The notes: generated by a model not told the origin, from the sequence alone. DNA of 64,000 nucleotides from Propioniciclava sp. (GCA_047973315.1 JBKEBV010000102.1:1102-65101), one strand, 5' to 3'; shown: positions 1 through 64,000, counted from the stretch's first letter. Numbers and translations: made by a program.

Positions 1-296
1 TCGCGCGCGGCGGCCGACTGGTGGTGATCGGGCTGCAGGGAGGGGTGAAGGGTGAGTTGAATCTCAACCGCCTGCTGATGAAAGGCGCGACGGTGACGGC
101 GACCTCGTTGCGTTACCGGCCGGTCGCCGAGAAGGCCGCCATCGTGGGACGGGTCACCGAGACCGCCTGGCCGCTCATCAGTTCCGGGGCCGTCCGGCTC
201 GCTGGCGAGACCCGATTCGCCCTCGACGACGCTGCCGGGGCCCACCGCTACCTGGAGGGCGGGACAGCAGTGGGCAAGGCCCTGCTCACCCTGTGA
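1..296 (+). CDS. Zinc-type MDR / NADPH:quinone oxidoreductase family protein, C-terminal fragment (5' end outside the window)
   Basis: The reading frame is open to the window start. The tail ...LLMKGATVTATSLRYRP...AHRYLEGGTAVGKALLTL resembles C-termini of Qor-like MDR enzymes. Confidence 0.6.
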   Translation, partial: ARGGRLVVIGLQGGVKGELNLNRLLMKGATVTATSLRYRPVAEKAAIVGRVTETAWPLISSGAVRLAGETRFALDDAAGAHRYLEGGTAVGKALLTL

Positions 297-488
297 TCGG
301 GGAGCCGGCCGAGCCCGCCGCCCCGACCCGGGATCCTTCGCGCCCAGGAAGGCGCCGATGCAGCAACGAACCGCTCCCGGCGTCAGAGGCGACCAGGCCC
401 TGACGGACATCGAGAGCAGGTGAGGCCGCCTGGTCCGGCGCGCCGGACGATGGCCGGAACTGTCACCCCGCTGTGACAAGCTGGGTCG

Positions 489-1679
489 GTGCAGTGGTCG
501 GGATATCGGGAGGTCTGGTCCCACCCAGCAGTCCGCCAGGCGTCGATCTGGGGACTGGTCGGCAAGGCACCCTGGTTCGGGGCCGGCATTCTACTCACCC
601 TGCACGTGGTGGACGGGCTCGGTCAGACCTACGCGGCTGCCGGCCTGATCACCGGTGTCTTCACCGTGTCACTGGGACTCTCCTCACCATGGCGCGGACG
701 ACTGCTGGACACCATCGGACTACGACGGACCCTGGCACCGAGCCTGATCGTGCTGCCGATCGTGTTCCTGATCGCCCCGTTCGCCAACTACTGGGTACTG
801 CTGGTGGGGATGACGGTGGTCGGTGCGCTGGCCGTGCCCTGGTTCGTGCTGACACGTCAGATGATCATCGCCGCGGTTCCGGTCGATCACCGCCGAACCG
901 CGATCGCGCTCGACTCGATCCTCAGCGAGGTCTCGTTCATCGTGGGCCCGGTGTTCGCCGTGCTGGCTGCTGTCTGGTGGGACACCCGCTGGGCCCTGCT
1001 GGTCTTCACCCTGCTCAGCATGGTGGGGGCGGCCGCCCTCGCCTGGGCCAACCCTCCCCTCACCCCACCGGGGACCAACCCCGCCAATCCTGCTCCCGGA
1101 CGCCGATCGGTCCGCGCCTGGATGAGCATCCCGGTCATCACCACGTTCATCGCCAGTGTCGCGGTCGCCTTCGCCCTGTCCGGCATGGATCTCTCCATCG
1201 TCGCCGCCACCCGGGACATGGACGCCACCCCCATGCTCGCTGTCGTCCTGGCCACCTGGGGTGCTGGGTCGTTGATCGGCGGGCTCCTTTACGGCGGTAC
1301 CAGGCCCGGCACCGTCTCGCTCACCTTCCTGGTGGGCGGCCTGTCGGTGACGACGCTGCTCGGCGCGCTCGGCGTCACCTGGTGGCTCCTGGCTGCACTG
1401 ATGACCGTCGCTGGGCTGTTCGTCGCCCCGACGCTGTCGGCGGCATCCGAACGCCTGAGCCATGCGGTCGTCGAGGAGTACCGGGGCGAGGCCTTCGGCT
1501 GGCAGGGGACCTGTTCCACCATCGGCAACGCGATGGCACCACCGTTGGTCGGCTGGACCCTGGATCATCTCGGCTGGCAGGAAGGATTCCTGGTGACCGG
1601 CGGCGCCGCACTGGCCCTCGCCGCCGTCGGCTGGTGTGCGCTCACCGTGGTCCGCAGGGTGCGCAGGCCCGCGGCCTGA
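489..1679 (+). CDS. MFS transporter
   Basis: 396-aa ORF with about 12 hydrophobic helices. It carries an MFS-like loop motif (GRLLDTIGLRR) between TM2 and TM3. GTG start. Confidence 0.8.
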   Translation: MQWSGYREVWSHPAVRQASIWGLVGKAPWFGAGILLTLHVVDGLGQTYAAAGLITGVFTVSLGLSSPWRGRLLDTIGLRRTLAPSLIVLPIVFLIAPFANYWVLLVGMTVVGALAVPWFVLTRQMIIAAVPVDHRRTAIALDSILSEVSFIVGPVFAVLAAVWWDTRWALLVFTLLSMVGAAALAWANPPLTPPGTNPANPAPGRRSVRAWMSIPVITTFIASVAVAFALSGMDLSIVAATRDMDATPMLAVVLATWGAGSLIGGLLYGGTRPGTVSLTFLVGGLSVTTLLGALGVTWWLLAALMTVAGLFVAPTLSAASERLSHAVVEEYRGEAFGWQGTCSTIGNAMAPPLVGWTLDHLGWQEGFLVTGGAALALAAVGWCALTVVRRVRRPAA

Positions 1680-1805
1680 GGCCTGGTCGGTGGCCGATCA
1701 GCCCGAGGAGCCCGCGCCGGGGAGGGGACGGCGACCCGACCCTGCGGAGCGCCGACCTGCGCGGCTATCGGCAGCGGCGAGCGCCCCCGCGTGCCGCCAG
1801 CACCG

Positions 1806-3722
1806 TCAGGCGGCGACGAGTCGCTGCGACAGGAGGTCGGCGAAGGCGTCGAAGTCGCGGATGCGGTGAAGTTCAGCGAAAAGCTCAGGCTGGCACAGCA
1901 TGCGGATCAGGGGCTCGTAGATGGAGGTGAAATCAGCATCATCACCCTGGCTCACCGCCAGCATCAACACCATGCTCACCTCCGAGGCTCCCCACCGGAC
2001 AGGTGCCGAGGGGATCAGCACGGCGACGGTCGTCTCCCGGGCGAGCAGTTCCATCGGGTGGGGTACCGCGACCCGGTTGGCGAACGCGGTGGAGGAGTAG
2101 CGTTCGCGCGTCCGGACGCTGTCGGAGAAGCCCTCCGACACCCGTCCGGTGGCCTCAAGTTCGGCGCACAGGAAGTCGATCACCTCATCGGAGGTGCCGA
2201 AGCCGCGATCCACGAAGAAGACCCGCCGGTCCAGGAAGCGCGCCAGAATCGCCGCCAGCCGGGCCTGCTCGCGGCGAGCCGCGACGCGCGCGACACCGCG
2301 CCCGACCGCCTCCAGGTCATGCTCCGGGCAGAGCGCCGAGATCTCGACGGTCTCCAACACGGTCGCGGTCGCGCCGGCCGTGGTGACCACCAGCTCACCG
2401 TCGGTGGCCTCCGCCTCCTCCAGGCTTGAGACCACATCGCAGATGACGATCCGGTCGCCGAAGTGCTCCAGCAGACGGCTCAGCAGCCATTCCCGGAGCG
2501 TGAGATAGGCGGGACAGACGATCGTGACGGCGACAGCGTCAGCGGAGGTGTCGTGATGGTCGGCATAAAGACCCAGGTAGATGGCGAACAGGCTGATCTC
2601 GTCGTCGTTCATCCTCACGTTGAGCGAAGCGGCGATGTGGTGGGCCAGGTGTACGGCCACGTCGTAGAGGTACGGCGATCGGGTGCGCATGGACTCCCGC
2701 AGGCCGTTGCGGAAGAACATCAGGGTCGCGTTGCGGGCGATCAGCCGCATCGTGTGGGCGGTGACACTGTCGACGAGCTTGTCGCGCTGGGCGCTGAGGT
2801 CGAAGTGCGCCAGACACTCGTCCACGGCGGCCGCCACTGCCCGCCGGACCAGATCCTCATCGGCCAGCGCGGGAGTCGGCACCGGGAGCGCGGCGTCCAG
2901 GCTGACCCCGACGACCCGGAGCAGCTGGGCCCGGTCGTCGGCGCCGAGCGGCCGGTCCGGATACTCCTGGGCGAGGGCGGCCAGGAGCTCGTCGGTGTAA
3001 TGGTGGACCGCCGCGGGCGGTTCCCTTCCCACCGTCACCTCGACAGGGTCATCGAAACGCTGAAGGCTGATCGCGGCGTGGACCAGCAGGCTCTGCCGGA
3101 TGGGATCGTCCAGGCCGCCGAACGGGTAGGTCACCACCCGGTCAACCGTCTGCTCAAGCCGTTCCAGATCCACATCGGGAAGCAGACGCTGGAGCCGGGC
3201 CGCGCCGCCCACAGGATCGTTCATCGCGTCCCGGACCAGGTCGCCGAGTAGTCGGCGCCGGTCGGACTCGCGGCCAGCCACCCGGATACGGGAACCGCGT
3301 AGGGTCACGGTCAGGTCGTGCTCCTGCGCCCGCGCGCCGAGCCGGATGAGCGCAGCGCGGACCGCGCTCTCGCCGAGGAGACACTCGTTCGCCGCGTCGT
3401 AGAGGCTCCGCTCGGGGCGTTGCAGAAGATAGACCAGCAGGCGCTCGTCGTCGTCGAGCACGCTGGTCACCCGGGGTGCCTCACGGAGGACGCGCCGGTA
3501 GGCGGCGGCGTTGAGGTGATAGCCCGCACTGGTGGAGTCGATGACGGGCTCACGGAGTCGGTTGATCCGTCCGATGTCGTTGCGTAGCGTCCGAGGGCTG
3601 ACCCCCAGAAGGTCCGACAGGTCCGCACTCACCACCGGGCGCGCCGCCTCGCGGAGGACTTCCAGGAGCAGGGACTCACGCTCTGTGAAAGTCACCACGG
3701 TGTGTACCTCCCCTCCGCCCAT
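1806..3722 (-). CDS. PRD-domain PTS-controlled transcriptional regulator (BglG/MtlR/LicR-like: HTH + PRD + EIIB-like + EIIA)
   Basis: N-terminal winged-HTH (LSDLLGVSPRTLRNDIGRINRL), central PRD-like region, and a C-terminal EIIA(Mtl/Fru-type) motif RVAVPHPMEL. The start is taken at the internal ATG (MGGGEVHTVVTF). The ORF extension up to 3929 looks non-coding. Confidence 0.8.
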   Translation of the reverse strand: MGGGEVHTVVTFTERESLLLEVLREAARPVVSADLSDLLGVSPRTLRNDIGRINRLREPVIDSTSAGYHLNAAAYRRVLREAPRVTSVLDDDERLLVYLLQRPERSLYDAANECLLGESAVRAALIRLGARAQEHDLTVTLRGSRIRVAGRESDRRRLLGDLVRDAMNDPVGGAARLQRLLPDVDLERLEQTVDRVVTYPFGGLDDPIRQSLLVHAAISLQRFDDPVEVTVGREPPAAVHHYTDELLAALAQEYPDRPLGADDRAQLLRVVGVSLDAALPVPTPALADEDLVRRAVAAAVDECLAHFDLSAQRDKLVDSVTAHTMRLIARNATLMFFRNGLRESMRTRSPYLYDVAVHLAHHIAASLNVRMNDDEISLFAIYLGLYADHHDTSADAVAVTIVCPAYLTLREWLLSRLLEHFGDRIVICDVVSSLEEAEATDGELVVTTAGATATVLETVEISALCPEHDLEAVGRGVARVAARREQARLAAILARFLDRRVFFVDRGFGTSDEVIDFLCAELEATGRVSEGFSDSVRTRERYSSTAFANRVAVPHPMELLARETTVAVLIPSAPVRWGASEVSMVLMLAVSQGDDADFTSIYEPLIRMLCQPELFAELHRIRDFDAFADLLSQRLVAA

Positions 3723-3950
3723 CGTGGGCTCGCGGACGTGAGAACGCAATCGTCCCGGTTGCCACACCCCCGGCAGATCCGCCCCGCCGCAGGGGTGGCA
3801 AACAGGCGTTTGCCCCACCGGAAGTCGGCGGTCAAGGATCGTCTCATCGCCGGCTGTCCGCCCCGGCGGCGGCCCGAACGATCGGAACAACCGGGTGCCC
3901 CGGCGGCTCCCGGCACCCCCGATGATCAAGGAGGATCAGTGCAAGGAACG

Positions 3951-5006
3951 ATGAAGGCCGCGCTCATGTACGGGCCGAACGACATCAGGGTCGAGGAGGT
4001 GGCCGCGCCGTCGTGCCCTGACGGCGGTTTCGTCGTCAAAGTCCGGGCCGTCGGCCTGTGCGGCAGCGACATCCGCAACCTGACCACCGACTCCCGGAAG
4101 GGCGACTACCCCCACATCTACGGCCACGAGGTGGTCGGTGAGGTGGCGGAGGTGGCTCCCGGGGTGACGGCTTACCGTCCCGGCCAACAGATCTACGTCT
4201 ACCCGGCCGCCCACTGCCTGAGGTGCGAGAACTGCCGCATGGCCCACCACGAGCAGTGCACCGACCTCGACGACTATCTGAACCGTCCGGGCGGCTTCGC
4301 CGAGTACATCGCCTACCCGGCCTCCCGCGTCGCCCGCGGCGCCACCTTCGAACTGGCCGAGGGCCAGGACCCGGTGCTGGCCTCGCTCGCCGAGCCGATG
4401 TCGTCAACATACGCCTGCGTGGACAACATCGATGTCACGCTCGGCGACACGGTGGTCGTCATCGGCGCCGGACCGATCGGGGTGTTCCTCAGCATCCTGT
4501 CCCGGATGCGGGGGGCGGCCACGATCATCGTGATCGACATCAACGATGAGCGTCTCGCGAAGGTGTCCGCGTTCGGCGTCGACCACACCATCAACTCGAC
4601 CACGCATGACCCGGTCGAGGAAGTCATGCGCCTCACCAGGGGGCTGGGCGCCCACAAGGTGATCTCGGCGAACCCGAGCACGCAGGCGCAGGCGCAGGCG
4701 ATCCGGATGGCCAGGGCCTGCGGCACCGTCGTCTTCTTCGGTGGGGTGCCGGCCGGCGCGCTGGCGGAGATCGACTCCAACCTCGTCCACTACCGGGGCC
4801 TGTGGATCTACGGACACTACGGCGCCAACAGCATCCAGGTGCAGCGGGCCTTCGAGCTGGCGGTCAGCCCCGGATTCCCGGGTGCGCAGATCGTGACGAA
4901 CATCCTGCCCCTCGAGCAGATCAATGAAGCCATCGAACTGACCAGAACCGGAGCAGCACTCAAAGTGGTGCTCCGTCCCGACCTCAACGAGGAGGAAATC
5001 GCATGA
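3951..5006 (+). CDS. Zn-dependent polyol / polyol-phosphate dehydrogenase (MDR family, GatD/sorbitol dehydrogenase-like)
   Basis: MKAALMYGPNDIRVEEV..., GLCGSDI, GHEVVG and Rossmann motif VIGAGPIGV. AAGGAGG lies at 3928-3934. An alternative GTG start is at 3939. Confidence 0.85.
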   Translation: MKAALMYGPNDIRVEEVAAPSCPDGGFVVKVRAVGLCGSDIRNLTTDSRKGDYPHIYGHEVVGEVAEVAPGVTAYRPGQQIYVYPAAHCLRCENCRMAHHEQCTDLDDYLNRPGGFAEYIAYPASRVARGATFELAEGQDPVLASLAEPMSSTYACVDNIDVTLGDTVVVIGAGPIGVFLSILSRMRGAATIIVIDINDERLAKVSAFGVDHTINSTTHDPVEEVMRLTRGLGAHKVISANPSTQAQAQAIRMARACGTVVFFGGVPAGALAEIDSNLVHYRGLWIYGHYGANSIQVQRAFELAVSPGFPGAQIVTNILPLEQINEAIELTRTGAALKVVLRPDLNEEEIA

Positions 5007-5299
5007 ACCCCGTCCGGATTCTCATCGCCTGCGGCAGTGGTATCGCCACCTCAACCGTCGCCCAGGAAAAAGTGAAGGAAATTCTCAAGGAGCATGACAT
5101 TCCGGCGACCATCACCAAGGGGACCGTCGGGCAGATCCCTGCGCTGCAGGACGGCGCAGATATCATCCTGGTCACCACGCCCTACCGCAAGCCGGTCGAC
5201 AAACCGATCATCTCGGTCTTCAACCTCATCTCCGGCATCAACGAGCAGGCGACGGCCCAGGAGATCGTCGCCGCCTGCCGCGCCGTGACCGGGGAGTGA
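5003..5299 (+). CDS. PTS EIIB component (small galactitol/lactose-type IIB)
   Basis: 98 aa with active-site Cys context RILIACGSGIATS. ATGA overlap with the upstream dehydrogenase stop. Confidence 0.85.
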   Translation: MNPVRILIACGSGIATSTVAQEKVKEILKEHDIPATITKGTVGQIPALQDGADIILVTTPYRKPVDKPIISVFNLISGINEQATAQEIVAACRAVTGE

Positions 5300-5308
5300 G
5301 GCAGCGGC

Positions 5309-6571
5309 ATGGACATCGTCGTTGACGCCTTCCAGCAGGTTCTCGCGCTGGGGGCAGCCGTCATGCTGCCCATCGTGATGACCCTTCTGGGCATCATTTT
5401 CCGGATGAAGCTCGGGCGGGCACTCAAGGCCGGCATCATGATCGGCATCGGCTTCTCCGGGCTCCAGCTCGTCATCACGCTCCTCATGGAGACGGTGCAA
5501 CCGGCCATCGACTACTACCGCAGCTTCGGCGATTCGGCGCGGTTCACCACGGTGGATGTCGGCTGGGCCGCGATGGGTGCGGCCTCGTTCTCGGTACCGT
5601 TCGCGGCCCCCGCCATCCTGCTGATCATCGGGATCAATGTGGCGCTGGTGCTCCTGAAGTGGACCAACGTCCTCAACGTGGACATCTGGAACTTCATCCA
5701 CTTCCTGATCCCCGGCACTCTGGCCTACGCCATCACCGGCAACTTCTGGATCGGTCTGGGCGTGACTGTCGGTATCTCGGTCATCACCTTGTTCGTGGCC
5801 CAGTGGATCGCCCCGCTGTGGCAGAAGTTCTACGGTCTGACCGGCACCACCTGCTCGACATTCTCTTTCATCGCCTGGGCGTTCCCGATCGCGTGGGGCG
5901 TCAACTGGTTGATCGATCGGATCCCGAAGGTCCGCGACATCGACATCGACCTGGAGAAGGTGGGCGACAAGCTCGGGTTCTTCGGCGACACCGCGTTCAT
6001 CGGCGTCATCGTCGGGGTCTTCCTGGGCGTGATGACGCTCCAGCCGTGGGAGACGGTCCTCATCATGGGCATGGGCATCGCCGCCACGCTGGTGCTGCTG
6101 CCGAAGATGGTGTCGGTGATGATGGAGGGGCTGAGTGCCCTGGGGGACGGGGCGCAGGCGTTCATGCGTCGACGTCTGGGCGACAAGCACGAGCTGAACA
6201 TCGGCATGGACGTCGCGTTGGCCCTGGGTGATCCGACCGCGATCACGACCACGGTGATCCTGATCCCCCTGTGCATCGGGTATGCGTTCATCATCCCCAA
6301 CATGTCCTACTTCCCGGTGGGGATCCTGACCGCGATCGTCTACATGGTTCCGATGTGCTCCCTGGCCAGCAAGGGGAACCTGCTGCGGACGCTCATCTCG
6401 AGCGCCATCTTCTTGTTCATCGTGGTGTACTTCGCCAACATCTTCGCCCCGCAGGCAACGATGATGATGAATGCGACCGGCGTCGAGGTCGACGGTTCGG
6501 TGACCGACGGATCCTTCGGATTCAACCCGGCCGCCGTGCTCATCAGCGCACTCGACCAACTCTTCGGCTGA
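5309..6571 (+). CDS. PTS EIIC component, galactitol family (GatC-like)
   Basis: 420-aa polytopic membrane protein immediately after the EIIB gene. Overall GatC-like composition and length. Confidence 0.85.
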   Translation: MDIVVDAFQQVLALGAAVMLPIVMTLLGIIFRMKLGRALKAGIMIGIGFSGLQLVITLLMETVQPAIDYYRSFGDSARFTTVDVGWAAMGAASFSVPFAAPAILLIIGINVALVLLKWTNVLNVDIWNFIHFLIPGTLAYAITGNFWIGLGVTVGISVITLFVAQWIAPLWQKFYGLTGTTCSTFSFIAWAFPIAWGVNWLIDRIPKVRDIDIDLEKVGDKLGFFGDTAFIGVIVGVFLGVMTLQPWETVLIMGMGIAATLVLLPKMVSVMMEGLSALGDGAQAFMRRRLGDKHELNIGMDVALALGDPTAITTTVILIPLCIGYAFIIPNMSYFPVGILTAIVYMVPMCSLASKGNLLRTLISSAIFLFIVVYFANIFAPQATMMMNATGVEVDGSVTDGSFGFNPAAVLISALDQLFG

Positions 6572-6584
6572 GGGAGGGGAGACC

Positions 6585-7235
6585 ATGCAGTACCGGGAGG
6601 CACGCGAACGGCTGGCAAGGATCGCCGGATCCATGTTCACCCGATGGCTCACCAATGCCGCCGGCGGGAACCTGTCGGAGAAGGTGGACGAGGACCGCTA
6701 CGTCATGACGGCCTCGGGGTTGTCGTCCCACCGACTGTGGGACATCAGCCCAGACGATGTTCTCGTCGTCGACGGCGACCTCAACGTGATCGAGGGCCGG
6801 GGAAAACCCACCCGCGAGATCAACATGCACATGGCGATGTACCGCAACGACAACAAGCTGGGCGCGGTCATCCATTCCCACCCCAAAGACCTGATGGTCT
6901 ACGCCAGCATGGGTGCGGACATGCCGCTGGTCTGCGAGGCGGTGGAATACTTGGGGGCGTCCCTGCACTGCCTGCCGTATCGGATGGCCACGACCGTGGA
7001 ACTGGCCCGGACAGTGGGGGCGTGGACCAAGGAGTTCAGCACGGCGTTCGGCCAGAAGACCTTCGCCATGGAGGACATCTACGCCTACGGTGTCCTGCTG
7101 CGCCGGCACGGGGTCATCATCGGAGCCTCCGGGAGCTGGGAGGCCAATGACATGCTGGAACGACTGGAGACCAACGCCTACGTCGCCCTCCACTGCTCCA
7201 TGCTGGAGCAGGGCGGAATGGTACGTCAGCCTTGA
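6585..7235 (+). CDS. Class II aldolase/adducin family protein (FucA/AraD-like)
   Basis: GGNLS, MTASG and metal-binding AVIHSHPKD motifs. 216 aa. Confidence 0.85.
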   Translation: MQYREARERLARIAGSMFTRWLTNAAGGNLSEKVDEDRYVMTASGLSSHRLWDISPDDVLVVDGDLNVIEGRGKPTREINMHMAMYRNDNKLGAVIHSHPKDLMVYASMGADMPLVCEAVEYLGASLHCLPYRMATTVELARTVGAWTKEFSTAFGQKTFAMEDIYAYGVLLRRHGVIIGASGSWEANDMLERLETNAYVALHCSMLEQGGMVRQP

Positions 7236-7332
7236 CGCCCGCGCGTGCCGCGCCCTCGGTCCCGGCACGCGCGGTCACCCTTGCGACCACTCAACCCTCG
7301 ACACCGTGGGACCACCACACGGAGGTGCACCG

Positions 7333-7806
7333 ATGATCGAAGTAGTCTCCCCCCAGTTCGTGTACCGTCGCGTGCGCGTCGCGGACACCGATGCTCTTTT
7401 CGACCGGATCGGGGCCGACCTGCACGCAGCCGGGCGGGTGAGACCCACCTTCGTCGACGGCCTGAAGAGCCGGGAATCGAGGTATCCCACCGGCATCCCC
7501 GTCAGCGGTGGCGTCGCCATCCCACACACCGATGCCGAGCACGTCCTCCACGACACCATCGCCGTCGCCACCCTGGCCGAACCGGTGAGCTTCGGGTCGA
7601 TGGGCGGTGGGGACCAGGACGTCGCCGTGGCCACGGTCTTCCTGCTGGCCCTGCACGACCCGTCGCAGCACATGACCTTCCTTCCCCGCGTGGTCAAGGG
7701 ACTCCAGGACGAGGCGTTCGTCCAGGAATTGCATGCGGCGGGCGCCGTCGAGGAGATCGCCGAGCGCGTCGCGCACGCCTTCGCCTCCGCAGAGGGTCTC
7801 CGGTGA
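7333..7806 (+). CDS. PTS EIIA component (Fru/Mtl/Ntr type 2)
   Basis: GGAGG RBS at 7321, ATG at 7333. Phosphorylatable His context GVAIPHTDAEHV. Confidence 0.8.
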   Translation: MIEVVSPQFVYRRVRVADTDALFDRIGADLHAAGRVRPTFVDGLKSRESRYPTGIPVSGGVAIPHTDAEHVLHDTIAVATLAEPVSFGSMGGGDQDVAVATVFLLALHDPSQHMTFLPRVVKGLQDEAFVQELHAAGAVEEIAERVAHAFASAEGLR

Positions 7807-7850
7807 GCGCACACACGATCCGGGCACCGTCCGGAGGCAGGCGCGGGACT

Positions 7851-8345
7851 CTAGCGCTTGGCATCGGGCGCGTCGGCCTTCGCGCCATGGTCCGGGATCA
7901 GGAAGACGATCAACGTCGGGATGCCCGTGCCGATCATCGGCCAGACGGGCCAGAAGTAGGCCGGCCCACCCACGGAGAAGATCCACGTGGCCAACCAGAT
8001 GACGGTGAACAGGAGGGCCAGACCCAACCAGACGCGGACCGCGATGTCGCGGGCCACCCTCACCGTCGAGGGCGACGGGCGGACCGGCCATTCCACGGCC
8101 CGATCGGTCTCTGACACCACGACATCACCCAGCAGCCGGGCCAACTCACCCAAGGTGCGTGCAGCGAGGGCCGCCTGAAGGCGGTCGCCATGTTCGGCCT
8201 CGTCGAGACGGCCCTCCCCGAACGCCTCAGTGATGACGCCGAGGGCCACGTCCCGGTCCCGGTCGCTGGCCCGCACGTCGGGACGGCGGCGCGGGTCTGC
8301 GGTGAAGCGCGCCCACACCGGCACCTCGGGACGTTCAGGGGTCAT
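7851..8345 (-). CDS. DUF1707 domain membrane protein
   Basis: N-terminal RASDRDRDVALGVITEAFGEGRLDEAEHGDRLQAALAARTLGELARLL signature, followed by C-terminal TM helices. Confidence 0.75.
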   Translation of the reverse strand: MTPERPEVPVWARFTADPRRRPDVRASDRDRDVALGVITEAFGEGRLDEAEHGDRLQAALAARTLGELARLLGDVVVSETDRAVEWPVRPSPSTVRVARDIAVRVWLGLALLFTVIWLATWIFSVGGPAYFWPVWPMIGTGIPTLIVFLIPDHGAKADAPDAKR

Positions 8346-8604
8346 GGCCCGAGGCTACCCGATGACAGACATTCAATTACCAAGCCATCCAGGGACACCC
8401 ACGCGTCCTCAAGCTTTTCAACAAGAGATGAGGACGCGTACGCATCATTCCTATCGACGAACAGGTACATATTCCTGATGACCTGTGGGATCGAGTACAG
8501 GACAGAGCCAGGTCCCGCTCAGTTGAAGGGGCGCCTCGCAGGGCCCCGACCAATTGCTCCATGTCGGCGCAGAGCCGGAGATATTCCGCGTCATCGAAAC
8601 GCAT
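8342..8604 (-). pseudogene. Frameshifted small ORF in a low-G+C patch. Its stop overlaps the DUF1707 start (ATGA).
   Basis: Frame 1 reads MRFDDAEYLRLCADMEQLVGALRG... A second frame continues with a protein-like ...LYSIPQVIRNMYLFVDRNDAYASSSLVEKLEDAWVSLDGLVIECL and ends in the ATGA overlap with 7851..8345. No family is recognised. Confidence 0.3.
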
Positions 8605-8770
8605 CGATATTCTCAGCTGACCGACAAAGGAATTTTCGTGTGAATACTCTTCGAGATTTTTTCTATTCTGTCACGCTATTTGCTCGATTATTCTGACGGC
8701 GCTTGCGATGACCGGGTTGCGGTGGGGCTGTTCGCCGTTGGCCGTGGTGCGCTGGCTGGTCAAGCGGTGA

Positions 8771-9178
8771 TGGTGCCAGCGAGCCGGTCGGTTTTCGGCG
8801 GTGCTGGCGGTGGTGAGCCAACCCTTGCAGCCCGGGACTGCGCGCGAGTGCGTCTCGGCTGCCTTGAAGGCCGTGGTCGATGCAGACCTCGCGCAGCCGC
8901 AGCGCCGGGGGTGCCTGATCGGCAACACGGCGGTCGAGTTCGCCGGCGAAGACGCGCCGGTGTCCGAAAAGTTGAGGCGAATGCAGGACGAGTCGACGAG
9001 CTGGTTCGCCGAGCGTATCCGCCGTGGCCAGGTCGAGGGCGATGTCCCTCGCGATCACAACGCTCAGGCACTGGCCGAGCATGTGGCGAACACGCTTGCC
9101 GGCCTGCGCGTGCTCGCGATGACCCATGAGGCCCCATCCCTGCACCGGATCATCGACACCGCCTTGGCCGTGCTCTAG
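8771..9178 (+). pseudogene. TetR/AcrR-family regulator, C-terminal ligand domain only (N-terminal HTH missing)
   Basis: ...RGCLIGNTAVEFAGEDAPV...GQVEGDVPRDHNAQALAEHVANTLAGLRVLA is typical of a TetR C-terminal domain. The frame is closed by TGA at 8768-8770. No HTH is encoded upstream, where the DNA is AT-rich. Confidence 0.6.
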
Positions 9179-9253
9179 GGCCTCGCCCCTGGAAGCCGGT
9201 TGGGTTTCTCCATGTCCAGGTTTTAGACCAGTAGTTCAAGAACGGTGATGCAT

Positions 9254-9840
9254 ATGGAACTCGCACTCAACGGCAAGAGGGCTCTCGTCACGGGAGCAAG
9301 TCGGGGAAATCGGGCTCGCCACGGCGCGTGCCCTCGCAGCAGAAGGCGTACGCGTGGTCGGCGCAGCACGTACGGTCACCCCCGAACTCGAGGCCGTGGC
9401 GCCCTTGAGTATCGCGGCCGACCTCTCCACGCCGGAGGGCGCTCAACGAGTCGTCGCCGCAACCCTCGCCGAGGTCGGAGGCCTGGATATTCTGGTCAAC
9501 AACGTGGGAGCCGGCGATGCCGACCAGCTGAAGCTCGGCGGGTTTCTCGACGCCGACGATGCCCGGTGGCGGAACCTCCTCGACCTGAATCTGTTCAGTG
9601 CAGTGTGGGCATCCCGGGGCGCGCTGCCGTCGCTGATCGAGCGGCAGGGGGCGATCGTCAACGTGTCTTCGATCAACGCGCGCGTCCCCTCGACGGGTCC
9701 CGTCGGGTACAGCGAGGCGAAAGCAGCCCTCACCGCTTTCGGCAAGCGACTGGCGGACAAGTTCGGCCCGCAGGGCGTTCGTATGAACACGGTCTCGCCC
9801 GACCTTCGTCATCGACGGCGGCACCGTCAAAACCGTCTGA
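9254..9840 (+). pseudogene. SDR-family oxidoreductase, disrupted (1-nt insertion in the cofactor motif and an internal deletion near the 3' end)
   Basis: MELALNGKRALVTGASRG then changes frame: the expected motif codons gga atc ggg read gga aat cgg g, so IGLATARALAAEGV... continues in frame +1. After NTVSPD the frame jumps directly to FVIDGGTVKTV*, so about 50 codons appear to be missing. Confidence 0.7.
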
Positions 9841-9874
9841 GAACCCTTCCTCATCAATCGACCAGGAGAACTCC

Positions 9875-10248
9875 ATGAACACTCACGACACCGACGACTT
9901 CCGCCAGAACTATCTGTCGACCTGGACCGATCCCGACCCCGAGCAGCGACGCCGCCTCATCGAGAACGTGTGGGCTCCCGACGGCACGCTTGTGGTCTCC
10001 TCGCCCGGAATCACCCTCCGCGGCACGGCAGCGATCGCTGCCACATCGCCGGTGTTCACGACGACATGATCGCCGACAAAGGACTCGTCTTCAGCTACGA
10101 CCAGCAGTTCGACGCCGATGACGCGCGCCTCCTGCGCTGGTCGATGACAGCCCCCTCGGGCGCCGTTTTCGGACGCGGCGTCGACGTTGTGTTCCGCAAC
10201 GCCGCCGGCCAGGTGACCACCGCGTACATGTTCATGGGCGTGAACTGA
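9875..10248 (+). pseudogene. NTF2/SnoaL-like protein with a 1-nt deletion frameshift
   Basis: AGGAGA RBS and ATG at 9875. MNTHDTDDFRQNYLSTWTDPDPEQRRRLIENVWAPDGTLVVSSPGITLRGTAAIAA changes frame near 10038 (gct gcc aca where gcc cac is expected) into HIAGVHDDMIADKGLVF...AYMFMGVN. Confidence 0.55.
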
Positions 10249-10344
10249 ACAGCCATACCGGTGCACCTCTCACCGGCGACAGCCTGCTGAGCTGACCCGG
10301 GCAGGCCCCCGCCGTCCGGTGGCTGCTTGTGGAAGGGTGGTGGC

Positions 10345-11127
10345 ATGCCGTTCCTTCCCCGCCTGATCGCCCTCGACGTCGACGGGACCGTCGTCGATGA
10401 ATCGAACGTCGTCCCCAGCGAGGTCCGCGACGCCATCACAGCGGTGCAGGCGAACGGGATCACCGTCGTGCTCGCCACCGGTCGCAGCCTGATGTCGGCC
10501 CTGAGCGTGCTCGACGATCTCGGGCTCCCCGAAGCCGAACATGTGTTCTCCAACGGGGCGGTGACGGCGATCTACCCGCCCGCCCGGGTGGTGGATGTCC
10601 TGACCTTCGACCCCCGGCCGGTGGTCCAGGAGGTGCGCCGGGCCATCCCGGAGGCCCGGTTCGCCGTCGAGGTCGTCGGGCAGGGGTATCACGTCACCGA
10701 GCCCTTTCCCGACGGCGAACTGCACGGGACGATCACCGTGGTGCCCCTGGAGGAGCTGATCGATCGTGACGTCACCCGCGTCGTGGTCCGCGACCCCGGC
10801 GCGACCGTCGAGGAGTTCGACGCCCTCGCCGCCCGGATGGGCATGGAAGGAGTGACCTATCACGTCGGCTACAGCGCCTGGCTCGACCTGGCGCCGCACG
10901 GCGTGGACAAGGCGCACGGGCTGGCCCGGGTGGCAGCCCGCGCAGGCATCTCCGCGGCGGAGGTGTTGACCATCGGCGACGGCCGCAACGACATCAGCAT
11001 GCTCAGCTGGGCCGGACGCGGGGTGGCCATGGGCGGATCGCCCTCGGAGGTGGTGGCGGCGGCCGACGCGGTCACCGGAACCCTCAGCGAGGGCGGCCTC
11101 ATCGACGAACTCAGCCGCTGGATCTGA
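10345..11127 (+). CDS. Cof-type HAD-IIB phosphatase
   Basis: LIALDVDGT (motif I) and GDGRNDISML (motif IV). 260 aa. Confidence 0.85.
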   Translation: MPFLPRLIALDVDGTVVDESNVVPSEVRDAITAVQANGITVVLATGRSLMSALSVLDDLGLPEAEHVFSNGAVTAIYPPARVVDVLTFDPRPVVQEVRRAIPEARFAVEVVGQGYHVTEPFPDGELHGTITVVPLEELIDRDVTRVVVRDPGATVEEFDALAARMGMEGVTYHVGYSAWLDLAPHGVDKAHGLARVAARAGISAAEVLTIGDGRNDISMLSWAGRGVAMGGSPSEVVAAADAVTGTLSEGGLIDELSRWI

Positions 11128-11297
11128 CCGCCGGCCCACCGCGTTCGGCTGACACGCTTCAGCCGTGGCGGCATCACCGGCGATGGATTCCTCACCGGAG
11201 CGTTGCCCACGAGCAGACCAACGGTCCGACGAGAAAGGGGCGTGCCCCGGAGGGTCAGGACCCCTGCCAACGGCCTACAGCACGCCGCACAGCCTGG

Positions 11298-12572
11298 TCA
11301 CGCCCCGGGCGTCAGGAGCTCCCGTCCGCCCAGATAGGGGCGCAGCACCGCGGGAATCCGGACCGATCCATCGGCCTGCTGGTGGTTCTCCAGGAGCAGG
11401 ATGATCATCCGAGTCATGGCGCACAGGGTGCCGTTGAGGGTGGCCAGCGGGCGGGTGCCCTCAGCATCGCGGGTGCGGATGTCGAGACGGCGGGCCTGGA
11501 ACTCGGTGCAGTTCGACGTCGAGGTGATCTCCCGGTACCTGCCCTGGGTGGGAATCCAGCCCTCACAGTCGTACTTGCGCGCCGCGGACAGGCCGAGGTC
11601 ACCAGCGGCGACGTCAATCACCCGGAAGGGGATCTCCAGGCTGGCGAGGAACTCCTTCTCGAATCCGAGCAGTCGGGCGTGCATCTCCTCGGCCTGCTCG
11701 GGCTCGCAGTAGACGAACATCTCAACCTTGTCGAACCAGTGCACCCGGAAGATGCCGCGGGTGTCCTTGCCGTAGCTGCCCGCCTCCCGGCGGAAGCAGG
11801 GGCTGTAGCCGGCGTACATCCGGGGCAGGGTGTCGGCGGGCAGGATCTCGTTGCTGTGGTAGGCCGCCAGCGGCACTTCGGCGGTCCCGACCAGGTAGAG
11901 GTCATCGGCCTCGAGGCGGTAGACGTTCTCGGCCGCCTGGCCGAGGAACCCGGTGCCCTCCATCGCCGACGGATTCACCAGGGCCGGCGGAATCATCGGG
12001 GTGAAGCCCCAGGCGACCGCCTTCGCCATCGCGTACTGGACGAGGGCGAACTCCAGCAGCGCACCCTGCCCGGTGAGGAAGTAGAAACGGCTCCCGGACA
12101 CCTTCGCGCCCCGCTCCATGTCGATCGCGCCGAGCATCTCGCCGAGTTCCAGGTGATCGCGCGGCTCGAAACCCTCAGCGGTGAAGTCGCGGGGGTTGCC
12201 GATCTCCTCCAGCACGACGAAGTCGTCCTCCCCGCCGGACGGCACGCCGTCGATGGTGAGGTTGGCCAGGTCGCGCATGAGCCCGTCGAAGGTCCGCTTC
12301 GCCTCATCAGCCTCGGCATTCATCCGCTTGACATCGGCAGAGAGCTCCTTGGTGCGCGCCAGCAGTTCCTGCTTCTCCTCGCCCGAGGCCCCGGGAATCC
12401 GACCCGAGAGCGCTTTCTGCTCGGCCCGCAGACTTTCGGAGGACGCGATCAGGGCCCGGCGCTGCTCATCGGCAGCCACCAGGAGGTCAACGAGATCAAC
12501 CGACTCTCCGCGGGACTCCTGACTCCGGCGGATGCGGTCAGGGTCGGTACGGAGGATCCTCGGGTCGATCAT
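11298..12572 (-). CDS. serS: Serine--tRNA ligase
   Basis: [18 protein letters not shown]... N-terminal coiled coil and class II core ([26 protein letters not shown]). 424 aa. The 926-aa ORF in the track is an upstream extension. Confidence 0.95.
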
Positions 12573-12713
12573 GGCCAGGAGTCTACCGAGGCTTCGCCGC
12601 TGACCGCCGCGTCGTGCTGGTCCGGTGCTGAGGTGCGACGCGCCGGACTCGCCACCATCGACCGGCAGGCACATCACCCCCATCAGTACGTCGGATCGCG
12701 GCATCATGGCCCT

Positions 12714-13919
12714 GTGACGAATCAGCCTGAGGCGACCCGCTGCCCGAGGTCGCAGCGGAAGACATCCCGGCCCGGGGAGGCCGACGCCCCGCCGGTCGAG
12801 CTCCGCGGTGGCGTCTGGCAGGTGCGCTCCCTCCCGGTGGCCCGCGCGATTCTCCGGGAGCCGTCGGCGACCCTGCAGGCAGGGTTCAACGCCGACGACG
12901 TGCGCCGCGCCCCGACCAGGCTCCCTCTGCTCTTCTCCGACGGACCCGAACACCGCCAGCAACGGACCAAGGCCGCCCGCTTCTTCGCTCCCAGGACGGT
13001 GACCACGCGCTACCGCGACCTCATGGTGCGCCGGGCCGACGCGTTGGTGGCCGCCATGGTCGGGAACACCGTCGACCTGTCGGAGGCCTCGCTGCGCATG
13101 GCCGTCGACGTCGCCGCCGTCGTTATCGGCCTCACCGACAGCGACCGCGCAGGCATGACCCGCCGCCTGGAGCGCTTCTTCGCCATCGGCCAGGTCGCCC
13201 CGGACGCCCGCCGCCCCCGGATCGCCCGGCTGAGTCAGCTCGTCCTGGCCCAGGGGCGGCTGTGGTCCTTCCACCTGCGTGACGTGCGGCCCGCCGTCCG
13301 GGCGCGACGTCGCGCACCCCGAGACGATGTCATCTCGCATCTGATCGCCGAGGGCTGCAGCGATGTCGACATCCTGATCGAGGTGATCACCTATGCGGCC
13401 GCGGGCATGGCGACCACCCGGGAGTTCATCTCGATGGCCGCCTGGCACCTTCTGGAGGACCCCTCCCGGCGCCGGGATTTCCTCGACGCCGATGAGCCTG
13501 GCCAACTCCGGCTGCTGGCCGAGATCCTCCGGTTGGAACCCGTCGTCGGGCACCTCTACCGGCGGACCGTCAGCGAGATCACTGTTTCCGGGCCCGACGG
13601 CGAGGAGCTCCGCTTCCCCGCTGGCGCGATCCTCGACCTCTTTGTCCGGTCGGCCAACGCCGACGTCGGCGCCGACGGCCTGTGCCTGCGTCCGGGCCGC
13701 GAGCTCCCGGCAGGGGTCGGTGCGGAGGTCCTCAGCTTCGGCGACGGCGCCCACAAGTGCCCGGGCAACGCGCTGGCGATGTACGAGACCGCGATCCTGC
13801 TGCGCCGCCTGCTCTCCCAGGAGGTGACCCTGGTCAGCGAACCGGTCATCCGGTGGGACGATCTCATCGCCGGTTACGAGGTCCGCGACATGATGCTGCT
13901 GGTCGCCCCGCCCCGGTGA
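12714..13919 (+). CDS. Cytochrome P450
   Basis: Heme-Cys loop [15 protein letters not shown]-helix AAGMATTRE and an ExxR-like LRLEPV. The start (GTG at 12714) is the first in-frame start after the serS 5' end and is uncertain. Confidence 0.85.
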
Positions 13920-14087
13920 ACGCCGTCGCGGCGACGCCCTGAGCTGCGACTCCCGCGGAACTGCGCCAGCGCCCTTACGTCCAGCTGAACCGGAGAAGAT
14001 CAGCCAGGTCACTCGCCCGGCGCACCCGGCGCGGCCCCAGCGATCAGCGCATGGAGCCGGGCGAGGCTTCCCTGACACACTGGGCGC

Positions 14088-15641
14088 ATGCGACGTTTCA
14101 GCCTGGCCCCCACCGCGCTGGTCGGGGCGTCGGTGCTGTTCGCCGGATGGACCTGGCTGACCTTCGCCACCAACGCCTTCAGCCGGCTCGACGACCGATC
14201 ACTCGAACCCGGCGTGACAGCCTTGTCGCCGGCCGGGCAGATCCTGTCCGGGCTGGCCCTGGTCTCCTCGCCGGTGATGCTGTTCCTCGGCCTCGCCGTC
14301 GCCCTGGGATGGGCGGTACGCCACCGGCTGAACCACCTCGCCTGGGCGATGGGCCTCGCGATCCCGCTGGTGTGGGGTGGCTCCCACCTGGCAAAGCTCC
14401 TCTTCGGTCGGATGCGCCCGCCGACCGCGCTCCCCCTCATCACCGCCGAGGGCTACGGCTACCCGTCCGGCCACATGATGGCGATCACCGCCGTCGCCAC
14501 GCTGGTGATCTCGGGTTTCGTCCACACCCGGCAGCGGCGGGCCACCGTGGCGCTGGTCACCGTCGCCGCACTGGCAGCCTGGGCGCTGGTCTTCTACGAT
14601 CGTTGGGCGCTGCGCGCGCACTGGTTCAGCGACCTGGTCGGCGGCAGCCTGCTCGGGCTGGCCCTGGCCGCGCTGTGCCTGACCATGGCCGGTGTCCGGG
14701 TGGCCCCCCTGCCCGATGCCCGGATCACCGCCCGCGAGGACGGGACCGCACTGCGGGCCGCCATCATCGTCAATCCGACCAAGATCCCTGACCCCGGAGT
14801 GTTCCGCCGCCACGTCGAGGCCGAGTGCCGCGTGCGTGGCTGGGCGCCGCCGCTGTGGCTGGAGACCGAGGTCGACGATGCCGGACGGGCGGCCTCGCGG
14901 CGGGCCCGACGCCGCCGCGTCGACCTGGTGGTGACCGCTGGCGGCGACGGAACGGTCCGGACCGTCCTGGGCTCGATGGCGGGCACCGACATCCCGATCG
15001 CCGTGCTGCCGTTGGGCACGGCCAACCTGCTGGCCCGCAACCTGGGCATCCCGCTCGACCTGTCCGACGCGCTTGATGTCGCCCTCGACGGGGATCCCCG
15101 ACCCATCGACCTGGTCCAGGTGCGCGCCGACGCCGAGGATCCCGAGCCGTCGGCGGTGATGGCCGGGATGGGAGCCGACGCCGCCCTGATGCAGGGCACC
15201 AGCGAAGACCTGAAACGCATGATGGGTGCGGCCGCCTACGTGGTGGCGGTGCCGTCGGGGATCAACCACAAGCCGTTCGGATCGACGATCTCCTTCGACA
15301 GTGGCGAACCGATCCAGCGGACCCCACGGCTGGTGCTGGTCTCCAATGTGGGCCGGATCTCCCAACTCGTCCTCAGCCCAGATGCGCGCCCCGATGACGG
15401 GCTGATGGATATTGCGGTGGCCTCCCCCAAACGGCGCGGCGACTGGGCCCTGATCACCACCAGCGTGCTGACCCGCGCCGCCGACAACCCTTCGGTGGAG
15501 CGCGCGCAGGTCAAGAGAGTCCTCATCGAGACCGACGAGCCGATCCCCTACCAGATCGACGGCGACGCGATCGGTAGCTGCCGCCGCTTCGAGGCGGCCC
15601 TGTTGCCCCGGGCCGTCCGGATCATGGTCCCCTCCACCTGA
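14088..15641 (+). CDS. PAP2 phosphatase / diacylglycerol-kinase-like (LCB5/DAGK catalytic domain) fusion protein
   Basis: N-terminal PAP2 motifs [13 protein letters not shown] and HWFSDLVGG in a polytopic region. C-terminal AAIIVNP...[10 protein letters not shown]...[14 protein letters not shown] kinase domain. Confidence 0.8.
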
Positions 15642-15649
15642 ACGCCCCA

Positions 15650-17503
15650 CCACTCCTGTCCCGAAGACACTGGCGACGCCAGGCGATCCAGCCGCCGCCA
15701 CGCGGCGACTCGCTGCGCCGGGTTGAAGCCGTGGCAGGCGCCTACGAATCGCCGTGGCAGGCGTTCATGGAGCACGCCCCGGACGGGCCCTCGGGCGTGG
15801 GGCGGCAGATCGAGGGCAGCCCGGGCGATCCGATGCTCTGGTTGACGAAGTCACCGCACGGGTAACGCTCGTCCTCGGCGTGCCGGGTGACCCACAGGTG
15901 ATGGCGGGCGAACGCCGCCCGCCGGCTGATGGAGGAGTCATCGGCACCGGCCGGCGTGGGGAGACCCTCGGGATAAGACTGTAGGCAACCGGTTCGCCTA
16001 CGTGGTTCAGCTGGTGGGGATTGACAATCTCCCAGACCCGGCCCACCGCCCCCTCAGCCCGACGGACCGCCTCGGACTCCCTGGTGAACACCGTGCGCGA
16101 GCGGGTGAACGCATTGCCGTGCGGATTCGTCGCACTCGTCGGCAGCCGCTGCAGGTCGAGTTCGTGGACCGCATTGGTGTCGCCGTCCACCGCCATGTCC
16201 AGGCGGGCGCAGAAGAGGTGCTGGTGGTAGGGAGCTGCCAGCCCCGAGGCGATCTGCGCGGCGTAGGGGTACCCGGCGCCCGGGTGACGGGCGGTGAAGA
16301 CGATGCCGGTGGCCTTGGCCTCGAACTCGATCGTGCCGTCGAGGTACAGGTGCCAGTAGAAGCCGTAGTCGTAGTTGCCCACCGTGGTGAAGAAGCTGAT
16401 GACCAGCCGCCGTTGGCGCCGGGTCGAGGTTGTGCGAGGCCCAGTCGTCGGTGTGCTTCCACAGCAGGCCGAAGTCCTCCTCGTGGATGCAGATCGCCTG
16501 GTCGATCACGCGCGGATTGCCGAAGTCGTCGGCGACCACGGGCGAGAGGTAGACGATCTCGCCGAGGCAGTCGCAGCCGCGCTCCAGTGAGTTCGCGTCC
16601 CGGCCCACTAGGTACTCCCCGGTGTCGAAGTAGTTCTGCTACGAACGATAGGGCGCGGGGTCACCGTAGGGCACCACCATCTCCGCGATGGAGGCCCGGT
16701 CGATGACGGGCCGTCGCACGCCCCGGTCCTCGAAGCCGGATGCGGTGCAGGACGAGGCCCTCGCGGGCATCGAACCCGAGGTGCACGTCCCACTTCCACC
16801 AGTGGAGCGCGTTGCCGTCGAGATGGAAGCTGGGTCCCTCCGGTTGGGTGATGTGCAGCGGTTTGAGATCGTTCCGCACGGGTCCGGTGAGGGCGGGATC
16901 CTCAAAGTTCCCGCTGGTGAGCGGGTCCTCGGCGGGCCCGTCCTCGATGATGCGCACGACCCGCCGGTCGATCATGTCGACGAAGGCCACCAGTTGGTCG
17001 ACCGGGTTGCCCCAGGCGTACTGATCGGCCTCGGTCTGTACGAAGGCGAGCCCGCGGAGCAGGCGGCGCCCGCCCTCGCCGGGGTAGTCGAACACCCCGG
17101 CCGACAGCGGCGCCACCCGAACCTGGCCCGGTGCGAGCCCACGAGTCGTCAGCGCCTCGCACCATCCGTCGTCAGTGGCGAGGATCTCCTCCAGCAGATC
17201 GAACTCCTCCAGCAGTACCGGCTCGGCGACCACGACGGCGCCCGCGGTGAGGTCGAGCACCACGTCGAGCGTCTCACCCGTCGCGGTGTCCAGCAGGATG
17301 CCGCGCGCCTAGCGTGCCGGTGCGGGCCCCTCACCGGCGAGGGCAGCGCGGACGGCATGCTTGGCGGGCTCCTTGAGGCCCAGGTAGGCGACGCGCCCAC
17401 CGTCACCCAGCAGGCCATGGTCGCCGAGCAGGTCACGCGCCACGCGGATCTCGTCGGCGCTCAGCGCATCGAGCGGATGCGGGGCACTGGAGGTCAGCGT
17501 CAT
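15650..17503 (-). pseudogene. Copper (TPQ) amine oxidase, heavily disrupted
   Basis: Recognisable blocks lie in several frames. They include [107 protein letters not shown] and [37 protein letters not shown]. Further blocks are APYHQHLF and [35 protein letters not shown]. In-frame TAG codons occur at 17309-17311 and 16639-16641, with at least three frameshifts and a C-terminal deletion. The 3' boundary is approximate. Confidence 0.85.
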
Positions 17504-17659
17504 CGGGTCTCCTCTGTTCGCACTGGTCTCAACCATGCTGGATCCAGGTGGTCTTCCAGTCGGTGTAGGTGTCCAGCCATCGACCATCGCCAGGTAATTT
17601 CCGGTATTGATCTGCGCGGAGACGGTCCGAACCCTGGCCCTCACCATCCGCTTGTACAT
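17504..17659 (-). pseudogene. Possible N-terminal remnant of an NTF2/SnoaL-like gene, fused in frame to the amine oxidase start
   Basis: GGGAGG RBS plus ATG at 17659. MYKRMVRARVRTVSAQINTGNYLAMVDGW resembles SnoaL-like N-termini, but the rest of the domain is absent. Confidence 0.3.
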
Positions 17660-17849
17660 GCCAACCTCCCGGCTCCACCACCGTGATCCACGTTACCGGC
17701 AGCACCCGGCCGAGACATCAATGCCGTCGCCGCGGTGCAGACGCCGGCCCCGTCCCGCACGGGAGTTCACCAGGCGCACCGCCACGTCGACGTCAGTGCA
17801 CCACCGGCGGATCGCGCCAGGTGGGCTGGTGCGGGTGGGAGTGCGGTAC

Positions 17850-17875
17850 AGGGGCCGCCCCATAAGGCGACCCCT
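17850..17875 (-). terminator. Hairpin downstream of katA
   Basis: AGGGGCCGCC-cataa-GGCGACCCCT (one mismatch), about 50 nt after the catalase stop. Confidence 0.4.
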
Positions 17876-17922
17876 GCCGTGGTTCCGGTCGGCGCTCCTC
17901 GCGCCGCTCTGGTCAGGCCACC

Positions 17923-19422
17923 TCAGGCATCGCCACGACCGTCGACGGCGGCCGGTGTCGCGCGATGACTGCTGCGCAGGATCTCACCGAGACCGGCATC
18001 GACCTGGGTCCAGTACCCGAAGAAGCGCTCGCGGATCTCGTCGATCGTGATCGCGCTTGCCTGGCCGGCGAGCGTCTCGTGGAAGCGGGCCCGCTCCTCG
18101 TCGCTGAACACCTCGCGGTAGAGGATCCCCGCCTGCACGAAGTCGCCGTCATCGTCGCGGAGCGTGGCGGCGGCGCGCGTCAGCTCACCGTCGTCCTCCC
18201 AACTCGCCTCCACCGCGCCTGCGGGATCGACGGCAGGCCCACCGGCAGCACCATAGGAGTGGGGGTGGTAGACCCGCTGCTCCGCGGGCGGAAAGTGGTA
18301 CTGCATGTTGCCCTGGTGCATGTAGTGGTGCGCTTCGGTCGCGTGCGGCTGGTTCACCGGCAGCTGGTTGTAATTGCTGCCGACGCGGTAGCGCTGCGCA
18401 TCGGGATAGGAGAACACCCGGGCCATCAACATCTTGTCCGGCGAGATACCTGTGCCGGGCACCTGATTGCCGGGCGAGAACGCGGCCTGCTCGATCTCGG
18501 CGAAGAAGTTCTGCGGGTTCCGGTTCAGCGTGAGGGTGCCGACCTTGATGCGCGGATAGTCAGCCTTCGGCCAGGTCTTGGTGAGGTCGAAGGGATTGAA
18601 TCGATAGGTCTTGGCCTCCTCATAGGGCATCACCTGCACGAACAGATCCCAGGCGGGATAGTCGCCCTCGGCGATGGCGGTGAACAGATCGCGACGGTAG
18701 TAGTCGGCATCCTCGCCCGCGAGCCGCTCAGCATCCTCGGCGCGCATGGGCTCCACCCCCTGGTGGGAGAGGAAGTGGTACTTCACCCAGAAACGCTCGC
18801 CGGCGGCGTTGATCCACTGGTAGGTGTGCGAACCGTAGCCGTTCATGTGCCGCCAGCTGCGGGACAGGCCGCGGTCACCCATCAGATAGGTCACCTGGTG
18901 GGCAGACTCGGGCGACAGGGTCCAGAAGTCCCACTGCATGTCGGGGTCGCGCAGCCCGGAGTCGCCCAGACGCTTCTGCGAGTGGATGAAGTCGGGGAAC
19001 TTGATCGCGTCGCGGATGAAGAAGGTCGGGGTGTTGTTGCCGACGATGTCGAGGTTTCCTTGGGTGGTGTAGAAGCGCAGCGAGAAGCCACGGACGTCGC
19101 GCCAGGTGTCGGGGGATCCCTGCTCACCGGCCACCGAGGAGAATCGGAGCAGTGTCTCGCTGGTGGCGCCCGGCTGGAACACTGCCGCGCTGGTGTACTG
19201 CGAGACGTCCTCGGTGGCGACGAACTCGCCGAACCCACCACTGCCCTTGGCGTGCGGGTTGCGTTCGGGCACCCGCTCGCGGTTGAACTGGGCGAGCTTC
19301 TCGACCAGGTACCGGTCGTGCAGCACCGTCGTGCCGTTGGCCCCCACGGTCAGCGAGTGCTCGTCGCTGGCGACGGGAGTCCCGGTCTGGGTGGTGGTTG
19401 GTTTCTGCTTCTGCTCTGACAT
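17923..19422 (-). CDS. katA: Monofunctional heme catalase
   Basis: [20 protein letters not shown] (distal His region) and [17 protein letters not shown] (proximal Tyr). 499 aa. Confidence 0.95.
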
Positions 19423-19508
19423 GCGTTCCTTTCTCGGTAGGTACAGTCATGACGGATTCGCCGCCATGACGTCAGCGTTCGGCCTGCGGGGCCCGGCTCA
19501 GGCGGGGG

Positions 19509-19937
19509 TCAGGTCCCGCAGTCCGGGCACAGGCCGGTGAAGGTGATATCGGCCGACAGGATCTCGAAACCGTGACCCTCGCTCGGCGCGAGGCAGGGCG
19601 CCGCGCCCTGTACACAGGGAACGTCCTCGATCCGGCCGCAGTTCACACACAGCAGGTGATGGTGATTGTCCCCGACGCGGGCCTCGTAGAGTGCCGCGTT
19701 GCCCGACAGCTCGATCTTGCGGACGATCCCCGCCTCGGTGAAAGCGGCCAGCACGTTGTAGATGGCCTGCAGCGATGTGCCCGGGAGGTCTCTGGCGACG
19801 AGAGCGAAGATCTCGGCGGCGCTGCGATGGCCACCGCGGTTGAGCGCCTCGAGTGTCGCCCGGCGGGGAGCGGTTGACCGCAGTCCGCGTTCACCCAGCC
19901 TGACGGCATCCCCCGTGCCGCCCGACCGTGTTTCCAT
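19509..19937 (-). CDS. Fur-family transcriptional regulator (FurA/CatR/PerR-like, upstream of the catalase)
   Basis: Winged-HTH region, HHHLLCVNCGRIEDV and a C-terminal CPDC. The fur-kat gene order is classical in actinobacteria. Confidence 0.85.
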   Translation of the reverse strand: METRSGGTGDAVRLGERGLRSTAPRRATLEALNRGGHRSAAEIFALVARDLPGTSLQAIYNVLAAFTEAGIVRKIELSGNAALYEARVGDNHHHLLCVNCGRIEDVPCVQGAAPCLAPSEGHGFEILSADITFTGLCPDCGT

Positions 19938-19944
19938 GCCACCG

Positions 19945-19977
19945 ATGTTACGGCTTATTTTGAGTAATTCAAATTTT
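19945..19977 (-). promoter_or_regulatory. Candidate promoter and Fur-family operator for the fur-katA unit
   Basis: On the minus strand: TTGAAT (19972-19967), a 16-nt spacer, then TAACAT (19950-19945), with the ATG 7 nt further on (near-leaderless). The AT-rich dyad TTTGA-gtaat-TCAAA (19959-19973) overlaps the -35. Confidence 0.4.
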
Positions 19978-20110
19978 GGCCTCGTGCTCGGCGATTTCGG
20001 CGCCCGCCAGGGCCCTCGTGGCGCTCATCCTGTCGCGGTGAGCGCGGCGGCCGCGCACGCGACCAGCCCGCCCTGAGGTCCAAGCGTTGGCGTCAGGCCA
20101 GCCCTCGACC

Positions 20111-20141
20111 ACAACCGGAGGCGCTACTCCGGTTGTAGGAT
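20111..20141 (+). promoter_or_regulatory. Candidate TetR operator overlapping the promoter of a leaderless tetR mRNA
   Basis: Perfect 10-bp inverted repeat ACAACCGGAG-gcgcta-CTCCGGTTGT (20111-20136), immediately followed by TAGGAT (20136-20141). The ATG at 20148 is 6 nt downstream. Confidence 0.4.
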
Positions 20142-20147
20142 GTCGGC

Positions 20148-20738
20148 ATGAGTGCACGTCCTCTGCGCGCTGACGCCGAGCGGAACCGGCAGCGGATCCT
20201 TGCCGTTGCCCGCGACGCCTACGCGGCGGGCGGAGTCGAGGTCTCCCTGGACGAGATCGCCCGCCTCGCCGGTCTCGGGGTGGGCACCGTGTACCGGCGG
20301 TTCCCGACCAAGGACGCACTGCTGGACGCGCTGTTCGAGGAGCAGATGACGGCTTACGCCGAGCACACCGAGGCAGCCCGGGACCTCGCCGAGACCGACC
20401 CGTGGCGCGCCTTTCGCGAGCACGTCCTCTTCATCGGCAGCGCTCAGGCCTGCGATCTCGGGTTCAGCGACATTCTTCGGGACCCGGCTCGGGGCTCGGC
20501 GGAATTCCAAGCCCTTCACCGGCGGGCGCTGCGCGCCTCGATGGCACTGGTACGGACGGCCAAGGCCGCCGGGGCCCTGCGCGCCGACTTCCGTCACAGC
20601 GACCTGCTCCTGCTCACCAACGCCAACTTCGGCGTCGTCAGCGCCCAGCCCGGCACCGCCACAGCGGCGTCCCGTCGCCTGGTTGACCTGATGCTGGACG
20701 CCTTCGCTGCACCGCCGCACCGACACCCGCGACACTGA
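20148..20738 (+). CDS. TetR/AcrR family transcriptional regulator
   Basis: HTH LDEIARLAGLGVGTVYRRFPTKDALL. 196 aa. Confidence 0.85.
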   Translation: MSARPLRADAERNRQRILAVARDAYAAGGVEVSLDEIARLAGLGVGTVYRRFPTKDALLDALFEEQMTAYAEHTEAARDLAETDPWRAFREHVLFIGSAQACDLGFSDILRDPARGSAEFQALHRRALRASMALVRTAKAAGALRADFRHSDLLLLTNANFGVVSAQPGTATAASRRLVDLMLDAFAAPPHRHPRH

Positions 20739-20885
20739 GCCCGGGACGGGAAGCAGCCTCCCGATCACGGCCGTTCCCCGCACGCTCGCGCTGAGAGGCC
20801 GGTTGGCGCGGTGGGGATGCGGACGCTCCCCGCGCGCTGAAGCTGAGGGCTCGGTGGCAATGGCCGCCGCAGGCAACCGGACAGC

Positions 20886-20921
20886 CAGAAACCCCCGGTA
20901 TCCCTCCACCGGGGGTTTCTG
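20886..20921 (-). terminator. Strong stem-loop directly after the lipoprotein (pseudo)gene stop
   Basis: Perfect 14-bp stem CAGAAACCCCCGGT / ACCGGGGGTTTCTG with an 8-nt loop. It begins 9 nt after the frame-C stop at 20930-20932. Confidence 0.55.
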
Positions 20922-20929
20922 CCCGAACC

Positions 20930-21443
20930 TCAGATGCTGAGGTGGTCCAGAGGTGAGCAGTCAAGCTGGATCACTGCTCGCCCAGAGCGGGTGCCGACCA
21001 CATGACCCGCGGTTGGGTGCTGGCCGTTGACCCGAACACTGTCGACACCGCCGATACCGGCGGCGCAACGGATCAGCTGACCGGTACCCCAGCGCGAAGA
21101 ACCGCCGTGAGGAACCACGGAGCCGATCCGCTCAACCTGCCGGGTGCCGGATCAGGTCGGCTCGGCGGGCGAAGCGGCCGTCCACGTCGATTCGGGTGCG
21201 GGGTTTCCGGTGCCCGTCGATGTGGAGCCCTAAGAAACCTCCCGGGAGCGCCGTTCCTGCGCTGCCCGCTGCCGCTCCGATCGGGACTGCTGCCGCAACT
21301 CCGATGCGGACGCGTCGGACTGTGCGGCCGACGGAACGAGGGAGGACGGCTCCCCGGCGAGCCCCTCCGCCTGGGCACCACCACAGGCGGTCAGCGCGAG
21401 AGAGACGAGGGCGACGGGAAGGACAGGCGACGCGTCGATTCAT
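20930..21443 (-). pseudogene. Small lipoprotein gene, disrupted (start out of frame, two in-frame stops)
   Basis: ATG at 21443-21441 (MNRR...) is offset by one base from the frame with clearly higher third-position G+C. That frame encodes ...PVLPVALVSLALTAC|GGAQAEG (lipobox LTAC). The same frame runs to 20930 but contains TAG (21230-21232) and TGA (21152-21154). Confidence 0.4.
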
Positions 21444-21611
21444 GGAGGGGATGCTCCTGGGGGTGTTGGCCTTGTGCAGTTCCTGAGAGATTTCCGGAGT
21501 GTCTGAGAAATTCTCAGTATCAGAGTACAGGCTGATCGCCAGACGTCAACTCCCTCGCCTTCGGTAGCGGGGATTCAGCGCGAATCACCCGCTGACTCAG
21601 GACCTCAGCTC

Positions 21612-22811
21612 TCACGGGCCCGGCGGCGGTCCGGGGTCGCCCGGTGCACCGCGCAGCATCTGCTCGGCGGCCTGCCCGATGCGCCGGGCCAACCGGTGCG
21701 CAGGCGCCTCGATCCAACGCGCGAACCCGTGGGCGATCAGCAGCGATGCCGGCCAGGCGATCACGAGGGCTGTCCACTCACCGGCGGGGAAGGTCAGCAA
21801 CCGGGCCGTGGTGATCACCGGCTCGTGGATCAGGTAGAGGGAGAACGACACCGTCCCCAACCATTGGCACAGCCGCGACCTGAGCAGCCGCCGCAACGGC
21901 CGATACCAGGCTGCTGCCACCACGAGGGTCGCCACCCCGACCACGGTGTCGGGGCCCACCAGGCTGCTCGGGGCAGGCAGCCCGAGTCCGACCAGGCTCC
22001 ACCGCACCGTCGTCAGTCCCAGGGCCAGGGTCAGGATCGCCGGCCAGGCACCGCGCCATCGGCTCAACCGCTGGGCCAGCACCCCCACCTGGCCCCAGGC
22101 GGCGGCCAGGACGGCACCCACCGCGAAGACCGGGAGGTGGATCGCCGCCGGTATGCCCAGACGCTCCCCGGCCAGCATCACCAGCAGCAGCGCGGCGACG
22201 GCCAGCCACCACCAGCGCCGACACCACAACGCCGCCAGCACGAACAACGGCAGCAGCAGGCTGAAGAACACCTCCCACGGCAGCGACCACAGCGGGGTGT
22301 TCACCCCGGAGGTCCCCAGCAGGAGGGTCGCGTCCAAGGCGATGCCGCGCCAGTCGTAGCCATCGGCATGGATCGCCATCCACGAACCGAGCGCCGGGTC
22401 GCTGAACCGTGGCACCAGGGTGACCAGGAGCAGCGTGACCAGGACCGCGGCCCACACCGGCAGGTACAGCCGCGCGACCCGGCGTCCGAAGTAGCCGAAC
22501 CAGGAGAACCGCTCCCCGGACCGCAGCACCGGGAGCGTGAGGACGACGCCACTGAGCACGAAGAAGAGCCACACCGCCTCTCCGCCGGCCCAGACCAGGT
22601 GCGCCGGGGTGTAGGTCAGCCACCAGGCAGCCGTCCCTGCCGCGGGCCCAGCCGGCCCGAGGTAGGCGCCGGCGAACGCCGGAAAGGTCAGCAGGCCATG
22701 ATGGATCATGACGATCAGGGCGGCGACGCCGCGCAGGCCGTCGAGGGACGGCAGCCGGCCGGCCGACGCCGGGACGTCCGCGCTCCCCGTAGACTCACGC
22801 TGCGTGATCAA
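21612..22811 (-). CDS. Acyltransferase-3 family membrane protein (OafA/YrhL-like)
   Basis: RLPSLDGLRGVAALIVMIHH signature followed by about 10 TM helices. The start is uncertain. TTG at 22811 has GGAG 9 nt upstream. The ATG at 22961 would overlap the methyltransferase gene by about 150 nt. Confidence 0.75.
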   Translation of the reverse strand: MITQRESTGSADVPASAGRLPSLDGLRGVAALIVMIHHGLLTFPAFAGAYLGPAGPAAGTAAWWLTYTPAHLVWAGGEAVWLFFVLSGVVLTLPVLRSGERFSWFGYFGRRVARLYLPVWAAVLVTLLLVTLVPRFSDPALGSWMAIHADGYDWRGIALDATLLLGTSGVNTPLWSLPWEVFFSLLLPLFVLAALWCRRWWWLAVAALLLVMLAGERLGIPAAIHLPVFAVGAVLAAAWGQVGVLAQRLSRWRGAWPAILTLALGLTTVRWSLVGLGLPAPSSLVGPDTVVGVATLVVAAAWYRPLRRLLRSRLCQWLGTVSFSLYLIHEPVITTARLLTFPAGEWTALVIAWPASLLIAHGFARWIEAPAHRLARRIGQAAEQMLRGAPGDPGPPPGP

Positions 22812-23859
22812 GTACCTGGGCTCCAAACGAGTCCTCGTGCCCGTCCTGGGTGCACTGGCGGCGGCCTCCGGTGCCACCACGGCGGTGGACCTGTTCACCG
22901 GGACCACCCGGGTCGCCCGGGAGTTCAAACGCCTCGGGCTGGCCGTCACCGCAACCGACATCGCCAGCTACAGCAGCGTTCTCGCCGACTGCTACATCGC
23001 CACCGATGCCACCACGGTCGACCGTGAAGAGCTGGCCGGCATCCTGGACCGGCTCAACGCCCTGCCGGGACGCCCGGGCTACGTGACCCGGACCTTCTGC
23101 GAGGAGGCACGCTATTTCCAGCCCGCCAATGGTGCGCGGATCGACGCCATCCGGGACGCCATCGAGGCTGACTACGCCGGCCACCGGCTCTATCCGGTCC
23201 TGCTCACCAGCCTGATGCTGGCTGCCGACCGGGTCGACTCGACCACCGGGGTCCAAATGGCCTACCTGAAGGGGTGGGCCCCCCGCGCCAGCAATCCTCT
23301 CGACCTGCGGGCCCCCGATCTGCTGCCCGGGCCCGGGACGGCGCGCCTGGGTGATGCGATGACCCTGGTCGACCAGCTCCCCCGGACCGACCTGCTCTAC
23401 CTCGACCCGCCCTACAACCAGCACCGCTATTTCACCAACTACCACGTCTGGGAGACCCTGGTCCGCTGGGACGCCCCCGACCACTACGGCATCGCCTGCA
23501 AACGGGTCGACGCCCGCGACCCGGCCACCAAGAGCGTCTTCAACAGCAAGCCCGCCATGCCGTCGGCCCTGGCCAGCCTGATCCAGCGCGCGCGCGCCGC
23601 ACTGGTGGTTCTCTCCTACAACGACGAGTCGTGGATCACCGCCGACCAGATGATGGCCACCCTCCGCGAGGCCGGCCACGACGATGTCCGGATGCTCGCC
23701 TTCGACGCCCGGCGTTATGTCGGCGCCCAGATCGGCATCCACAACCCGTCCGGGGTCAAGGTCGGACAGGTCAAGCGACTCCGCAACACCGAGTACGTGT
23801 TCCTTGCCGGGGAGCGCTCCCAGGTGGAGGCCTGCGCCCGGGCGGCCGCCACGCGGTAG
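22804..23859 (+). CDS. D12-class N6-adenine DNA methyltransferase (orphan)
   Basis: KYLGSKR at the N-terminus, DLFTGTT (SAM-binding motif I-like) and catalytic DPPY (LYLDPPYNQHRY). The start is taken at GTG 22804. An ATG at 22708 is possible. Confidence 0.8.
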   Translation: MIKYLGSKRVLVPVLGALAAASGATTAVDLFTGTTRVAREFKRLGLAVTATDIASYSSVLADCYIATDATTVDREELAGILDRLNALPGRPGYVTRTFCEEARYFQPANGARIDAIRDAIEADYAGHRLYPVLLTSLMLAADRVDSTTGVQMAYLKGWAPRASNPLDLRAPDLLPGPGTARLGDAMTLVDQLPRTDLLYLDPPYNQHRYFTNYHVWETLVRWDAPDHYGIACKRVDARDPATKSVFNSKPAMPSALASLIQRARAALVVLSYNDESWITADQMMATLREAGHDDVRMLAFDARRYVGAQIGIHNPSGVKVGQVKRLRNTEYVFLAGERSQVEACARAAATR

Positions 23860-23945
23860 CGGCGCCGGCGCCTGGACTGCGACCCACATCATTCCATCCC
23901 CCCTGGCCCGATGGCCGTCGTCTGACCGGCCGCTCCGCGGCGCGA

Positions 23946-24692
23946 TCAGATCGGGCAGTCGATCGTGAGCGTGCTGAGGAACAGGTTCTCCTGGGTTCCC
24001 GGCGAGCCGGTGCTCCAGGCCGTCACGGTGAACGCGGTCATCGCCGTGGTCTGATAGTCGAAGGCGACATTGGCGATGCTGCTGGTGACGTTGTTGTTGT
24101 CGTTGAAGTTGCCCACCGATCGCCACGGGTCGAGCACGGTCCCCGACCCGGTCATGGCACTGCCCAGGCCCGGGGAGGCCGACGGCACCGGGCTGATGGT
24201 CACGTTCTCCCGGTTCTCAACGAGCCCGGCCAGCGCAGGGTTGGGCCCGTCCCAGTCGATATCGGTGACGGCGAAGCGCAGTCCGGTGACCTGCTGACTG
24301 AAGGAGATCGTCCAGTCGGTGCGGTTGGGATACCCGGTGGTGGTCCACTCGTTGTAGTTCAGGGTGATGCTGGAGGTGTAGGGGCCGCCGGTCTGGGCAT
24401 TGCGGTGGAAGTTCACCCCGGAACCGTGCGAGGTGCCGTGGCGCGTCGTCGCGGCGGTGATGGTGAGCTCGGGCCAGACGTCCGGAACGAAGGTGAAGCC
24501 GATCACCTCGGTCACCGCACCAACGGTCTGGGTGGTCTCCAGGTAGGTCCCGTAGCGCCAGTCGATCGCCATCGTGCCACCGGGCGTACACAGCGGAGAG
24601 GCGATCAGGCGGGGGGCGGCAGCGGCGGCGATCACCGCCGGCGCGGCCCACGTGGCTCCCAGAGCGAGGGTTCGACGGGTGATCGTGGCCAT
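23946..24692 (-). CDS. Tat-signal secreted protein of unknown function (paralog A)
   Basis: MATITRRTLALGATWAAPAVIAAAAAP twin-arginine-type signal and GGAAGGGA RBS. It shares blocks with 24896..25810: SPLC..TM.IDW, FVPDVWPELTIT, LRFA.TDID, RENVT, DPW, and a terminal C-P. Confidence 0.7.
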   Translation of the reverse strand: MATITRRTLALGATWAAPAVIAAAAAPRLIASPLCTPGGTMAIDWRYGTYLETTQTVGAVTEVIGFTFVPDVWPELTITAATTRHGTSHGSGVNFHRNAQTGGPYTSSITLNYNEWTTTGYPNRTDWTISFSQQVTGLRFAVTDIDWDGPNPALAGLVENRENVTISPVPSASPGLGSAMTGSGTVLDPWRSVGNFNDNNNVTSSIANVAFDYQTTAMTAFTVTAWSTGSPGTQENLFLSTLTIDCPI

Positions 24693-24895
24693 GCGGGGTA
24701 TCCCTTCCGAGGTGGCGGGGGGCGTCACGCCAGCCACCCGCAGCCCGAGCGCCACAAGCGCATGGCCGTTGCGATGTTCCCCCCTTGTGAGGATCCATAT
24801 TAGGAAGGGAGTGGTGCGATCTTCAACCAATCTTCGCTATTGCTGAGGAAATAACCCAGTTATCCCAAGGGGCGAGATGACTGCCCAGCGGCCGA

Positions 24896-25810
24896 TCACC
24901 AGGCGACCCGCGGGCAGGTGAAGGTCATCGTCGACACGAAGATGTTCTCGGTGTCGATGCGGGGATTCTCGTTCCATGCCTTGACGGTGAAGGAACTGAC
25001 CGAGCTGGCGCCGTAGTCGATGTACACATTGCCGACCGGCGCGGCGTTGTTGTCGGCATTGTAGATCCGGTTCCAGATGGCGTTCTTTTCGGTGGTGGTG
25101 CAGGTGGTGCAGGCCTGATAGTCCTGCCAAGCCTGATCGTTGTAGTAGGTGCTGACCCAGGGATCGGCGTCAGTACCGGCGCCGATGACATCGGTCTCCA
25201 CGGTGGGCGTCGAACCCGGCATCGGGGTCAGCGTGACGTTTTCCCGGTCGCTGAGGGGCGCGGTACCGGGAGCCATCCCGGTGTCGAGGGGGGCGTTGCC
25301 GAAGTCGATGTCGGTGATGGCGAACCGGAGACCGTCCACGGTGACGGGAGCGCCGGTCGCGGTGCTGGTGAAGCTGACCGCCCAGGTCGCATAGTTCGCC
25401 GTGGCACTACCGACATAGGACTGCCCGGCAGCGGGACCGCTGTACCTGTTCTGCCAGCCCAGCACCAGACCGGAGGAGTAGTACCCACCAATCGTCTGGA
25501 CGGAGGCGCCGGCCAGCGGCTCGGCCTTGAGATTCGAGCCCGACCCACGGACCTGCCCCACCCGCGTGGTCGACACGGTGATGGTGAGCTCGGGCCAGAC
25601 GTCGGGGACGAAGGTGACCGATAACGGTTCCCCCCAGGCGTCGGTGGAGGTGACCACCCGGGTACCCCTGAGCCAGTCGATCGTCATCGTGTTCTGCGGG
25701 TCACACAACGGCGAGGCAGCGATCCGCGGCGCCGCTGAGGCGGCCACAACCATCGGTGTCACCCACAGTGCACCAACGGCGAGGGTCCGACGCGAGACAG
25801 GTTGAACCAT
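24896..25810 (-). CDS. Tat-signal secreted protein of unknown function (paralog B)
   Basis: MVQPVSRRTLAVGALWVTPMVVAASAAP signal. Paralog of 23946..24692 with insertions. Confidence 0.7.
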   Translation of the reverse strand: MVQPVSRRTLAVGALWVTPMVVAASAAPRIAASPLCDPQNTMTIDWLRGTRVVTSTDAWGEPLSVTFVPDVWPELTITVSTTRVGQVRGSGSNLKAEPLAGASVQTIGGYYSSGLVLGWQNRYSGPAAGQSYVGSATANYATWAVSFTSTATGAPVTVDGLRFAITDIDFGNAPLDTGMAPGTAPLSDRENVTLTPMPGSTPTVETDVIGAGTDADPWVSTYYNDQAWQDYQACTTCTTTEKNAIWNRIYNADNNAAPVGNVYIDYGASSVSSFTVKAWNENPRIDTENIFVSTMTFTCPRVAW

Positions 25811-25871
25811 GGCATTGTTCCTTCATCCGGACGACGTCCTCCGGAGGCGACGCAGGACACTGACGCGGCTC

Positions 25872-25900
25872 AACCTAAACAGATTCGATTTAAAGTTCAA
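25872..25900 (-). promoter_or_regulatory. Candidate sigma-A promoter for the secreted-paralog pair
   Basis: On the minus strand: TTGAAC (25900-25895), a 17-nt spacer, then TAGGTT (25877-25872) in an AT-rich intergenic patch about 60 nt upstream of the ATG at 25810. Confidence 0.45.
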
Positions 25901-25974
25901 TCATCTGCGTGGGTGACAGCGCCTGAGTGAGCGCGGCGTCCGCCTTGCCCGGTCCCCATCACGGCGGACCCGGA

Positions 25975-27015
25975 TCAGCCGACGTAGGGCTGGTCCCGAT
26001 ACTTGGCGGCATAGGCGTCCATCTGACCGGTCTGGATCGCTATCGCCAGCTCCGCCAGCTGGGGCTCGTCGACAATGTCGATGGCCTGCCCGTCCGGCGA
26101 ACGTCCGAAACCGGCGATGTGCGCCTGGAGCATGACGATGTCGCTGCCCCCGGTTACGCGCATGCTGGTGGCGGTGCTGAAGATCTCCTGGGTGGTCAGG
26201 CCCTCGTCCACGGTGAAGTACTGGCCGAGCGATTCCATCACCGCGTTGAACCTCAGCGGATCGCTGAGCACATCGCGGCTCATCAGCTTCTCCAGAATGG
26301 CCTTGACCATGGCGCGTTGCCGCTCGGCCCGGTCAAGGTCCCCGTTGGGGAGGGTGTAGCGCTGCCGGACATAGACCAGTGCCTCCTCACCCTGAAGGGT
26401 GATCTCCCCGACCGGGAACGTGTGCAGCACCTCGCCGCGCACCACATCCTCCGAAGCGACCCGATTGACGACCGTCACCCCGTCCAGCTCGCCGGTGAGT
26501 CCGATGAAGCCCTCGAAATCGATCTTGACGGCGTGGTCCATCCGGACGCCGACCAGCGACTCCAGCGTCTGCGTCGCCAGCGCGTCGCCACCCCACGCGT
26601 AGGCGGCGTTGATCTTGGCGTGGCCGCGCCCGGGGATCTGCACCCACATGTCGCGGGGGAAGGAGACGATATAGACCTTGTCCCGCTCCGGGGGAACATG
26701 GGCGAGCATCAGCACGTCGCTGCGCCCCCGGTCCCCCTCCCCGCGGGAGTCACTGCCCATCAGCACATAGTTGAAGGAGCCCTCCGCGGCCGCGTCGGCA
26801 GCCGGACGGTCGTCCTCACCTGCGGGCAGGAGCGTGGTGGTGCGCTCCATCTCGCTGACCGTCGTCCAGACCCGCCACAGATAGAAACCTCCGACCACCA
26901 GCGCGAGGGCAACGACCATGCCGACCCCAGCGAAGAACCATCCAACGATCCGTCGGGCCCTGCTGCGGGGTTTCTTCTCCGGCTCGAGCGCCCGGGCCGG
27001 CGTGGCTGAACCCAT
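25975..27015 (-). CDS. LCP (LytR-CpsA-Psr) family cell-wall glycopolymer ligase
   Basis: N-terminal TM anchor. Motifs LMGSDSRGEGDRGRSDVLMLAHV, SFPRDMWV, KINAAYAWGG and DLDRAERQRAMV. Confidence 0.85.
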   Translation of the reverse strand: MGSATPARALEPEKKPRSRARRIVGWFFAGVGMVVALALVVGGFYLWRVWTTVSEMERTTTLLPAGEDDRPAADAAAEGSFNYVLMGSDSRGEGDRGRSDVLMLAHVPPERDKVYIVSFPRDMWVQIPGRGHAKINAAYAWGGDALATQTLESLVGVRMDHAVKIDFEGFIGLTGELDGVTVVNRVASEDVVRGEVLHTFPVGEITLQGEEALVYVRQRYTLPNGDLDRAERQRAMVKAILEKLMSRDVLSDPLRFNAVMESLGQYFTVDEGLTTQEIFSTATSMRVTGGSDIVMLQAHIAGFGRSPDGQAIDIVDEPQLAELAIAIQTGQMDAYAAKYRDQPYVG

Positions 27016-27017
27016 GC

Positions 27018-27137
27018 TCAGACCTCGTCGGTGACGCTGGCCCAGACCTCGGCGTCGCGATCGCGCTGATCGGCCCAGCGACGCCAGACGACCCAGCCCA
27101 CCAGCGTCGCCGCGGCAGCAACCAGCAGTGTCCTCAT
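27018..27137 (-). CDS. Possible 39-aa single-TM protein translationally coupled to the LCP gene
   Basis: MRTLLVAAAATLVGWVVWRRWADQRDRDAEVWASVTDEV. Its TGA stop lies 2 nt before the LCP ATG. High third-position G+C. Confidence 0.35.
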   Translation of the reverse strand: MRTLLVAAAATLVGWVVWRRWADQRDRDAEVWASVTDEV

Positions 27138-27220
27138 GGGCCCAGTGTAGATTTGCGGCTTCTCCGGCTGAGTCCCGTCCACAGGTGACCGACGTCGGCG
27201 GTGCTCGTACGCTGGAGGCG

Positions 27221-28438
27221 ATGAGCACCAGTGAGACGATGTTCCCCAGGGGCGCCACCCAGCGGGACTGGGTGGCGGACGGGATCCTCGCTGCCACACT
27301 CGCGGCCATCTCGGTGATCCCTTACCGACCTCAGGCCGAAGGTGACGCCTCCTACGTGGCGCTGGTCGCCCTGTCCTGGGGTCTGGTGCTCCCCTTGGCC
27401 CTCCGCCGCCACGCCCCGCTGGTGATGCTGGCCCTGGTCACCCTGGCCGGGACCCTGCAGCTGGTGATCATCTCGCAACCCACACCCTCCCTGGTCGCCG
27501 TGCCGATCGTCGCCTACTCGGTAGCGCGCTGGGTCCCGGGCCACGCCTCGCGGAGCGTCGTCGTGGTCGGGATCTTCGCCTCGGTGCTCGGCCCGATGCG
27601 CTGGTACGGCGGGAGTTCGGGCAACCCCAGCATCGACATTCTCTCCTGGGGGGCCTGCATGGGCGCGGTGCTGACCCCGTACGCGGTCGGACGACGCACC
27701 CGCGAACTCGCCGAGGCCCGCGCCAATGACATGCGGATCGCCGAGGAACGCTACGCCCTCCTGCTCGCCGAACGTGATCAGCAGGCTCGTCTGGCGGAGG
27801 CGTCGACCCGGACCATGATCGCCCGCGAACTTCACGACATCGTCGCCCACTCGCTGTCGGTGATGATCGTCCAGGCCGAGGGCGGACACGCCGTCGCCGC
27901 CCGGCAACCCGAGGCCTCCGCCGAGGCCCTCGACACGATCGCGAACACCGGCCGGGAGGCGCTCCACGACCTGCGCCGCATCGTCGGGGTGCTGCGCGGC
28001 AGCTCCGGCGAGCAACCGAGCTATGCCCCCTCGCCGACGCTGCAGGACATCCCCGACCTGGTGGCCCGCACCAGCGACCGCGTCGCCCTGCGGATCCTCG
28101 GTGAACCCCGCCCGGTGCCACCGGCGGTCGAGTTGACCGTCTATCGGGTGGTCCAGGAGGCGCTGACCAATTTCCTCAAACACGCTGGCCCCGACGCCGA
28201 GGCCCGGGTGACCCTCACCTACGGTCTGCGGACGGTGTCGGTCGACATCCTCGACAACGGCATCGGCGTGGCGGACCCGACCGAGGGTGGGGGCAACGGG
28301 CTCCGCGGCATGTACGAGCGCATCACCTCCATGGGCGGACGGCTGCGGGCCGGGCCGCGTGAGGACGGCCCGGGCTTCCACGTCGCCGCTTCCATACCGA
28401 CCCAGAGTTCTCCGACCACCGACCAGCGAAGGACCTGA
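27221..28438 (+). CDS. Sensor histidine kinase, NarL/DesK-type (HisKA_3) with a polytopic membrane sensor
   Basis: GGAGG RBS. About 6 TM helices, H-box ELHDIVAHSLSVMIVQAEG, and ATPase motifs DNGIG and GNGLRGMYER. Confidence 0.85.
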   Translation: MSTSETMFPRGATQRDWVADGILAATLAAISVIPYRPQAEGDASYVALVALSWGLVLPLALRRHAPLVMLALVTLAGTLQLVIISQPTPSLVAVPIVAYSVARWVPGHASRSVVVVGIFASVLGPMRWYGGSSGNPSIDILSWGACMGAVLTPYAVGRRTRELAEARANDMRIAEERYALLLAERDQQARLAEASTRTMIARELHDIVAHSLSVMIVQAEGGHAVAARQPEASAEALDTIANTGREALHDLRRIVGVLRGSSGEQPSYAPSPTLQDIPDLVARTSDRVALRILGEPRPVPPAVELTVYRVVQEALTNFLKHAGPDAEARVTLTYGLRTVSVDILDNGIGVADPTEGGGNGLRGMYERITSMGGRLRAGPREDGPGFHVAASIPTQSSPTTDQRRT

Positions 28439-28441
28439 ACC

Positions 28442-29104
28442 GTGGCATCCATCAGTGTTTTTCTCGCCGACGACCAGGCGCTCGTCCGCAGCGGCTTCCG
28501 AATGCTCATCGACTCCTCCGAGGACATGCGCGTGGTCGGTGAGGCCGCCGACGGCGCCGCCGCCCTGGAGGCCCTCAGCCGGACTGCTGTCGATGTCGTC
28601 CTGATGGACGTGCGGATGCCGGTGCTCGACGGCGTGGAGACCACCCGGCGGATCACCGCCGCAGGCCTGCCGGCCAAGGTCCTGGTCCTGACAACCTTCG
28701 ACCTCGACGAGTATGCGTTCGCCGCCCTGCAGGCCGGGGCGAGCGGGTTCCTGCTCAAGGACGCCCGGCCGGCCGACCTGCTCAGCGCGATTCGGAGCGT
28801 GGCCGCCGGCGACGCCGTGGTCGCGCCCTCCACCACCCGCCGCCTGCTCGACCATGTCGCCCCGACCCTCGCGCACTCCCCGCACGCCCAGGATCCCCGA
28901 CTGGCGCTGCTCACCGAACGGGAGCGGGAGGTTCTCACCGAGGTGGCCGCGGGGCGCACCAACGCCGAGATCGCCAGCGCCCTGTACATGGCTGAGGGCA
29001 CCGTCAAGACCCACATCGGTCGGCTGCTGACCAAACTTCAGGCCCGCGACCGGGTCGGCCTGGTGCTGTTCGCCTACGAGAACGGCCTGGCGGGAACCTC
29101 CTGA
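28442..29104 (+). CDS. Response regulator, NarL/LuxR family
   Basis: Receiver domain (VFLADDQ, VVLMDVRMP) and LuxR HTH LTEREREVLTEVAAGRTNAEIASALYMAEGTVKTHI. Confidence 0.9.
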   Translation: MASISVFLADDQALVRSGFRMLIDSSEDMRVVGEAADGAAALEALSRTAVDVVLMDVRMPVLDGVETTRRITAAGLPAKVLVLTTFDLDEYAFAALQAGASGFLLKDARPADLLSAIRSVAAGDAVVAPSTTRRLLDHVAPTLAHSPHAQDPRLALLTEREREVLTEVAAGRTNAEIASALYMAEGTVKTHIGRLLTKLQARDRVGLVLFAYENGLAGTS

Positions 29105-29158
29105 ACCACCGTGGACCGCAGCAAGTCGCTGACCAACGGACAACGGTGAAAGCCGGCC

Positions 29159-29836
29159 TCACCCGACGAGGTCGGCCAGAAGCTCCCGCCGGTGAGCCGC
29201 GAGTGCCCGCACCCCTCTGCTGCAGCGCCACCGGACCACGTCCCGGCTCAGGCCCAGCTCGGCGGCGGCGTCCCGGCTCGACCGACCGGTGAGGTAGACA
29301 CATTCCAGAGTTCGTCGGGTCACCGTGTCGATATGGCCGAGCCGGGCTCCCGCCTCAAGGACAGCGGCACCGTCGGGAAGATCGTCCTCGGCCGGCGGCG
29401 CCGATCCCGTCGGCGGGTGGCGCCGCACCCGGGAACCGGCGATGGTCTTGAGCGTGTCGAGGGCGAGGTTGGCCGCCACTGCCCGCGGACGCCGCTCGAT
29501 CGGGTACGTGCTGATCCGCTCCCACAATGCGGCGAGAACATCGCTCAGCGACGCCTCCGGATCCCGCAGGGCGAGCCGGACGGCCTTCGGCATCATCGCC
29601 TGGAGCACCGCCCTTCCTGCCAGGCCATCACCCGCGCGGGCGCAGGTCAGCAGTCCGAGGAGGATCGTGTCGGGATCGGCGGGGATCCGGGTCAGGATGT
29701 CCGGGATGTCCTCGGCATCGCGAATTGCGGGACAGGCGAGACGCCACCGCGCCGGCACGAGGCTGCCCGGCGGGGCCGCGCGCGCCCAGTCGGTATCCCA
29801 TTCCTGGAGGGTGGCGTGGAGGCGGTGACGTGTCAT
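29159..29836 (-). CDS. Sigma-70 region-4-like HTH protein (divergent ECF-sigma-like)
   Basis: C-terminal RRTLECVYLTGRSSRDAAAELGLSRDVVRWRCSRGVRAL resembles sigma region 4. The N-terminal part is only weakly region-2-like. Confidence 0.5.
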   Translation of the reverse strand: MTRHRLHATLQEWDTDWARAAPPGSLVPARWRLACPAIRDAEDIPDILTRIPADPDTILLGLLTCARAGDGLAGRAVLQAMMPKAVRLALRDPEASLSDVLAALWERISTYPIERRPRAVAANLALDTLKTIAGSRVRRHPPTGSAPPAEDDLPDGAAVLEAGARLGHIDTVTRRTLECVYLTGRSSRDAAAELGLSRDVVRWRCSRGVRALAAHRRELLADLVG

Positions 29837-30010
29837 GGCTCGAGGCTCGCCGACCGGTGTTGGCCAGATTGTTGTCCGGGGCCGCGTCGGTGTTGTGCGA
29901 GCCGCGAAATCCATCACATCGGGGCCTTCTCCGGCTTGGCCACGGGGCAGCGCCACGCCTGAGCGCCCAAGATGCTATCAAATAGTGACCTTTGGTCAGC
30001 CCTTGAACCG

Positions 30011-30039
30011 TTGCAAGCCTCTCAGGCCGGTCTTAGAAT
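30011..30039 (+). promoter_or_regulatory. Near-consensus sigma-A-type promoter pointing antisense into 30120..30518
   Basis: TTGCAA (30011-30016), a 17-nt spacer, then TAGAAT (30034-30039). The palindrome TGACCtttGGTCA (29986-29998) lies just upstream. Confidence 0.4.
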
Positions 30040-30119
30040 TTGAATCGCCCGGGGGGCTGCTGGTTGGGGTGCCGCAGCTCCTCGGAGCATTTTCTCCCGC
30101 GGACGTCAGTTCCCGGGCC

Positions 30120-30518
30120 TCAGCCGGCCTGGAGAACACGGTCGAGGAAGTCGGCGAGATCGCCGCTCTCCCCGTCCCGGGCACCGCGACCCACCACCAG
30201 CTCGGGCAGGGACGGCTGCAGCTTGGCCCCGGTGAACCGGCCCCAGCGCGACGCCGGAACGGTGAGCACATACCAGGCCCCATCGGTCCCAATCGCCACC
30301 GAGCGGGCCTTGTTCACATACCAGCCGACCTTGTCGGTCCGCACCCGCCGGCCGTCGAGCCGGGTCGCCTGGAGCGCAACCGGAGCAATTCCCTGCGCTG
30401 TCGCCTCGGCCACGAAGCGATCGATGATCACCTGGGCCGCCTCGCCCTCCCGCAGCCGGGCCGCCTCGGCCATCGCCATCATCCGGCGGGCGTCCTCCTG
30501 ACGCCGCGACTGTGCCAT
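30120..30518 (-). CDS. Hypothetical protein (132 aa)
   Basis: High third-position G+C and protein-like composition (…VGWYVNKARSVAIGTDGAWYVLTVPASRWGRFTG…). No family is recognised. Confidence 0.6.
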   Translation of the reverse strand: MAQSRRQEDARRMMAMAEAARLREGEAAQVIIDRFVAEATAQGIAPVALQATRLDGRRVRTDKVGWYVNKARSVAIGTDGAWYVLTVPASRWGRFTGAKLQPSLPELVVGRGARDGESGDLADFLDRVLQAG

Positions 30519-30583
30519 GCCCCCACCGTAGGACCACACCACACCCGGACGCCATCGTCGCCCCGGGCGCAGCGTCAGCCAGA

Positions 30584-31483
30584 ATGGAACCCATGACGCC
30601 GATGCTCACGTTCACCTGGCCCGACACTCCCCTGGAGATCGGCGCGATCATCCTCGTGGCGATCATCCTGCGTTTCCTGCTCCGGTATGCGATCAGACTT
30701 GCGGTCAAGGCCTCCCTCGCCGCCGCGGACGCCCGCAGGCACCAGCCGGCCGAGGGCGCGGCCAAGGAGCTGCTCCGCACCCTGACCGGCGCCGATGATG
30801 ACCGCCACGAGGCCCGGGTGCGAACGCTGGGCAGCCTGCTGCGCAATATCGTCGACGTGCTGCTGGTGGCCGTCGTGCTGCTGACGATCCTGCGCATCCT
30901 CGGCATCCCGCTCGAACCGATCATCGCCTCAGCCGGTATCGGCGGCGTCGCCCTCGCCTTCGGCGCCCAAAGCCTGGTCAAGGACTACATCACCGGCATC
31001 TTCATGATCTTCGAGGACCAGTTCGGCGTGGGCGACTACATCGACACCGGTGAGATCAAGGGCACGGTCGAGGCGGTGGGACTCCGGGTGACCCGGCTCC
31101 GCGACTCGCTGGGGCAGCTGTGGTACATCCGCAACGGAGAGATCCTCCGCGTCGGCAATGAGTCCCAGGGGTGGTCGACCGCGCGGGTGGACGTTCCCAT
31201 CGCCTATGACGAGAACGCCAGCCGGGCCATCGAGGTTCTCCAACCGGTGATGGCCGCGATCGGCGCCGACGAGCAGTGGTCCGCGGTGCTGCTGGAGACA
31301 CCGACGGTCGCCGGTGTCGACGCTGTGGTGAACGGTGCCGCCAGCATCAGGATCAGCGCGCGATGCGCGCCGAACCAGCAGTGGGGTCTGCAGCGGGCGA
31401 TGCTGGAGCACTCGGTCACCGCCCTCCAGTCGGCCGGGTTCCGAGGCCCGACCTACGCCCTGCCGCCGACACCACCCGCCTGA
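30584..31483 (+). CDS. Mechanosensitive ion channel (MscS family)
   Basis: TM helices followed by GVALAFGAQSLVKDYITGIFMIFEDQFGVGDYI and the beta-domain GTVEAVGLRVTRLRD. Confidence 0.85.
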   Translation: MEPMTPMLTFTWPDTPLEIGAIILVAIILRFLLRYAIRLAVKASLAAADARRHQPAEGAAKELLRTLTGADDDRHEARVRTLGSLLRNIVDVLLVAVVLLTILRILGIPLEPIIASAGIGGVALAFGAQSLVKDYITGIFMIFEDQFGVGDYIDTGEIKGTVEAVGLRVTRLRDSLGQLWYIRNGEILRVGNESQGWSTARVDVPIAYDENASRAIEVLQPVMAAIGADEQWSAVLLETPTVAGVDAVVNGAASIRISARCAPNQQWGLQRAMLEHSVTALQSAGFRGPTYALPPTPPA

Positions 31484-31838
31484 TCCGCCGCGGCCGACTG
31501 CTTGGCCGACGTTGGTGACATCAACGGTCACCGCGATGGTGCTGTCGGCCGCGTCCGACCCGGCACTGATCAGACGCGCGCGACGGCGGGGCGGGCCCGC
31601 AGCCCCGGGACTGATCGGCTGCTGATCAACGCCCTGGGCTGCTCGACACCCTGGACTGATGGACACTCGCGGCGGCGCCCATCGCACCGTCGCGGAGAGG
31701 GGATCGCCCGCGCAGGTGCGCCACGGCCACGGCCTGATCGATCAGCGGTTCCTCAGCACGGGACCGCCGCCGGAATCAAGTCCCGTCAGCCTGTGGACCG
31801 GCGCCCGGGGCATCGGAGGCGGACCCTAGGCTGATCTC

Positions 31839-34397
31839 ATGACGGACGAGACTCAGCTGACCGGAAGCGCTGACCCTGCCGACGAGGCACCTTCGACCGA
31901 CCACCGTGTCTTCGGCCCCTCGACCAGGCCGACCCATCCGCTGGCACTCGCCCCGGTCGGGTCGCCACCGCACTCCGTCGACGGGTTCGTGAAGGAGTTC
32001 CTCCACGAGCTCAACACCAGCCAGGGGGTGTCGCTGTCGGAGTCGTCGATCAACGACCAGTACCACGCACTCGCCACGACGGTCCGCAATTACCTGATGG
32101 CCCGCTGGCTGGAGACCGGCCGCCGGACGAAGGCCGCCCGGACCAAGACCATCGGCTACCTGTCCGCGGAGTACCTGCTGGGTCGACAGCTCGGCAACGC
32201 GCTGCTGGCCACCGATCTCAACGAGATCGCCTTCGAGGGCCTCAAGCAGTGCGGCGTCGACCTGCCGACGATGCGCCGCCAAGAGGTCGAGCCCGGCCTG
32301 GGCAACGGCGGTCTGGGCCGGCTGGCGGCCTGCTTCATCGACTCGCTCGCCACCATGAACGTTCCCTGCATCGGTTACGGCATCCGCTACGAGTACGGCA
32401 TCTTCCGCCAGACCTTCGTCGACGGACGTCAGGTGGAGCAGCCGGACACCTGGTTGGCCCTGGGCTCGCCGTGGGAATTCCCCCACCCGGAGGCCTCGGT
32501 CCAGGTTGATTTCGGCGGCAGGACCGAGACCTACGTCGGCGAGGACGGCCGCGAACGGACCCGCTGGCTGCCCGACTGGAACGTGCTCGGGGTCCCCTAC
32601 AACTACATGGTCCCCGGTTACCTCAACGGCCGGGTGAACACCCTGCGCCTGTGGAGCGCCCAGGCCACCCAGGCCTTCGACCTGCAGATCTTCAACTCCG
32701 GCGACTACGCCCAGGCCGTTCGCGCACAGACGTTCGCGGAGAACATCTCCAAGGTTCTCTACCCGGAGGACTCGACGCCGCAGGGCAAGGAGCTGCGGCT
32801 GCAGCAGCAGTACTTCTTCGTCGCCTGCTCGCTTCGGGACTTCATCCACGAACTGGAGGAGGGCTTCGACCTGCACGACCTGCCGAGCCGGATCATCTTC
32901 CAGCTCAATGACACCCACCCGGTGATCGCCGTGCCCGAGCTGATGCGCATTCTCATCGACGAGCACGACTTCGCCTGGGACGAGGCCTGGGAGACCACCA
33001 AGGGCTGCTTCGCCTACACCTGCCATACGCTGCTGCCCGAGGCGTTGGAGGTGTGGCCGACCGAACTGCTCGGGCGGCTGCTGCCCCGCCACCTGGAGAT
33101 CATCCTCGGCATCAACGAGAGGTTCCTCGAGGAGGTCCGGGAGGCATTCCCGAACGACGACCTTCGCGCCCAGCGGATGTCCATCATTGCCGAATACCCC
33201 GAGCGGGCCATCCGAATGGCCTACCTCGCCACGGTCGCCGGCACCAAGGTCAACGGCGTCGCCGCCCTGCACTCGCAACTGCTCCGCGACAAGGTGCTTC
33301 CCGACTTCTCCGAGATGTGGCCGGACAAGTTCACCAATGTCACCAACGGGGTGACGCCGCGCCGGTTCGTGCGGCTGGCCAACTGGCGTCTGTCCGAACT
33401 CATCACCGACGCCATCGGCCCGGGTTGGGTCACCGATCTCGAGCGCCTCCAGGAGCTGGAGCCCTACGCCGAGGACGAGGACTTCCGGATGAGGTTCCGC
33501 GAGGTCAAGGCCCACAACAAGCGACGCCTCACCAAGCTGCTGGCCTCCCGGGACGGTATCGCGCTCCCCGAGGGTCATCTGCTCGACGTCATGGTGAAGC
33601 GCCTGCACGAGTACAAGCGCCAGTCCCTCAAGATCCTCCATGTCGTGTCCCTGTACGAGCAGGTGTTCTCGGGCAGGATCGCCGCAGCCGACCTGACCCC
33701 ACGGACGGTCGTGTTCGGCGCCAAGGCTGCGCCCGGCTACCGGGCCGCCAAGGAGACCATCCACCTGATCAACGCCGTCGGCGCCACCATCAATGCCGAC
33801 GAGCGGCTCGAGGGGCGCCTGAAGGTCGCCTTCCCGGCCAATTACAACGTGACGCTCGCCGAGCGCCTCATCCCCGCCGCCGACCTGTCCGAGCAGATCT
33901 CCCTGGCCGGTATGGAGGCCTCCGGAACCGGAAACATGAAGTTCGCCCTCAACGGCGCACTGACCATCGGCACCGACGACGGCGCGAACGTCGAGATCCG
34001 CGGCCTCGTCGGCGATGACAACTTCTTCCTCTTCGGCATGACCGAGCCCGAGGTTGCCGCACTGCAGGAGCAGGGCTACCAGCCGTCGGCCTCCTACGAG
34101 GGGAATGAGCAGCTCAAGGCCGCCATCGATCTCATCCTGGCCGGAACGTTCAGCCCTCAGGACCAGCACGCCTTCGACGGGCTCATGCACGGCCTGATCA
34201 ACTCCGACCGCTTCATGGCCCTGGCCGACTTCGCCGGTTACGTCGAGGCGCAGAGCCGGGTCGAGGAGACCTACGCCGACGTCGAGGCGTGGACACGGGC
34301 GGCCATCCTCAATGTCGCCCGCTCGGGCTACTTCAGCTCGGACCGCTCCATGAAGGATTACCTGAAGCGCATCTGGCACACCCAGCCGATGCTCTGA
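31839..34397 (+). CDS. glgP: Glycogen/maltodextrin phosphorylase
   Basis: 852 aa. PLP-Lys motif EASGTGNMKFALNGALTIGTDDGANVE and overall GT35 blocks. Confidence 0.95.
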   Translation: MTDETQLTGSADPADEAPSTDHRVFGPSTRPTHPLALAPVGSPPHSVDGFVKEFLHELNTSQGVSLSESSINDQYHALATTVRNYLMARWLETGRRTKAARTKTIGYLSAEYLLGRQLGNALLATDLNEIAFEGLKQCGVDLPTMRRQEVEPGLGNGGLGRLAACFIDSLATMNVPCIGYGIRYEYGIFRQTFVDGRQVEQPDTWLALGSPWEFPHPEASVQVDFGGRTETYVGEDGRERTRWLPDWNVLGVPYNYMVPGYLNGRVNTLRLWSAQATQAFDLQIFNSGDYAQAVRAQTFAENISKVLYPEDSTPQGKELRLQQQYFFVACSLRDFIHELEEGFDLHDLPSRIIFQLNDTHPVIAVPELMRILIDEHDFAWDEAWETTKGCFAYTCHTLLPEALEVWPTELLGRLLPRHLEIILGINERFLEEVREAFPNDDLRAQRMSIIAEYPERAIRMAYLATVAGTKVNGVAALHSQLLRDKVLPDFSEMWPDKFTNVTNGVTPRRFVRLANWRLSELITDAIGPGWVTDLERLQELEPYAEDEDFRMRFREVKAHNKRRLTKLLASRDGIALPEGHLLDVMVKRLHEYKRQSLKILHVVSLYEQVFSGRIAAADLTPRTVVFGAKAAPGYRAAKETIHLINAVGATINADERLEGRLKVAFPANYNVTLAERLIPAADLSEQISLAGMEASGTGNMKFALNGALTIGTDDGANVEIRGLVGDDNFFLFGMTEPEVAALQEQGYQPSASYEGNEQLKAAIDLILAGTFSPQDQHAFDGLMHGLINSDRFMALADFAGYVEAQSRVEETYADVEAWTRAAILNVARSGYFSSDRSMKDYLKRIWHTQPML

Positions 34398-34633
34398 ACC
34401 GGTCATTTCCCGCCAAGCCCTGAAGACGTCGATCGAGGCCGCCCGGTGCGCGAACGTGCCGGGCGGGATGACCCGCCACGCCAGCTCTCGTGCCCGGGCG
34501 CCAGACGCCCACGCACAAGCCGGGGAAGCTGTGCCGCACCGACATGCTGGCCCACGCGCCGATCGCCGACGCAGCCATCTTCGGGGCGCTGACCGGGTAC
34601 CGGACGTCCGTCGATCGGTCAGACCATGAGACG

Positions 34634-35518
34634 TCAGCGGCTCCCGGCGCGCCGTGCCGTCCGCACGACACCGATGGAGGCGGTGATCACGCAGGCCATG
34701 GCAAGGATCTCAACCGGGCGGAGCTGTTCCCCGAGCAGCAGGAAGGCGAACAGGCCGGCGGCGGCCGGTTCCAGGCTCATCAGTATCCCGAAGATGCGCG
34801 GCTGGATCCGTCGCAGGGCGACCATCTCCAGGCCGTAGGGGATCACCGAGGCCAGCAGACCGACGACCAGTCCCTGGATCCAGACCGGTGCGGCCGGTGG
34901 CGGCAGCGCGCCCGCCAGCAGCACCGGAACCGTTGCGGCGGCAAGGCCCACCCACATGCCGACCGTCACCCCGCTCACACCGGCCCAGGAACGACCGACG
35001 GGGCCCGCCAACAGAATGTAGGCGGCCCACATCGCGGCGGCCACCAGGGCCAGAGCGATGCCGACCGGGTCCAGGTCGCCGGGTGTGAAGCCCAGGAGAA
35101 CCACACCGACCGCGGCGAGGGCCACCCAGGTGAGGTCGCGCGGCCGCCGCGACAGGGCCACCGAGACTCCGAGGGGCCCGAGGAACTCCAGGGTGACCGC
35201 CATCCCGATGGGGATGCGCGCGATCGCCGCGTAGAACGAGGTGTTCATGCCGGCGAGCACGAGACCGTAGGCGATGACCCATGCCCACTCACGCGGGCGG
35301 CGGCCCCGCAGCCGGGGTCGGGCGACGAACGCCAGGACGACCGCAGCCGACAGCAGCCGGAGCCAGGCGACGGTGAACGGCGTCACCTGCTCATACAGGC
35401 CCTTGGCGACCGACGACCCGACCTGAACCGAAGCGATGGACACCGTCACCAGCAGCACCGGGGAAACCGCCAGCCCCACCACCCCACCGGGGGGACGCTG
35501 CGGACGCTCGGGTGTCAC
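34634..35518 (-). CDS. EamA/DMT family transporter
   Basis: About 10 TM helices in two EamA-like halves. GTG start at 35518. The ORF extension to 35653 is unlikely to be coding. Confidence 0.8.
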   Translation of the reverse strand: MTPERPQRPPGGVVGLAVSPVLLVTVSIASVQVGSSVAKGLYEQVTPFTVAWLRLLSAAVVLAFVARPRLRGRRPREWAWVIAYGLVLAGMNTSFYAAIARIPIGMAVTLEFLGPLGVSVALSRRPRDLTWVALAAVGVVLLGFTPGDLDPVGIALALVAAAMWAAYILLAGPVGRSWAGVSGVTVGMWVGLAAATVPVLLAGALPPPAAPVWIQGLVVGLLASVIPYGLEMVALRRIQPRIFGILMSLEPAAAGLFAFLLLGEQLRPVEILAMACVITASIGVVRTARRAGSR

Positions 35519-35631
35519 CCACCCATCCTGCCGTACTCGGTCGGCGCAGGGCGCGGTGCAAATCCAGCAATGGCGGACCCGGGCGGTCGGCACCGCCGGA
35601 TAGGCAACCCGGCCCCGGGTAGGCTGAAAGG

Positions 35632-36072
35632 GTGAGCCCAACGACACCCCCACCAGGTCGGTCGGCCCGGAGAGGCGCCATCCTCGTCACGGTCGCCGTG
35701 GCCCTGGTCCTCGGTCTGGTGGTTGCCGTCACACTGGTGGCGACTGGCCTCATCAGGACCGGACCGCACCTGGAACGCGGAACGCTCGACGAGATTGCGG
35801 CGGTCGCCGTCAGCAGCGGGGTCGCCGACAGCCCACGAGGGACAACCATCTGGTGCACGGTCAGCGAAGGCCAGTTCTGCGCCCTCGAATCCGCCGGCGA
35901 GTCGGTCCGGGTCAATCTTCCGGACGATCTCACCCTGCGGGTGCAGGATCAGCTGGACGTGAAGACCATCGAACATGCCAGGTCCGAACAGGTGCGGGTT
36001 CGCTGCACTCTAGACGCCTATGCCTGCGAGATGGACGTCGGTGGCGGCTGGAAACCGATCCCTGTCCGGTAG
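35632..36072 (+). CDS. Hypothetical membrane-anchored protein
   Basis: N-terminal TM (ILVTVAVALVLGLVVAVTLVATGL) and a Cys-containing ectodomain. No family is recognised. Confidence 0.5.
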   Translation: MSPTTPPPGRSARRGAILVTVAVALVLGLVVAVTLVATGLIRTGPHLERGTLDEIAAVAVSSGVADSPRGTTIWCTVSEGQFCALESAGESVRVNLPDDLTLRVQDQLDVKTIEHARSEQVRVRCTLDAYACEMDVGGGWKPIPVR

Positions 36073-36121
36073 GTGCCTCGGCCCGGGGTCAACCCGTGGC
36101 TGCGAGCCGGGGCGCGAGGAG

Positions 36122-37015
36122 CTATCGCCTGGCACGGTCTCGCTCATGCCGGCGAGAGCCGGAACGCCTACCCCCGCTGCTCTCAGCACGCCACGAGGCG
36201 ATAGCGGCGAGACGTCGGGACACCAGCTCGGGATCGGTGGCCAGCGCTGCTGCGGAGAAGCGCACGACCATCCAGCCGTGAGCCAGGAGTGCGGCATCGC
36301 GGTCCCGGTCTGACTCGAAGGCGGCGCGCGAACCATGGAAGGCCCAGCCGTCCGCCTCGATACCGAGACCGAGTTCGGGGAGTGCCAGGTCGAGGTAGAC
36401 CAGCCGCCCGCCACCAAGACGTACGGGGTAGTTGGTCCGGTAGTCCCAGGCCAGATCGGCGTCCCGGTAGATGCGATGCAGGTCGCGTTCTGCTTCCGAC
36501 CAGGGCTGGTCGCGGGAGTCATCCAGCAGGCGTCGACGCAGCTGATTCCCGGCGCGACCCGGAGTCTTCTCCAGTGCTTCCCACATCTGCCCCAGAGTGG
36601 CAGCTCGGCGGCGGAGGGCCTCGTCGATCACGGCCCCACCGTGGGCGGGGATGAGGTCCAGCACACACAGCGCCGGTCCAGCAACCATCACCGGCCCCAC
36701 CGAAGTGAGGAGGTCACCGTCGAGGGAGCGCTCCTCCCAGACATACCCCGGTGACGTCGGGCTCGTCCCTGAACGTGTCGCCGTCACAGCATCAACCGGC
36801 ACCTGCGGCCACCACGTCAGGAATGCGGCTGCGGCTCCGGTCACCACGGCATCGGGGTGGATCATGGCGAGCGCCTCGACGCGCAATCGGACATCGTCCC
36901 GGGCACCAGGAGGACCGTAAACCCCTGGGAGCAGCCGTTCCATCCTTCCGCGGGCGACTGCCCGACTGGCACAGGTCTGTTCGCGAGGAGTGCGGGGGCG
37001 AAGGAGTCGCGTCAT
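36122..37015 (-). CDS. AbiEi_4-like N-terminal domain / DUF559 (Vsr-like endonuclease fold) protein
   Basis: C-terminal ...YRTNYPVRLGGGRLVYLDLALPELGLGIEADGWAFHGSRAAFESDRDRDAALLAHGWMVVRFS is the DUF559 signature. Confidence 0.7.
   Translation of the reverse strand: MTRLLRPRTPREQTCASRAVARGRMERLLPGVYGPPGARDDVRLRVEALAMIHPDAVVTGAAAAFLTWWPQVPVDAVTATRSGTSPTSPGYVWEERSLDGDLLTSVGPVMVAGPALCVLDLIPAHGGAVIDEALRRRAATLGQMWEALEKTPGRAGNQLRRRLLDDSRDQPWSEAERDLHRIYRDADLAWDYRTNYPVRLGGGRLVYLDLALPELGLGIEADGWAFHGSRAAFESDRDRDAALLAHGWMVVRFSAAALATDPELVSRRLAAIASWRAESSGGRRSGSRRHERDRARR
36871..36890. repeat. 20-bp exact direct repeat, copy 1 (inside the DUF559 gene)
   Basis: GCGCCTCGACGCGCAATCGG is identical to 37174-37193. 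Confidence 0.9.
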
Positions 37016-37060
37016 GCTGGCACCTTGGCGCCACGCCGTCACCGGCTCCCGGTCTCAGGT

Positions 37061-37157
37061 GTAAGAACCTCGGGTCCAGATTCGGAGGAACACCCCCGGA
37101 CCTCAGTCCCACTGCAGTTCCTGGCGCCATGTCGAAGACTAGACCCGAGGTTCTTAC
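37061..37157. repeat. 97-bp palindromic (MITE/REP-like) element
   Basis: Perfect 16-bp terminal inverted repeats GTAAGAACCTCGGGTC (37061-37076) and GACCCGAGGTTCTTAC (37142-37157). The interior shows further imperfect symmetry (AGGAAC / GTTCCT). Confidence 0.6.
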
Positions 37158-37173
37158 CGTTCCTGTGTGCTGG

Positions 37174-37193
37174 GCGCCTCGACGCGCAATCGG
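37174..37193. repeat. 20-bp exact direct repeat, copy 2 (just past the cca stop)
   Basis: GCGCCTCGACGCGCAATCGG is identical to 36871-36890. Confidence 0.9.
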
Positions 37194-37200
37194 TGGATGC

Positions 37201-38646
37201 TCAGGCCTCGCCGCGGGCCTCCCACCACGACCGGAGCTCGTCGCGGGCACGCTCCTCACCGAGCGGACCCTCATCCATCCGGCGCTCCAGCAGGAACCGG
37301 TAGGCCTCGCCGACAACCCGGCCCGGTCGGATGCCGAGGAGCTCCATGATCTGGGTGCCGTCGAGGTCGGGGCGGATAGCGTTGAGCTCCTCCGCGGCGG
37401 CGAGCTCGTCGATCCGCCACTCGAGTTGCTCATAGGCGGTCCGCAGCCGGTTCGCTTTGCGGACATTCCGGGTGGTGCAGTCGGCCCGGGTGAGGATGTG
37501 GAGGCGTTCCAGCTGATCTCCGGCATCCCGCACATAGCGGCGCACGGCCGCATCGCTCCAGTCCGCGTCGGCGTAGCCGTGGAAGCGCAGGTGAAGCTCC
37601 ACCAGGCGCGCCACCGCGGCCACCTGATCGGCGCTGAACCGGAGTTCTTTGAGCCGCTTCCTGGTCATTTTGGCCCCCACCACATCGTGATGGTGGAAGG
37701 TGACCTTGCCTCCGGCCTCGTAGCGCTTGGTCGGCGGCTTGCCGACATCGTGGAACAGGGCGGCGAGCCGGTTGATCAGGTCGGGATCATGCCCGCGAGT
37801 CTGCTCGAGCTCGATGGCCTGTTCCAGCACGGTGAGGGTGTGCGCGTAGATGTCCTTGTGCCGGCCGTGCTCGTCGACCTCGGTCTCGAGCGCGGCCACC
37901 TCAGGAATCACCTGGGCGGCCAGACCGGTGCGCACCAGCAGGTCGAGTCCCTCGCCGGGAGCCTCGGCGAGCAGCAGCTTGGTGAGTTCATCGCGGACGC
38001 GTTCGGCCGAGACAATGGAGATCCGCTCGGCCATCGCGGTCATCGCGGTGACCACCTCCGGCGTCGGCCGGAAACCCAGCTGGGCGGTGAAGCGTGCCGC
38101 GCGCATCATCCGCAGCGGGTCGTCGGAGAAGGAAACCTCGGGCGCCGACGGCGTGCGCAGCAGCCGGTCCTCCAGGTCGCCGAGCCCTCCGTAGGGATCG
38201 GTGAACGCTCCGGTCACCACCGACAGCGCCATCGCATTCACGGTGAAGTCCCGACGGATGAGATCGCCCGCGAGCGTGTCCCCGAACTCGACGGTCGGCT
38301 TGCGGGAGGTGGCGTCATAGGAGTCGGCCCGGTAGGTGGTGATCTCCACGACCATTTCGTCATCGCCGTCGACGAGTTGCGCGCCGATCGTACCGAAGGC
38401 CCGGCCGATATCCCAGCTGGTGCGCACCAACGGACGCACGATGGCCTCGATCTCCTCCGGACGCGCGTGGGTGGTGAAGTCGAGGTCATGCCCGCGGCGG
38501 CCCATAATGGCATCCCGCACCGGCCCGCCGACCAGGTGGAGATCGTGTCCTCGGGCGGCGAACGCGTCGCCGATCCGGCGGATCGCGGGAAAGCGCAGGA
38601 CGACCGCTTCGAGGGCGCGGCGCTGATCTTGACGCAGGTTGGGCAC
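37201..38646 (-). CDS. cca: CCA-adding tRNA nucleotidyltransferase (PcnB/Cca family with HD domain)
   Basis: HLVGGPVRDAIMGR..DLDFTT nucleotidyltransferase motif and HD motif LFHDVGKP. 481 aa. GTG start. Confidence 0.9.
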   Translation of the reverse strand: MPNLRQDQRRALEAVVLRFPAIRRIGDAFAARGHDLHLVGGPVRDAIMGRRGHDLDFTTHARPEEIEAIVRPLVRTSWDIGRAFGTIGAQLVDGDDEMVVEITTYRADSYDATSRKPTVEFGDTLAGDLIRRDFTVNAMALSVVTGAFTDPYGGLGDLEDRLLRTPSAPEVSFSDDPLRMMRAARFTAQLGFRPTPEVVTAMTAMAERISIVSAERVRDELTKLLLAEAPGEGLDLLVRTGLAAQVIPEVAALETEVDEHGRHKDIYAHTLTVLEQAIELEQTRGHDPDLINRLAALFHDVGKPPTKRYEAGGKVTFHHHDVVGAKMTRKRLKELRFSADQVAAVARLVELHLRFHGYADADWSDAAVRRYVRDAGDQLERLHILTRADCTTRNVRKANRLRTAYEQLEWRIDELAAAEELNAIRPDLDGTQIMELLGIRPGRVVGEAYRFLLERRMDEGPLGEERARDELRSWWEARGEA

Positions 38647-38678
38647 GATGACCCACCCTACCGCCCTACCATGGTCCG

Positions 38679-40604
38679 GTGAACGTGACGTCGCCCGCCC
38701 TGCACGCGCGCTGGCGTCCCGTGCTGATCTGCTGCTGGGTACTGATCCTGATCACCCTGATCACCGGCCCGGCCGTCCCCCCGGCGTCGGCCGAGGACAC
38801 CGTGACCCTCCGCCTGCAGAGCGCCCAGGTCCACGGTGCGGGATCCGACGCCCGGATCAGGCTGTCGGGGACGGTGACCAATGACACCGCCGAACCGGTG
38901 TACGACCTCACCGTCGCCGTGTGGCGCTCCACCCAGGTGCTGCGATCCCGTTCGGCGGTCACCGACGCTCTCACCGCCGCGACCGCCCCCGCCGGGAGAC
39001 ACCTTCGCGAGGAAGCGGTGAGGGTCGTCGAGGACGACACCGCCTTCGCGCCGGGCGAATCGCGCACCGTCACCCTCAACGCGACCCTCGACGACATCGG
39101 GATCGTCGAGGACGACGCCAGCTACTGGACCGGGCTCACCGCGACCTCGCGTCCCGCCGAGGGCGGCGGCACCGCCGTGGTCGCCACGGCCCGGACCCTG
39201 GTCACCGTTCCCAGCGAGGATGACGTCAGCATCGCCACGGTGGTCGATCTGTCCGCCCCGCCCCATCAGATCAAGGACAACCTGTTCCTCGACGAGAGCC
39301 TCGCCGACGAGCTCAGCGACCGCCTCACCCCCCTGCTCGCGCTGGCCGAGGAGGACCACGACTGGATCATCGACCCCTCGACCCTGACCGAGATCCGCGA
39401 CATGGCTGACGGCTACCGGGTGCAGCATGCGGACGGGTCCGTCGCCGGCGAGCACGCCGAGGAGGCGGCGGCCTGGTTGGCGCGTTTCGACGCTCTCCCG
39501 ACCGAACGCGGCTGGACGGCCCTGTTCGCCGAACCGGACCTGTCCGATCCGGCGGTGCTCCCGGCCGCCCTCGCCCTGGACGCCGACGACCCGGAGGGAA
39601 CCGCACCGATCCTCACCCTCACCGCGCCCACCCCCGACCTGGTGGCGCAGCTCACCGATCTCGACCGACCGGTGCTGGCCACCGGCCTCCAGACGACCAG
39701 CCCGCCCTTCGAGCAGGACGGCGTGGTGGTGATCCCCGCCATCGACCCCGCGACGGTGACCCTGGGCGCGGCGCTCGGCAACTCAGCGACCAGCCACAGC
39801 GCCGCGCTGACCGCGCTCGCCCGCCTCGACCAGACCCAGGTCCGCCTGGTGAGAACCGCCCGGGACGCTGCGGCAGCAGCCCGGATCCCGGCGTGGGTGG
39901 AGCAGCCCACCCTGCAGCGGCTGACCGAGAATCCGGCCGCCACCGGCACGCTGACCCCGTCGGCTGACCTGACCCCGCCACTCGGAGGCGGTACCGGGGA
40001 ACGGGTCACTGAGCTCGTCGAGGAGGTCGGCCTCTACGCCGACGCCACCGGGGTGGCGGCGCTGGCCACCCTGCCCGACACCGTGCAGACCCGGGCCGCA
40101 TCGCGCTGGTGGTCCGACGACGCCGACGGTCAGGACGCCTGGCTGGCGGCTGTGGACGCCCGGGCCGGTGCCGACACCCTCCAGGAGGCGATCAGCCTGG
40201 ACGTCTCCCCACGGTTGTCCCTGGCCGGTGGCACCAGCGATTTCCCGGTGACCGTCACCAACGATCTGGTCGACCCGGTGACCGTCACTCTCCGGATCAC
40301 CGAGGACAACCCGCAGCGCATCCGCCTCATCCCACCCGACAGTGTCACCATCCCCGCCGGTTCGAGCCAGACGGTCCTGGCCACGGCCGAGGTGTACGGC
40401 GGCGGGGTGGTCCAGGGTCGGATCCACGTGGAGACCCTCGACGGTCGTAGGCTGACGGCACCGGAATCCATCACCGTGGAAACGACAAGCTACGGGCAGG
40501 TGGCGTGGACGCTCATCGTCATCTCGGGCATCGTCCTGGTGGTGTCGACCGCGGTGAGGATCCGCCAGGTGCGAGGACGACACAGAAAGGTCACCGATGG
40601 CTGA
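38679..40604 (+). CDS. DUF6049-like secreted/membrane-anchored protein conserved upstream of murJ
   Basis: N-terminal signal/TM and a C-terminal TM (WTLIVISGIVLVVSTAV). The position between cca and murJ matches the actinobacterial conserved locus (the Rv3909 position). Confidence 0.7.
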   Translation: MNVTSPALHARWRPVLICCWVLILITLITGPAVPPASAEDTVTLRLQSAQVHGAGSDARIRLSGTVTNDTAEPVYDLTVAVWRSTQVLRSRSAVTDALTAATAPAGRHLREEAVRVVEDDTAFAPGESRTVTLNATLDDIGIVEDDASYWTGLTATSRPAEGGGTAVVATARTLVTVPSEDDVSIATVVDLSAPPHQIKDNLFLDESLADELSDRLTPLLALAEEDHDWIIDPSTLTEIRDMADGYRVQHADGSVAGEHAEEAAAWLARFDALPTERGWTALFAEPDLSDPAVLPAALALDADDPEGTAPILTLTAPTPDLVAQLTDLDRPVLATGLQTTSPPFEQDGVVVIPAIDPATVTLGAALGNSATSHSAALTALARLDQTQVRLVRTARDAAAAARIPAWVEQPTLQRLTENPAATGTLTPSADLTPPLGGGTGERVTELVEEVGLYADATGVAALATLPDTVQTRAASRWWSDDADGQDAWLAAVDARAGADTLQEAISLDVSPRLSLAGGTSDFPVTVTNDLVDPVTVTLRITEDNPQRIRLIPPDSVTIPAGSSQTVLATAEVYGGGVVQGRIHVETLDGRRLTAPESITVETTSYGQVAWTLIVISGIVLVVSTAVRIRQVRGRHRKVTDG

Positions 40605-43600
40605 GGACGCGCACCCCGGGGGGGCTGCCGCCGGTGAGTCGCCGCCCCCGGGCGCAGCGAGCCGCCGCCTGCTCAACGCGACGGCACTGATGGCATCGGG
40701 GACGCTGATCAGTCGCGTCCTGGGCTTCCTGAAGTCGATGCTGCTCGTCTTTGTGCTGGGCGCCTCCTCCCCGCAGGCCGATGCCTACTCGCTGGCCACG
40801 CTCATCCCCAACTCGCTCTACATCCTGCTGGCGGGCGGAGCGCTCAACACCGTCCTGGTCCCGCAGATCGTCCGCCACACCAAGAACGATGAGGACGGCG
40901 GCGAGGCGTTCATCAACCGGATCATGACCGCCTTCCTGGTGCTGCTGGCCGCAGCCGCCCTCATCGCCACCGCGCTGACCCCCCAGCTGCTGATGCTGTG
41001 GACCGACGCCGAGTGGCGCACCCCGGCGATGGCGGACAACTGGCACTCGCTGGTGCTGCTGGCCTTCCTGACCATGCCGCAGCTGTTCTTCTTCGGGGCG
41101 TTCTTCCTGATCGGGCAGGTGCTGAACGCCCGCGACCGGTTCGGTCCGATGATGTGGGCGCCGATCGTCAACAACATCGTCGGCATCGCCGTGCTGGCCG
41201 GCTACGCGGCCGTCTGGGGCACCAATGTCGGCCAGCCGTTCACCGACACCCAGGTGATCGTTCTCGGTATCGGCTCGACGCTCGGCATCATCGCCCAGAC
41301 CTTGGCACTCATCCCGGCGATGCGGGCCATCGGTATGCGCTACCGGCCGCGCTGGGATTTCAAGGGCCAGGGGCTCGGCGAGACCTTTCACCTGGCCAAG
41401 TGGATGCTGGGCTACGCGCTGTTGGCCCAGCTGGTGCAGTTCCTGGTGGTCCGGCTCGCCTCCGGTGCGACGGTCGCCGGCTCCGGCGGAGCCGAGGGTG
41501 GTGCCGGCGTCGCGGCCTACAACACCGCCTATCTGGTCTGGATCCTCCCCCATTCCCTGCTGACGGTCTCCCTGGCCACCGCGATGCTGCCCTCGGCGTC
41601 GCGGCTCTTCGCGGCCGGGGACCTGTCCGCGGTGGCCGCCGAGACCTCCCGGACCCTGCGGCTGGCGGTGACCTTCATCGTGCCGGCCTCGCTCGGTTTC
41701 CTCGTGCTGGGTCTCCCGTTCAGCAGACTCGCCCTCAGCCACGGTGCGGGCGAGTCCGGATGGACGTTCATCGGATGGACCCTGATCGCCTTCGCGATCG
41801 GTCTGGTGCCCTACACGATCCAGTACCTGTCCCTGCGCGGCTACTACGCCATGGACAACACCAGGGTCCCTTTCCTGCTGCAGCTTCTCATCTCGGTGGT
41901 GAACATCGGTCTCGCGCTGGGACTCGTCGCCCTGGTGGACGATCCGAGCACGGTCGCTGCCCGGCTGGCCCTGGCCTATTCGGGGGCCTACATCGTCGGC
42001 GCGCTCGCCACCCATCTCGCGCTGCGCCGGCGGCTCACCGGGCTGTCGGGACGTTCCCTGCTGCGCCACATCCTCCGGGTGACAGCGGCCACCACGCCCG
42101 GCGCGGCGGTCGCGGCGGCGATCACCTGGTTCACCCTGCCCCATCCCTCCCTGCTCGTCGTGCTGCTCGGGGTCGTCGGCAGCGTCCTGATCATCGTGGT
42201 CGGGTACTTCTTCGTGGCAAAGCGCCTCGGCATCCGGGAGGCGACTCAGGTGCTGTCGCTGGTCCGCCGCCGCCGGTCGGAGGATGAGGCAGCCGTGCCC
42301 GTCGAGGCGGTCGATCTGGTCGTCGAGGGGGCCGTTCCGCCCACCAGGCCTGCCGACGAGGGTCCGCTGCTGGAATACCCCGACCCTCACGCCCCCACAC
42401 ACGAGCCGTCCGCACTGGTGCCGGACGGACGCACGACGCCGGGGCAGATCCTCAACGGGCGCTACCAACTCACCGAACGGCTCCACCGCCGCGGTGAGAC
42501 GGTGAGCTGGCTCGGCTTCGATCTCACCTTGTCCCGGCCGGTGCTGATCCACCTGCTGCACCCGGACGAACCCCGCGCGCTGGAACTGCTCGACCAGGCC
42601 CGTCAGGCGGCTCCCGCGGTGGACGGACGGTTCCTCCGGGTCTGGGACGCGGTCCTGGTTGAGGGCGAGCCGCACGGCAGCTACATCGTGTGTGAGTATC
42701 TTCCCGCCCAGTCGCTGCGACTCCTGCTCCACGACGGTCCGTTCGGGGACCGGGAAGCGGCCTGGATCGTCCACGAACTCGCCGGTGGACTCGCGAGCGT
42801 CCACATCCAGAACCTGCACCACCGTCACCTCAACCCCGACAATGTGGTGATCACCGCTGGTGGCCATGTGAAGATCGTCGGCTTCCTGCTGGAGAACGCC
42901 TTCCAAGCAGGGGAGGACCGCACGGACGGGGCCGCGGCCGACGTGGTGGCCCTCGGCCGGCTGCTGTACGCGCTGTGCACCGGTTTCTGGCCCGGCAGCG
43001 CCCGCTACGACCTCCCGGCGGCTCCCACCGATCTGCATGGGCGCCCCCTGCAGCCCCGACAGGTCTCCACCCGGATCTCCCCGCAGCTGTCGACCATTGT
43101 CGATCGCATCCTCTCCCGCACCCCGCGCGACGGAGCGTCGCGGCTGGCCTCCGCCGACGAGGTGTCGGCGGCCTTGGACGTGCTGCTGCGGGGGCAGAAC
43201 GCCTCGACACGGGTGGCCTCCCGGGTGGACCTCCAGGCCGGTGACGCGCTCCAGGCGTGGGCTGACCCGACCGCCTCGACGCCGTCCCTCCAGGCATCGC
43301 TGACCCGCACTGAGCGTGATCCGGCGCGGTGGCGGGAGGAGACCGGTGCGACACCGTCGGCGGTGCAGGGCAACCCCGACCGTCCGGTGCTGCCCGGCAG
43401 TAGTTCGGCGGCGGAGGTGAGCGCGACGGAGGAGTCGACCCACATCGTCATGACCGCCGCGTCGCCGGGCACCGGAGCCATCACCCCGATCCCGCCCCCG
43501 ACGAATGCACCCCGCAGTGCAGCCGATCCGTCACGACGATGGCTGCTGTGGTTGTTCGCGGCGTTCGTCGTCGTGCTGGGGGTGAGTCTGGCCATGGTCT

Positions 43601-44109
43601 TCACCGAGGCGTTCCAGCGCCGCGTCGAGCAGGCGGCGACCACCAGCCATCCCATCGTTGCGGTGGACGACTTCGACCCCAGCAGCGACGGCGGCGACGA
43701 CACCGAACAGCCCGACGAGGTGGGGTTCGCCACCGACGACGACCTGGCGACGGCCTGGACGACGGAGAACTACGGCCGGTCGGCCGACTTCAACGGCCGC
43801 AAGCCCGGAGCCGGGCTGGTCCTCGATCTGGGCGATACCCGCGAGGTGCGCCAGGTGGCGGTGGTGCTGGGCGACGGGTTCACCTCCGGGCAGGTACTCA
43901 TCCCCCGCCCCGACACCGCGACGGAGGCTCCCTACACCAGCGTCGACGACTGGCAGCGGCAGGCAGTCTTCGGCCCGGCCTCCGGTGAGGTGACCGTCAC
44001 CCTCGACGAGCCGGTCCGGACCCGGTACCTGCTGGTCTATCTGACCGAGTTGCCGCCATCGGGGCCGAACTATGTCGGGGCGATCCACGAGGTCCGCGTG
44101 GCCGGTTGA
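40597..44109 (+). CDS. murJ: Lipid II flippase MurJ/MviN fused to a cytoplasmic pseudokinase domain and an extracellular discoidin-like domain
   Basis: 1170 aa. N-terminal MviN polytopic region (LISRVLGFLKSMLLVFVLG...), then a kinase-like region (NGRYQLTERLHRRGETVSWLGFD...HRHLNPDNVVI), a TM helix, and a C-terminal module (...AWTTENYG...YLLVYLTEL...IHEVRVAG). Confidence 0.9.
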   Translation: MAEDAHPGGAAAGESPPPGAASRRLLNATALMASGTLISRVLGFLKSMLLVFVLGASSPQADAYSLATLIPNSLYILLAGGALNTVLVPQIVRHTKNDEDGGEAFINRIMTAFLVLLAAAALIATALTPQLLMLWTDAEWRTPAMADNWHSLVLLAFLTMPQLFFFGAFFLIGQVLNARDRFGPMMWAPIVNNIVGIAVLAGYAAVWGTNVGQPFTDTQVIVLGIGSTLGIIAQTLALIPAMRAIGMRYRPRWDFKGQGLGETFHLAKWMLGYALLAQLVQFLVVRLASGATVAGSGGAEGGAGVAAYNTAYLVWILPHSLLTVSLATAMLPSASRLFAAGDLSAVAAETSRTLRLAVTFIVPASLGFLVLGLPFSRLALSHGAGESGWTFIGWTLIAFAIGLVPYTIQYLSLRGYYAMDNTRVPFLLQLLISVVNIGLALGLVALVDDPSTVAARLALAYSGAYIVGALATHLALRRRLTGLSGRSLLRHILRVTAATTPGAAVAAAITWFTLPHPSLLVVLLGVVGSVLIIVVGYFFVAKRLGIREATQVLSLVRRRRSEDEAAVPVEAVDLVVEGAVPPTRPADEGPLLEYPDPHAPTHEPSALVPDGRTTPGQILNGRYQLTERLHRRGETVSWLGFDLTLSRPVLIHLLHPDEPRALELLDQARQAAPAVDGRFLRVWDAVLVEGEPHGSYIVCEYLPAQSLRLLLHDGPFGDREAAWIVHELAGGLASVHIQNLHHRHLNPDNVVITAGGHVKIVGFLLENAFQAGEDRTDGAAADVVALGRLLYALCTGFWPGSARYDLPAAPTDLHGRPLQPRQVSTRISPQLSTIVDRILSRTPRDGASRLASADEVSAALDVLLRGQNASTRVASRVDLQAGDALQAWADPTASTPSLQASLTRTERDPARWREETGATPSAVQGNPDRPVLPGSSSAAEVSATEESTHIVMTAASPGTGAITPIPPPTNAPRSAADPSRRWLLWLFAAFVVVLGVSLAMVFTEAFQRRVEQAATTSHPIVAVDDFDPSSDGGDDTEQPDEVGFATDDDLATAWTTENYGRSADFNGRKPGAGLVLDLGDTREVRQVAVVLGDGFTSGQVLIPRPDTATEAPYTSVDDWQRQAVFGPASGEVTVTLDEPVRTRYLLVYLTELPPSGPNYVGAIHEVRVAG

Positions 44110-44201
44110 CCGGGGAATAGCCCTCGGACGCGCCGCGTTCCTCCTCGCGGGCAGAGCTCGGCATTAGGGTTGGGCTGCGACACACGCTGAACGGGGAGAA
44201 C

Positions 44202-45140
44202 ATGAGCGACGACGTCCGCGACATCATCATCATCGGGTCCGGACCTTCGGGCTACACCGCCGCGGTCTACGCGGCGCGAGCCGACCTCAAACCGCTGGTC
44301 CTCACCGGCGCCATCGAGGCCGGGGGTGCGCTGATGAACACCACCGAGGTGGAGAATTTCCCCGGCTTCCCCGACGGCATCATGGGGCCCGACCTGATGA
44401 TGAACCTGCAGAAGCAGGCGGAACGGTTCGGCGCGGAGTTGGTGGTCGAGGACGCCGTGGAGGTCGACCTGACCGGCCCGGTCAAGACAGTCACCGATTC
44501 AGCAGGCACCACCCACCGCGCCCGGGCGGTCATTCTCGCCATGGGTTCGGGGTACCGCCGCCTCGGCGTGCCCGGGGAGGACGAGTTCTCCGGGCGGGGT
44601 GTCTCCTGGTGCGCCACCTGTGACGGGTTCTTCTTCCGCGACAAGCCGATCGCGGTGATCGGTGGCGGGGACTCTGCCGTCGAGGAGGCGACCTTCCTGT
44701 CCCGGTTCGGCACCTCGATCACGCTGGTCCACCGCCGTGACGAGTTGCGCGCCTCGAAGATCATGGTCGCCCGCGCCGAGAACGATCCGAAGGTGGAGTT
44801 CGCCTGGAACTCGGTGGTGGAGTCCGTCAACGGGGACGGTTCGGTGCAGTCGCTGACCCTGAAGGACACCGTGACCGGCCAGACGCGCGACCTCGAGGTC
44901 AAGGGCGTCTTCGTCGCCATTGGTCACGACCCCCGCTCCCAGCTCCTCCGGGGCCAGGTCGACCTCGACGAGGGCGGATATGTCCTCACGCAACCGGGAT
45001 CGACGCGCACCAGCCTGGCCGGCGTGTTCGCCGCCGGCGACCTGGTCGACCACACCTACCGGCAGGCGGTGACGGCGGCGGGCACCGGCTGCGAGGCGGC
45101 CCTGGACGCCGAGCGGTACCTGGCCGACCTCGACGCCTGA
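44202..45140 (+). CDS. trxB: Thioredoxin-disulfide reductase
   Basis: [22 protein letters not shown] motif, redox-active [10 protein letters not shown], and [15 protein letters not shown] motif. Confidence 0.95.
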
Positions 45141-45215
45141 GCCCGAGCACCCGGCCGCGGCGCCGGCGCCGATGCGCTGCGGACCCGGCGCTGACCAGGG
45201 GATTCACCTCAGGGG

Positions 45216-45246
45216 TTGACCCTCACGCGACGTGAGGGTTTAGCGT
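45216..45246 (+). promoter_or_regulatory. MerR-type promoter/operator (19-bp spacer with a perfect dyad)
   Basis: TTGACC (45216-45221), a 19-nt spacer, then TAGCGT (45241-45246). The dyad ACCCTCACG-cga-CGTGAGGGT (45219-45239) is centred in the spacer. AAGGAGG is at 45254-45260 and the ATG at 45270. Confidence 0.65.
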
Positions 45247-45269
45247 CTGGATCAAGGAGGTGGGAACAC

Positions 45270-46022
45270 ATGACCAACACACCCACGTACACAACCGACC
45301 TGCTCGTCCGACAGCTCACCAGCGAGGACCTGGCGACGCGCTTCGACGCCGCGTCCCTGATCGGGATGGACGGCGTCACCGGCGCCGCCGACGCCCTGGT
45401 GGAGCGACTGGGGACCGAGACCGACTGTCAGGTCCGTGAGCGGGTGACCTGGGCGACCGTACGCGTCATTGACGCTGCCCTGCCCGGCCTCCTCACCGCA
45501 CTGGAGTCGTCGCGCCCGGAGATCCGGATGCAGGCCGCCCACGTGCTGAGCAAGGCCGCCCGTCCCGAGTTCGCCGAGCACCTGGAAGCGGTCGTCGGTG
45601 ACACCGACGCCGCGGTGGCCATCAAGGGCTACCGTGCGGCGGCCAACACCGGCGACCCCCGCGTGATCGCCTGGCTCACCGCCCGGCTCGGTGACGGCGA
45701 TCCGCATCAGCGGGACGCGCTGACGAACGCCTTCGTCACCCTCGGGGAGCCGGCCGTCGCCGCATTGGTGACCGCGCTCGACGACGACCGGACCGCCGTC
45801 CGCGCCCACGCCGCCGAGGCGTTGGGGCATGTGGCGATCGGCACGTGCGTGGCCATCACCGCGCTCAGGGTGGCTGCCGCCGACGTCGACCCGGAGGTGC
45901 GCCTGGTGGCCACCACCGCGCTCGGCGAACTCGGCGCGGACGCCAGTGATGCCTTGGCAGCGCTGCGGACGTCGGCAGACCCGCGCGTCGCTGCGGTCGC
46001 CTCAGCCCTCCTGGCCGCCTGA
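45270..46022 (+). CDS. HEAT-repeat protein (paralog of the C-terminal domain of the adjacent MerR regulator)
   Basis: Repeated D.D..VR..AA.ALG units and a strong RBS. It aligns block-wise with residues of 46002..47084. Confidence 0.75.
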   Translation: MTNTPTYTTDLLVRQLTSEDLATRFDAASLIGMDGVTGAADALVERLGTETDCQVRERVTWATVRVIDAALPGLLTALESSRPEIRMQAAHVLSKAARPEFAEHLEAVVGDTDAAVAIKGYRAAANTGDPRVIAWLTARLGDGDPHQRDALTNAFVTLGEPAVAALVTALDDDRTAVRAHAAEALGHVAIGTCVAITALRVAAADVDPEVRLVATTALGELGADASDALAALRTSADPRVAAVASALLAA

Positions 46023-47084
46023 GCCCGGCCGGAGCCGCCGAGCCAGAAGCCGGGTGCGCTCATCGGGAGAGTCCAACGCTTTCTCGATGGCGCGCCCGGC
46101 TTCGTCATTGTCCAAACCACCGAGCCCGAGCAGCGCAGCGAGGCCCACCTCCGGATCCGGGTCGGCCAGCGCCTGCACCAACGGCAGCGTGGCCGCCCCT
46201 TCACCGATCGCCCCCAGCGCCTCCACCGCCCCGCGGCGCACCCGGGGGTCGGCGGCGGCGACCTGATCGGCGAGGGGGGCAACCGCACCGGATCCCAGGT
46301 GAGCGAGCGCGACCACCGCAGCATCGGCGACCACCGGATCGTCATCGGCCAGCCCGGACACCAGCTGCCTGATGGCCTCAGACCCGCCGATCCTGCCCAG
46401 AGCGAAAGCAGCCTTGGCCCGGACGCCGGGGTCCTCGTCGCCCAGCAGCCGGCCCAGGGTCGGGACGGCGCGCGGGTCACGCAGCTTCGACAGGATGTGG
46501 GCGACCTGACGGCGAAGGGCAGGGTCAGGGTGCCCGGCCTCGGCCAGCACCGGGTCGAGTGCGGCGCCACCATGCTGGGCCAGCCCCCAGGTGAGCACGT
46601 CCCGGACGCCGGGTTCGGTCTCGGTCCGGAGAGCGTCGATCAGCACGTCGACCGGCGCGGTGGTGGGGGCGTCGAAGAGGGCCCGGAGCCGGACCGAGGC
46701 ATCGGCATGGCGCAACCGCTCGGTCAGCGCGATGATGTCCACCACCTCCTCCCAGCCGACCTGCGGCCTGGCCTGGAGCGCCCGCAGGCGCGCGAGGAGG
46801 TCCTGTTCGGCCGCCAGCCGACCCTCCACGACCAACACGTGACGGGCAAGCACCTCAGTGGCGTCATAGTCGGGATCGTCCAGGGCAGCGCCAATCTCCT
46901 CCAGGCTGAGCCCGAGGCTCTCGAGATGCTGGATCGACAACAACCGGTCAAGATCGTCGACGGAGTAGAGGCGGTAGTCGCCTGCGGTCCGTTCGCCGGG
47001 AACCAGCAACCCGAGATCGTCGTAATGACGCAGCGTGCGGACGGTCAGACCCGTCCGTCGTGCCAGTTCACCGATCCGCCACAC
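46002..47084 (-). CDS. MerR-family (TipA-class N-terminus) transcriptional regulator fused to a HEAT-repeat domain
   Basis: WRIGELARRTGLTVRTLRHYDDLGLLVPGERTAGDYRLYSVDDLDRLLSIQHLESLGLSLEEI, then a coiled coil, then about 230 aa of HEAT repeats (DEDPGVRAKAAFALGRIG, DPDPEVGLAALLGLG). GTG start. Confidence 0.85.
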   Translation of the reverse strand: MWRIGELARRTGLTVRTLRHYDDLGLLVPGERTAGDYRLYSVDDLDRLLSIQHLESLGLSLEEIGAALDDPDYDATEVLARHVLVVEGRLAAEQDLLARLRALQARPQVGWEEVVDIIALTERLRHADASVRLRALFDAPTTAPVDVLIDALRTETEPGVRDVLTWGLAQHGGAALDPVLAEAGHPDPALRRQVAHILSKLRDPRAVPTLGRLLGDEDPGVRAKAAFALGRIGGSEAIRQLVSGLADDDPVVADAAVVALAHLGSGAVAPLADQVAAADPRVRRGAVEALGAIGEGAATLPLVQALADPDPEVGLAALLGLGGLDNDEAGRAIEKALDSPDERTRLLARRLRPGSGGQEG

Positions 47085-47195
47085 CGTCCCACCGTAGCGC
47101 TGCCGCCCTCGCCGACGGCAGCCTCACCGCGGAGTCGGACGCGCGCTCCGCTACGCTCACTCCGTTCGCTGAAACAGTTCACACGGGGGTGAGGC

Positions 47196-48209
47196 ATGGC
47201 GGTCAGCGTGAAAGACGTCGCCACCCACGCCGGGCTGTCGGTCGGAACGGTGTCCAACGTACTCAACCGTCCCGAGAAGGTCGCCGAAGCCACCCGGGAG
47301 CGCGTGCTGGCATCGATCGCCGCGCTGGGATTCGTCCGCAACGAGGCCGCCCGCCAGCTACGGGCCGGCCTGAGCAGAACGGTTGGGCTGGTGGTGCTCG
47401 ACACCTCCAACCCCTTCTTCACCGACGTCGCCGACGGCGCCGAGCGCTGGGGGGCCGAGCACGGCGTCTTTCTCCTCACCGGGAACAGCGCCCAACGGCC
47501 CGAACGGGAGGACCACTACCTCGAACTGTTCGAGGAACAACGAGTCCGCGGCGTCCTGGTCAGCCCGGTGGGAGAGGTCACCCCACGCCTGACCCGGATG
47601 CGCAGCCTCGGCATCGCCGGGGTGCTGGTGGACCGGGTGTCGGCCGATGCGACGGTCTCCTCGGTCTCGGTCGACGACCGCGCAGGTGGGCGCCTGGCCA
47701 TCGCCCACCTGGCTGACCTCGGCCACACCCGGATCACCTTCGTCGGCGGGCCACCCGAGCTCACCCAGGTCATCGACCGGCTCACCGGCGCCCGGGAGGC
47801 CGCCGCGAGCCGCGCCATCACCCTCGACCAGGTGCCGGTCCCGGAGCCGAGCATCCGCGCCGGGCTGGAGGCCGGACTGGGCCTGCTCGACCTCCCGACA
47901 GCCCAGCGGCCCACCGCAGTCTTCGCCGCGAACGACCTGCTCGCCCTAGGCGTCCTTCAAGCGATCACCGCGCACGGGATTCCGGTGCCCGACGCGATGG
48001 CCATCGTCGGCTACGACGACATCGCCTTCGCCGCCGGTGCGGCCGTCCCGCTGACCTCCGTGCGGCAGCCCCGCGCCGAGATGGGTGCCCGGGCCATGCA
48101 GGTGGTGCTCGCCGAGGCCGAGGAGCCCGACACGCCGCGCGAGCAGATCGTCCTGCAACCCTCGCTGGTGGTCCGGCGATCGACAGCGCCCGATACCCCG
48201 CTGACCTGA
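47196..48209 (+). CDS. LacI family transcriptional regulator
   Basis: VKDVATHAGLSVGTVSNVLNRPEKV HTH and a periplasmic-binding-protein-like core. Confidence 0.9.
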   Translation: MAVSVKDVATHAGLSVGTVSNVLNRPEKVAEATRERVLASIAALGFVRNEAARQLRAGLSRTVGLVVLDTSNPFFTDVADGAERWGAEHGVFLLTGNSAQRPEREDHYLELFEEQRVRGVLVSPVGEVTPRLTRMRSLGIAGVLVDRVSADATVSSVSVDDRAGGRLAIAHLADLGHTRITFVGGPPELTQVIDRLTGAREAAASRAITLDQVPVPEPSIRAGLEAGLGLLDLPTAQRPTAVFAANDLLALGVLQAITAHGIPVPDAMAIVGYDDIAFAAGAAVPLTSVRQPRAEMGARAMQVVLAEAEEPDTPREQIVLQPSLVVRRSTAPDTPLT

Positions 48210-48365
48210 GGGTGACCTGGGGTGACACCCCGCCGGACGCCGGCATGGTTGTGGTGAAACTCTCAACAAGTGGCTGAGGGATTCGTGCCCCGGGAACCGG
48301 GAACCCGTGCCCGGGCGAGGGTACCCGGCTACGGTAAGGGCCGAGCAGAACTTCTGGAGTTGTTG

Positions 48366-48881
48366 ATGCGTTCCTTCCCCGGCCGATGGCTGGCCTTCGC
48401 TGCGGTGATCACGACCGCGGTGTCGGGGTGCGCGCTGACACCTCCCGCTCAGGTGACGGCACCCCCGCTCGGCACCGCATCCCCGACGGCACCCCCCGCG
48501 CCGAACCCGGATGCAGCAGGACCTGCCGAGGCCGCCACTGATCCACCCGTGGTGGTGCCGACGCCCTCTCCGGGCGCCAGTGCCGCCGTCGTCGATGTCC
48601 AGGTGACCACCTGGGGTGTCGAGGACGGGTGGTTCGACGCCGCTGCCGTCGTTCGCGGAGTTGTCGCCGACGACGGTCGCTGCACCCTTGAGCTCGAACG
48701 GGGCTCGGAGAAAGTGCGCGCGAGTGGGCCCGCGGCCCGTTCAGCGGCTTCCTCCGACTGCGCCGAAGGGCTCCGCATCTCAGTCAGCAATCTCAGTTCG
48801 GGGGACTGGACCATGACCATTCACTACAGCGCACCAGGGTTCGCCGGAACCTCAGAACGGACCCGGGTCGCGATCCCATGA
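48366..48881 (+). CDS. Lipoprotein, unknown function
   Basis: MRSFPGRWLAFAAVITTAVSGC lipobox, a Pro/Ala-rich linker and a small C-terminal domain. The stop overlaps the next start (ATGA). Confidence 0.65.
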   Translation: MRSFPGRWLAFAAVITTAVSGCALTPPAQVTAPPLGTASPTAPPAPNPDAAGPAEAATDPPVVVPTPSPGASAAVVDVQVTTWGVEDGWFDAAAVVRGVVADDGRCTLELERGSEKVRASGPAARSAASSDCAEGLRISVSNLSSGDWTMTIHYSAPGFAGTSERTRVAIP

Positions 48882-51466
48882 CCCGCCGCCACTCCCTCAG
48901 CCTGGCTGTCGGGATCGCGGTGCTGGCGGGGTTCGGCCTCCTGGTCCCCGGGACCACCACCCAGGCCGCGCCCGTGACCGACTTCGATCCCGGCATGATC
49001 ATCACCGACGCACTCTTCTACGACTCCAATGCCATGACCGCCGCCGAGGTACAGGACTTCCTCGAGGAGAAGGTCCCCCGGTGCGAACCCTGGCGGGACG
49101 CCGACCCCGACGACATCACCTGCCTGAAGGACTATGTCACCACCACCGTGGCGAAGTCGGCCAACACCCTGTGCCGGGGATACGCCGCCCGACAGGAGAC
49201 CGCTGCGGAGATCATCGACGGTGTGGCCCGGTCCTGCGGGATCAGCCAGAAGGTCCTCCTGGTCACCCTGCAGAAGGAGCAGCGCTTGGTCACCCACACC
49301 TGGCCCAGCAGTATCCGCTACCGCAAGGCGATGGGTTTCGGCTGCCCGGACACCGCGCCCTGCGACGCCCAGTACTACGGGTTCTTCAATCAGGTCTACA
49401 ACGCCGCCCAGCAGTTCAAGCGCTATCGGGCGAACCCGGACAACTACGGCTACCGCGCCGGACGGGTCAACTCCATCCTGTACAACCCGGACACCAGCTG
49501 TGGCACGAAATCGGTGACCATCAAGAACCAGGCGACCGCAGGCCTGTACATCTACACCCCCTACACCCCGAACCGGGCAGCCCTCGACGCGGGATACGGA
49601 ACCGGCGACAGCTGCAGCGCCTACGGCAACCGGAACTTCTTCCTGTTCTACACCGACTGGTTCGGACCCACGACCGGGCTCACCGTCCACACCTCGCTGG
49701 CGTCGGCCTACACCGCGGCCGGTGGGGCGAGCGTCCTGGGGCAACCGACCGCCGCCGGCCAGTACCTGTCGGACGACGGCGGCGGTTGGACACAGACCTT
49801 CGCCAACGGACTGTTGCTCCGGCACCGCACCGGAACCTCGGTCTTCCTGCCGTGGTCATCCGCGATCACCCGCGCCTACCAGGATTCCGGCGGACCTGCA
49901 GGGAGCTGGGGATGGCCGATCACCCCGATCAGCTGCAGCAGTTCCTGCGCTGCCGAGTTCCGCCATCGCAATGTCGTCACCGACGGCTCGACCGATCGCC
50001 TCCTCGGCAACCCCTTCTACGACGTCTCAGCCAACCGCGCCAGCAGCAACTACACCGGCTATGCCTCGGCCATCGCCTGGATGGACCAAGCGGGGGTCAC
50101 CACCACCGGGGGTGGGTACTTCCGGCCCGCCAACCCCGTGTCGCGGGCCCACATGGCGCTGTTCCTGTACCGCCTGGCCGGCTCCACCTACACCGCCGGG
50201 GACCAGACCTTCACCGATGTCAGCCCCGAGGGCGAGGTGCATGACGCCACCGGGTGGATGGCGGCAACCGGCATCACTCGACCCTCCGGGAACACCTTCA
50301 ATCCCGACGGTGGTGTGAGTCGGAGCGCGCTGGCAACATTTCTGTACCGGTACGCCGCCCCCAGCAAGTACATCCCTCCCGCCACCTCGCCCTTCACCGA
50401 TGTCAGCACCACCGACCCCTTCTACACCGAGATCTGCTGGCTGTACGAGAAGGGCATCCTCATCGGGCGCTCCACCTCGTCGGGACGGGTGTTCTCTCCC
50501 GGCGGCCAGGTGAACCGCGAGCTCCTCGCCCTCGTCCTGCACCGTCTTGACTCCACGGTCGACCCCCTCCGGGTCGGCGACGAGCTCGTCGACGCCTACC
50601 GCGACCTGGGCGGTTCCAGCACCATCGGAGTCCCGCTGACGCGTCCGTACGCCGAACCGGCCGACGGGGGCGGCTGGTGGCAGCGCTTCGAGAACGGCCG
50701 GCTCTACCTCACCTCGGACGGACTGAGCAGTTTCCTGCCGGTGGGCTCTGACCTCTCCGCGGGGTATCTCGCCAGCGGCGGCCCGGCAGGTGAGTGGGGA
50801 TGGCCGATCACCCCGGTGACCTGCCAGAGCGGCTCCGAGGCCTGCGCGGTCGAGTTCCGTGCGCGCAATGTCATCTCCGAGGATGGCGTCCTGATCGGCA
50901 ACCCGTTCCTCGATGTCTCCGGAAACGCCGCCAGCGTCAACTACACCCGCTGGGAGCCCTCCATCCGCTGGATGGACGAGGCAGGGGTCACCACCACCGG
51001 CGGCGGCTCGTACAACCCCGACAACACCGTTCGTCGCGCCCACATGGCCGCCTTCCTCTACCGGTTCTCCGGCAGCAGCTACGATGCCGGCAGCAAGCAG
51101 ACCTTCACCGATGTCCCGGTGTCCGCCTCCTTCCACGATGAGGTCGAATGGATGGCTGCCGAGGGGATCAGCCGCCCGTCCGGCGACACCTTCAACCGAA
51201 GCGGGGTGGTGAACCGCGCCGCGATGGCGGCCTTCCTCTACCGTCTGGAGGCACCGGCGTCCTACGTGCCGCCGACCAGGTCGCCCTATCGGGACATCAG
51301 CACCAGCCATCGGTTCTACACCGAGATCTGCTGGCTCTATGACCAAGGCGTCATCAGGGGAACCAGGACCGCGACCGGACGCGTCTTCTCCCCGACCAGG
51401 TCGGTCACCCGGAAGTACCTGGCGGTCTACCTCCACCGGATGGACGAACGCGGCCTCGGTCGCTGA
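48878..51466 (+). CDS. Secreted cell-wall-associated protein: N-terminal Cys-rich domain plus two tandem modules of LGFP-like and SLH-like repeats
   Basis: Signal peptide MTRRHSLSLAVGIAVLAGFGLLVPGTTTQAAP. LGFP-like units (LGQPT...GGGWTQTFANGLL, GPAGSWGWPITP). SLH-like units (FTDV...WMA..GIT.PSGNTFNP...VSR..LATFLYR). Confidence 0.8.
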   Translation: MTRRHSLSLAVGIAVLAGFGLLVPGTTTQAAPVTDFDPGMIITDALFYDSNAMTAAEVQDFLEEKVPRCEPWRDADPDDITCLKDYVTTTVAKSANTLCRGYAARQETAAEIIDGVARSCGISQKVLLVTLQKEQRLVTHTWPSSIRYRKAMGFGCPDTAPCDAQYYGFFNQVYNAAQQFKRYRANPDNYGYRAGRVNSILYNPDTSCGTKSVTIKNQATAGLYIYTPYTPNRAALDAGYGTGDSCSAYGNRNFFLFYTDWFGPTTGLTVHTSLASAYTAAGGASVLGQPTAAGQYLSDDGGGWTQTFANGLLLRHRTGTSVFLPWSSAITRAYQDSGGPAGSWGWPITPISCSSSCAAEFRHRNVVTDGSTDRLLGNPFYDVSANRASSNYTGYASAIAWMDQAGVTTTGGGYFRPANPVSRAHMALFLYRLAGSTYTAGDQTFTDVSPEGEVHDATGWMAATGITRPSGNTFNPDGGVSRSALATFLYRYAAPSKYIPPATSPFTDVSTTDPFYTEICWLYEKGILIGRSTSSGRVFSPGGQVNRELLALVLHRLDSTVDPLRVGDELVDAYRDLGGSSTIGVPLTRPYAEPADGGGWWQRFENGRLYLTSDGLSSFLPVGSDLSAGYLASGGPAGEWGWPITPVTCQSGSEACAVEFRARNVISEDGVLIGNPFLDVSGNAASVNYTRWEPSIRWMDEAGVTTTGGGSYNPDNTVRRAHMAAFLYRFSGSSYDAGSKQTFTDVPVSASFHDEVEWMAAEGISRPSGDTFNRSGVVNRAAMAAFLYRLEAPASYVPPTRSPYRDISTSHRFYTEICWLYDQGVIRGTRTATGRVFSPTRSVTRKYLAVYLHRMDERGLGR
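49676..51463 (+). repeat. Internal tandem duplication (two modules of about 295-300 aa) within 48878..51466
   Basis: Module A (about 49676-50557) and module B (about 50558-51463) are colinear. Shared blocks include GPAG.WGWPITP..C, GNPF.DVS.N.AS.NYT, W.MD.AGVTTTGGG, FTDV, WMAA.GI.RPSG.TFN, YTEICWLY..G and GRVFSP. Confidence 0.8.
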
Positions 51467-51470
51467 GGAG

Positions 51471-51507
51471 GCCGCCGTGGGCGGAGCGTGACCGCGTCCA
51501 CGGCGGG
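51471..51507. terminator. Hairpin between convergent genes
   Basis: GCCGCCGTGG ... CCACGGCGG stem, starting 5 nt after the stop at 51466. Confidence 0.4.
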
Positions 51508-51540
51508 CTCACCGACCGGGTCCCCGAGGAGGGCGCGGGT

Positions 51541-52758
51541 TCAGTCGGCGAAGGCGTCGACTGCCTCGCCCTTCTTCATGGTGGCGAACAGGTCGTCAGC
51601 CTCGGCGTCATCCCACAGCACCGAGGAACCGGCGGAGGTGGACGCATTGGTGGAACTCAGCGGCACCACGAAGGTCTGACCCGATCCGGTGCCGATCTTG
51701 ACCACCGACCGCCCCATCCCGATCAGGTCCAGAAGGCCGACATCCTCACCGAGGGTCACTGCCCGCGACAGCGCGTAGTTGATCCCGACCCAGCGCCAGG
51801 GCAGCAGGATGGTGGCCGGTGAGATCACCTTGGAGGCCAGCGCGTCGAGCATCTCCCGCTGACGTTCCGCCCGGCCGATGTCACCCTTGGGGTCGGCCTT
51901 GCGCATCCGCACGTAGCCGAGCGCGGTGATGCCGTCCATCTCCTGGCAGCCGGCAGGGATATCGAGCTGGGAGTCCTTGTCCTTGATGGCGTTCTCGGGG
52001 CACATCTCAATGCCACCGACCGCATCGACGGCGTTCACGAAGCCGCCGAAGCCGATCTCGGCGTAGCCGTCGACCTGGAGCCCGGTATTCGTCTCAACGG
52101 TCTCGACCAGGAGTTCGGGTCCCCCGAAGGCGTATGCGGCATTGATCTTGTTCTGGCCGTGGCCGGGAATGTCGACGAAGCTGTCCCGCGGCAGGGAGAT
52201 CAGTGCGGCATCGCCACTGCGCGGGAGGTAGAGCAGCATGATCGTGTCGGCGCGGCGCCCCTCGGCCGAGCCGGTTCCCAGATCCGACTTCTCCTCCTTG
52301 CTGAGTCCTTCACGCGAGTCCGACCCGGCAAGCACGATCACCTGGCCGGGCTGGCTGGCCGGACGGTCGCCGTCGGGGGCCGCATCCACCCGCGGCATGA
52401 ACGGCCAGGTCGCCAGCGGCACACCGAGCAGGTAGGCCGCCACGACGATCAGGGTGTTCCTGACCGGATGCCGACGTCGACGGCGTCGCGGCGGGCGTGC
52501 GACCGGTGGCTGCGGTGCCCGGGGCGGAGCGGCCTGCAGCGGTTCGGTCCTCGGCGGCCCCGGCTGGCCGGAGGCACCATAGTGGCCCACCGGCGTGGGC
52601 GCACCGTAGACAGTTCCCTGGTCGCGATACAACGCGTCCGGGTTCTCCGGTAGAGGCGCGGAGGGCACCTCCGGCGACGGCCCGGGCGCGGGGTCACGGC
52701 GATCGCCCCCGTACTGGCCCCGACGGTAGAGCCAGTCCTCGTCGTCACTGTTGCTCAT
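51541..52758 (-). CDS. LCP (LytR-CpsA-Psr) family protein with a Pro-rich cytoplasmic N-terminus
   Basis: LAGSDSREG...RADTIMLLYLP, SLPRDSFV, KINAAYAFGG and DIGRAERQREML. TM anchor NTLIVVAAYLLGVPLATWPF. Confidence 0.85.
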   Translation of the reverse strand: MSNSDDEDWLYRRGQYGGDRRDPAPGPSPEVPSAPLPENPDALYRDQGTVYGAPTPVGHYGASGQPGPPRTEPLQAAPPRAPQPPVARPPRRRRRRHPVRNTLIVVAAYLLGVPLATWPFMPRVDAAPDGDRPASQPGQVIVLAGSDSREGLSKEEKSDLGTGSAEGRRADTIMLLYLPRSGDAALISLPRDSFVDIPGHGQNKINAAYAFGGPELLVETVETNTGLQVDGYAEIGFGGFVNAVDAVGGIEMCPENAIKDKDSQLDIPAGCQEMDGITALGYVRMRKADPKGDIGRAERQREMLDALASKVISPATILLPWRWVGINYALSRAVTLGEDVGLLDLIGMGRSVVKIGTGSGQTFVVPLSSTNASTSAGSSVLWDDAEADDLFATMKKGEAVDAFAD

Positions 52759-52864
52759 CTCACCAACGGTAGCCCTCCGGCTCAACGGCGACAGGCCCGG
52801 CACACCTGGGCGACGAATCCCCGGCAGATCGGCCGCGACCGGCCCCGGCCGCAGCCCCCGGGGC

Positions 52865-53821
52865 TCAGGCCTCGGGCACGATCGCCCGGACGGATCCGAC
52901 CGCCGCGCCGTGCCCCAGCACGGGGACATCGGCCAATGCCGCACAAGCGGCGGCATCCACACCGTGCTCGCGCAGCAGGGCGGCCATCACCACGCGGGCC
53001 GCCCGGTCGCCGCCGTCGACGATCTTGACCGCGAAGCCCCGACCGTCGGGGGACCCGACCGCCATCACCGCTTCGGCGCCGATCTTGGCGATCAGTCCGG
53101 GAACCGCGGCCATCAGCTCAGTGTCGGGGCGCCCGGTGCCGCCGACGTGAGCAGGGTGGGCGCGCATGGCATCGGCCACCCGGCGGGCCGGCCCGTCGGT
53201 GGCGCAGGCGAGGCGCCCGAAGGCCCGGGCCAGCCCCGCCAGGGCGAAGCCGTGGGTCGGCGCCCCGCACCCGTCCACCTCGGTCGCGACGACCGGCACG
53301 CCGGTGAAATCCGCCACCACCGAACGGATCTTCTTCTGCAACGGGTGCTCGACGTCGAGGTAGTCAGCGCAGCTCCACCCGGAGGCGCGGCAGGCCGTCA
53401 GCATGCCGGCGTGCTTGCCCGAGCAGTTCTGCGCGATGGCCGCGGGCCCGAGGCCATCGCGGAGCCAGGCGGCGCGGGCCCGGGCGTCATCCGGCAGCGC
53501 CGGGGTGTTCTGCAGAGCGGCCTCGTCCAGGCCCGCCGCGGCGAGCATCCCGCGGACCCCCGCGAGGTGAAAGGCCTCCCCCGCATGGGAGGCGCAGGCC
53601 AGGGCGAGGGCGGAACCGTCGAGGGGCGCCCCGGCCGACAGGGCGGCAACGGCCTGCAGTGGCTTGAATGCCGATCGCGCCAGGATGACCACCTCGGCAT
53701 CACCCACCGCCCGGGCCACGGCCCCGTCGGCTGCGGTGACCGCAGCGACGCCGTGATGAACCGACTCGACAAAGCTCCCCCGGACGACCTCGGCCACCGC
53801 CGGTGCCTCGTGCAGACGCAT
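52865..53821 (-). CDS. Asparaginase-II-like (PF06089-type) protein
   Basis: VESVHHG, RSAFKPLQA, ASHAGE, NCSGKHAGML and DGCGAP blocks. Confidence 0.8.
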   Translation of the reverse strand: MRLHEAPAVAEVVRGSFVESVHHGVAAVTAADGAVARAVGDAEVVILARSAFKPLQAVAALSAGAPLDGSALALACASHAGEAFHLAGVRGMLAAAGLDEAALQNTPALPDDARARAAWLRDGLGPAAIAQNCSGKHAGMLTACRASGWSCADYLDVEHPLQKKIRSVVADFTGVPVVATEVDGCGAPTHGFALAGLARAFGRLACATDGPARRVADAMRAHPAHVGGTGRPDTELMAAVPGLIAKIGAEAVMAVGSPDGRGFAVKIVDGGDRAARVVMAALLREHGVDAAACAALADVPVLGHGAAVGSVRAIVPEA

Positions 53822-53912
53822 CGGGCCAGTATCGCAGGGCGGAACCGCGAGACCCCCGCCGACCGGGAACCTGAGATTTTCCTTAACGTCTCTCATGTGA
53901 CACCATGGTGGT

Positions 53913-54608
53913 GTGCCCGGGCTTCATCGATTCCGTACGGTCATGCTCTCAGCAACCGCGCTGGCAGTAGTGACCGCCGGAACTGCCGTCGGATTCTCGC
54001 AGTCCGGCCGCACGCTTGAGTACAACGGAATCGTCGTGAGTGCTGACGCGCTGGCCGAGGCCCACGAGGACGGTGTCAGCCGCGGCGGGGACCGCACCGC
54101 TGTCGAGGAGGCCGCTGCCGCGCGGAGCGCGCGCCTGAACGATCAGAACGACGCGATCACCGCCCGGGAGACCGAAGTGCTGCTCCAGAACCGCAACGAG
54201 GAGCAGGCCGCGCTGACCAAGACCCTCGCCAAGGAAGGGAAACGGCTGCTCGCCGAGGCTGAGCGCCAGGCGATCATCGCCAAGCACGGCTACGACCCCG
54301 AGGTGACCGAACCCCGCGAGATCGCCCGCCAGATGATGGAGAACAAGTTCGGCTGGGGTGCTGCCGAGTTCACCTGCTACGACAACATCATCATGCGCGA
54401 GAGCCTGTGGAACCCGACGGCCGACAACCCCACCTCCAGTGCCTACGGGATCCCCCAGGCGCTGCCCGGGAACCGGATGGCGAGCGAGGGCGATGACTGG
54501 CGCACCAACCCTGCCACCCAGATCCGCTGGGGCCTGAAATACGTCAAGGAGCGCTACGGAACACCCTGCTCAGCCTGGTCCTTCAAAGCTGCCCACGGCT
54601 GGTACTGA
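53913..54608 (+). CDS. Secreted protein with a C-terminal lytic-transglycosylase-like / aggregation-promoting-factor-like domain
   Basis: Signal-like N-terminus, a coiled-coil region, and the C-terminal ...IIMRESLWNPTADNPTSSAYGIPQALPG...IRWGLKYVKERYGTPCSAW. Confidence 0.65.
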   Translation: MPGLHRFRTVMLSATALAVVTAGTAVGFSQSGRTLEYNGIVVSADALAEAHEDGVSRGGDRTAVEEAAAARSARLNDQNDAITARETEVLLQNRNEEQAALTKTLAKEGKRLLAEAERQAIIAKHGYDPEVTEPREIARQMMENKFGWGAAEFTCYDNIIMRESLWNPTADNPTSSAYGIPQALPGNRMASEGDDWRTNPATQIRWGLKYVKERYGTPCSAWSFKAAHGWY

Positions 54609-54728
54609 GCCCGAGCCGGCGCTCCTCGCCCGGTGCGCGACCCCCTGCGGACACACTGACTCCGCCGACCCCGCTCACCGAACCCGCGGGTCCGCGCCCG
54701 GGCCTAAGCTGGTCACGGAGGTGGTTGC

Positions 54729-55796
54729 GTGACCGATCAGGACGACCAAGCGGGGGGTCAGTCTCCGGAGGAGCGCGGCCCCGCGTTTCCCCAGCCCGGT
54801 CAACGCGGCCCGGAAGCCTACCCTCCGCCCGGCCAGCCACCGCACGGCTGGGTGCCACCACCCGGGCCAGGACCCTTCGCCGGCGGTGCGCAGCCCCCGG
54901 CCAGCTATCCGGCCACCTGCTACCGCCACCCGAGCCGGCCGGCCGGAGTCCGCTGCCAGCACTGTGGCCGACCCATCTGTGGCGCCTGCATGATCGAGGC
55001 GCCGGTCGGCCACCAGTGCCCCTCCTGTGTCGCCCGGGGCAAGGCCGCCACCCGCCAGGGCACTCTGCGCCACGGGGGCCGGCCCTCGGCGAACCCCCAG
55101 CTGACCACCGTCGTCCTCATCGTGCTCAACCTGGCCGTCTGGGCCGCTGCCGCCGTCGGCGGCTATGCCGGCACCATCTTCAACCTGTTCGCACTGGCTC
55201 CGCACGGCACCTGCCTGCTGGACGGACGCTACGGCGGCGCCACCGCGGCCGTGTGTGCCGCGGCGGGTGGCCAGTGGCTCCCTGGTCTTGCCGACGGTGG
55301 CTGGTGGGAGCCTCTGACCAGCATGTTCACCCACATGGAGCTGACGCATCTCGGTTTCAACATGGTGGCGCTGTGGTTCCTCGGACCGCCCCTGGAACAG
55401 GCCCTCGGCCGGGCCCGGTTCCTGGCGATCTATTTCATCTCGGGATGGGCCGGCGCGGCTCTGTTCGTCTGGCTGTCGGCGCCCTACGTGCAGGCGGTCG
55501 GCGCCTCCGGGTCGATTTTCGGGATGTTGGGCGCCCTGCTCGTTCTGGCAGTGCGGCAGCGCGCCGATCCGAGGAGGCTGCTGTTCTGGCTGGGACTCAA
55601 CATTGTTATCACCGTCCTCAACCTGGACACGATCTCCTGGGAGGGCCACCTGGGCGGCCTGATCGGCGGATCGGCGATCGCCTACCTGCTGACCGCCATT
55701 CGTGGTCGGGACCGTGAGCGACGGCAATGGCTGGCCATCGGAGCTGTCGCTGCCGTCGTGGTGGGCCTCCTGGGGGCGTTCGCCGTCCTGAACTGA
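54729..55796 (+). CDS. Rhomboid family intramembrane serine protease with an N-terminal zinc-ribbon
   Basis: CYRHP...RCQHCGRPICGAC...HQCPSC. Also HLGFNM, the catalytic GASGSIFG motif and GHLGG. Confidence 0.85.
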   Translation: MTDQDDQAGGQSPEERGPAFPQPGQRGPEAYPPPGQPPHGWVPPPGPGPFAGGAQPPASYPATCYRHPSRPAGVRCQHCGRPICGACMIEAPVGHQCPSCVARGKAATRQGTLRHGGRPSANPQLTTVVLIVLNLAVWAAAAVGGYAGTIFNLFALAPHGTCLLDGRYGGATAAVCAAAGGQWLPGLADGGWWEPLTSMFTHMELTHLGFNMVALWFLGPPLEQALGRARFLAIYFISGWAGAALFVWLSAPYVQAVGASGSIFGMLGALLVLAVRQRADPRRLLFWLGLNIVITVLNLDTISWEGHLGGLIGGSAIAYLLTAIRGRDRERRQWLAIGAVAAVVVGLLGAFAVLN

Positions 55797-55848
55797 CCTC
55801 GGACCCCCCGGGGGCCACCCGGACCCGCGCGCCACCCCGGAGGAGGAC

Positions 55849-56790
55849 TTGCCTGAGGGGCCACCCGGGCACAGGCTGGTCCCCGTGCTCCTGATCGATC
55901 CGCCGCGCTGGCCCGCCCACGGGACGGTCTTCGGTCACCTGGTGTCCGATCTCTCGCTGGCGGAGCTGCACGCCTTCGCCCGCATCGCCGGGCTACCCGC
56001 CGGGGCTTTCGACCACGACCACTACGACGTTCCTGAGAACCGGTACCCGCGCCTGCTGGCAGCCGGGGCAGCCCTCACCCCGAGCCGGGAACTGCTCACC
56101 CGGCTCCGCGCGTCCGGGCTGAGGGTGGGGCCCCGCGACCGTCAGCCCGGTCGGCGCCGGGCCAGCACGCAGCTTCGCGCCCGGTGGGCGGCCGCCCGGC
56201 TCGCACCGGAGTCCGTGGGCGAGGATCTCCTGCAGCGATGGCAGGAGTCCCACCGCCGCTACCACGACGTGCGTCACCTGTCCCAGGCCCTGACCGCCGA
56301 CGACGCGCTGGGATCCGATGACCCGCTCGTCACGCTCGCACTGTGGTTCCACGACGCCGTGTACACCGGGTCCGCAGGGCAGGACGAGGAGACCTCAGCC
56401 GACCTGGCCGGGTTCCTGCTGCACCCCCACCGTCCCCGAGCAGAGGTGGCCGAGGTGCAACGCCTCGTCCGGCTGACCGCTGGCCACGACCCCGATCCGA
56501 GCGATCGCCGCGGCACCCGGGTCGTCGACGCCGACCTGTCCATTCTCGCCGTGACGGAGGCCCGCTACCACGTCTACGCCCGGGATGTTCGCCTGGAGTA
56601 CGCCCAACTACCGGAACCGGCCTTCGTTGCGGGACGTACCGCCGTCCTGCAGGGACTGCTGGACTACGACCACCTCTACCGATCACCGGCGGCTCACCGC
56701 TGGGAGGCGCCGGCTCGGACGAATCTCACCGCCGAACTCGACCAGCTCGCCACCGGCCTTCCGCTGGTCCCCGGGGGCGTTGCGGGATGA
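55849..56790 (+). CDS. DUF4031-like N-terminal domain fused to an HD-like phosphohydrolase domain
   Basis: GHLVSDLSLAELHAFARIAGLP...FDHDHYDV (DUF4031-like), then YHDVRHLSQAL...LALWFHDAVY (HD-like). The TTG start is uncertain. Confidence 0.55.
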   Translation: MPEGPPGHRLVPVLLIDPPRWPAHGTVFGHLVSDLSLAELHAFARIAGLPAGAFDHDHYDVPENRYPRLLAAGAALTPSRELLTRLRASGLRVGPRDRQPGRRRASTQLRARWAAARLAPESVGEDLLQRWQESHRRYHDVRHLSQALTADDALGSDDPLVTLALWFHDAVYTGSAGQDEETSADLAGFLLHPHRPRAEVAEVQRLVRLTAGHDPDPSDRRGTRVVDADLSILAVTEARYHVYARDVRLEYAQLPEPAFVAGRTAVLQGLLDYDHLYRSPAAHRWEAPARTNLTAELDQLATGLPLVPGGVAG

Positions 56791-56805
56791 CCTGGTTGCG
56801 GTGAC

Positions 56806-59373
56806 ATGGCATCTTTGGTTCACGTGAGTACCCCCCGCCCGGTCCGCCGCGAACACTGGGCCCGAGCGTCCTGGCCGCTCGGGGCGCACGTCCGCGCCCT
56901 CGGCACCACCACCTTCGCCGTGGTGTCTACCCGGGCGACCCGGGTGCAGATCGAGTTCTATCCCGAGGCGGTGGGCGCCGACGCCGACGCGGTGTTCTGG
57001 CTGGAGCGGGGTGATGACGGGGTGTGGCGCGGCGAGTTCGACCGGGCGCGGCACGGCACCCTCTACGCCTTCCGCGCCTGGGGGGAGAACTGGTTATACG
57101 ACGAGGCCTGGGTCCCCGGCTCGGCGGCCGGGTTCTTCCGGGACCTCGATGGTGAGCACAACCATTTCAATCCGAACAAAGTCCTGTTCGACCCCTACGC
57201 CCGCGAGATCACCCACACCACCTTGAGTGCGCTGGTCGACCAGACCGGTGCCGACCGTGGCATCTTCGGATGGGGGCCGAGGGATTGGCGGGGCAGGCCC
57301 GTCCGGGAGGCCGACACCGCCCGTCAGGCGCCCAAGGGCATCGTCATTGAGGACGCCACCGGCACCGGTCGTCCACCCCGCCACCCGGAGCAGGACCACG
57401 CCATCTACGAGACCCATGTGAAGAACCTCACTCTCCACCCCAGCACCGCCCGACTGAACGAGCACCTCGCCGGCGCCGTGGGTTTCGAGGCGGTGGCCGA
57501 TGTCCCCGGGGCCCTGCGCGGAACCTATGCCGGGGCGAGCCTGATGGCGCCCTACCTGCGCGATCTGGGCGTCAACGTGATCGAGTTCCTTCCGGTCCAG
57601 GAGACCGATTCCGACCAGGTCGGCTCCCGGGCCGGCACCACGAACCACTGGGGATACCAGACGCTCGGCTTCTTCGCCCCCAACCGCGACTACTCCTCCG
57701 ACCGGTCGCCCGGTGGGCCGACGCGCGAGTTCAAGCAGATGGTGAGCGCGTTCCATGACCACGGCATCGAGGTGTTCATCGACGTGGTCCACAACCACAC
57801 CGCCGAGGGCGGGAACTGGGGTGACGGCGTCGAAGGCGTCGGGTTCACCACGCTGGGCGGCTTCGCCACCACCGAGTACTACGCGCTCCTGGCCGACGGC
57901 TCACTGATCGACGGCGCCACGGGGACCTCGAACCAGATGAATTACTCCTCGGTGTGGTCACAGCAGCTGGTGGTGGACTCGCTGCAGTACTGGCACGAGT
58001 CCATGGGCGTGGACGGCTTCCGCTTCGATCTCGCGCCCGTGCTGGGCCGCAGGCCGAACGCCGCCGAGGCTGACGACTGGGAGGCGCAGCGGCGCTTCTA
58101 TCCCGACCATCCGCTCCTAGCAGCGATCAGCGGCTACGCCGCAGATCAGGACATCACCGTGATCGCTGAGGCCTGGGACCTGTGGGGCTACGAGGTGGGT
58201 AACTTCCCTCCCGGCTGGGGCGAATGGAACGGTCGATTCCGTGACGCGATGCGCCGGTTCCTGAAGGGCGACGGCAACACCGGCGACTTCATGGCCTTCT
58301 TCAACGGCGATCACCTTCACTTCAACGCCAACGGAGGACCGCACAAGTCGGTGAACTTCGTTACCGCACACGACGGCTTCACGATGATGGATCTGGTCTC
58401 CTACGACCACAAGGTCAACGATCAGCCGTCCCCCTTCGGGCCCACCGACGGCGGATCCGATGACAATCTCTCGTGGTCCTCCGGGGGCGATCAGCAGCTC
58501 CGCCGCACCCGATGGCGCAATTTCTGGCTGATCACCTTCCTCGCCCGCGGGGTCCCCATGGTGGTCTCGGGCGACGAGTACGGGCGCACCCAGAACGGGA
58601 ACAACAACCCCTGGTCCCTCAACACGGTCGGGGTGTGGAACAACTGGGCCCAGGCAGGCAGCAACGCGCCCACCCGGATCCCGGTCGATCCGGGAAATCC
58701 CGACCTTCCCGGCTACCACGATGTCATCGGCCAGACCGCGGCCGCGGCGGGCGTGAACCCGCTGCTGGCCTTCGCCCGCTACGTCGCCCAGCTGCGCCGC
58801 GAGCAACCCACGCTCCGCCAGCGCCGGTGGGGGGACCTGTCCGTCGGCGGATCTGCCGTCTCCTATGTCTACTTCGGCACCGATCTTCATGCGCCGCCCC
58901 GCCCCGGGGACCGACAGATCGCGGTCGCCATCGACGGCGGGGAGTCCGGCGGCGACGACTTCTGGGTCCTGGTCAACATGTACGACGAGCCCGGGCACTT
59001 CGACCTCAGCGAGTGGGCTGATTCTGCCTCGCACGGACATGAGTGGCGCCGCATCGTCGACACCTCCGCATGGGCGGAGTCGGAGAACAACTCCTGGCCC
59101 CTCGACGAGGGATTCGTGGTGTCGGGCGAATATACCGTCGACCCATGGTCGATCGTGGTGCTCCAGGCCCACCCGGTGGGCCGCTCGGAGCCCTCGGAGA
59201 GCACCATCTGGGGTCGCGGTGGCGGCCTGCACTTCGAGTTCCCGAACATTCTGGGCACCCTGGACGAGGCTCTCGACCTGTTCCGCCGGGGCACCGGGCT
59301 GTTCGCCCGAGCGAACCTTGCCGAGGACGACGATCCGGCCGAGGATGCGGGTGGCGACACCGATGACGGCTGA
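56806..59373 (+). CDS. glgX: Glycogen debranching enzyme (GH13 isoamylase-type) with a C-terminal extension
   Basis: GVNVIEFLPV, DVVHNHT, DGFRFDLA, IAEAWD and NFVTAHDGFT catalytic blocks. 855 aa. Confidence 0.9.
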   Translation: MASLVHVSTPRPVRREHWARASWPLGAHVRALGTTTFAVVSTRATRVQIEFYPEAVGADADAVFWLERGDDGVWRGEFDRARHGTLYAFRAWGENWLYDEAWVPGSAAGFFRDLDGEHNHFNPNKVLFDPYAREITHTTLSALVDQTGADRGIFGWGPRDWRGRPVREADTARQAPKGIVIEDATGTGRPPRHPEQDHAIYETHVKNLTLHPSTARLNEHLAGAVGFEAVADVPGALRGTYAGASLMAPYLRDLGVNVIEFLPVQETDSDQVGSRAGTTNHWGYQTLGFFAPNRDYSSDRSPGGPTREFKQMVSAFHDHGIEVFIDVVHNHTAEGGNWGDGVEGVGFTTLGGFATTEYYALLADGSLIDGATGTSNQMNYSSVWSQQLVVDSLQYWHESMGVDGFRFDLAPVLGRRPNAAEADDWEAQRRFYPDHPLLAAISGYAADQDITVIAEAWDLWGYEVGNFPPGWGEWNGRFRDAMRRFLKGDGNTGDFMAFFNGDHLHFNANGGPHKSVNFVTAHDGFTMMDLVSYDHKVNDQPSPFGPTDGGSDDNLSWSSGGDQQLRRTRWRNFWLITFLARGVPMVVSGDEYGRTQNGNNNPWSLNTVGVWNNWAQAGSNAPTRIPVDPGNPDLPGYHDVIGQTAAAAGVNPLLAFARYVAQLRREQPTLRQRRWGDLSVGGSAVSYVYFGTDLHAPPRPGDRQIAVAIDGGESGGDDFWVLVNMYDEPGHFDLSEWADSASHGHEWRRIVDTSAWAESENNSWPLDEGFVVSGEYTVDPWSIVVLQAHPVGRSEPSESTIWGRGGGLHFEFPNILGTLDEALDLFRRGTGLFARANLAEDDDPAEDAGGDTDDG

Positions 59374-59431
59374 TCCCGGCTACGCCGACCGAGAGTCGCG
59401 GTCCGGGGTGACTTACACCGGTGTAGTTCTG

Positions 59432-59457
59432 TCCCCAGGTGTGCACAAACCTGGGGA
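59432..59457 (+). terminator. Hairpin after glgX
   Basis: TCCCCAGGT-gtgcacaa-ACCTGGGGA, a perfect 9-bp stem. Confidence 0.45.
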
Positions 59458-59477
59458 TAACTCTGCGGTCGGCGTCC

Positions 59478-59921
59478 ATGCCTGACCTGATCATCCATCC
59501 GGGCCCGGGAGTCCCCGACGGCATGGTGGTGCCGTCATCGGCGGTGACCGAGCAGTTCTCCCGCGCCTCGGGGCCCGGCGGGCAGGGGGTCAACACCACC
59601 GACTCCCGCGTCCAGGTATCGGTCGACCTGGCCGCCCTTGAGCTCACCACCGCCCAGCGCGACCGGGTGAACCGGGCGCTGGCAGGGCGGATCCGGAACG
59701 GCCGCCTGCGGGTCGCCGCCGCGGAACACCGCTCCCAGCGCCTCAACCGCCGTGCCGCCCGGGACCGGCTGGGAGCGCTGCTGCGGGCCGCGCTCGCGCC
59801 TCCCCCACCGGTCCGCCGCTCGACCGGGCCCTCCCCTCGCGCGGTGGAGCGGCGGCTCGCGGCGAAACGCGCCCGCGCCCTGGTCAAGGCACGACGTTCC
59901 CGGCCCACGGCCAGCGACTGA
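59478..59921 (+). CDS. arfB: Alternative ribosome-rescue peptidyl-tRNA hydrolase
   Basis: SGPGGQGVNTTDSRV GGQ motif and a basic C-terminal tail. Confidence 0.85.
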   Translation: MPDLIIHPGPGVPDGMVVPSSAVTEQFSRASGPGGQGVNTTDSRVQVSVDLAALELTTAQRDRVNRALAGRIRNGRLRVAAAEHRSQRLNRRAARDRLGALLRAALAPPPPVRRSTGPSPRAVERRLAAKRARALVKARRSRPTASD

Positions 59922-59968
59922 GCCGGTCAGCCCTCGCCAAGGCGCGCCGGGTGCGCTAGAAACGAACC

Positions 59969-60463
59969 ATGCGAGCACTCACCCGGGACCAGGTCTTGGG
60001 CAGCTTCGTCAACGCCACCGACGCCGAGCAGGATCGACTGGTCCTGCCCTGGTGGATCGACGCGACGCTGTGGGACTCGCTCGACTACCTGGGGTGGGCC
60101 GATCCGGCCGATGCCCGCCGGAGCTATCTGGTGGCTGACACATCGTTCGGTCTGATCGGCATTGTGCTCCGGCTACCTACCGGCGGGCCGGGGCAGCGCC
60201 GCACACTCTGCAATCTGTGCTGCACCCAGCACCGTCGGCAGGGTGCTCTGCTCATGGTGGCCCGTCGCAGCGGCCGGGCCGGCCGGAACCACAACACCGT
60301 GGGCACCACCATCTGTGCCGATCTCGCCTGCTCGCTCTACGTGCGGGGACTGCGACGGTCCGACGGCGGCGGCGCGCTGCCCGAAACGCTCGACCCGGGC
60401 GGACGGGTGGCGAGACTGCAGCGGAACCTCGAGGACTTTCTCGGCCGCGTTCTCGTAGACTAG
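59969..60463 (+). CDS. FBP (EF-G-binding-protein-like) domain protein
   Basis: C-terminal treble-clef Cys pattern CNLCC...CADLAC. 164 aa. Confidence 0.7.
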   Translation: MRALTRDQVLGSFVNATDAEQDRLVLPWWIDATLWDSLDYLGWADPADARRSYLVADTSFGLIGIVLRLPTGGPGQRRTLCNLCCTQHRRQGALLMVARRSGRAGRNHNTVGTTICADLACSLYVRGLRRSDGGGALPETLDPGGRVARLQRNLEDFLGRVLVD

Positions 60464-60679
60464 CCGACCCTGCACGCCGCTCGGCGGGTGCGCGTCGGCA
60501 CGCCCCGCCGAACGGCATGCAGACCGGACAGGGTGGGTTATTCGCTCCGGATGATCATACTTTCGTTGGATGGCTCGCACCTTTGACGGAGGGAATCGGC
60601 ACGTTTGTCGCATCCGCCGCGACCCATTTTGTCCTTAAAGTGGCTGTATAGGTCAACTCAACATTGGAGGAAACAAAAA

Positions 60680-60802
60680 ATGAAGCGCCTTGCAGTTGTG
60701 TTCGCAACGTCGATCATGGTGCTCCCGGTCGCGGCGATTCCCGTCACGCCGGACGCCTACCCGCGCTGGATCTGCCGGATCCTGCCGATCGTCTGCCCCT
60801 GA
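60680..60802 (+). CDS. 40-aa secreted-peptide candidate (signal peptide plus a two-Cys, Pro-rich C-terminal segment of about 21 aa)
   Basis: GGAGG (60666-60670) lies 9 nt before the ATG. MKRLAVVFATSIMVLPVAA|IPVTPDAYPRWICRILPIVCP. High third-position G+C despite the AT-rich surroundings. A perfect terminator follows 24 nt downstream. Confidence 0.5.
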   Translation: MKRLAVVFATSIMVLPVAAIPVTPDAYPRWICRILPIVCP

Positions 60803-60826
60803 CCCCCGGGCCTCAACGGCCCTCAC

Positions 60827-60865
60827 GACAACCGCCCCCATGCCTCAGGCATGGGGGCGGTTGTC
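60827..60865. terminator. Perfect 18-bp stem-loop between convergent small genes
   Basis: GACAACCGCCCCCATGCC-tca-GGCATGGGGGCGGTTGTC. Confidence 0.7.
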
Positions 60866-61005
60866 ATGGGTGGACCACTGGGGAGGAGTGGGAGGGGAGG
60901 ACTGCTCTCCAGGCGGGACTGGCGTCGAGCGCCCAAGGTAGCAACCGCAGCAGAAGACGTGAGGATGTGCTTGGAGTCGCTGACAGTGGCCTGCGCCGGA
61001 TGTCG

Positions 61006-61236
61006 TCAGCGACGCCGGGTCGCCTCAGATGATTGACCGGGGATCGTGGGCTGCTTGCTGTGAGGGGGACCCAACACCGCTAACGCAAGACCCACGATCA
61101 ACCCGGTCAACGCGCCCACTGCCCCAAAGGTCCGGGCATCACCGACTAAAATGCCGACAAGGGCGCCTACCGTAATCCCGGCCACGACCGCTATGACCAC
61201 AATGAGATCCGGTGCACCCCCGACATGACGTTTCAT
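61006..61236 (-). CDS. Small two-TM, Gly-rich membrane protein
   Basis: MKRHVGGAPDLIVVIAVVAGITVGALVGILVGDARTFGAVGALTGLIVGLALAVLG... Codon usage is atypical for the window (att, tta, ata, ctt). An alternative GTG start is at 61257. Confidence 0.5.
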   Translation of the reverse strand: MKRHVGGAPDLIVVIAVVAGITVGALVGILVGDARTFGAVGALTGLIVGLALAVLGPPHSKQPTIPGQSSEATRRR

Positions 61237-61370
61237 CTCGGCGTGGGGAGTGGACACGTGATAAGCGTAGAGGGCCGAACCCCCGGGTGGTATCAGGAAA
61301 AAGTAGAGTATTCGCCCCGACGAAAGTACGACTTTGGCGCTCGAGCGGGCCGCGATGCCACACTGGCACC

Positions 61371-62522
61371 ATGTCCCGCGACCGATCCGACACCGGACGG
61401 CTGCCCTGGTGGTTGCGCCGGCTCGGACGCGGGGGTGTCCTCGAGGCGACCGTCGCCCTGCTGATCTTCCTGTTCTCCGAGATCAACTACGGGCCTCCCC
61501 CGATCACCTGGCCCCAGTACATCGCCGACGCAGCCCTGGCGCTGTTCACCGGCGCCAGCGGTCGCTGGCCGCGGATCGGCGGCATCGGTGGTGGCATTGC
61601 GCTGATGCTGGTGGGGGTGCTGCATGGCGACACGTTGTCGCTGGTGATCTTCTGCACGTTCATCCCGGTGGTGTCGACCGGCGCCCACGGTTACGCCCGG
61701 CTCCGGGACTCGCTCACCGTCTGGTACACCGCGGTCCTGATGCTGATCGCCGCAGCCACCTCGAGCGACGCGACCGAGGCTGTCCAGTCAGGGCTGGTCC
61801 TGCTGGCGCTCATGTGTGGCACGTGGGCGACGGGCCGGACGATCGGCCGACTCCGTGAGGAGAGTTCCACCCACAGTGAGCGGCAGGTGGAGGCACTGCG
61901 CGCCCAGCGACGGACGATCGCCCGGGACCTGCACGACACCGTCGCCTACGCCACCACGACCATGATCATGCGGGCTGAGCAGATCAAGCTCCGCTCCCGG
62001 GACGCCGAACTGAACGCCGACCTCGAGTTCATCATCACCACCGGGCGACGCTCGGTCCGGGACCTTCGCGGCATGCTGGAAGCGCTGCGACGCAATGACC
62101 CCTCGTTCGACCTCGCCGCCGACACCCCGTGGCGGATCGTCGAGATCGAGGACGTGCTGGAGAACCAACGGGCCGAGCTGGCGGCCCACGGCCTGACCTT
62201 GGCTGTCACCCGGGACACCAATCTCGACGACCTTCCGGGGTCGGTGCGGGAGACCGCCGCGAAGCTGGTGGTGGAGGCGACCTCCAATATGGTCAAGCAC
62301 GCAGCTCCCGGACCCTGCCGGGTGCTGATCGACCTCGACGGGGACAACCTGGAACTCGTGTTCACCAACAAGATGCGCCTGGGTCAACGGGGGAAGCCGA
62401 ACAACGGTCTCGGACTGCTGGGCGCGGCCGAACGCATCGAGGCGCTCGGCGGGGTCCTGGAGGCGACTCAGGCGTCCGACACGTGGATCCTCAGCGCCCA
62501 GCTGCCTTTGGGGGGAGAATGA
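61371..62522 (+). CDS. Sensor histidine kinase, NarL/DesK-type (HisKA_3) with a membrane-embedded sensor of about 6 TM helices
   Basis: H-box RDLHDTVAYATTTMIMRAEQ and ATPase motifs NMVKHA and NGLGLLGAAERIEALGG. No sizeable extracytoplasmic loop. Confidence 0.85.
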   Translation: MSRDRSDTGRLPWWLRRLGRGGVLEATVALLIFLFSEINYGPPPITWPQYIADAALALFTGASGRWPRIGGIGGGIALMLVGVLHGDTLSLVIFCTFIPVVSTGAHGYARLRDSLTVWYTAVLMLIAAATSSDATEAVQSGLVLLALMCGTWATGRTIGRLREESSTHSERQVEALRAQRRTIARDLHDTVAYATTTMIMRAEQIKLRSRDAELNADLEFIITTGRRSVRDLRGMLEALRRNDPSFDLAADTPWRIVEIEDVLENQRAELAAHGLTLAVTRDTNLDDLPGSVRETAAKLVVEATSNMVKHAAPGPCRVLIDLDGDNLELVFTNKMRLGQRGKPNNGLGLLGAAERIEALGGVLEATQASDTWILSAQLPLGGE

Positions 62523-62526
62523 TGCC

Positions 62527-63186
62527 ATGACCGCGGACGCGATCCCTGTGACGGTCGCCATCGTCGATGATGATGCCATCGTGCGTTCGGCGCTCGCCTC
62601 CTACCTGGAGGCGGGCGGCTTCGACGTCGTCCACCAGGCCACGAACGGGCATGAGGCACTCGCTGCGATCACGCGGGAGCCGGTGGACGTGGTGATCATG
62701 GACGTCCGCATGCCCAAGATGGACGGGATCCGGACGACGGCGGAACTGCGGCGACGTGTTCCCAGGACCAAGATCATCGTCATCACCTCCTTCGACGAGG
62801 ATGAGGCGGTTCGGGACGCGCTGTCGTCGGGGGCCAGTGGCTTCCTCCTCAAGGACACCTCGCCCGGGGGCCTCGCGGACGCGGTACGCACCGTGATGCG
62901 GGGATCCTCGGTCGTCTCGCCCGGTCCGATCACCCGTCTGGTCCAGGTGGTGCCGACCCGCCGGCCCAACGTCGCCCCCGCTGAGGTCGGACTCAGCCCG
63001 CGCGAGGTCCAGATCCTCCAGCTGCTCTGCGAGGCACACACCAACACCGAGATCGCCGCGGCGCTGTGCCTGTCCGAGTCGACGGTCAAGTCCCACATGT
63101 CAGCGATCATGACCAAGCTGCAGGTCTCCTCCCGCCTCAAGGCGGTCGTCCGGGCCCATGAGTTGGGCCTGGTCGAGCGGCTCTGA
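62527..63186 (+). CDS. Response regulator, NarL/LuxR family
   Basis: VAIVDDD, VVIMDVRMPKMDG, and LuxR HTH LSPREVQILQLLCEAHTNTEIAAALCLSESTVKSHM. Confidence 0.9.
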   Translation: MTADAIPVTVAIVDDDAIVRSALASYLEAGGFDVVHQATNGHEALAAITREPVDVVIMDVRMPKMDGIRTTAELRRRVPRTKIIVITSFDEDEAVRDALSSGASGFLLKDTSPGGLADAVRTVMRGSSVVSPGPITRLVQVVPTRRPNVAPAEVGLSPREVQILQLLCEAHTNTEIAAALCLSESTVKSHMSAIMTKLQVSSRLKAVVRAHELGLVERL

Positions 63187-63349
63187 CAGACAGCTGTCAC
63201 CCCCAGCACCTCTTCCCCCACCGACGTCGAGGCTCCCCCTTGGCCACCAAGGTCATCCAGGATGCGCAGGACCGCCACCAACTGCTAGCCACAGCATCCT
63301 TCCGATTCGCCAGCTTGAGCAGGTGGTTGAAGGTTGCCAGAATGAACCC

Positions 63350-64000
63350 GTGGAACGTGACGCGGGACCGACATCGGCGTCGTTCGCCGGTGTCTTGAGC
63401 GAGGCCATTCAGGCCCGGGGTCTGTCGCTGGAGCGGATTCGCGCGCGACTCGAGGCGGCGGGCGTGGCGGTCAGCATCGCCACGCTCAGCTACTGGCAGT
63501 CGGGGCGGTCGCTGCCCACCCGGGCCCGCTCGTACCACACCCTGGTGGAACTGGAGAAGGTCCTCACGCTGGAGGCGGGCCATCTGACCCGCTTCACCCA
63601 CACCGCTGACGGTCGGCGCCGCCATTCGCTCTTCCCCTGGGAGACGGTGCTCCCGGTGGGCGAGGTCGCCTCAGGGATCGTCAATGATCTCGGCATCGAC
63701 ATGCGGGGACAGCTCACCCGTGTCACCATGCAGGACCGCATGGTGATCCGGGCGGACCGCACCGAGAAGATCCAGGTCAGTTCCCTGCTGTGGCGGGCGG
63801 AACGGAACGGGCTTCACCGTTGGCCGCTCGTCGTCGAGCAGGATGCTGACGACCAGACGTCGGTACCGGCGGTGGCGGCCGTCAGCGGCTGCCAGGTGGG
63901 CGAGATCATCGAGGTGCCCGAACGGCATCTGCTCGTGGCCGAGATGCTGGCTCCGCGGCCGTTGCGCCGCGGCGACCATCTGCTGTCCATCTACCGCACG
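63350..64000 (+). CDS. HTH (XRE-like) domain protein, 3' end outside the window
   Basis: The frame is open to the window end and is not in the ORF track because no stop is reached. FAGVLSEAIQARGLSLERIRARLEAAGVAVSIATLSYWQSGRSLP is an HTH. The start is GTG 63350 or GTG 63323. Confidence 0.6.
   Translation, partial: MERDAGPTSASFAGVLSEAIQARGLSLERIRARLEAAGVAVSIATLSYWQSGRSLPTRARSYHTLVELEKVLTLEAGHLTRFTHTADGRRRHSLFPWETVLPVGEVASGIVNDLGIDMRGQLTRVTMQDRMVIRADRTEKIQVSSLLWRAERNGLHRWPLVVEQDADDQTSVPAVAAVSGCQVGEIIEVPERHLLVAEMLAPRPLRRGDHLLSIYRT

Follow-up and report, generated by a model that had tools for sequence, protein, structure and literature searches.

The polytopic kinases AgrC, ComD, PlnB, and ComP are peptide receptors that lack an extracytoplasmic domain. 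ComP is a HisKA_3 kinase whose partners are a NarL-type regulator and a pheromone that contains Trp; in the ComQXPA system of Bacillus the small pheromone gene lies directly upstream of kinase and regulator, and the pheromone ComX, with its central Trp, has neither a Sec signal nor a Cys loop. Small proteins may also feed back upon a kinase, models for this being MgrB acting on PhoQ, SaeP/SaeQ on SaeS, and CpxP on CpxA. The PhoP regulon includes MgrB, a 47-aa protein in which the periplasmic residues C28 and C39 are essential (PMC8404706, PMC2789325). In the saePQRS system, saeRS is expressed from the constitutive promoter P3 and SaeP and SaeQ from the SaeR-induced promoter P1; the auxiliaries form a ternary complex with SaeS and reset the kinase (PMC5083920).

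We compared with these systems a locus contained in a 64,000-nucleotide stretch of Propioniciclava DNA (the window), the features of which are given in Table 1. The initial annotation had described here a 40-codon ORF with an upstream GGAGG, host-like third-position G+C, and a perfect 18-bp stem downstream, all of which were recovered. The ORF translates to MKRLAVVFATSIMVLPVAAIPVTPDAYPRWICRILPIVCP, which is made up of MKR, a hydrophobic segment, P-VAA, and the core Y-P-R-W-I-C-R-I-L-P-I-V-C followed by P; the heuristic candidate cleavage site lies after P-V-A-A and before Ile. A purine-rich SD-like sequence also precedes the peptide start in the 7 other loci for which that start had been correctly placed. 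The GC3 of the ORF is 0.85, compared to 0.82–0.89 for its neighbours, and ranges from 0.76 to 0.91 across every locus. The hairpin begins 24 nt 3' of the peptide stop, between the convergent peptide gene and a gene for a protein with two transmembrane (TM) segments, and the 81-nt stretch that includes it (60800-60880) folds at -56 kcal/mol (z = -7.9 vs shuffles). It was not listed by an E. coli-style terminator scan because a T-run is absent. Strong GC hairpins are found 3' of the peptide gene at most orthologous loci, and the hairpin is likely a terminator without a U-tract that could serve both strands.

Table 1. Features of the peptide/two-component locus (coordinates of the window).
Feature	Coordinates	Strand	Remarks
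Putative operator of peptide promoter	60557..60615	+	Boxes R0, R1, R2; from alignment and nhmmer
Candidate -10 TAAAGT (TAnnnT)	60636..60641	+	20 nt past box R2; predicted transcription start ~60648
Shine-Dalgarno (SD) GGAGG	60666..60670	+	9 nt 5' of peptide ATG
Peptide gene	60680..60802	+	40 aa; ATG at 60680, TGA 60800-60802
GC-rich palindromic hairpin	60827..60865	Both possible	Perfect 18-bp stem 60827-60844 / 60848-60865, 3-nt loop
Gly-zipper-like 2-TM hairpin protein	61006..61257	-	83 aa from GTG 61257, or 76 aa from ATG 61236
Candidate -10 TACGCT of 2-TM gene	61264..61269	-	20 nt past box R2; 6 nt 5' of GTG 61257
Putative operator of 2-TM promoter	61290..61329	-	Reads GTACTTTCGTCGGGG-N6-TCTACTTTTTCCTGATACC on minus strand; all 11 loci
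-10-like CACACT	61359..61364	+	6 nt 5' of kinase ATG; no SD
Sensor histidine kinase	61371..62522	+	383 aa; six TM segments, HisKA_3 DHp domain
NarL/LuxR-type response regulator	62527..63186	+	219 aa; Response_reg + GerE

A profile search of 1.84 billion proteins gathered 36 small relatives of the peptide (30–69 aa). These share a common design of M-K/R, a hydrophobic segment, a variable tail, and [YLF]-P-x-[WF]-x-C-x-x-x-P-x-x-C, and are invariant in the P...C...P..C core; 7 of 41 members have Phe or Ile instead of the Trp. The homologues are free of frameshifts and are found at the equivalent place in every orthologous locus. The window peptide matches the family HMM with an E-value of 1.5e-12. 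As the initial annotation had recognised no peptide family, so a Pfam scan at E <= 0.01 gave no match, the MgrB family model included, and NCBIfam gave none. The extreme shortness of the ORF, and a single-sequence word-index search that returned only the query itself, would be in keeping with a chance ORF or a non-coding element, the conservation then belonging to an RNA or to promoter DNA. This reading is effectively refuted: the 36 homologues keep the reading frame, start, SD-like sequence, and invariant residues at only 23–38% identity, synonymous codons are used at the conserved Pro and Cys residues, the GC3 is high in all loci, and no Rfam family reaches threshold. From this conservation we judge the ORF to be a real gene, well above chance expectation, and the peptide to represent an unannotated small-protein family of Propionibacteriaceae.

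The N-terminal region of the family supports the proposal that this two-cysteine peptide is of the exported type. One or two Lys/Arg residues within the first 4 positions, followed by an uncharged stretch, are found in 40 of 40 non-redundant members. A heuristic search located a short hydrophobic core, then Gly/Pro and one or more small-x-small sites ahead of the conserved core, again in 40 of 40, and an [AVST]-x-A site in 27 of the 40. The N-terminus looks more like a cleavable signal peptide than an anchor. The putative mature peptides are 15–30 aa in length and near neutral (net charge -2 to +2), and we infer that they are exported and that the Cys pair is oxidised. No double-glycine (GG) leader is found in the family, because its N-terminus is of the Sec type, and the core contains no conserved Ser or Thr.

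The kinase matches HisKA_3 (E = 7.5e-9) and contains six hydrophobic cores, for which the positive-inside rule gives an N-in/C-in orientation and outside loops no longer than about 12 residues; it has no extracytoplasmic domain. Domain matches and topology here agree with the sensor of about six TM segments and the NarL-type regulator that had been described. The likening of the locus to Agr-like, lantibiotic-sensing, or LiaF-LiaSR-like modules fared less well, the family-defining features being absent at these loci. The resemblance to ComQXPA is an architectural match only: the polytopic HisKA_3 kinase and NarL-type regulator, a small peptide gene upstream of the kinase, and a Trp in the peptide are found here too, but ComP has more TM segments, the Trp is not invariant, and membership was rejected since the ComQ isoprenyl transferase gene is absent from all loci. 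Like Agr and the class II bacteriocin three-component systems, the locus has a small peptide gene beside a polytopic short-loop kinase and promoters whose regulator boxes come in pairs spaced by about two helical turns; a putative macrocyclic hydrophobic ring with a variable tail is also reminiscent of the AIPs of Agr, although the ring here would be closed by a disulfide rather than a thiolactone. The module lacks AgrB, an ABC/C39 exporter, and a double-glycine leader. Agr membership was rejected because there is no AgrB gene (no AgrB domain occurs among the Pfam annotations listed for the loci), the kinase is HisKA_3 rather than HPK10, and the regulator is GerE/NarL rather than LytTR. A class II bacteriocin/inducer system was rejected on the lack of a GG leader, the lack of a transporter gene in any locus, and the convergent orientation of the 2-TM gene. 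Lanthipeptide sensing of the NisK/SpaK type was rejected because no LanB, LanC, or LanM modification genes are present near the peptide and the core has no conserved Ser/Thr.

LiaFSR and MacRS share with this locus a HisKA_3 kinase, a NarL-type regulator, and a small membrane protein as main local target (LiaI, and the membrane-protein targets of MacR; PMC9739842). The kinase and regulator show weak NCBIfam similarity to LiaS, MadS, and MadR, with all scores far under the cut-offs; against Strep_LiaS the kinase scores 28 bits compared to an equivalog cut-off of 450. This score, the six TM segments (LiaS has 2), and the lack of any LiaF-related match of the 2-TM protein in Pfam or NCBIfam led us to reject LiaFSR membership; no LiaF, LiaH/PspA, or LiaX homologue is found here.

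The closest parallels are of architecture and logic. MgrB resembles the peptide in size (47 aa compared to 40–47 aa here), in its N-terminal basic residues, single hydrophobic segment, and extracytoplasmic tail of about 20 residues, and in that this tail carries two conserved Cys (essential in MgrB) and important Trp residues; its gene lies in the regulon of the system it controls, as the common operator described below suggests here. There is no sequence similarity between them, however, and MgrB has an uncleaved TM anchor of 20–21 aa whereas the peptide family seems cleavable, with a Cys spacing of x10 compared to x6. PhoQ differs in that its sensor domain is periplasmic and its partner of the OmpR type, mgrB lies away from phoPQ whereas the peptide gene is always adjacent to the kinase, and the present host belongs to another phylum, with no outer membrane to hold a released peptide. 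The four saePQRS genes of Staphylococcus aureus likewise specify an extracytoplasmic auxiliary, a small membrane auxiliary, a regulator, and a kinase that lacks an extracytoplasmic domain; both auxiliaries are expressed from a regulator-dependent promoter with two binding sites (putative here), and kinase and regulator are also on a weak constitutive promoter. The auxiliaries SaeP (a lipoprotein of 146 aa) and SaeQ (157 aa, 4 TM segments) are not, however, homologues of the proteins at this locus, SaeS spans the membrane twice, and SaeR belongs to the OmpR type. All four sae genes are also co-directional, whereas in the present locus the 2-TM gene converges on the peptide gene and is transcribed divergently from the kinase.

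The peptide promoter and the 2-TM promoter share a two-box element of about 40 bp that lies across the -35 region and is followed 19–20 nt downstream by TAnnnT, 5' of both small genes. At the peptide promoter of the window three boxes can be aligned: R0 (ATACTTTCGTTGGATGG, 60557-60573), R1 (GCACCTTTGACGGAGGG, 60577-60593), and R2 (GCACGTTTGTCGCATCC, 60599-60615). R1 and R2 match the element kept across loci, which nhmmer places at 60575-60614 or 60579-60614. The TAnnnT is equally spaced from the second box in all aligned peptide-upstream regions, and TAnnGT stands in the same place at the 2-TM promoter in 11 of 11 loci. One nhmmer model was trained on peptide promoters only and a second was combined. 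The top non-training matches of the former were 2-TM promoters (L015, 1.9e-5; L007, 1.5e-4; L020, 1.6e-3), and the combined model matched 61329..61290, with no other match at E < 5 in the 64-kb window or the other loci. Of the 13 training loci, 10 carry the element at the peptide promoter; of the four held-out loci (L103-L106), two carry it there and a third matches in part, and all four carry it at the 2-TM promoter. It was undetected at the peptide promoter in L003, L007, L013, and L104 and only partial in L105; therefore control of the peptide by the regulator is not universal.

The boxes hold [TC]ACyTT cores, which we take to resemble NarL-type half-sites, and the sole transcription factor conserved in the module is NarL-type. 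These data suggest that the peptide and 2-TM genes are co-regulated through the common element, a putative operator to which the regulator would bind. The 2-TM operator also covers the -35 position of the divergent kinase promoter. The sequence [CG]A[ACG]ACT is found 6–7 nt 5' of the kinase start codon in 10 of 12 loci checked, as well as in L018 at GTG 527. Because of this closely placed -10-like element and the absence of an SD, the kinase-regulator mRNA appears to be leaderless and transcribed from its own promoter.

Sixteen independent loci offered enough sequence, and in all 16 the peptide gene is no more than about 1 kb upstream of an orthologous six-TM HisKA_3 kinase and NarL-type regulator; every sufficiently long locus examined carries the peptide gene. 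The linkage holds even where the upstream flanks vary (FBP_C, aldehyde dehydrogenase, nagB/nagA, MarR, RF-1). The peptide HMM gave one match per orthologous locus (E <= 3e-11) and zero matches in 80 loci of distant HisKA_3 kinases. The 2-TM gene lies between peptide and kinase in 15 of 16 loci; it is missing in L018/L019, and in L018 the peptide gene directly adjoins the kinase gene. A variant peptide in L022 has no 2-TM or kinase gene in the 440 nt of downstream sequence at hand. Only the 2-TM protein, kinase, regulator, and an uncharacterised protein of about 300 aa are conserved around the peptide, and the lack of processing, export, or modification genes noted by the initial annotation extends across the loci compared. 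The module is a self-contained, conserved module of signalling type of the Propioniciclava/Nigerium group of Propionibacteriaceae. A functional tie between the peptide and the adjacent two-component system, of the kind that the initial annotation had considered, is supported by the strict co-occurrence, the movement as a unit, and the cis-element common with the 2-TM gene. The constant adjacency and common promoter element indicate that the peptide is probably a partner of the membrane sensor kinase.

We tentatively favour, at somewhat less than an even chance, a reading in which both small proteins form the local regulon of the regulator and the Cys-loop peptide, once exported, acts back on the kinase by the logic of MgrB and SaePQ. 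The kinase and regulator would be made from their own promoter, probably leaderless and basal, and the kinase would otherwise sense a membrane or envelope condition. Phosphorylated regulator would bind the two-box operator over the -35 of two promoters, turning on the genes of the two small proteins, the two-cysteine peptide and the 2-TM hairpin of Gly-zipper type. The peptide would be exported by Sec, and its extracytoplasmic part of about 20 residues, an aromatic Y-P-x-W collar with a hydrophobic C-x6-C loop, probably a disulfide, would act, alone or together with the 2-TM protein, on the membrane-embedded sensor of that kinase. A closed feedback loop would result; both the peptide-kinase contact and the sign of the loop are conjectural, a modulatory or negative sign being favoured. 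The MgrB-like architecture, including the N-terminal Lys/Arg and conserved Trp, and the two-promoter logic parallel to saePQRS point in this direction. The peptide core is conserved across genera rather than hypervariable, as would be expected more of a structural partner than of a diversifying pheromone. Against the feedback reading, the N-terminus seems cleavable rather than an anchor, and as the host lacks an outer membrane a cleaved peptide would diffuse, which is more in keeping with a signal than with a cell-autonomous brake. The incomplete occurrence of the peptide operator and the peptide of L022 also argue against it, as does the lack of covariation between the peptide and the kinase outside loops (Mantel r about 0, n = 10); these loops are the least conserved part of the kinase, whereas the peptide loop is highly conserved.

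Diffusion would suit an autoinducing pheromone, a Sec-exported, signal peptidase I-cleaved, disulfide-cyclised product of about 17–23 aa that activates the six-TM kinase of producer and neighbours, the regulator then inducing more peptide (positive feedback) and the 2-TM protein. We know of no described system that combines a Sec-exported disulfide autoinducer, a six-TM HisKA_3 receptor, and a self-wired operator; if true, this would be an autoinducer of Actinobacteria read directly by such a receptor, with no dedicated processing or export genes. The n-h-c organisation with its small-x-small sites, the SD and hairpin suited to an abundant monocistronic message, the putative operator on the peptide's own promoter (the wiring that autoinduction needs), a polytopic kinase without an extracytoplasmic domain, the AIP-like hydrophobic ring and variable exocyclic tail, and the direct peptide-kinase order in L018 are all consistent with a pheromone. 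We nevertheless consider it rather unlikely: the core has not diversified into pherotypes, covariation with the kinase outside loops is absent, 4–5 loci lack the operator at the peptide promoter, and the only targets found are two small proteins, with no output genes nearby. The scheme also leaves the 2-TM protein without a role, and such HisKA_3/NarL kinases are mostly envelope or membrane sensors, as the weak similarity to LiaS and MadS recalls. Envelope sensing could itself account for the locus were the TM bundle to detect a perturbation and the regulator to induce a protective membrane-active peptide and the 2-TM protein, with no feedback on the kinase; DesK, LiaS, and VraS are kinase models for this, and LiaI is a comparable target. 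With the common operator both small genes count as part of the regulon, sub-threshold scores place kinase and regulator in a LiaS/MadS/NarL-like group, the 2-TM protein is a Gly-zipper-like membrane hairpin, and membrane proteins and lipoproteins are direct MacR targets in Streptomyces (PMC9739842). However, a peptide of about 20 aa with a strictly conserved Cys loop would be an odd protective effector, and pure effector genes are seldom so tightly bound to their regulator across genera. The peptide-kinase adjacency survives both loss of the 2-TM gene and changed flanks, and therefore suggests a specific partnership beyond regulon membership; an effector role alone is unlikely. Of the three roles first proposed (signal, bacteriocin, accessory peptide), the evidence leans to an accessory/feedback or signal role; the near-neutral charge of the putative mature peptides speaks against a bacteriocin. 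A Sec-dependent small bacteriocin with the 2-TM protein as its immunity protein, under the two-component system, would explain a small exported-type disulfide peptide beside a co-regulated small membrane protein, Sec would spare a dedicated transporter, and the bacteriocin might double as inducer, as nisin does. We hold it to be very unlikely. The peptides, short and near neutral, do not resemble the cationic class II bacteriocins, the 'immunity' gene converges on that of the peptide instead of being co-transcribed with it, L018 would be a producer at risk without immunity, and the module is a conserved syntenic block of the core genome rather than a variable accessory locus.

The 2-TM proteins do give a weak Bacteriocin_IIc match (E = 0.12 and 8, well under threshold), which probably reflects only Gly-rich composition. 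For Gly-zipper_YMGG the best score was 23.7 bits, from one orthologue, and that of the window protein 12.1 bits, under the cut-off of 28.9; the Gly-zipper likeness is one of composition and architecture only. The turn of the hairpin carries the conserved motif G-D-A-R-T-F-G-A-V-G-A, and the C-terminal tail is basic. Translation may start at GTG 61257 instead of ATG 61236, making this gene a leaderless candidate, as the GTG sits 6 nt past the TACGCT. The atypical codon usage reported for the 2-TM ORF is evident in its GC3 of 0.64, compared to 0.82–0.89 for the neighbours of the peptide gene. The initial annotation had also placed these genes in a low-G+C islet. The dip is real, with a G+C content of 0.535 at 60500-60699 compared to about 0.69 for the window, and is limited to promoter/intergenic DNA and the 2-TM gene. 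A foreign islet was rejected because synteny with Propioniciclava genomes extends to both sides of the block, and the dip corresponds to ordinary promoter DNA inside it.

The sequence of the 40-codon peptide ORF in the window was confirmed exactly, and the GGAGG motif and the perfect 18-bp-stem hairpin that the initial annotation had placed on either side of it are both present (see table). The hairpin region folds far more stably than its shuffled counterparts (z = −7.9). A scan for E. coli-type promoters and terminators called no promoter and missed the hairpin, because the latter lacks a T-run; such a scan, built on an E. coli model, is uninformative for a high-GC actinobacterium, and terminators without a U-tract are common in Actinobacteria. 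Comparison of positions 60000-61600 with Rfam gave only sub-threshold hairpin artefacts. The window has an overall G+C content of 0.69, and its nearest genomes are those of Propioniciclava, Nigerium, and other Propionibacteriaceae. The peptide ORF has a GC3 of 0.85 and the kinase one of 0.875, and the ORF of the two-TM (2-TM) protein has 0.64; the earlier remarks on host-like codon usage in the peptide ORF and atypical usage in the 2-TM gene are therefore correct. The dip in G+C reported for this region is real (0.535 at 60500-60699), but its description as an islet was mistaken, the dip being made up of promoter and intergenic DNA and the 2-TM gene. A foreign origin was rejected, both flanks being syntenic with Propioniciclava.

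The peptide belongs to a family that became visible through its neighbours. A word-index search with the single peptide returned the query itself as the sole match; homologues were first reached by tblastn and regular-expression searches of loci carrying kinase orthologues, and later by profile search. A genome scan with the kinase identified nine loci (kinase identity 48-58%), and tblastn and motif searches located a homologous small ORF in all seven that were sufficiently long, on the same strand and 0.6-1 kb 5' of the kinase. A profile of these homologues, run against 1.84 billion representative proteins, recovered 36 small proteins of 30-69 aa; two long repetitive proteins were discarded as false positives. 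All true members begin with M-K/R-x and a hydrophobic stretch, followed by Gly or Pro, some small residues, a variable stretch of 8-12 residues, and the core [YLFV]-P-x-[WF]-[LFVI]-C-x-[LIW]-[FIL]-P-[IMFV]-[LFI]-C, after which come 0-7 residues. Both Cys residues are invariant. Among the 41 members with C-x6-C spacing, the Pro within the loop is present in all and the Pro preceding the loop in 40, with the Trp position occupied by Trp (34 members), Phe (6), or Ile (1). Two members have a C-x7-C spacing.

Calculation of dN/dS on the close relatives L009, L011, and L012 yielded too few substitutions, the 5' DNA being equally conserved, and for this reason we used codon usage at the invariant residues across 13 loci. 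Synonymous codons occur at the conserved Pro and at the second Cys, and similar residues replace one another at the hydrophobic positions. GC3 of the peptide gene is 0.76-0.91 at every locus, an SD-like sequence precedes the start in the loci checked, and a GC hairpin lies 3' in most. The peptide matched no Pfam, NCBIfam, or Rfam family, and three relatives matched no Pfam or NCBIfam family; the few named members, from Propioniciclava soli or Propionibacteriaceae MAGs, are called 'hypothetical protein', and no source gives any member another name. Family conservation and these coding signs establish the small ORF as a genuine gene more firmly than could be known from the window, and its product represents a new, unannotated family of small proteins. 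All 40 non-redundant peptides have one or two K/R within the first four residues and, after the hydrophobic stretch but ahead of the core, one or more small-x-small sites (P-V-A-A|I in the window peptide). With its short hydrophobic core followed by Gly/Pro, the N-terminus resembles a cleavable signal peptide more closely than a TM anchor. The putative mature peptides are 15-30 aa, typically about 20, with a net charge of −2 to +2.

Gene neighbourhoods were examined on the contigs of ten further family members, and independent loci with at least 1.2 kb 3' of the peptide gene were counted (n = 16: the window, L003-L009, L013, L015, L018, L020, and L103-L106). An orthologous HisKA_3 kinase lies 3' of the peptide gene in all 16, followed by the NarL-type regulator wherever the contig reaches. 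The convergent 2-TM gene described for the window keeps its arrangement between the peptide gene and the kinase in 15 of the 16. L018 and L019 lack it, the kinase following 117 nt after the peptide gene; at L018 410-527 the kinase directly adjoins the peptide gene and a short hairpin, the 2-TM gene having been lost in this lineage. The 5' neighbour is FBP_C in most loci and elsewhere aldehyde and alcohol dehydrogenases (L008), nagB/nagA (L020), RF-1 (L104), or MarR (L106), this variation indicating that the module genes travel as a unit. The peptide HMM gave exactly one match per orthologous locus (E ≤ 3e-11) and none in 80 loci of distant HisKA_3 kinases that served as a negative control; these kinases (identity 21-33%) came from a metagenome scan with the kinase alignment, whose patterns (IARDLHDT and similar) are generic to HisKA_3. 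A search with an alignment of the kinase sensor domain produced 8000 word candidates and no scoring match. The peptide family is strictly coupled to one kinase lineage, with one exception: in L022, no 2-TM or kinase gene is found in the 440 nt available 3' of a variant peptide. This variant, in whose core (Y-A-P-I-L-C) the usual P and W are missing, may be an orphan or a copy in decay; several copies of a motif of about 20 nt (gcgttggctgagcttgtcga-like) lie 3' of its gene (L022 912-1353). Cultured hosts of the module are Propioniciclava soli YIM S02567 and P. sinopodophylli KCTC 33808.

The kinase and regulator are of the types originally assigned, matching HisKA_3 and Response_reg plus GerE, respectively. 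Family-averaged hydropathy resolved six hydrophobic cores with short outside loops, which agrees with the proposed sensor of about six TM helices and no extracytoplasmic domain. Basic residues of the kinase cluster at the N-terminus, behind TM6, and in loops 65-70 and 107-116, a distribution that points to an N-in/C-in topology in which each of the three outside loops has at most about 12 residues. The 2-TM protein is a hairpin whose turn is short and conserved (G-D-A-R-T-F-G-A-V-G-A) and whose tail is basic, both ends probably being cytoplasmic. Its matches in Pfam and NCBIfam were sub-threshold only (Gly-zipper), and the kinase sensor region matched no family in either database. GC3 of the 2-TM gene is consistently below that of the adjacent kinase (0.62-0.84 versus 0.87-0.97), although the gene is conserved and syntenic.

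When the regions 5' of the peptide genes were aligned, two boxes emerged at a spacing of 21-22 bp, with the consensus ACTTTAGGACGAG, 8-9 nt, GCACyTTyCnCCGATG, and then TAnnnT 19-20 nt on. The same layout occurs on the 2-TM strand of the 2-TM-kinase intergenic region in all 11 loci examined (TACTTTnGTnnGG, 8-9 nt, GCACyTTTnCCCGATG, 19-20 nt, TAnnGT). When an nhmmer model was trained on peptide promoters only, its best non-training matches were 2-TM promoters (L015, 1.9e-5; L007, a locus wholly absent from the training set, 1.5e-4; L020, 1.6e-3; L008, 0.018). A combined model matched only the two promoter classes, no further match reaching E < 5 across the 64-kb window and about 90 kb of other loci. 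At the held-out loci L103-L106, the element was present at the 2-TM promoter in all four, and at the peptide promoter it was full in two, partial in one, and absent in one; the loci with no recognisable element at the peptide promoter are L003, L007, L013, and L104. This two-box element common to both promoters is a new finding. It overlaps the −35 position, as expected of an activator-dependent promoter, and the [TC]ACyTT cores of its boxes recall what we take to be NarL-type half-sites. No transcription factor other than the NarL-type regulator is conserved in the module, and this regulator is most simply taken to bind the putative operator boxes.

In 10 of 12 loci checked, a [CG]A[ACG]ACT hexamer stands 6-7 nt ahead of the kinase start codon and an SD is lacking; the L018 kinase, with a probable GTG start at 527, has the same arrangement (CACACT). 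This pattern fits a separate, probably basal promoter that would give the kinase operon a leaderless mRNA. The 2-TM operator covers the kinase −35 position, so that autoregulation of the kinase is possible. In the window, both the kinase (CACACT-N6-ATG, 61359-61373) and the 2-TM gene (61257-61269) look leaderless. The 2-TM gene has this look (TAnnnT-N6-7-GTGTCCAC) in the window, L003, and L013, and a 30-40-nt leader with a clear SD at other loci; its mode of translation initiation appears to differ among orthologues.

Features of the peptide, 2-TM, and kinase genes in the window
Feature	Position	Strand	Remark
Additional upstream box copy	60557-60573	+	window peptide promoter
Peptide-promoter boxes, putative	60577-60593, 60599-60615	+	alignment/nhmmer
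Candidate −10 TAAAGT, peptide	60636-60641	+	
Predicted transcription start, peptide	near 60648		
GGAGG	60666-60670	+	ATG 9 nt further on
Peptide ORF	60680..60802	+	
Hairpin stem	60827-60844 / 60848-60865		starts 24 nt past stop
Predicted transcription start, 2-TM gene	near 61257		
Candidate −10 TACGCT, 2-TM gene	61269..61264	−	
2-TM-promoter boxes, putative	61329..61315, 61308..61290	−	
−10-like CACACT, kinase	61359-61364	+	kinase ATG 61371
Predicted transcription start, kinase	near 61371		leaderless
Example of a peptide for synthesis	IPVTPDAYPRWICRILPIVCP		oxidised or reduced form

The four-gene module is conserved, its peptides form an exported-type Cys-loop family, a promoter element is shared, and the six-TM kinase has no outside domain. 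The regulator would switch on both small genes, and the peptide would act at the membrane sensor of the kinase. Our best guess, a tentative one, is that the peptide is a feedback or accessory modulator of the kinase, because the MgrB/SaePQ model accommodates a core that is conserved, a membrane partner that is co-regulated, and the logic of two promoters. MgrB (47 aa) belongs to the PhoP regulon and depends on two periplasmic Cys residues that are essential (PMC8404706, PMC2789325); SaeP and SaeQ are induced from the SaeR-dependent P1 promoter and form a ternary complex with SaeS, saeRS also having a constitutive P3 promoter (PMC5083920). A Sec-exported, disulfide-cyclised autoinducer, in effect an actinobacterial peptide pheromone, would be consistent with an N-terminus that looks like a signal peptide, with wiring suited to autoinduction, and with a polytopic receptor, but the peptide lacks diversification and no output genes lie nearby, and we regard this reading as rather doubtful. 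Mantel correlations of the mature peptide with the outside loops, TM segments, and cytoplasmic part of the kinase gave r of about 0 (n = 10) and discriminate between none of the readings.

It is unlikely that the module instead supplies envelope-stress effectors with no feedback on the kinase. The direct targets of Streptomyces MacRS, a NarL-type system, are membrane proteins and lipoproteins (PMC9739842), its likeness to the module being an output analogy only. That the peptide is a bacteriocin and the 2-TM protein its immunity protein is very improbable, given that the peptides are close to neutral in charge, that the two genes converge, that L018 has lost the 2-TM gene, and that the module sits in syntenic core genome. 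The suggested resemblance to Agr-like, lantibiotic-sensing, or LiaF-LiaSR-like systems did not hold up as family membership in any of the three cases. We found no AgrB, ComQ, LanBCM, ABC/C39 exporter, LiaF, or PspA gene in the loci examined, in line with the earlier remark that processing, export, and modification genes are absent. Whereas Agr and the class II three-component type combine an HPK10 kinase with a LytTR regulator, HisKA_3 is here combined with a GerE-type regulator, and similarity to the NCBIfam models for LiaS, MadS, MadR, and NarL is far under the cut-offs. The module works like a three- or four-component system and is a member of no named one.

Every component of this compact system is predicted: a precursor of about 42 aa with an invariant Cys loop, a 2-TM partner, a six-TM kinase, and a regulator, with two operators and −10 elements for all three transcription units. 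It also serves as an example of how an orphan small ORF can be placed in a regulon by means of conserved cis-elements. To our knowledge, small proteins that act on sensor kinases are represented mainly by a few cases from Proteobacteria and Firmicutes (MgrB, SafA, SaeP/Q, AIPs, ComX); in Actinobacteria we know of few kinase-interacting small proteins, and peptide-based cell-cell signalling is, as far as we know, poorly documented there.

Some variation was observed at the borders of the module. In L013 (298-343) and L014 the peptide gene begins only about 40 nt past the FBP_C stop, without an operator, and in this lineage it may be co-transcribed with FBP_C. A protein of about 300 aa is encoded after the regulator in the window (63350-64000, + strand, truncated where the window ends) and in 11 other loci (L003 7885-8781 and equivalents; 55-77% identity to the P. 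soli copy), including some with a different 5' flank; some loci carry an inserted THAP4_heme-bd (nitrobindin-like) gene ahead of it. The protein matched no Pfam or NCBIfam family, and the operator was not matched at its gene, which could be either a fifth gene of the module or nothing more than conserved synteny. On the 5' side of the module in the window, at 59439-60463 (+ strand), an ArfB-type ribosome-rescue hydrolase (NCBIfam equivalog, 113 bits) adjoins the FBP_C treble-clef zinc-finger protein, which presumably has the FusB-type EF-G-binding fold.
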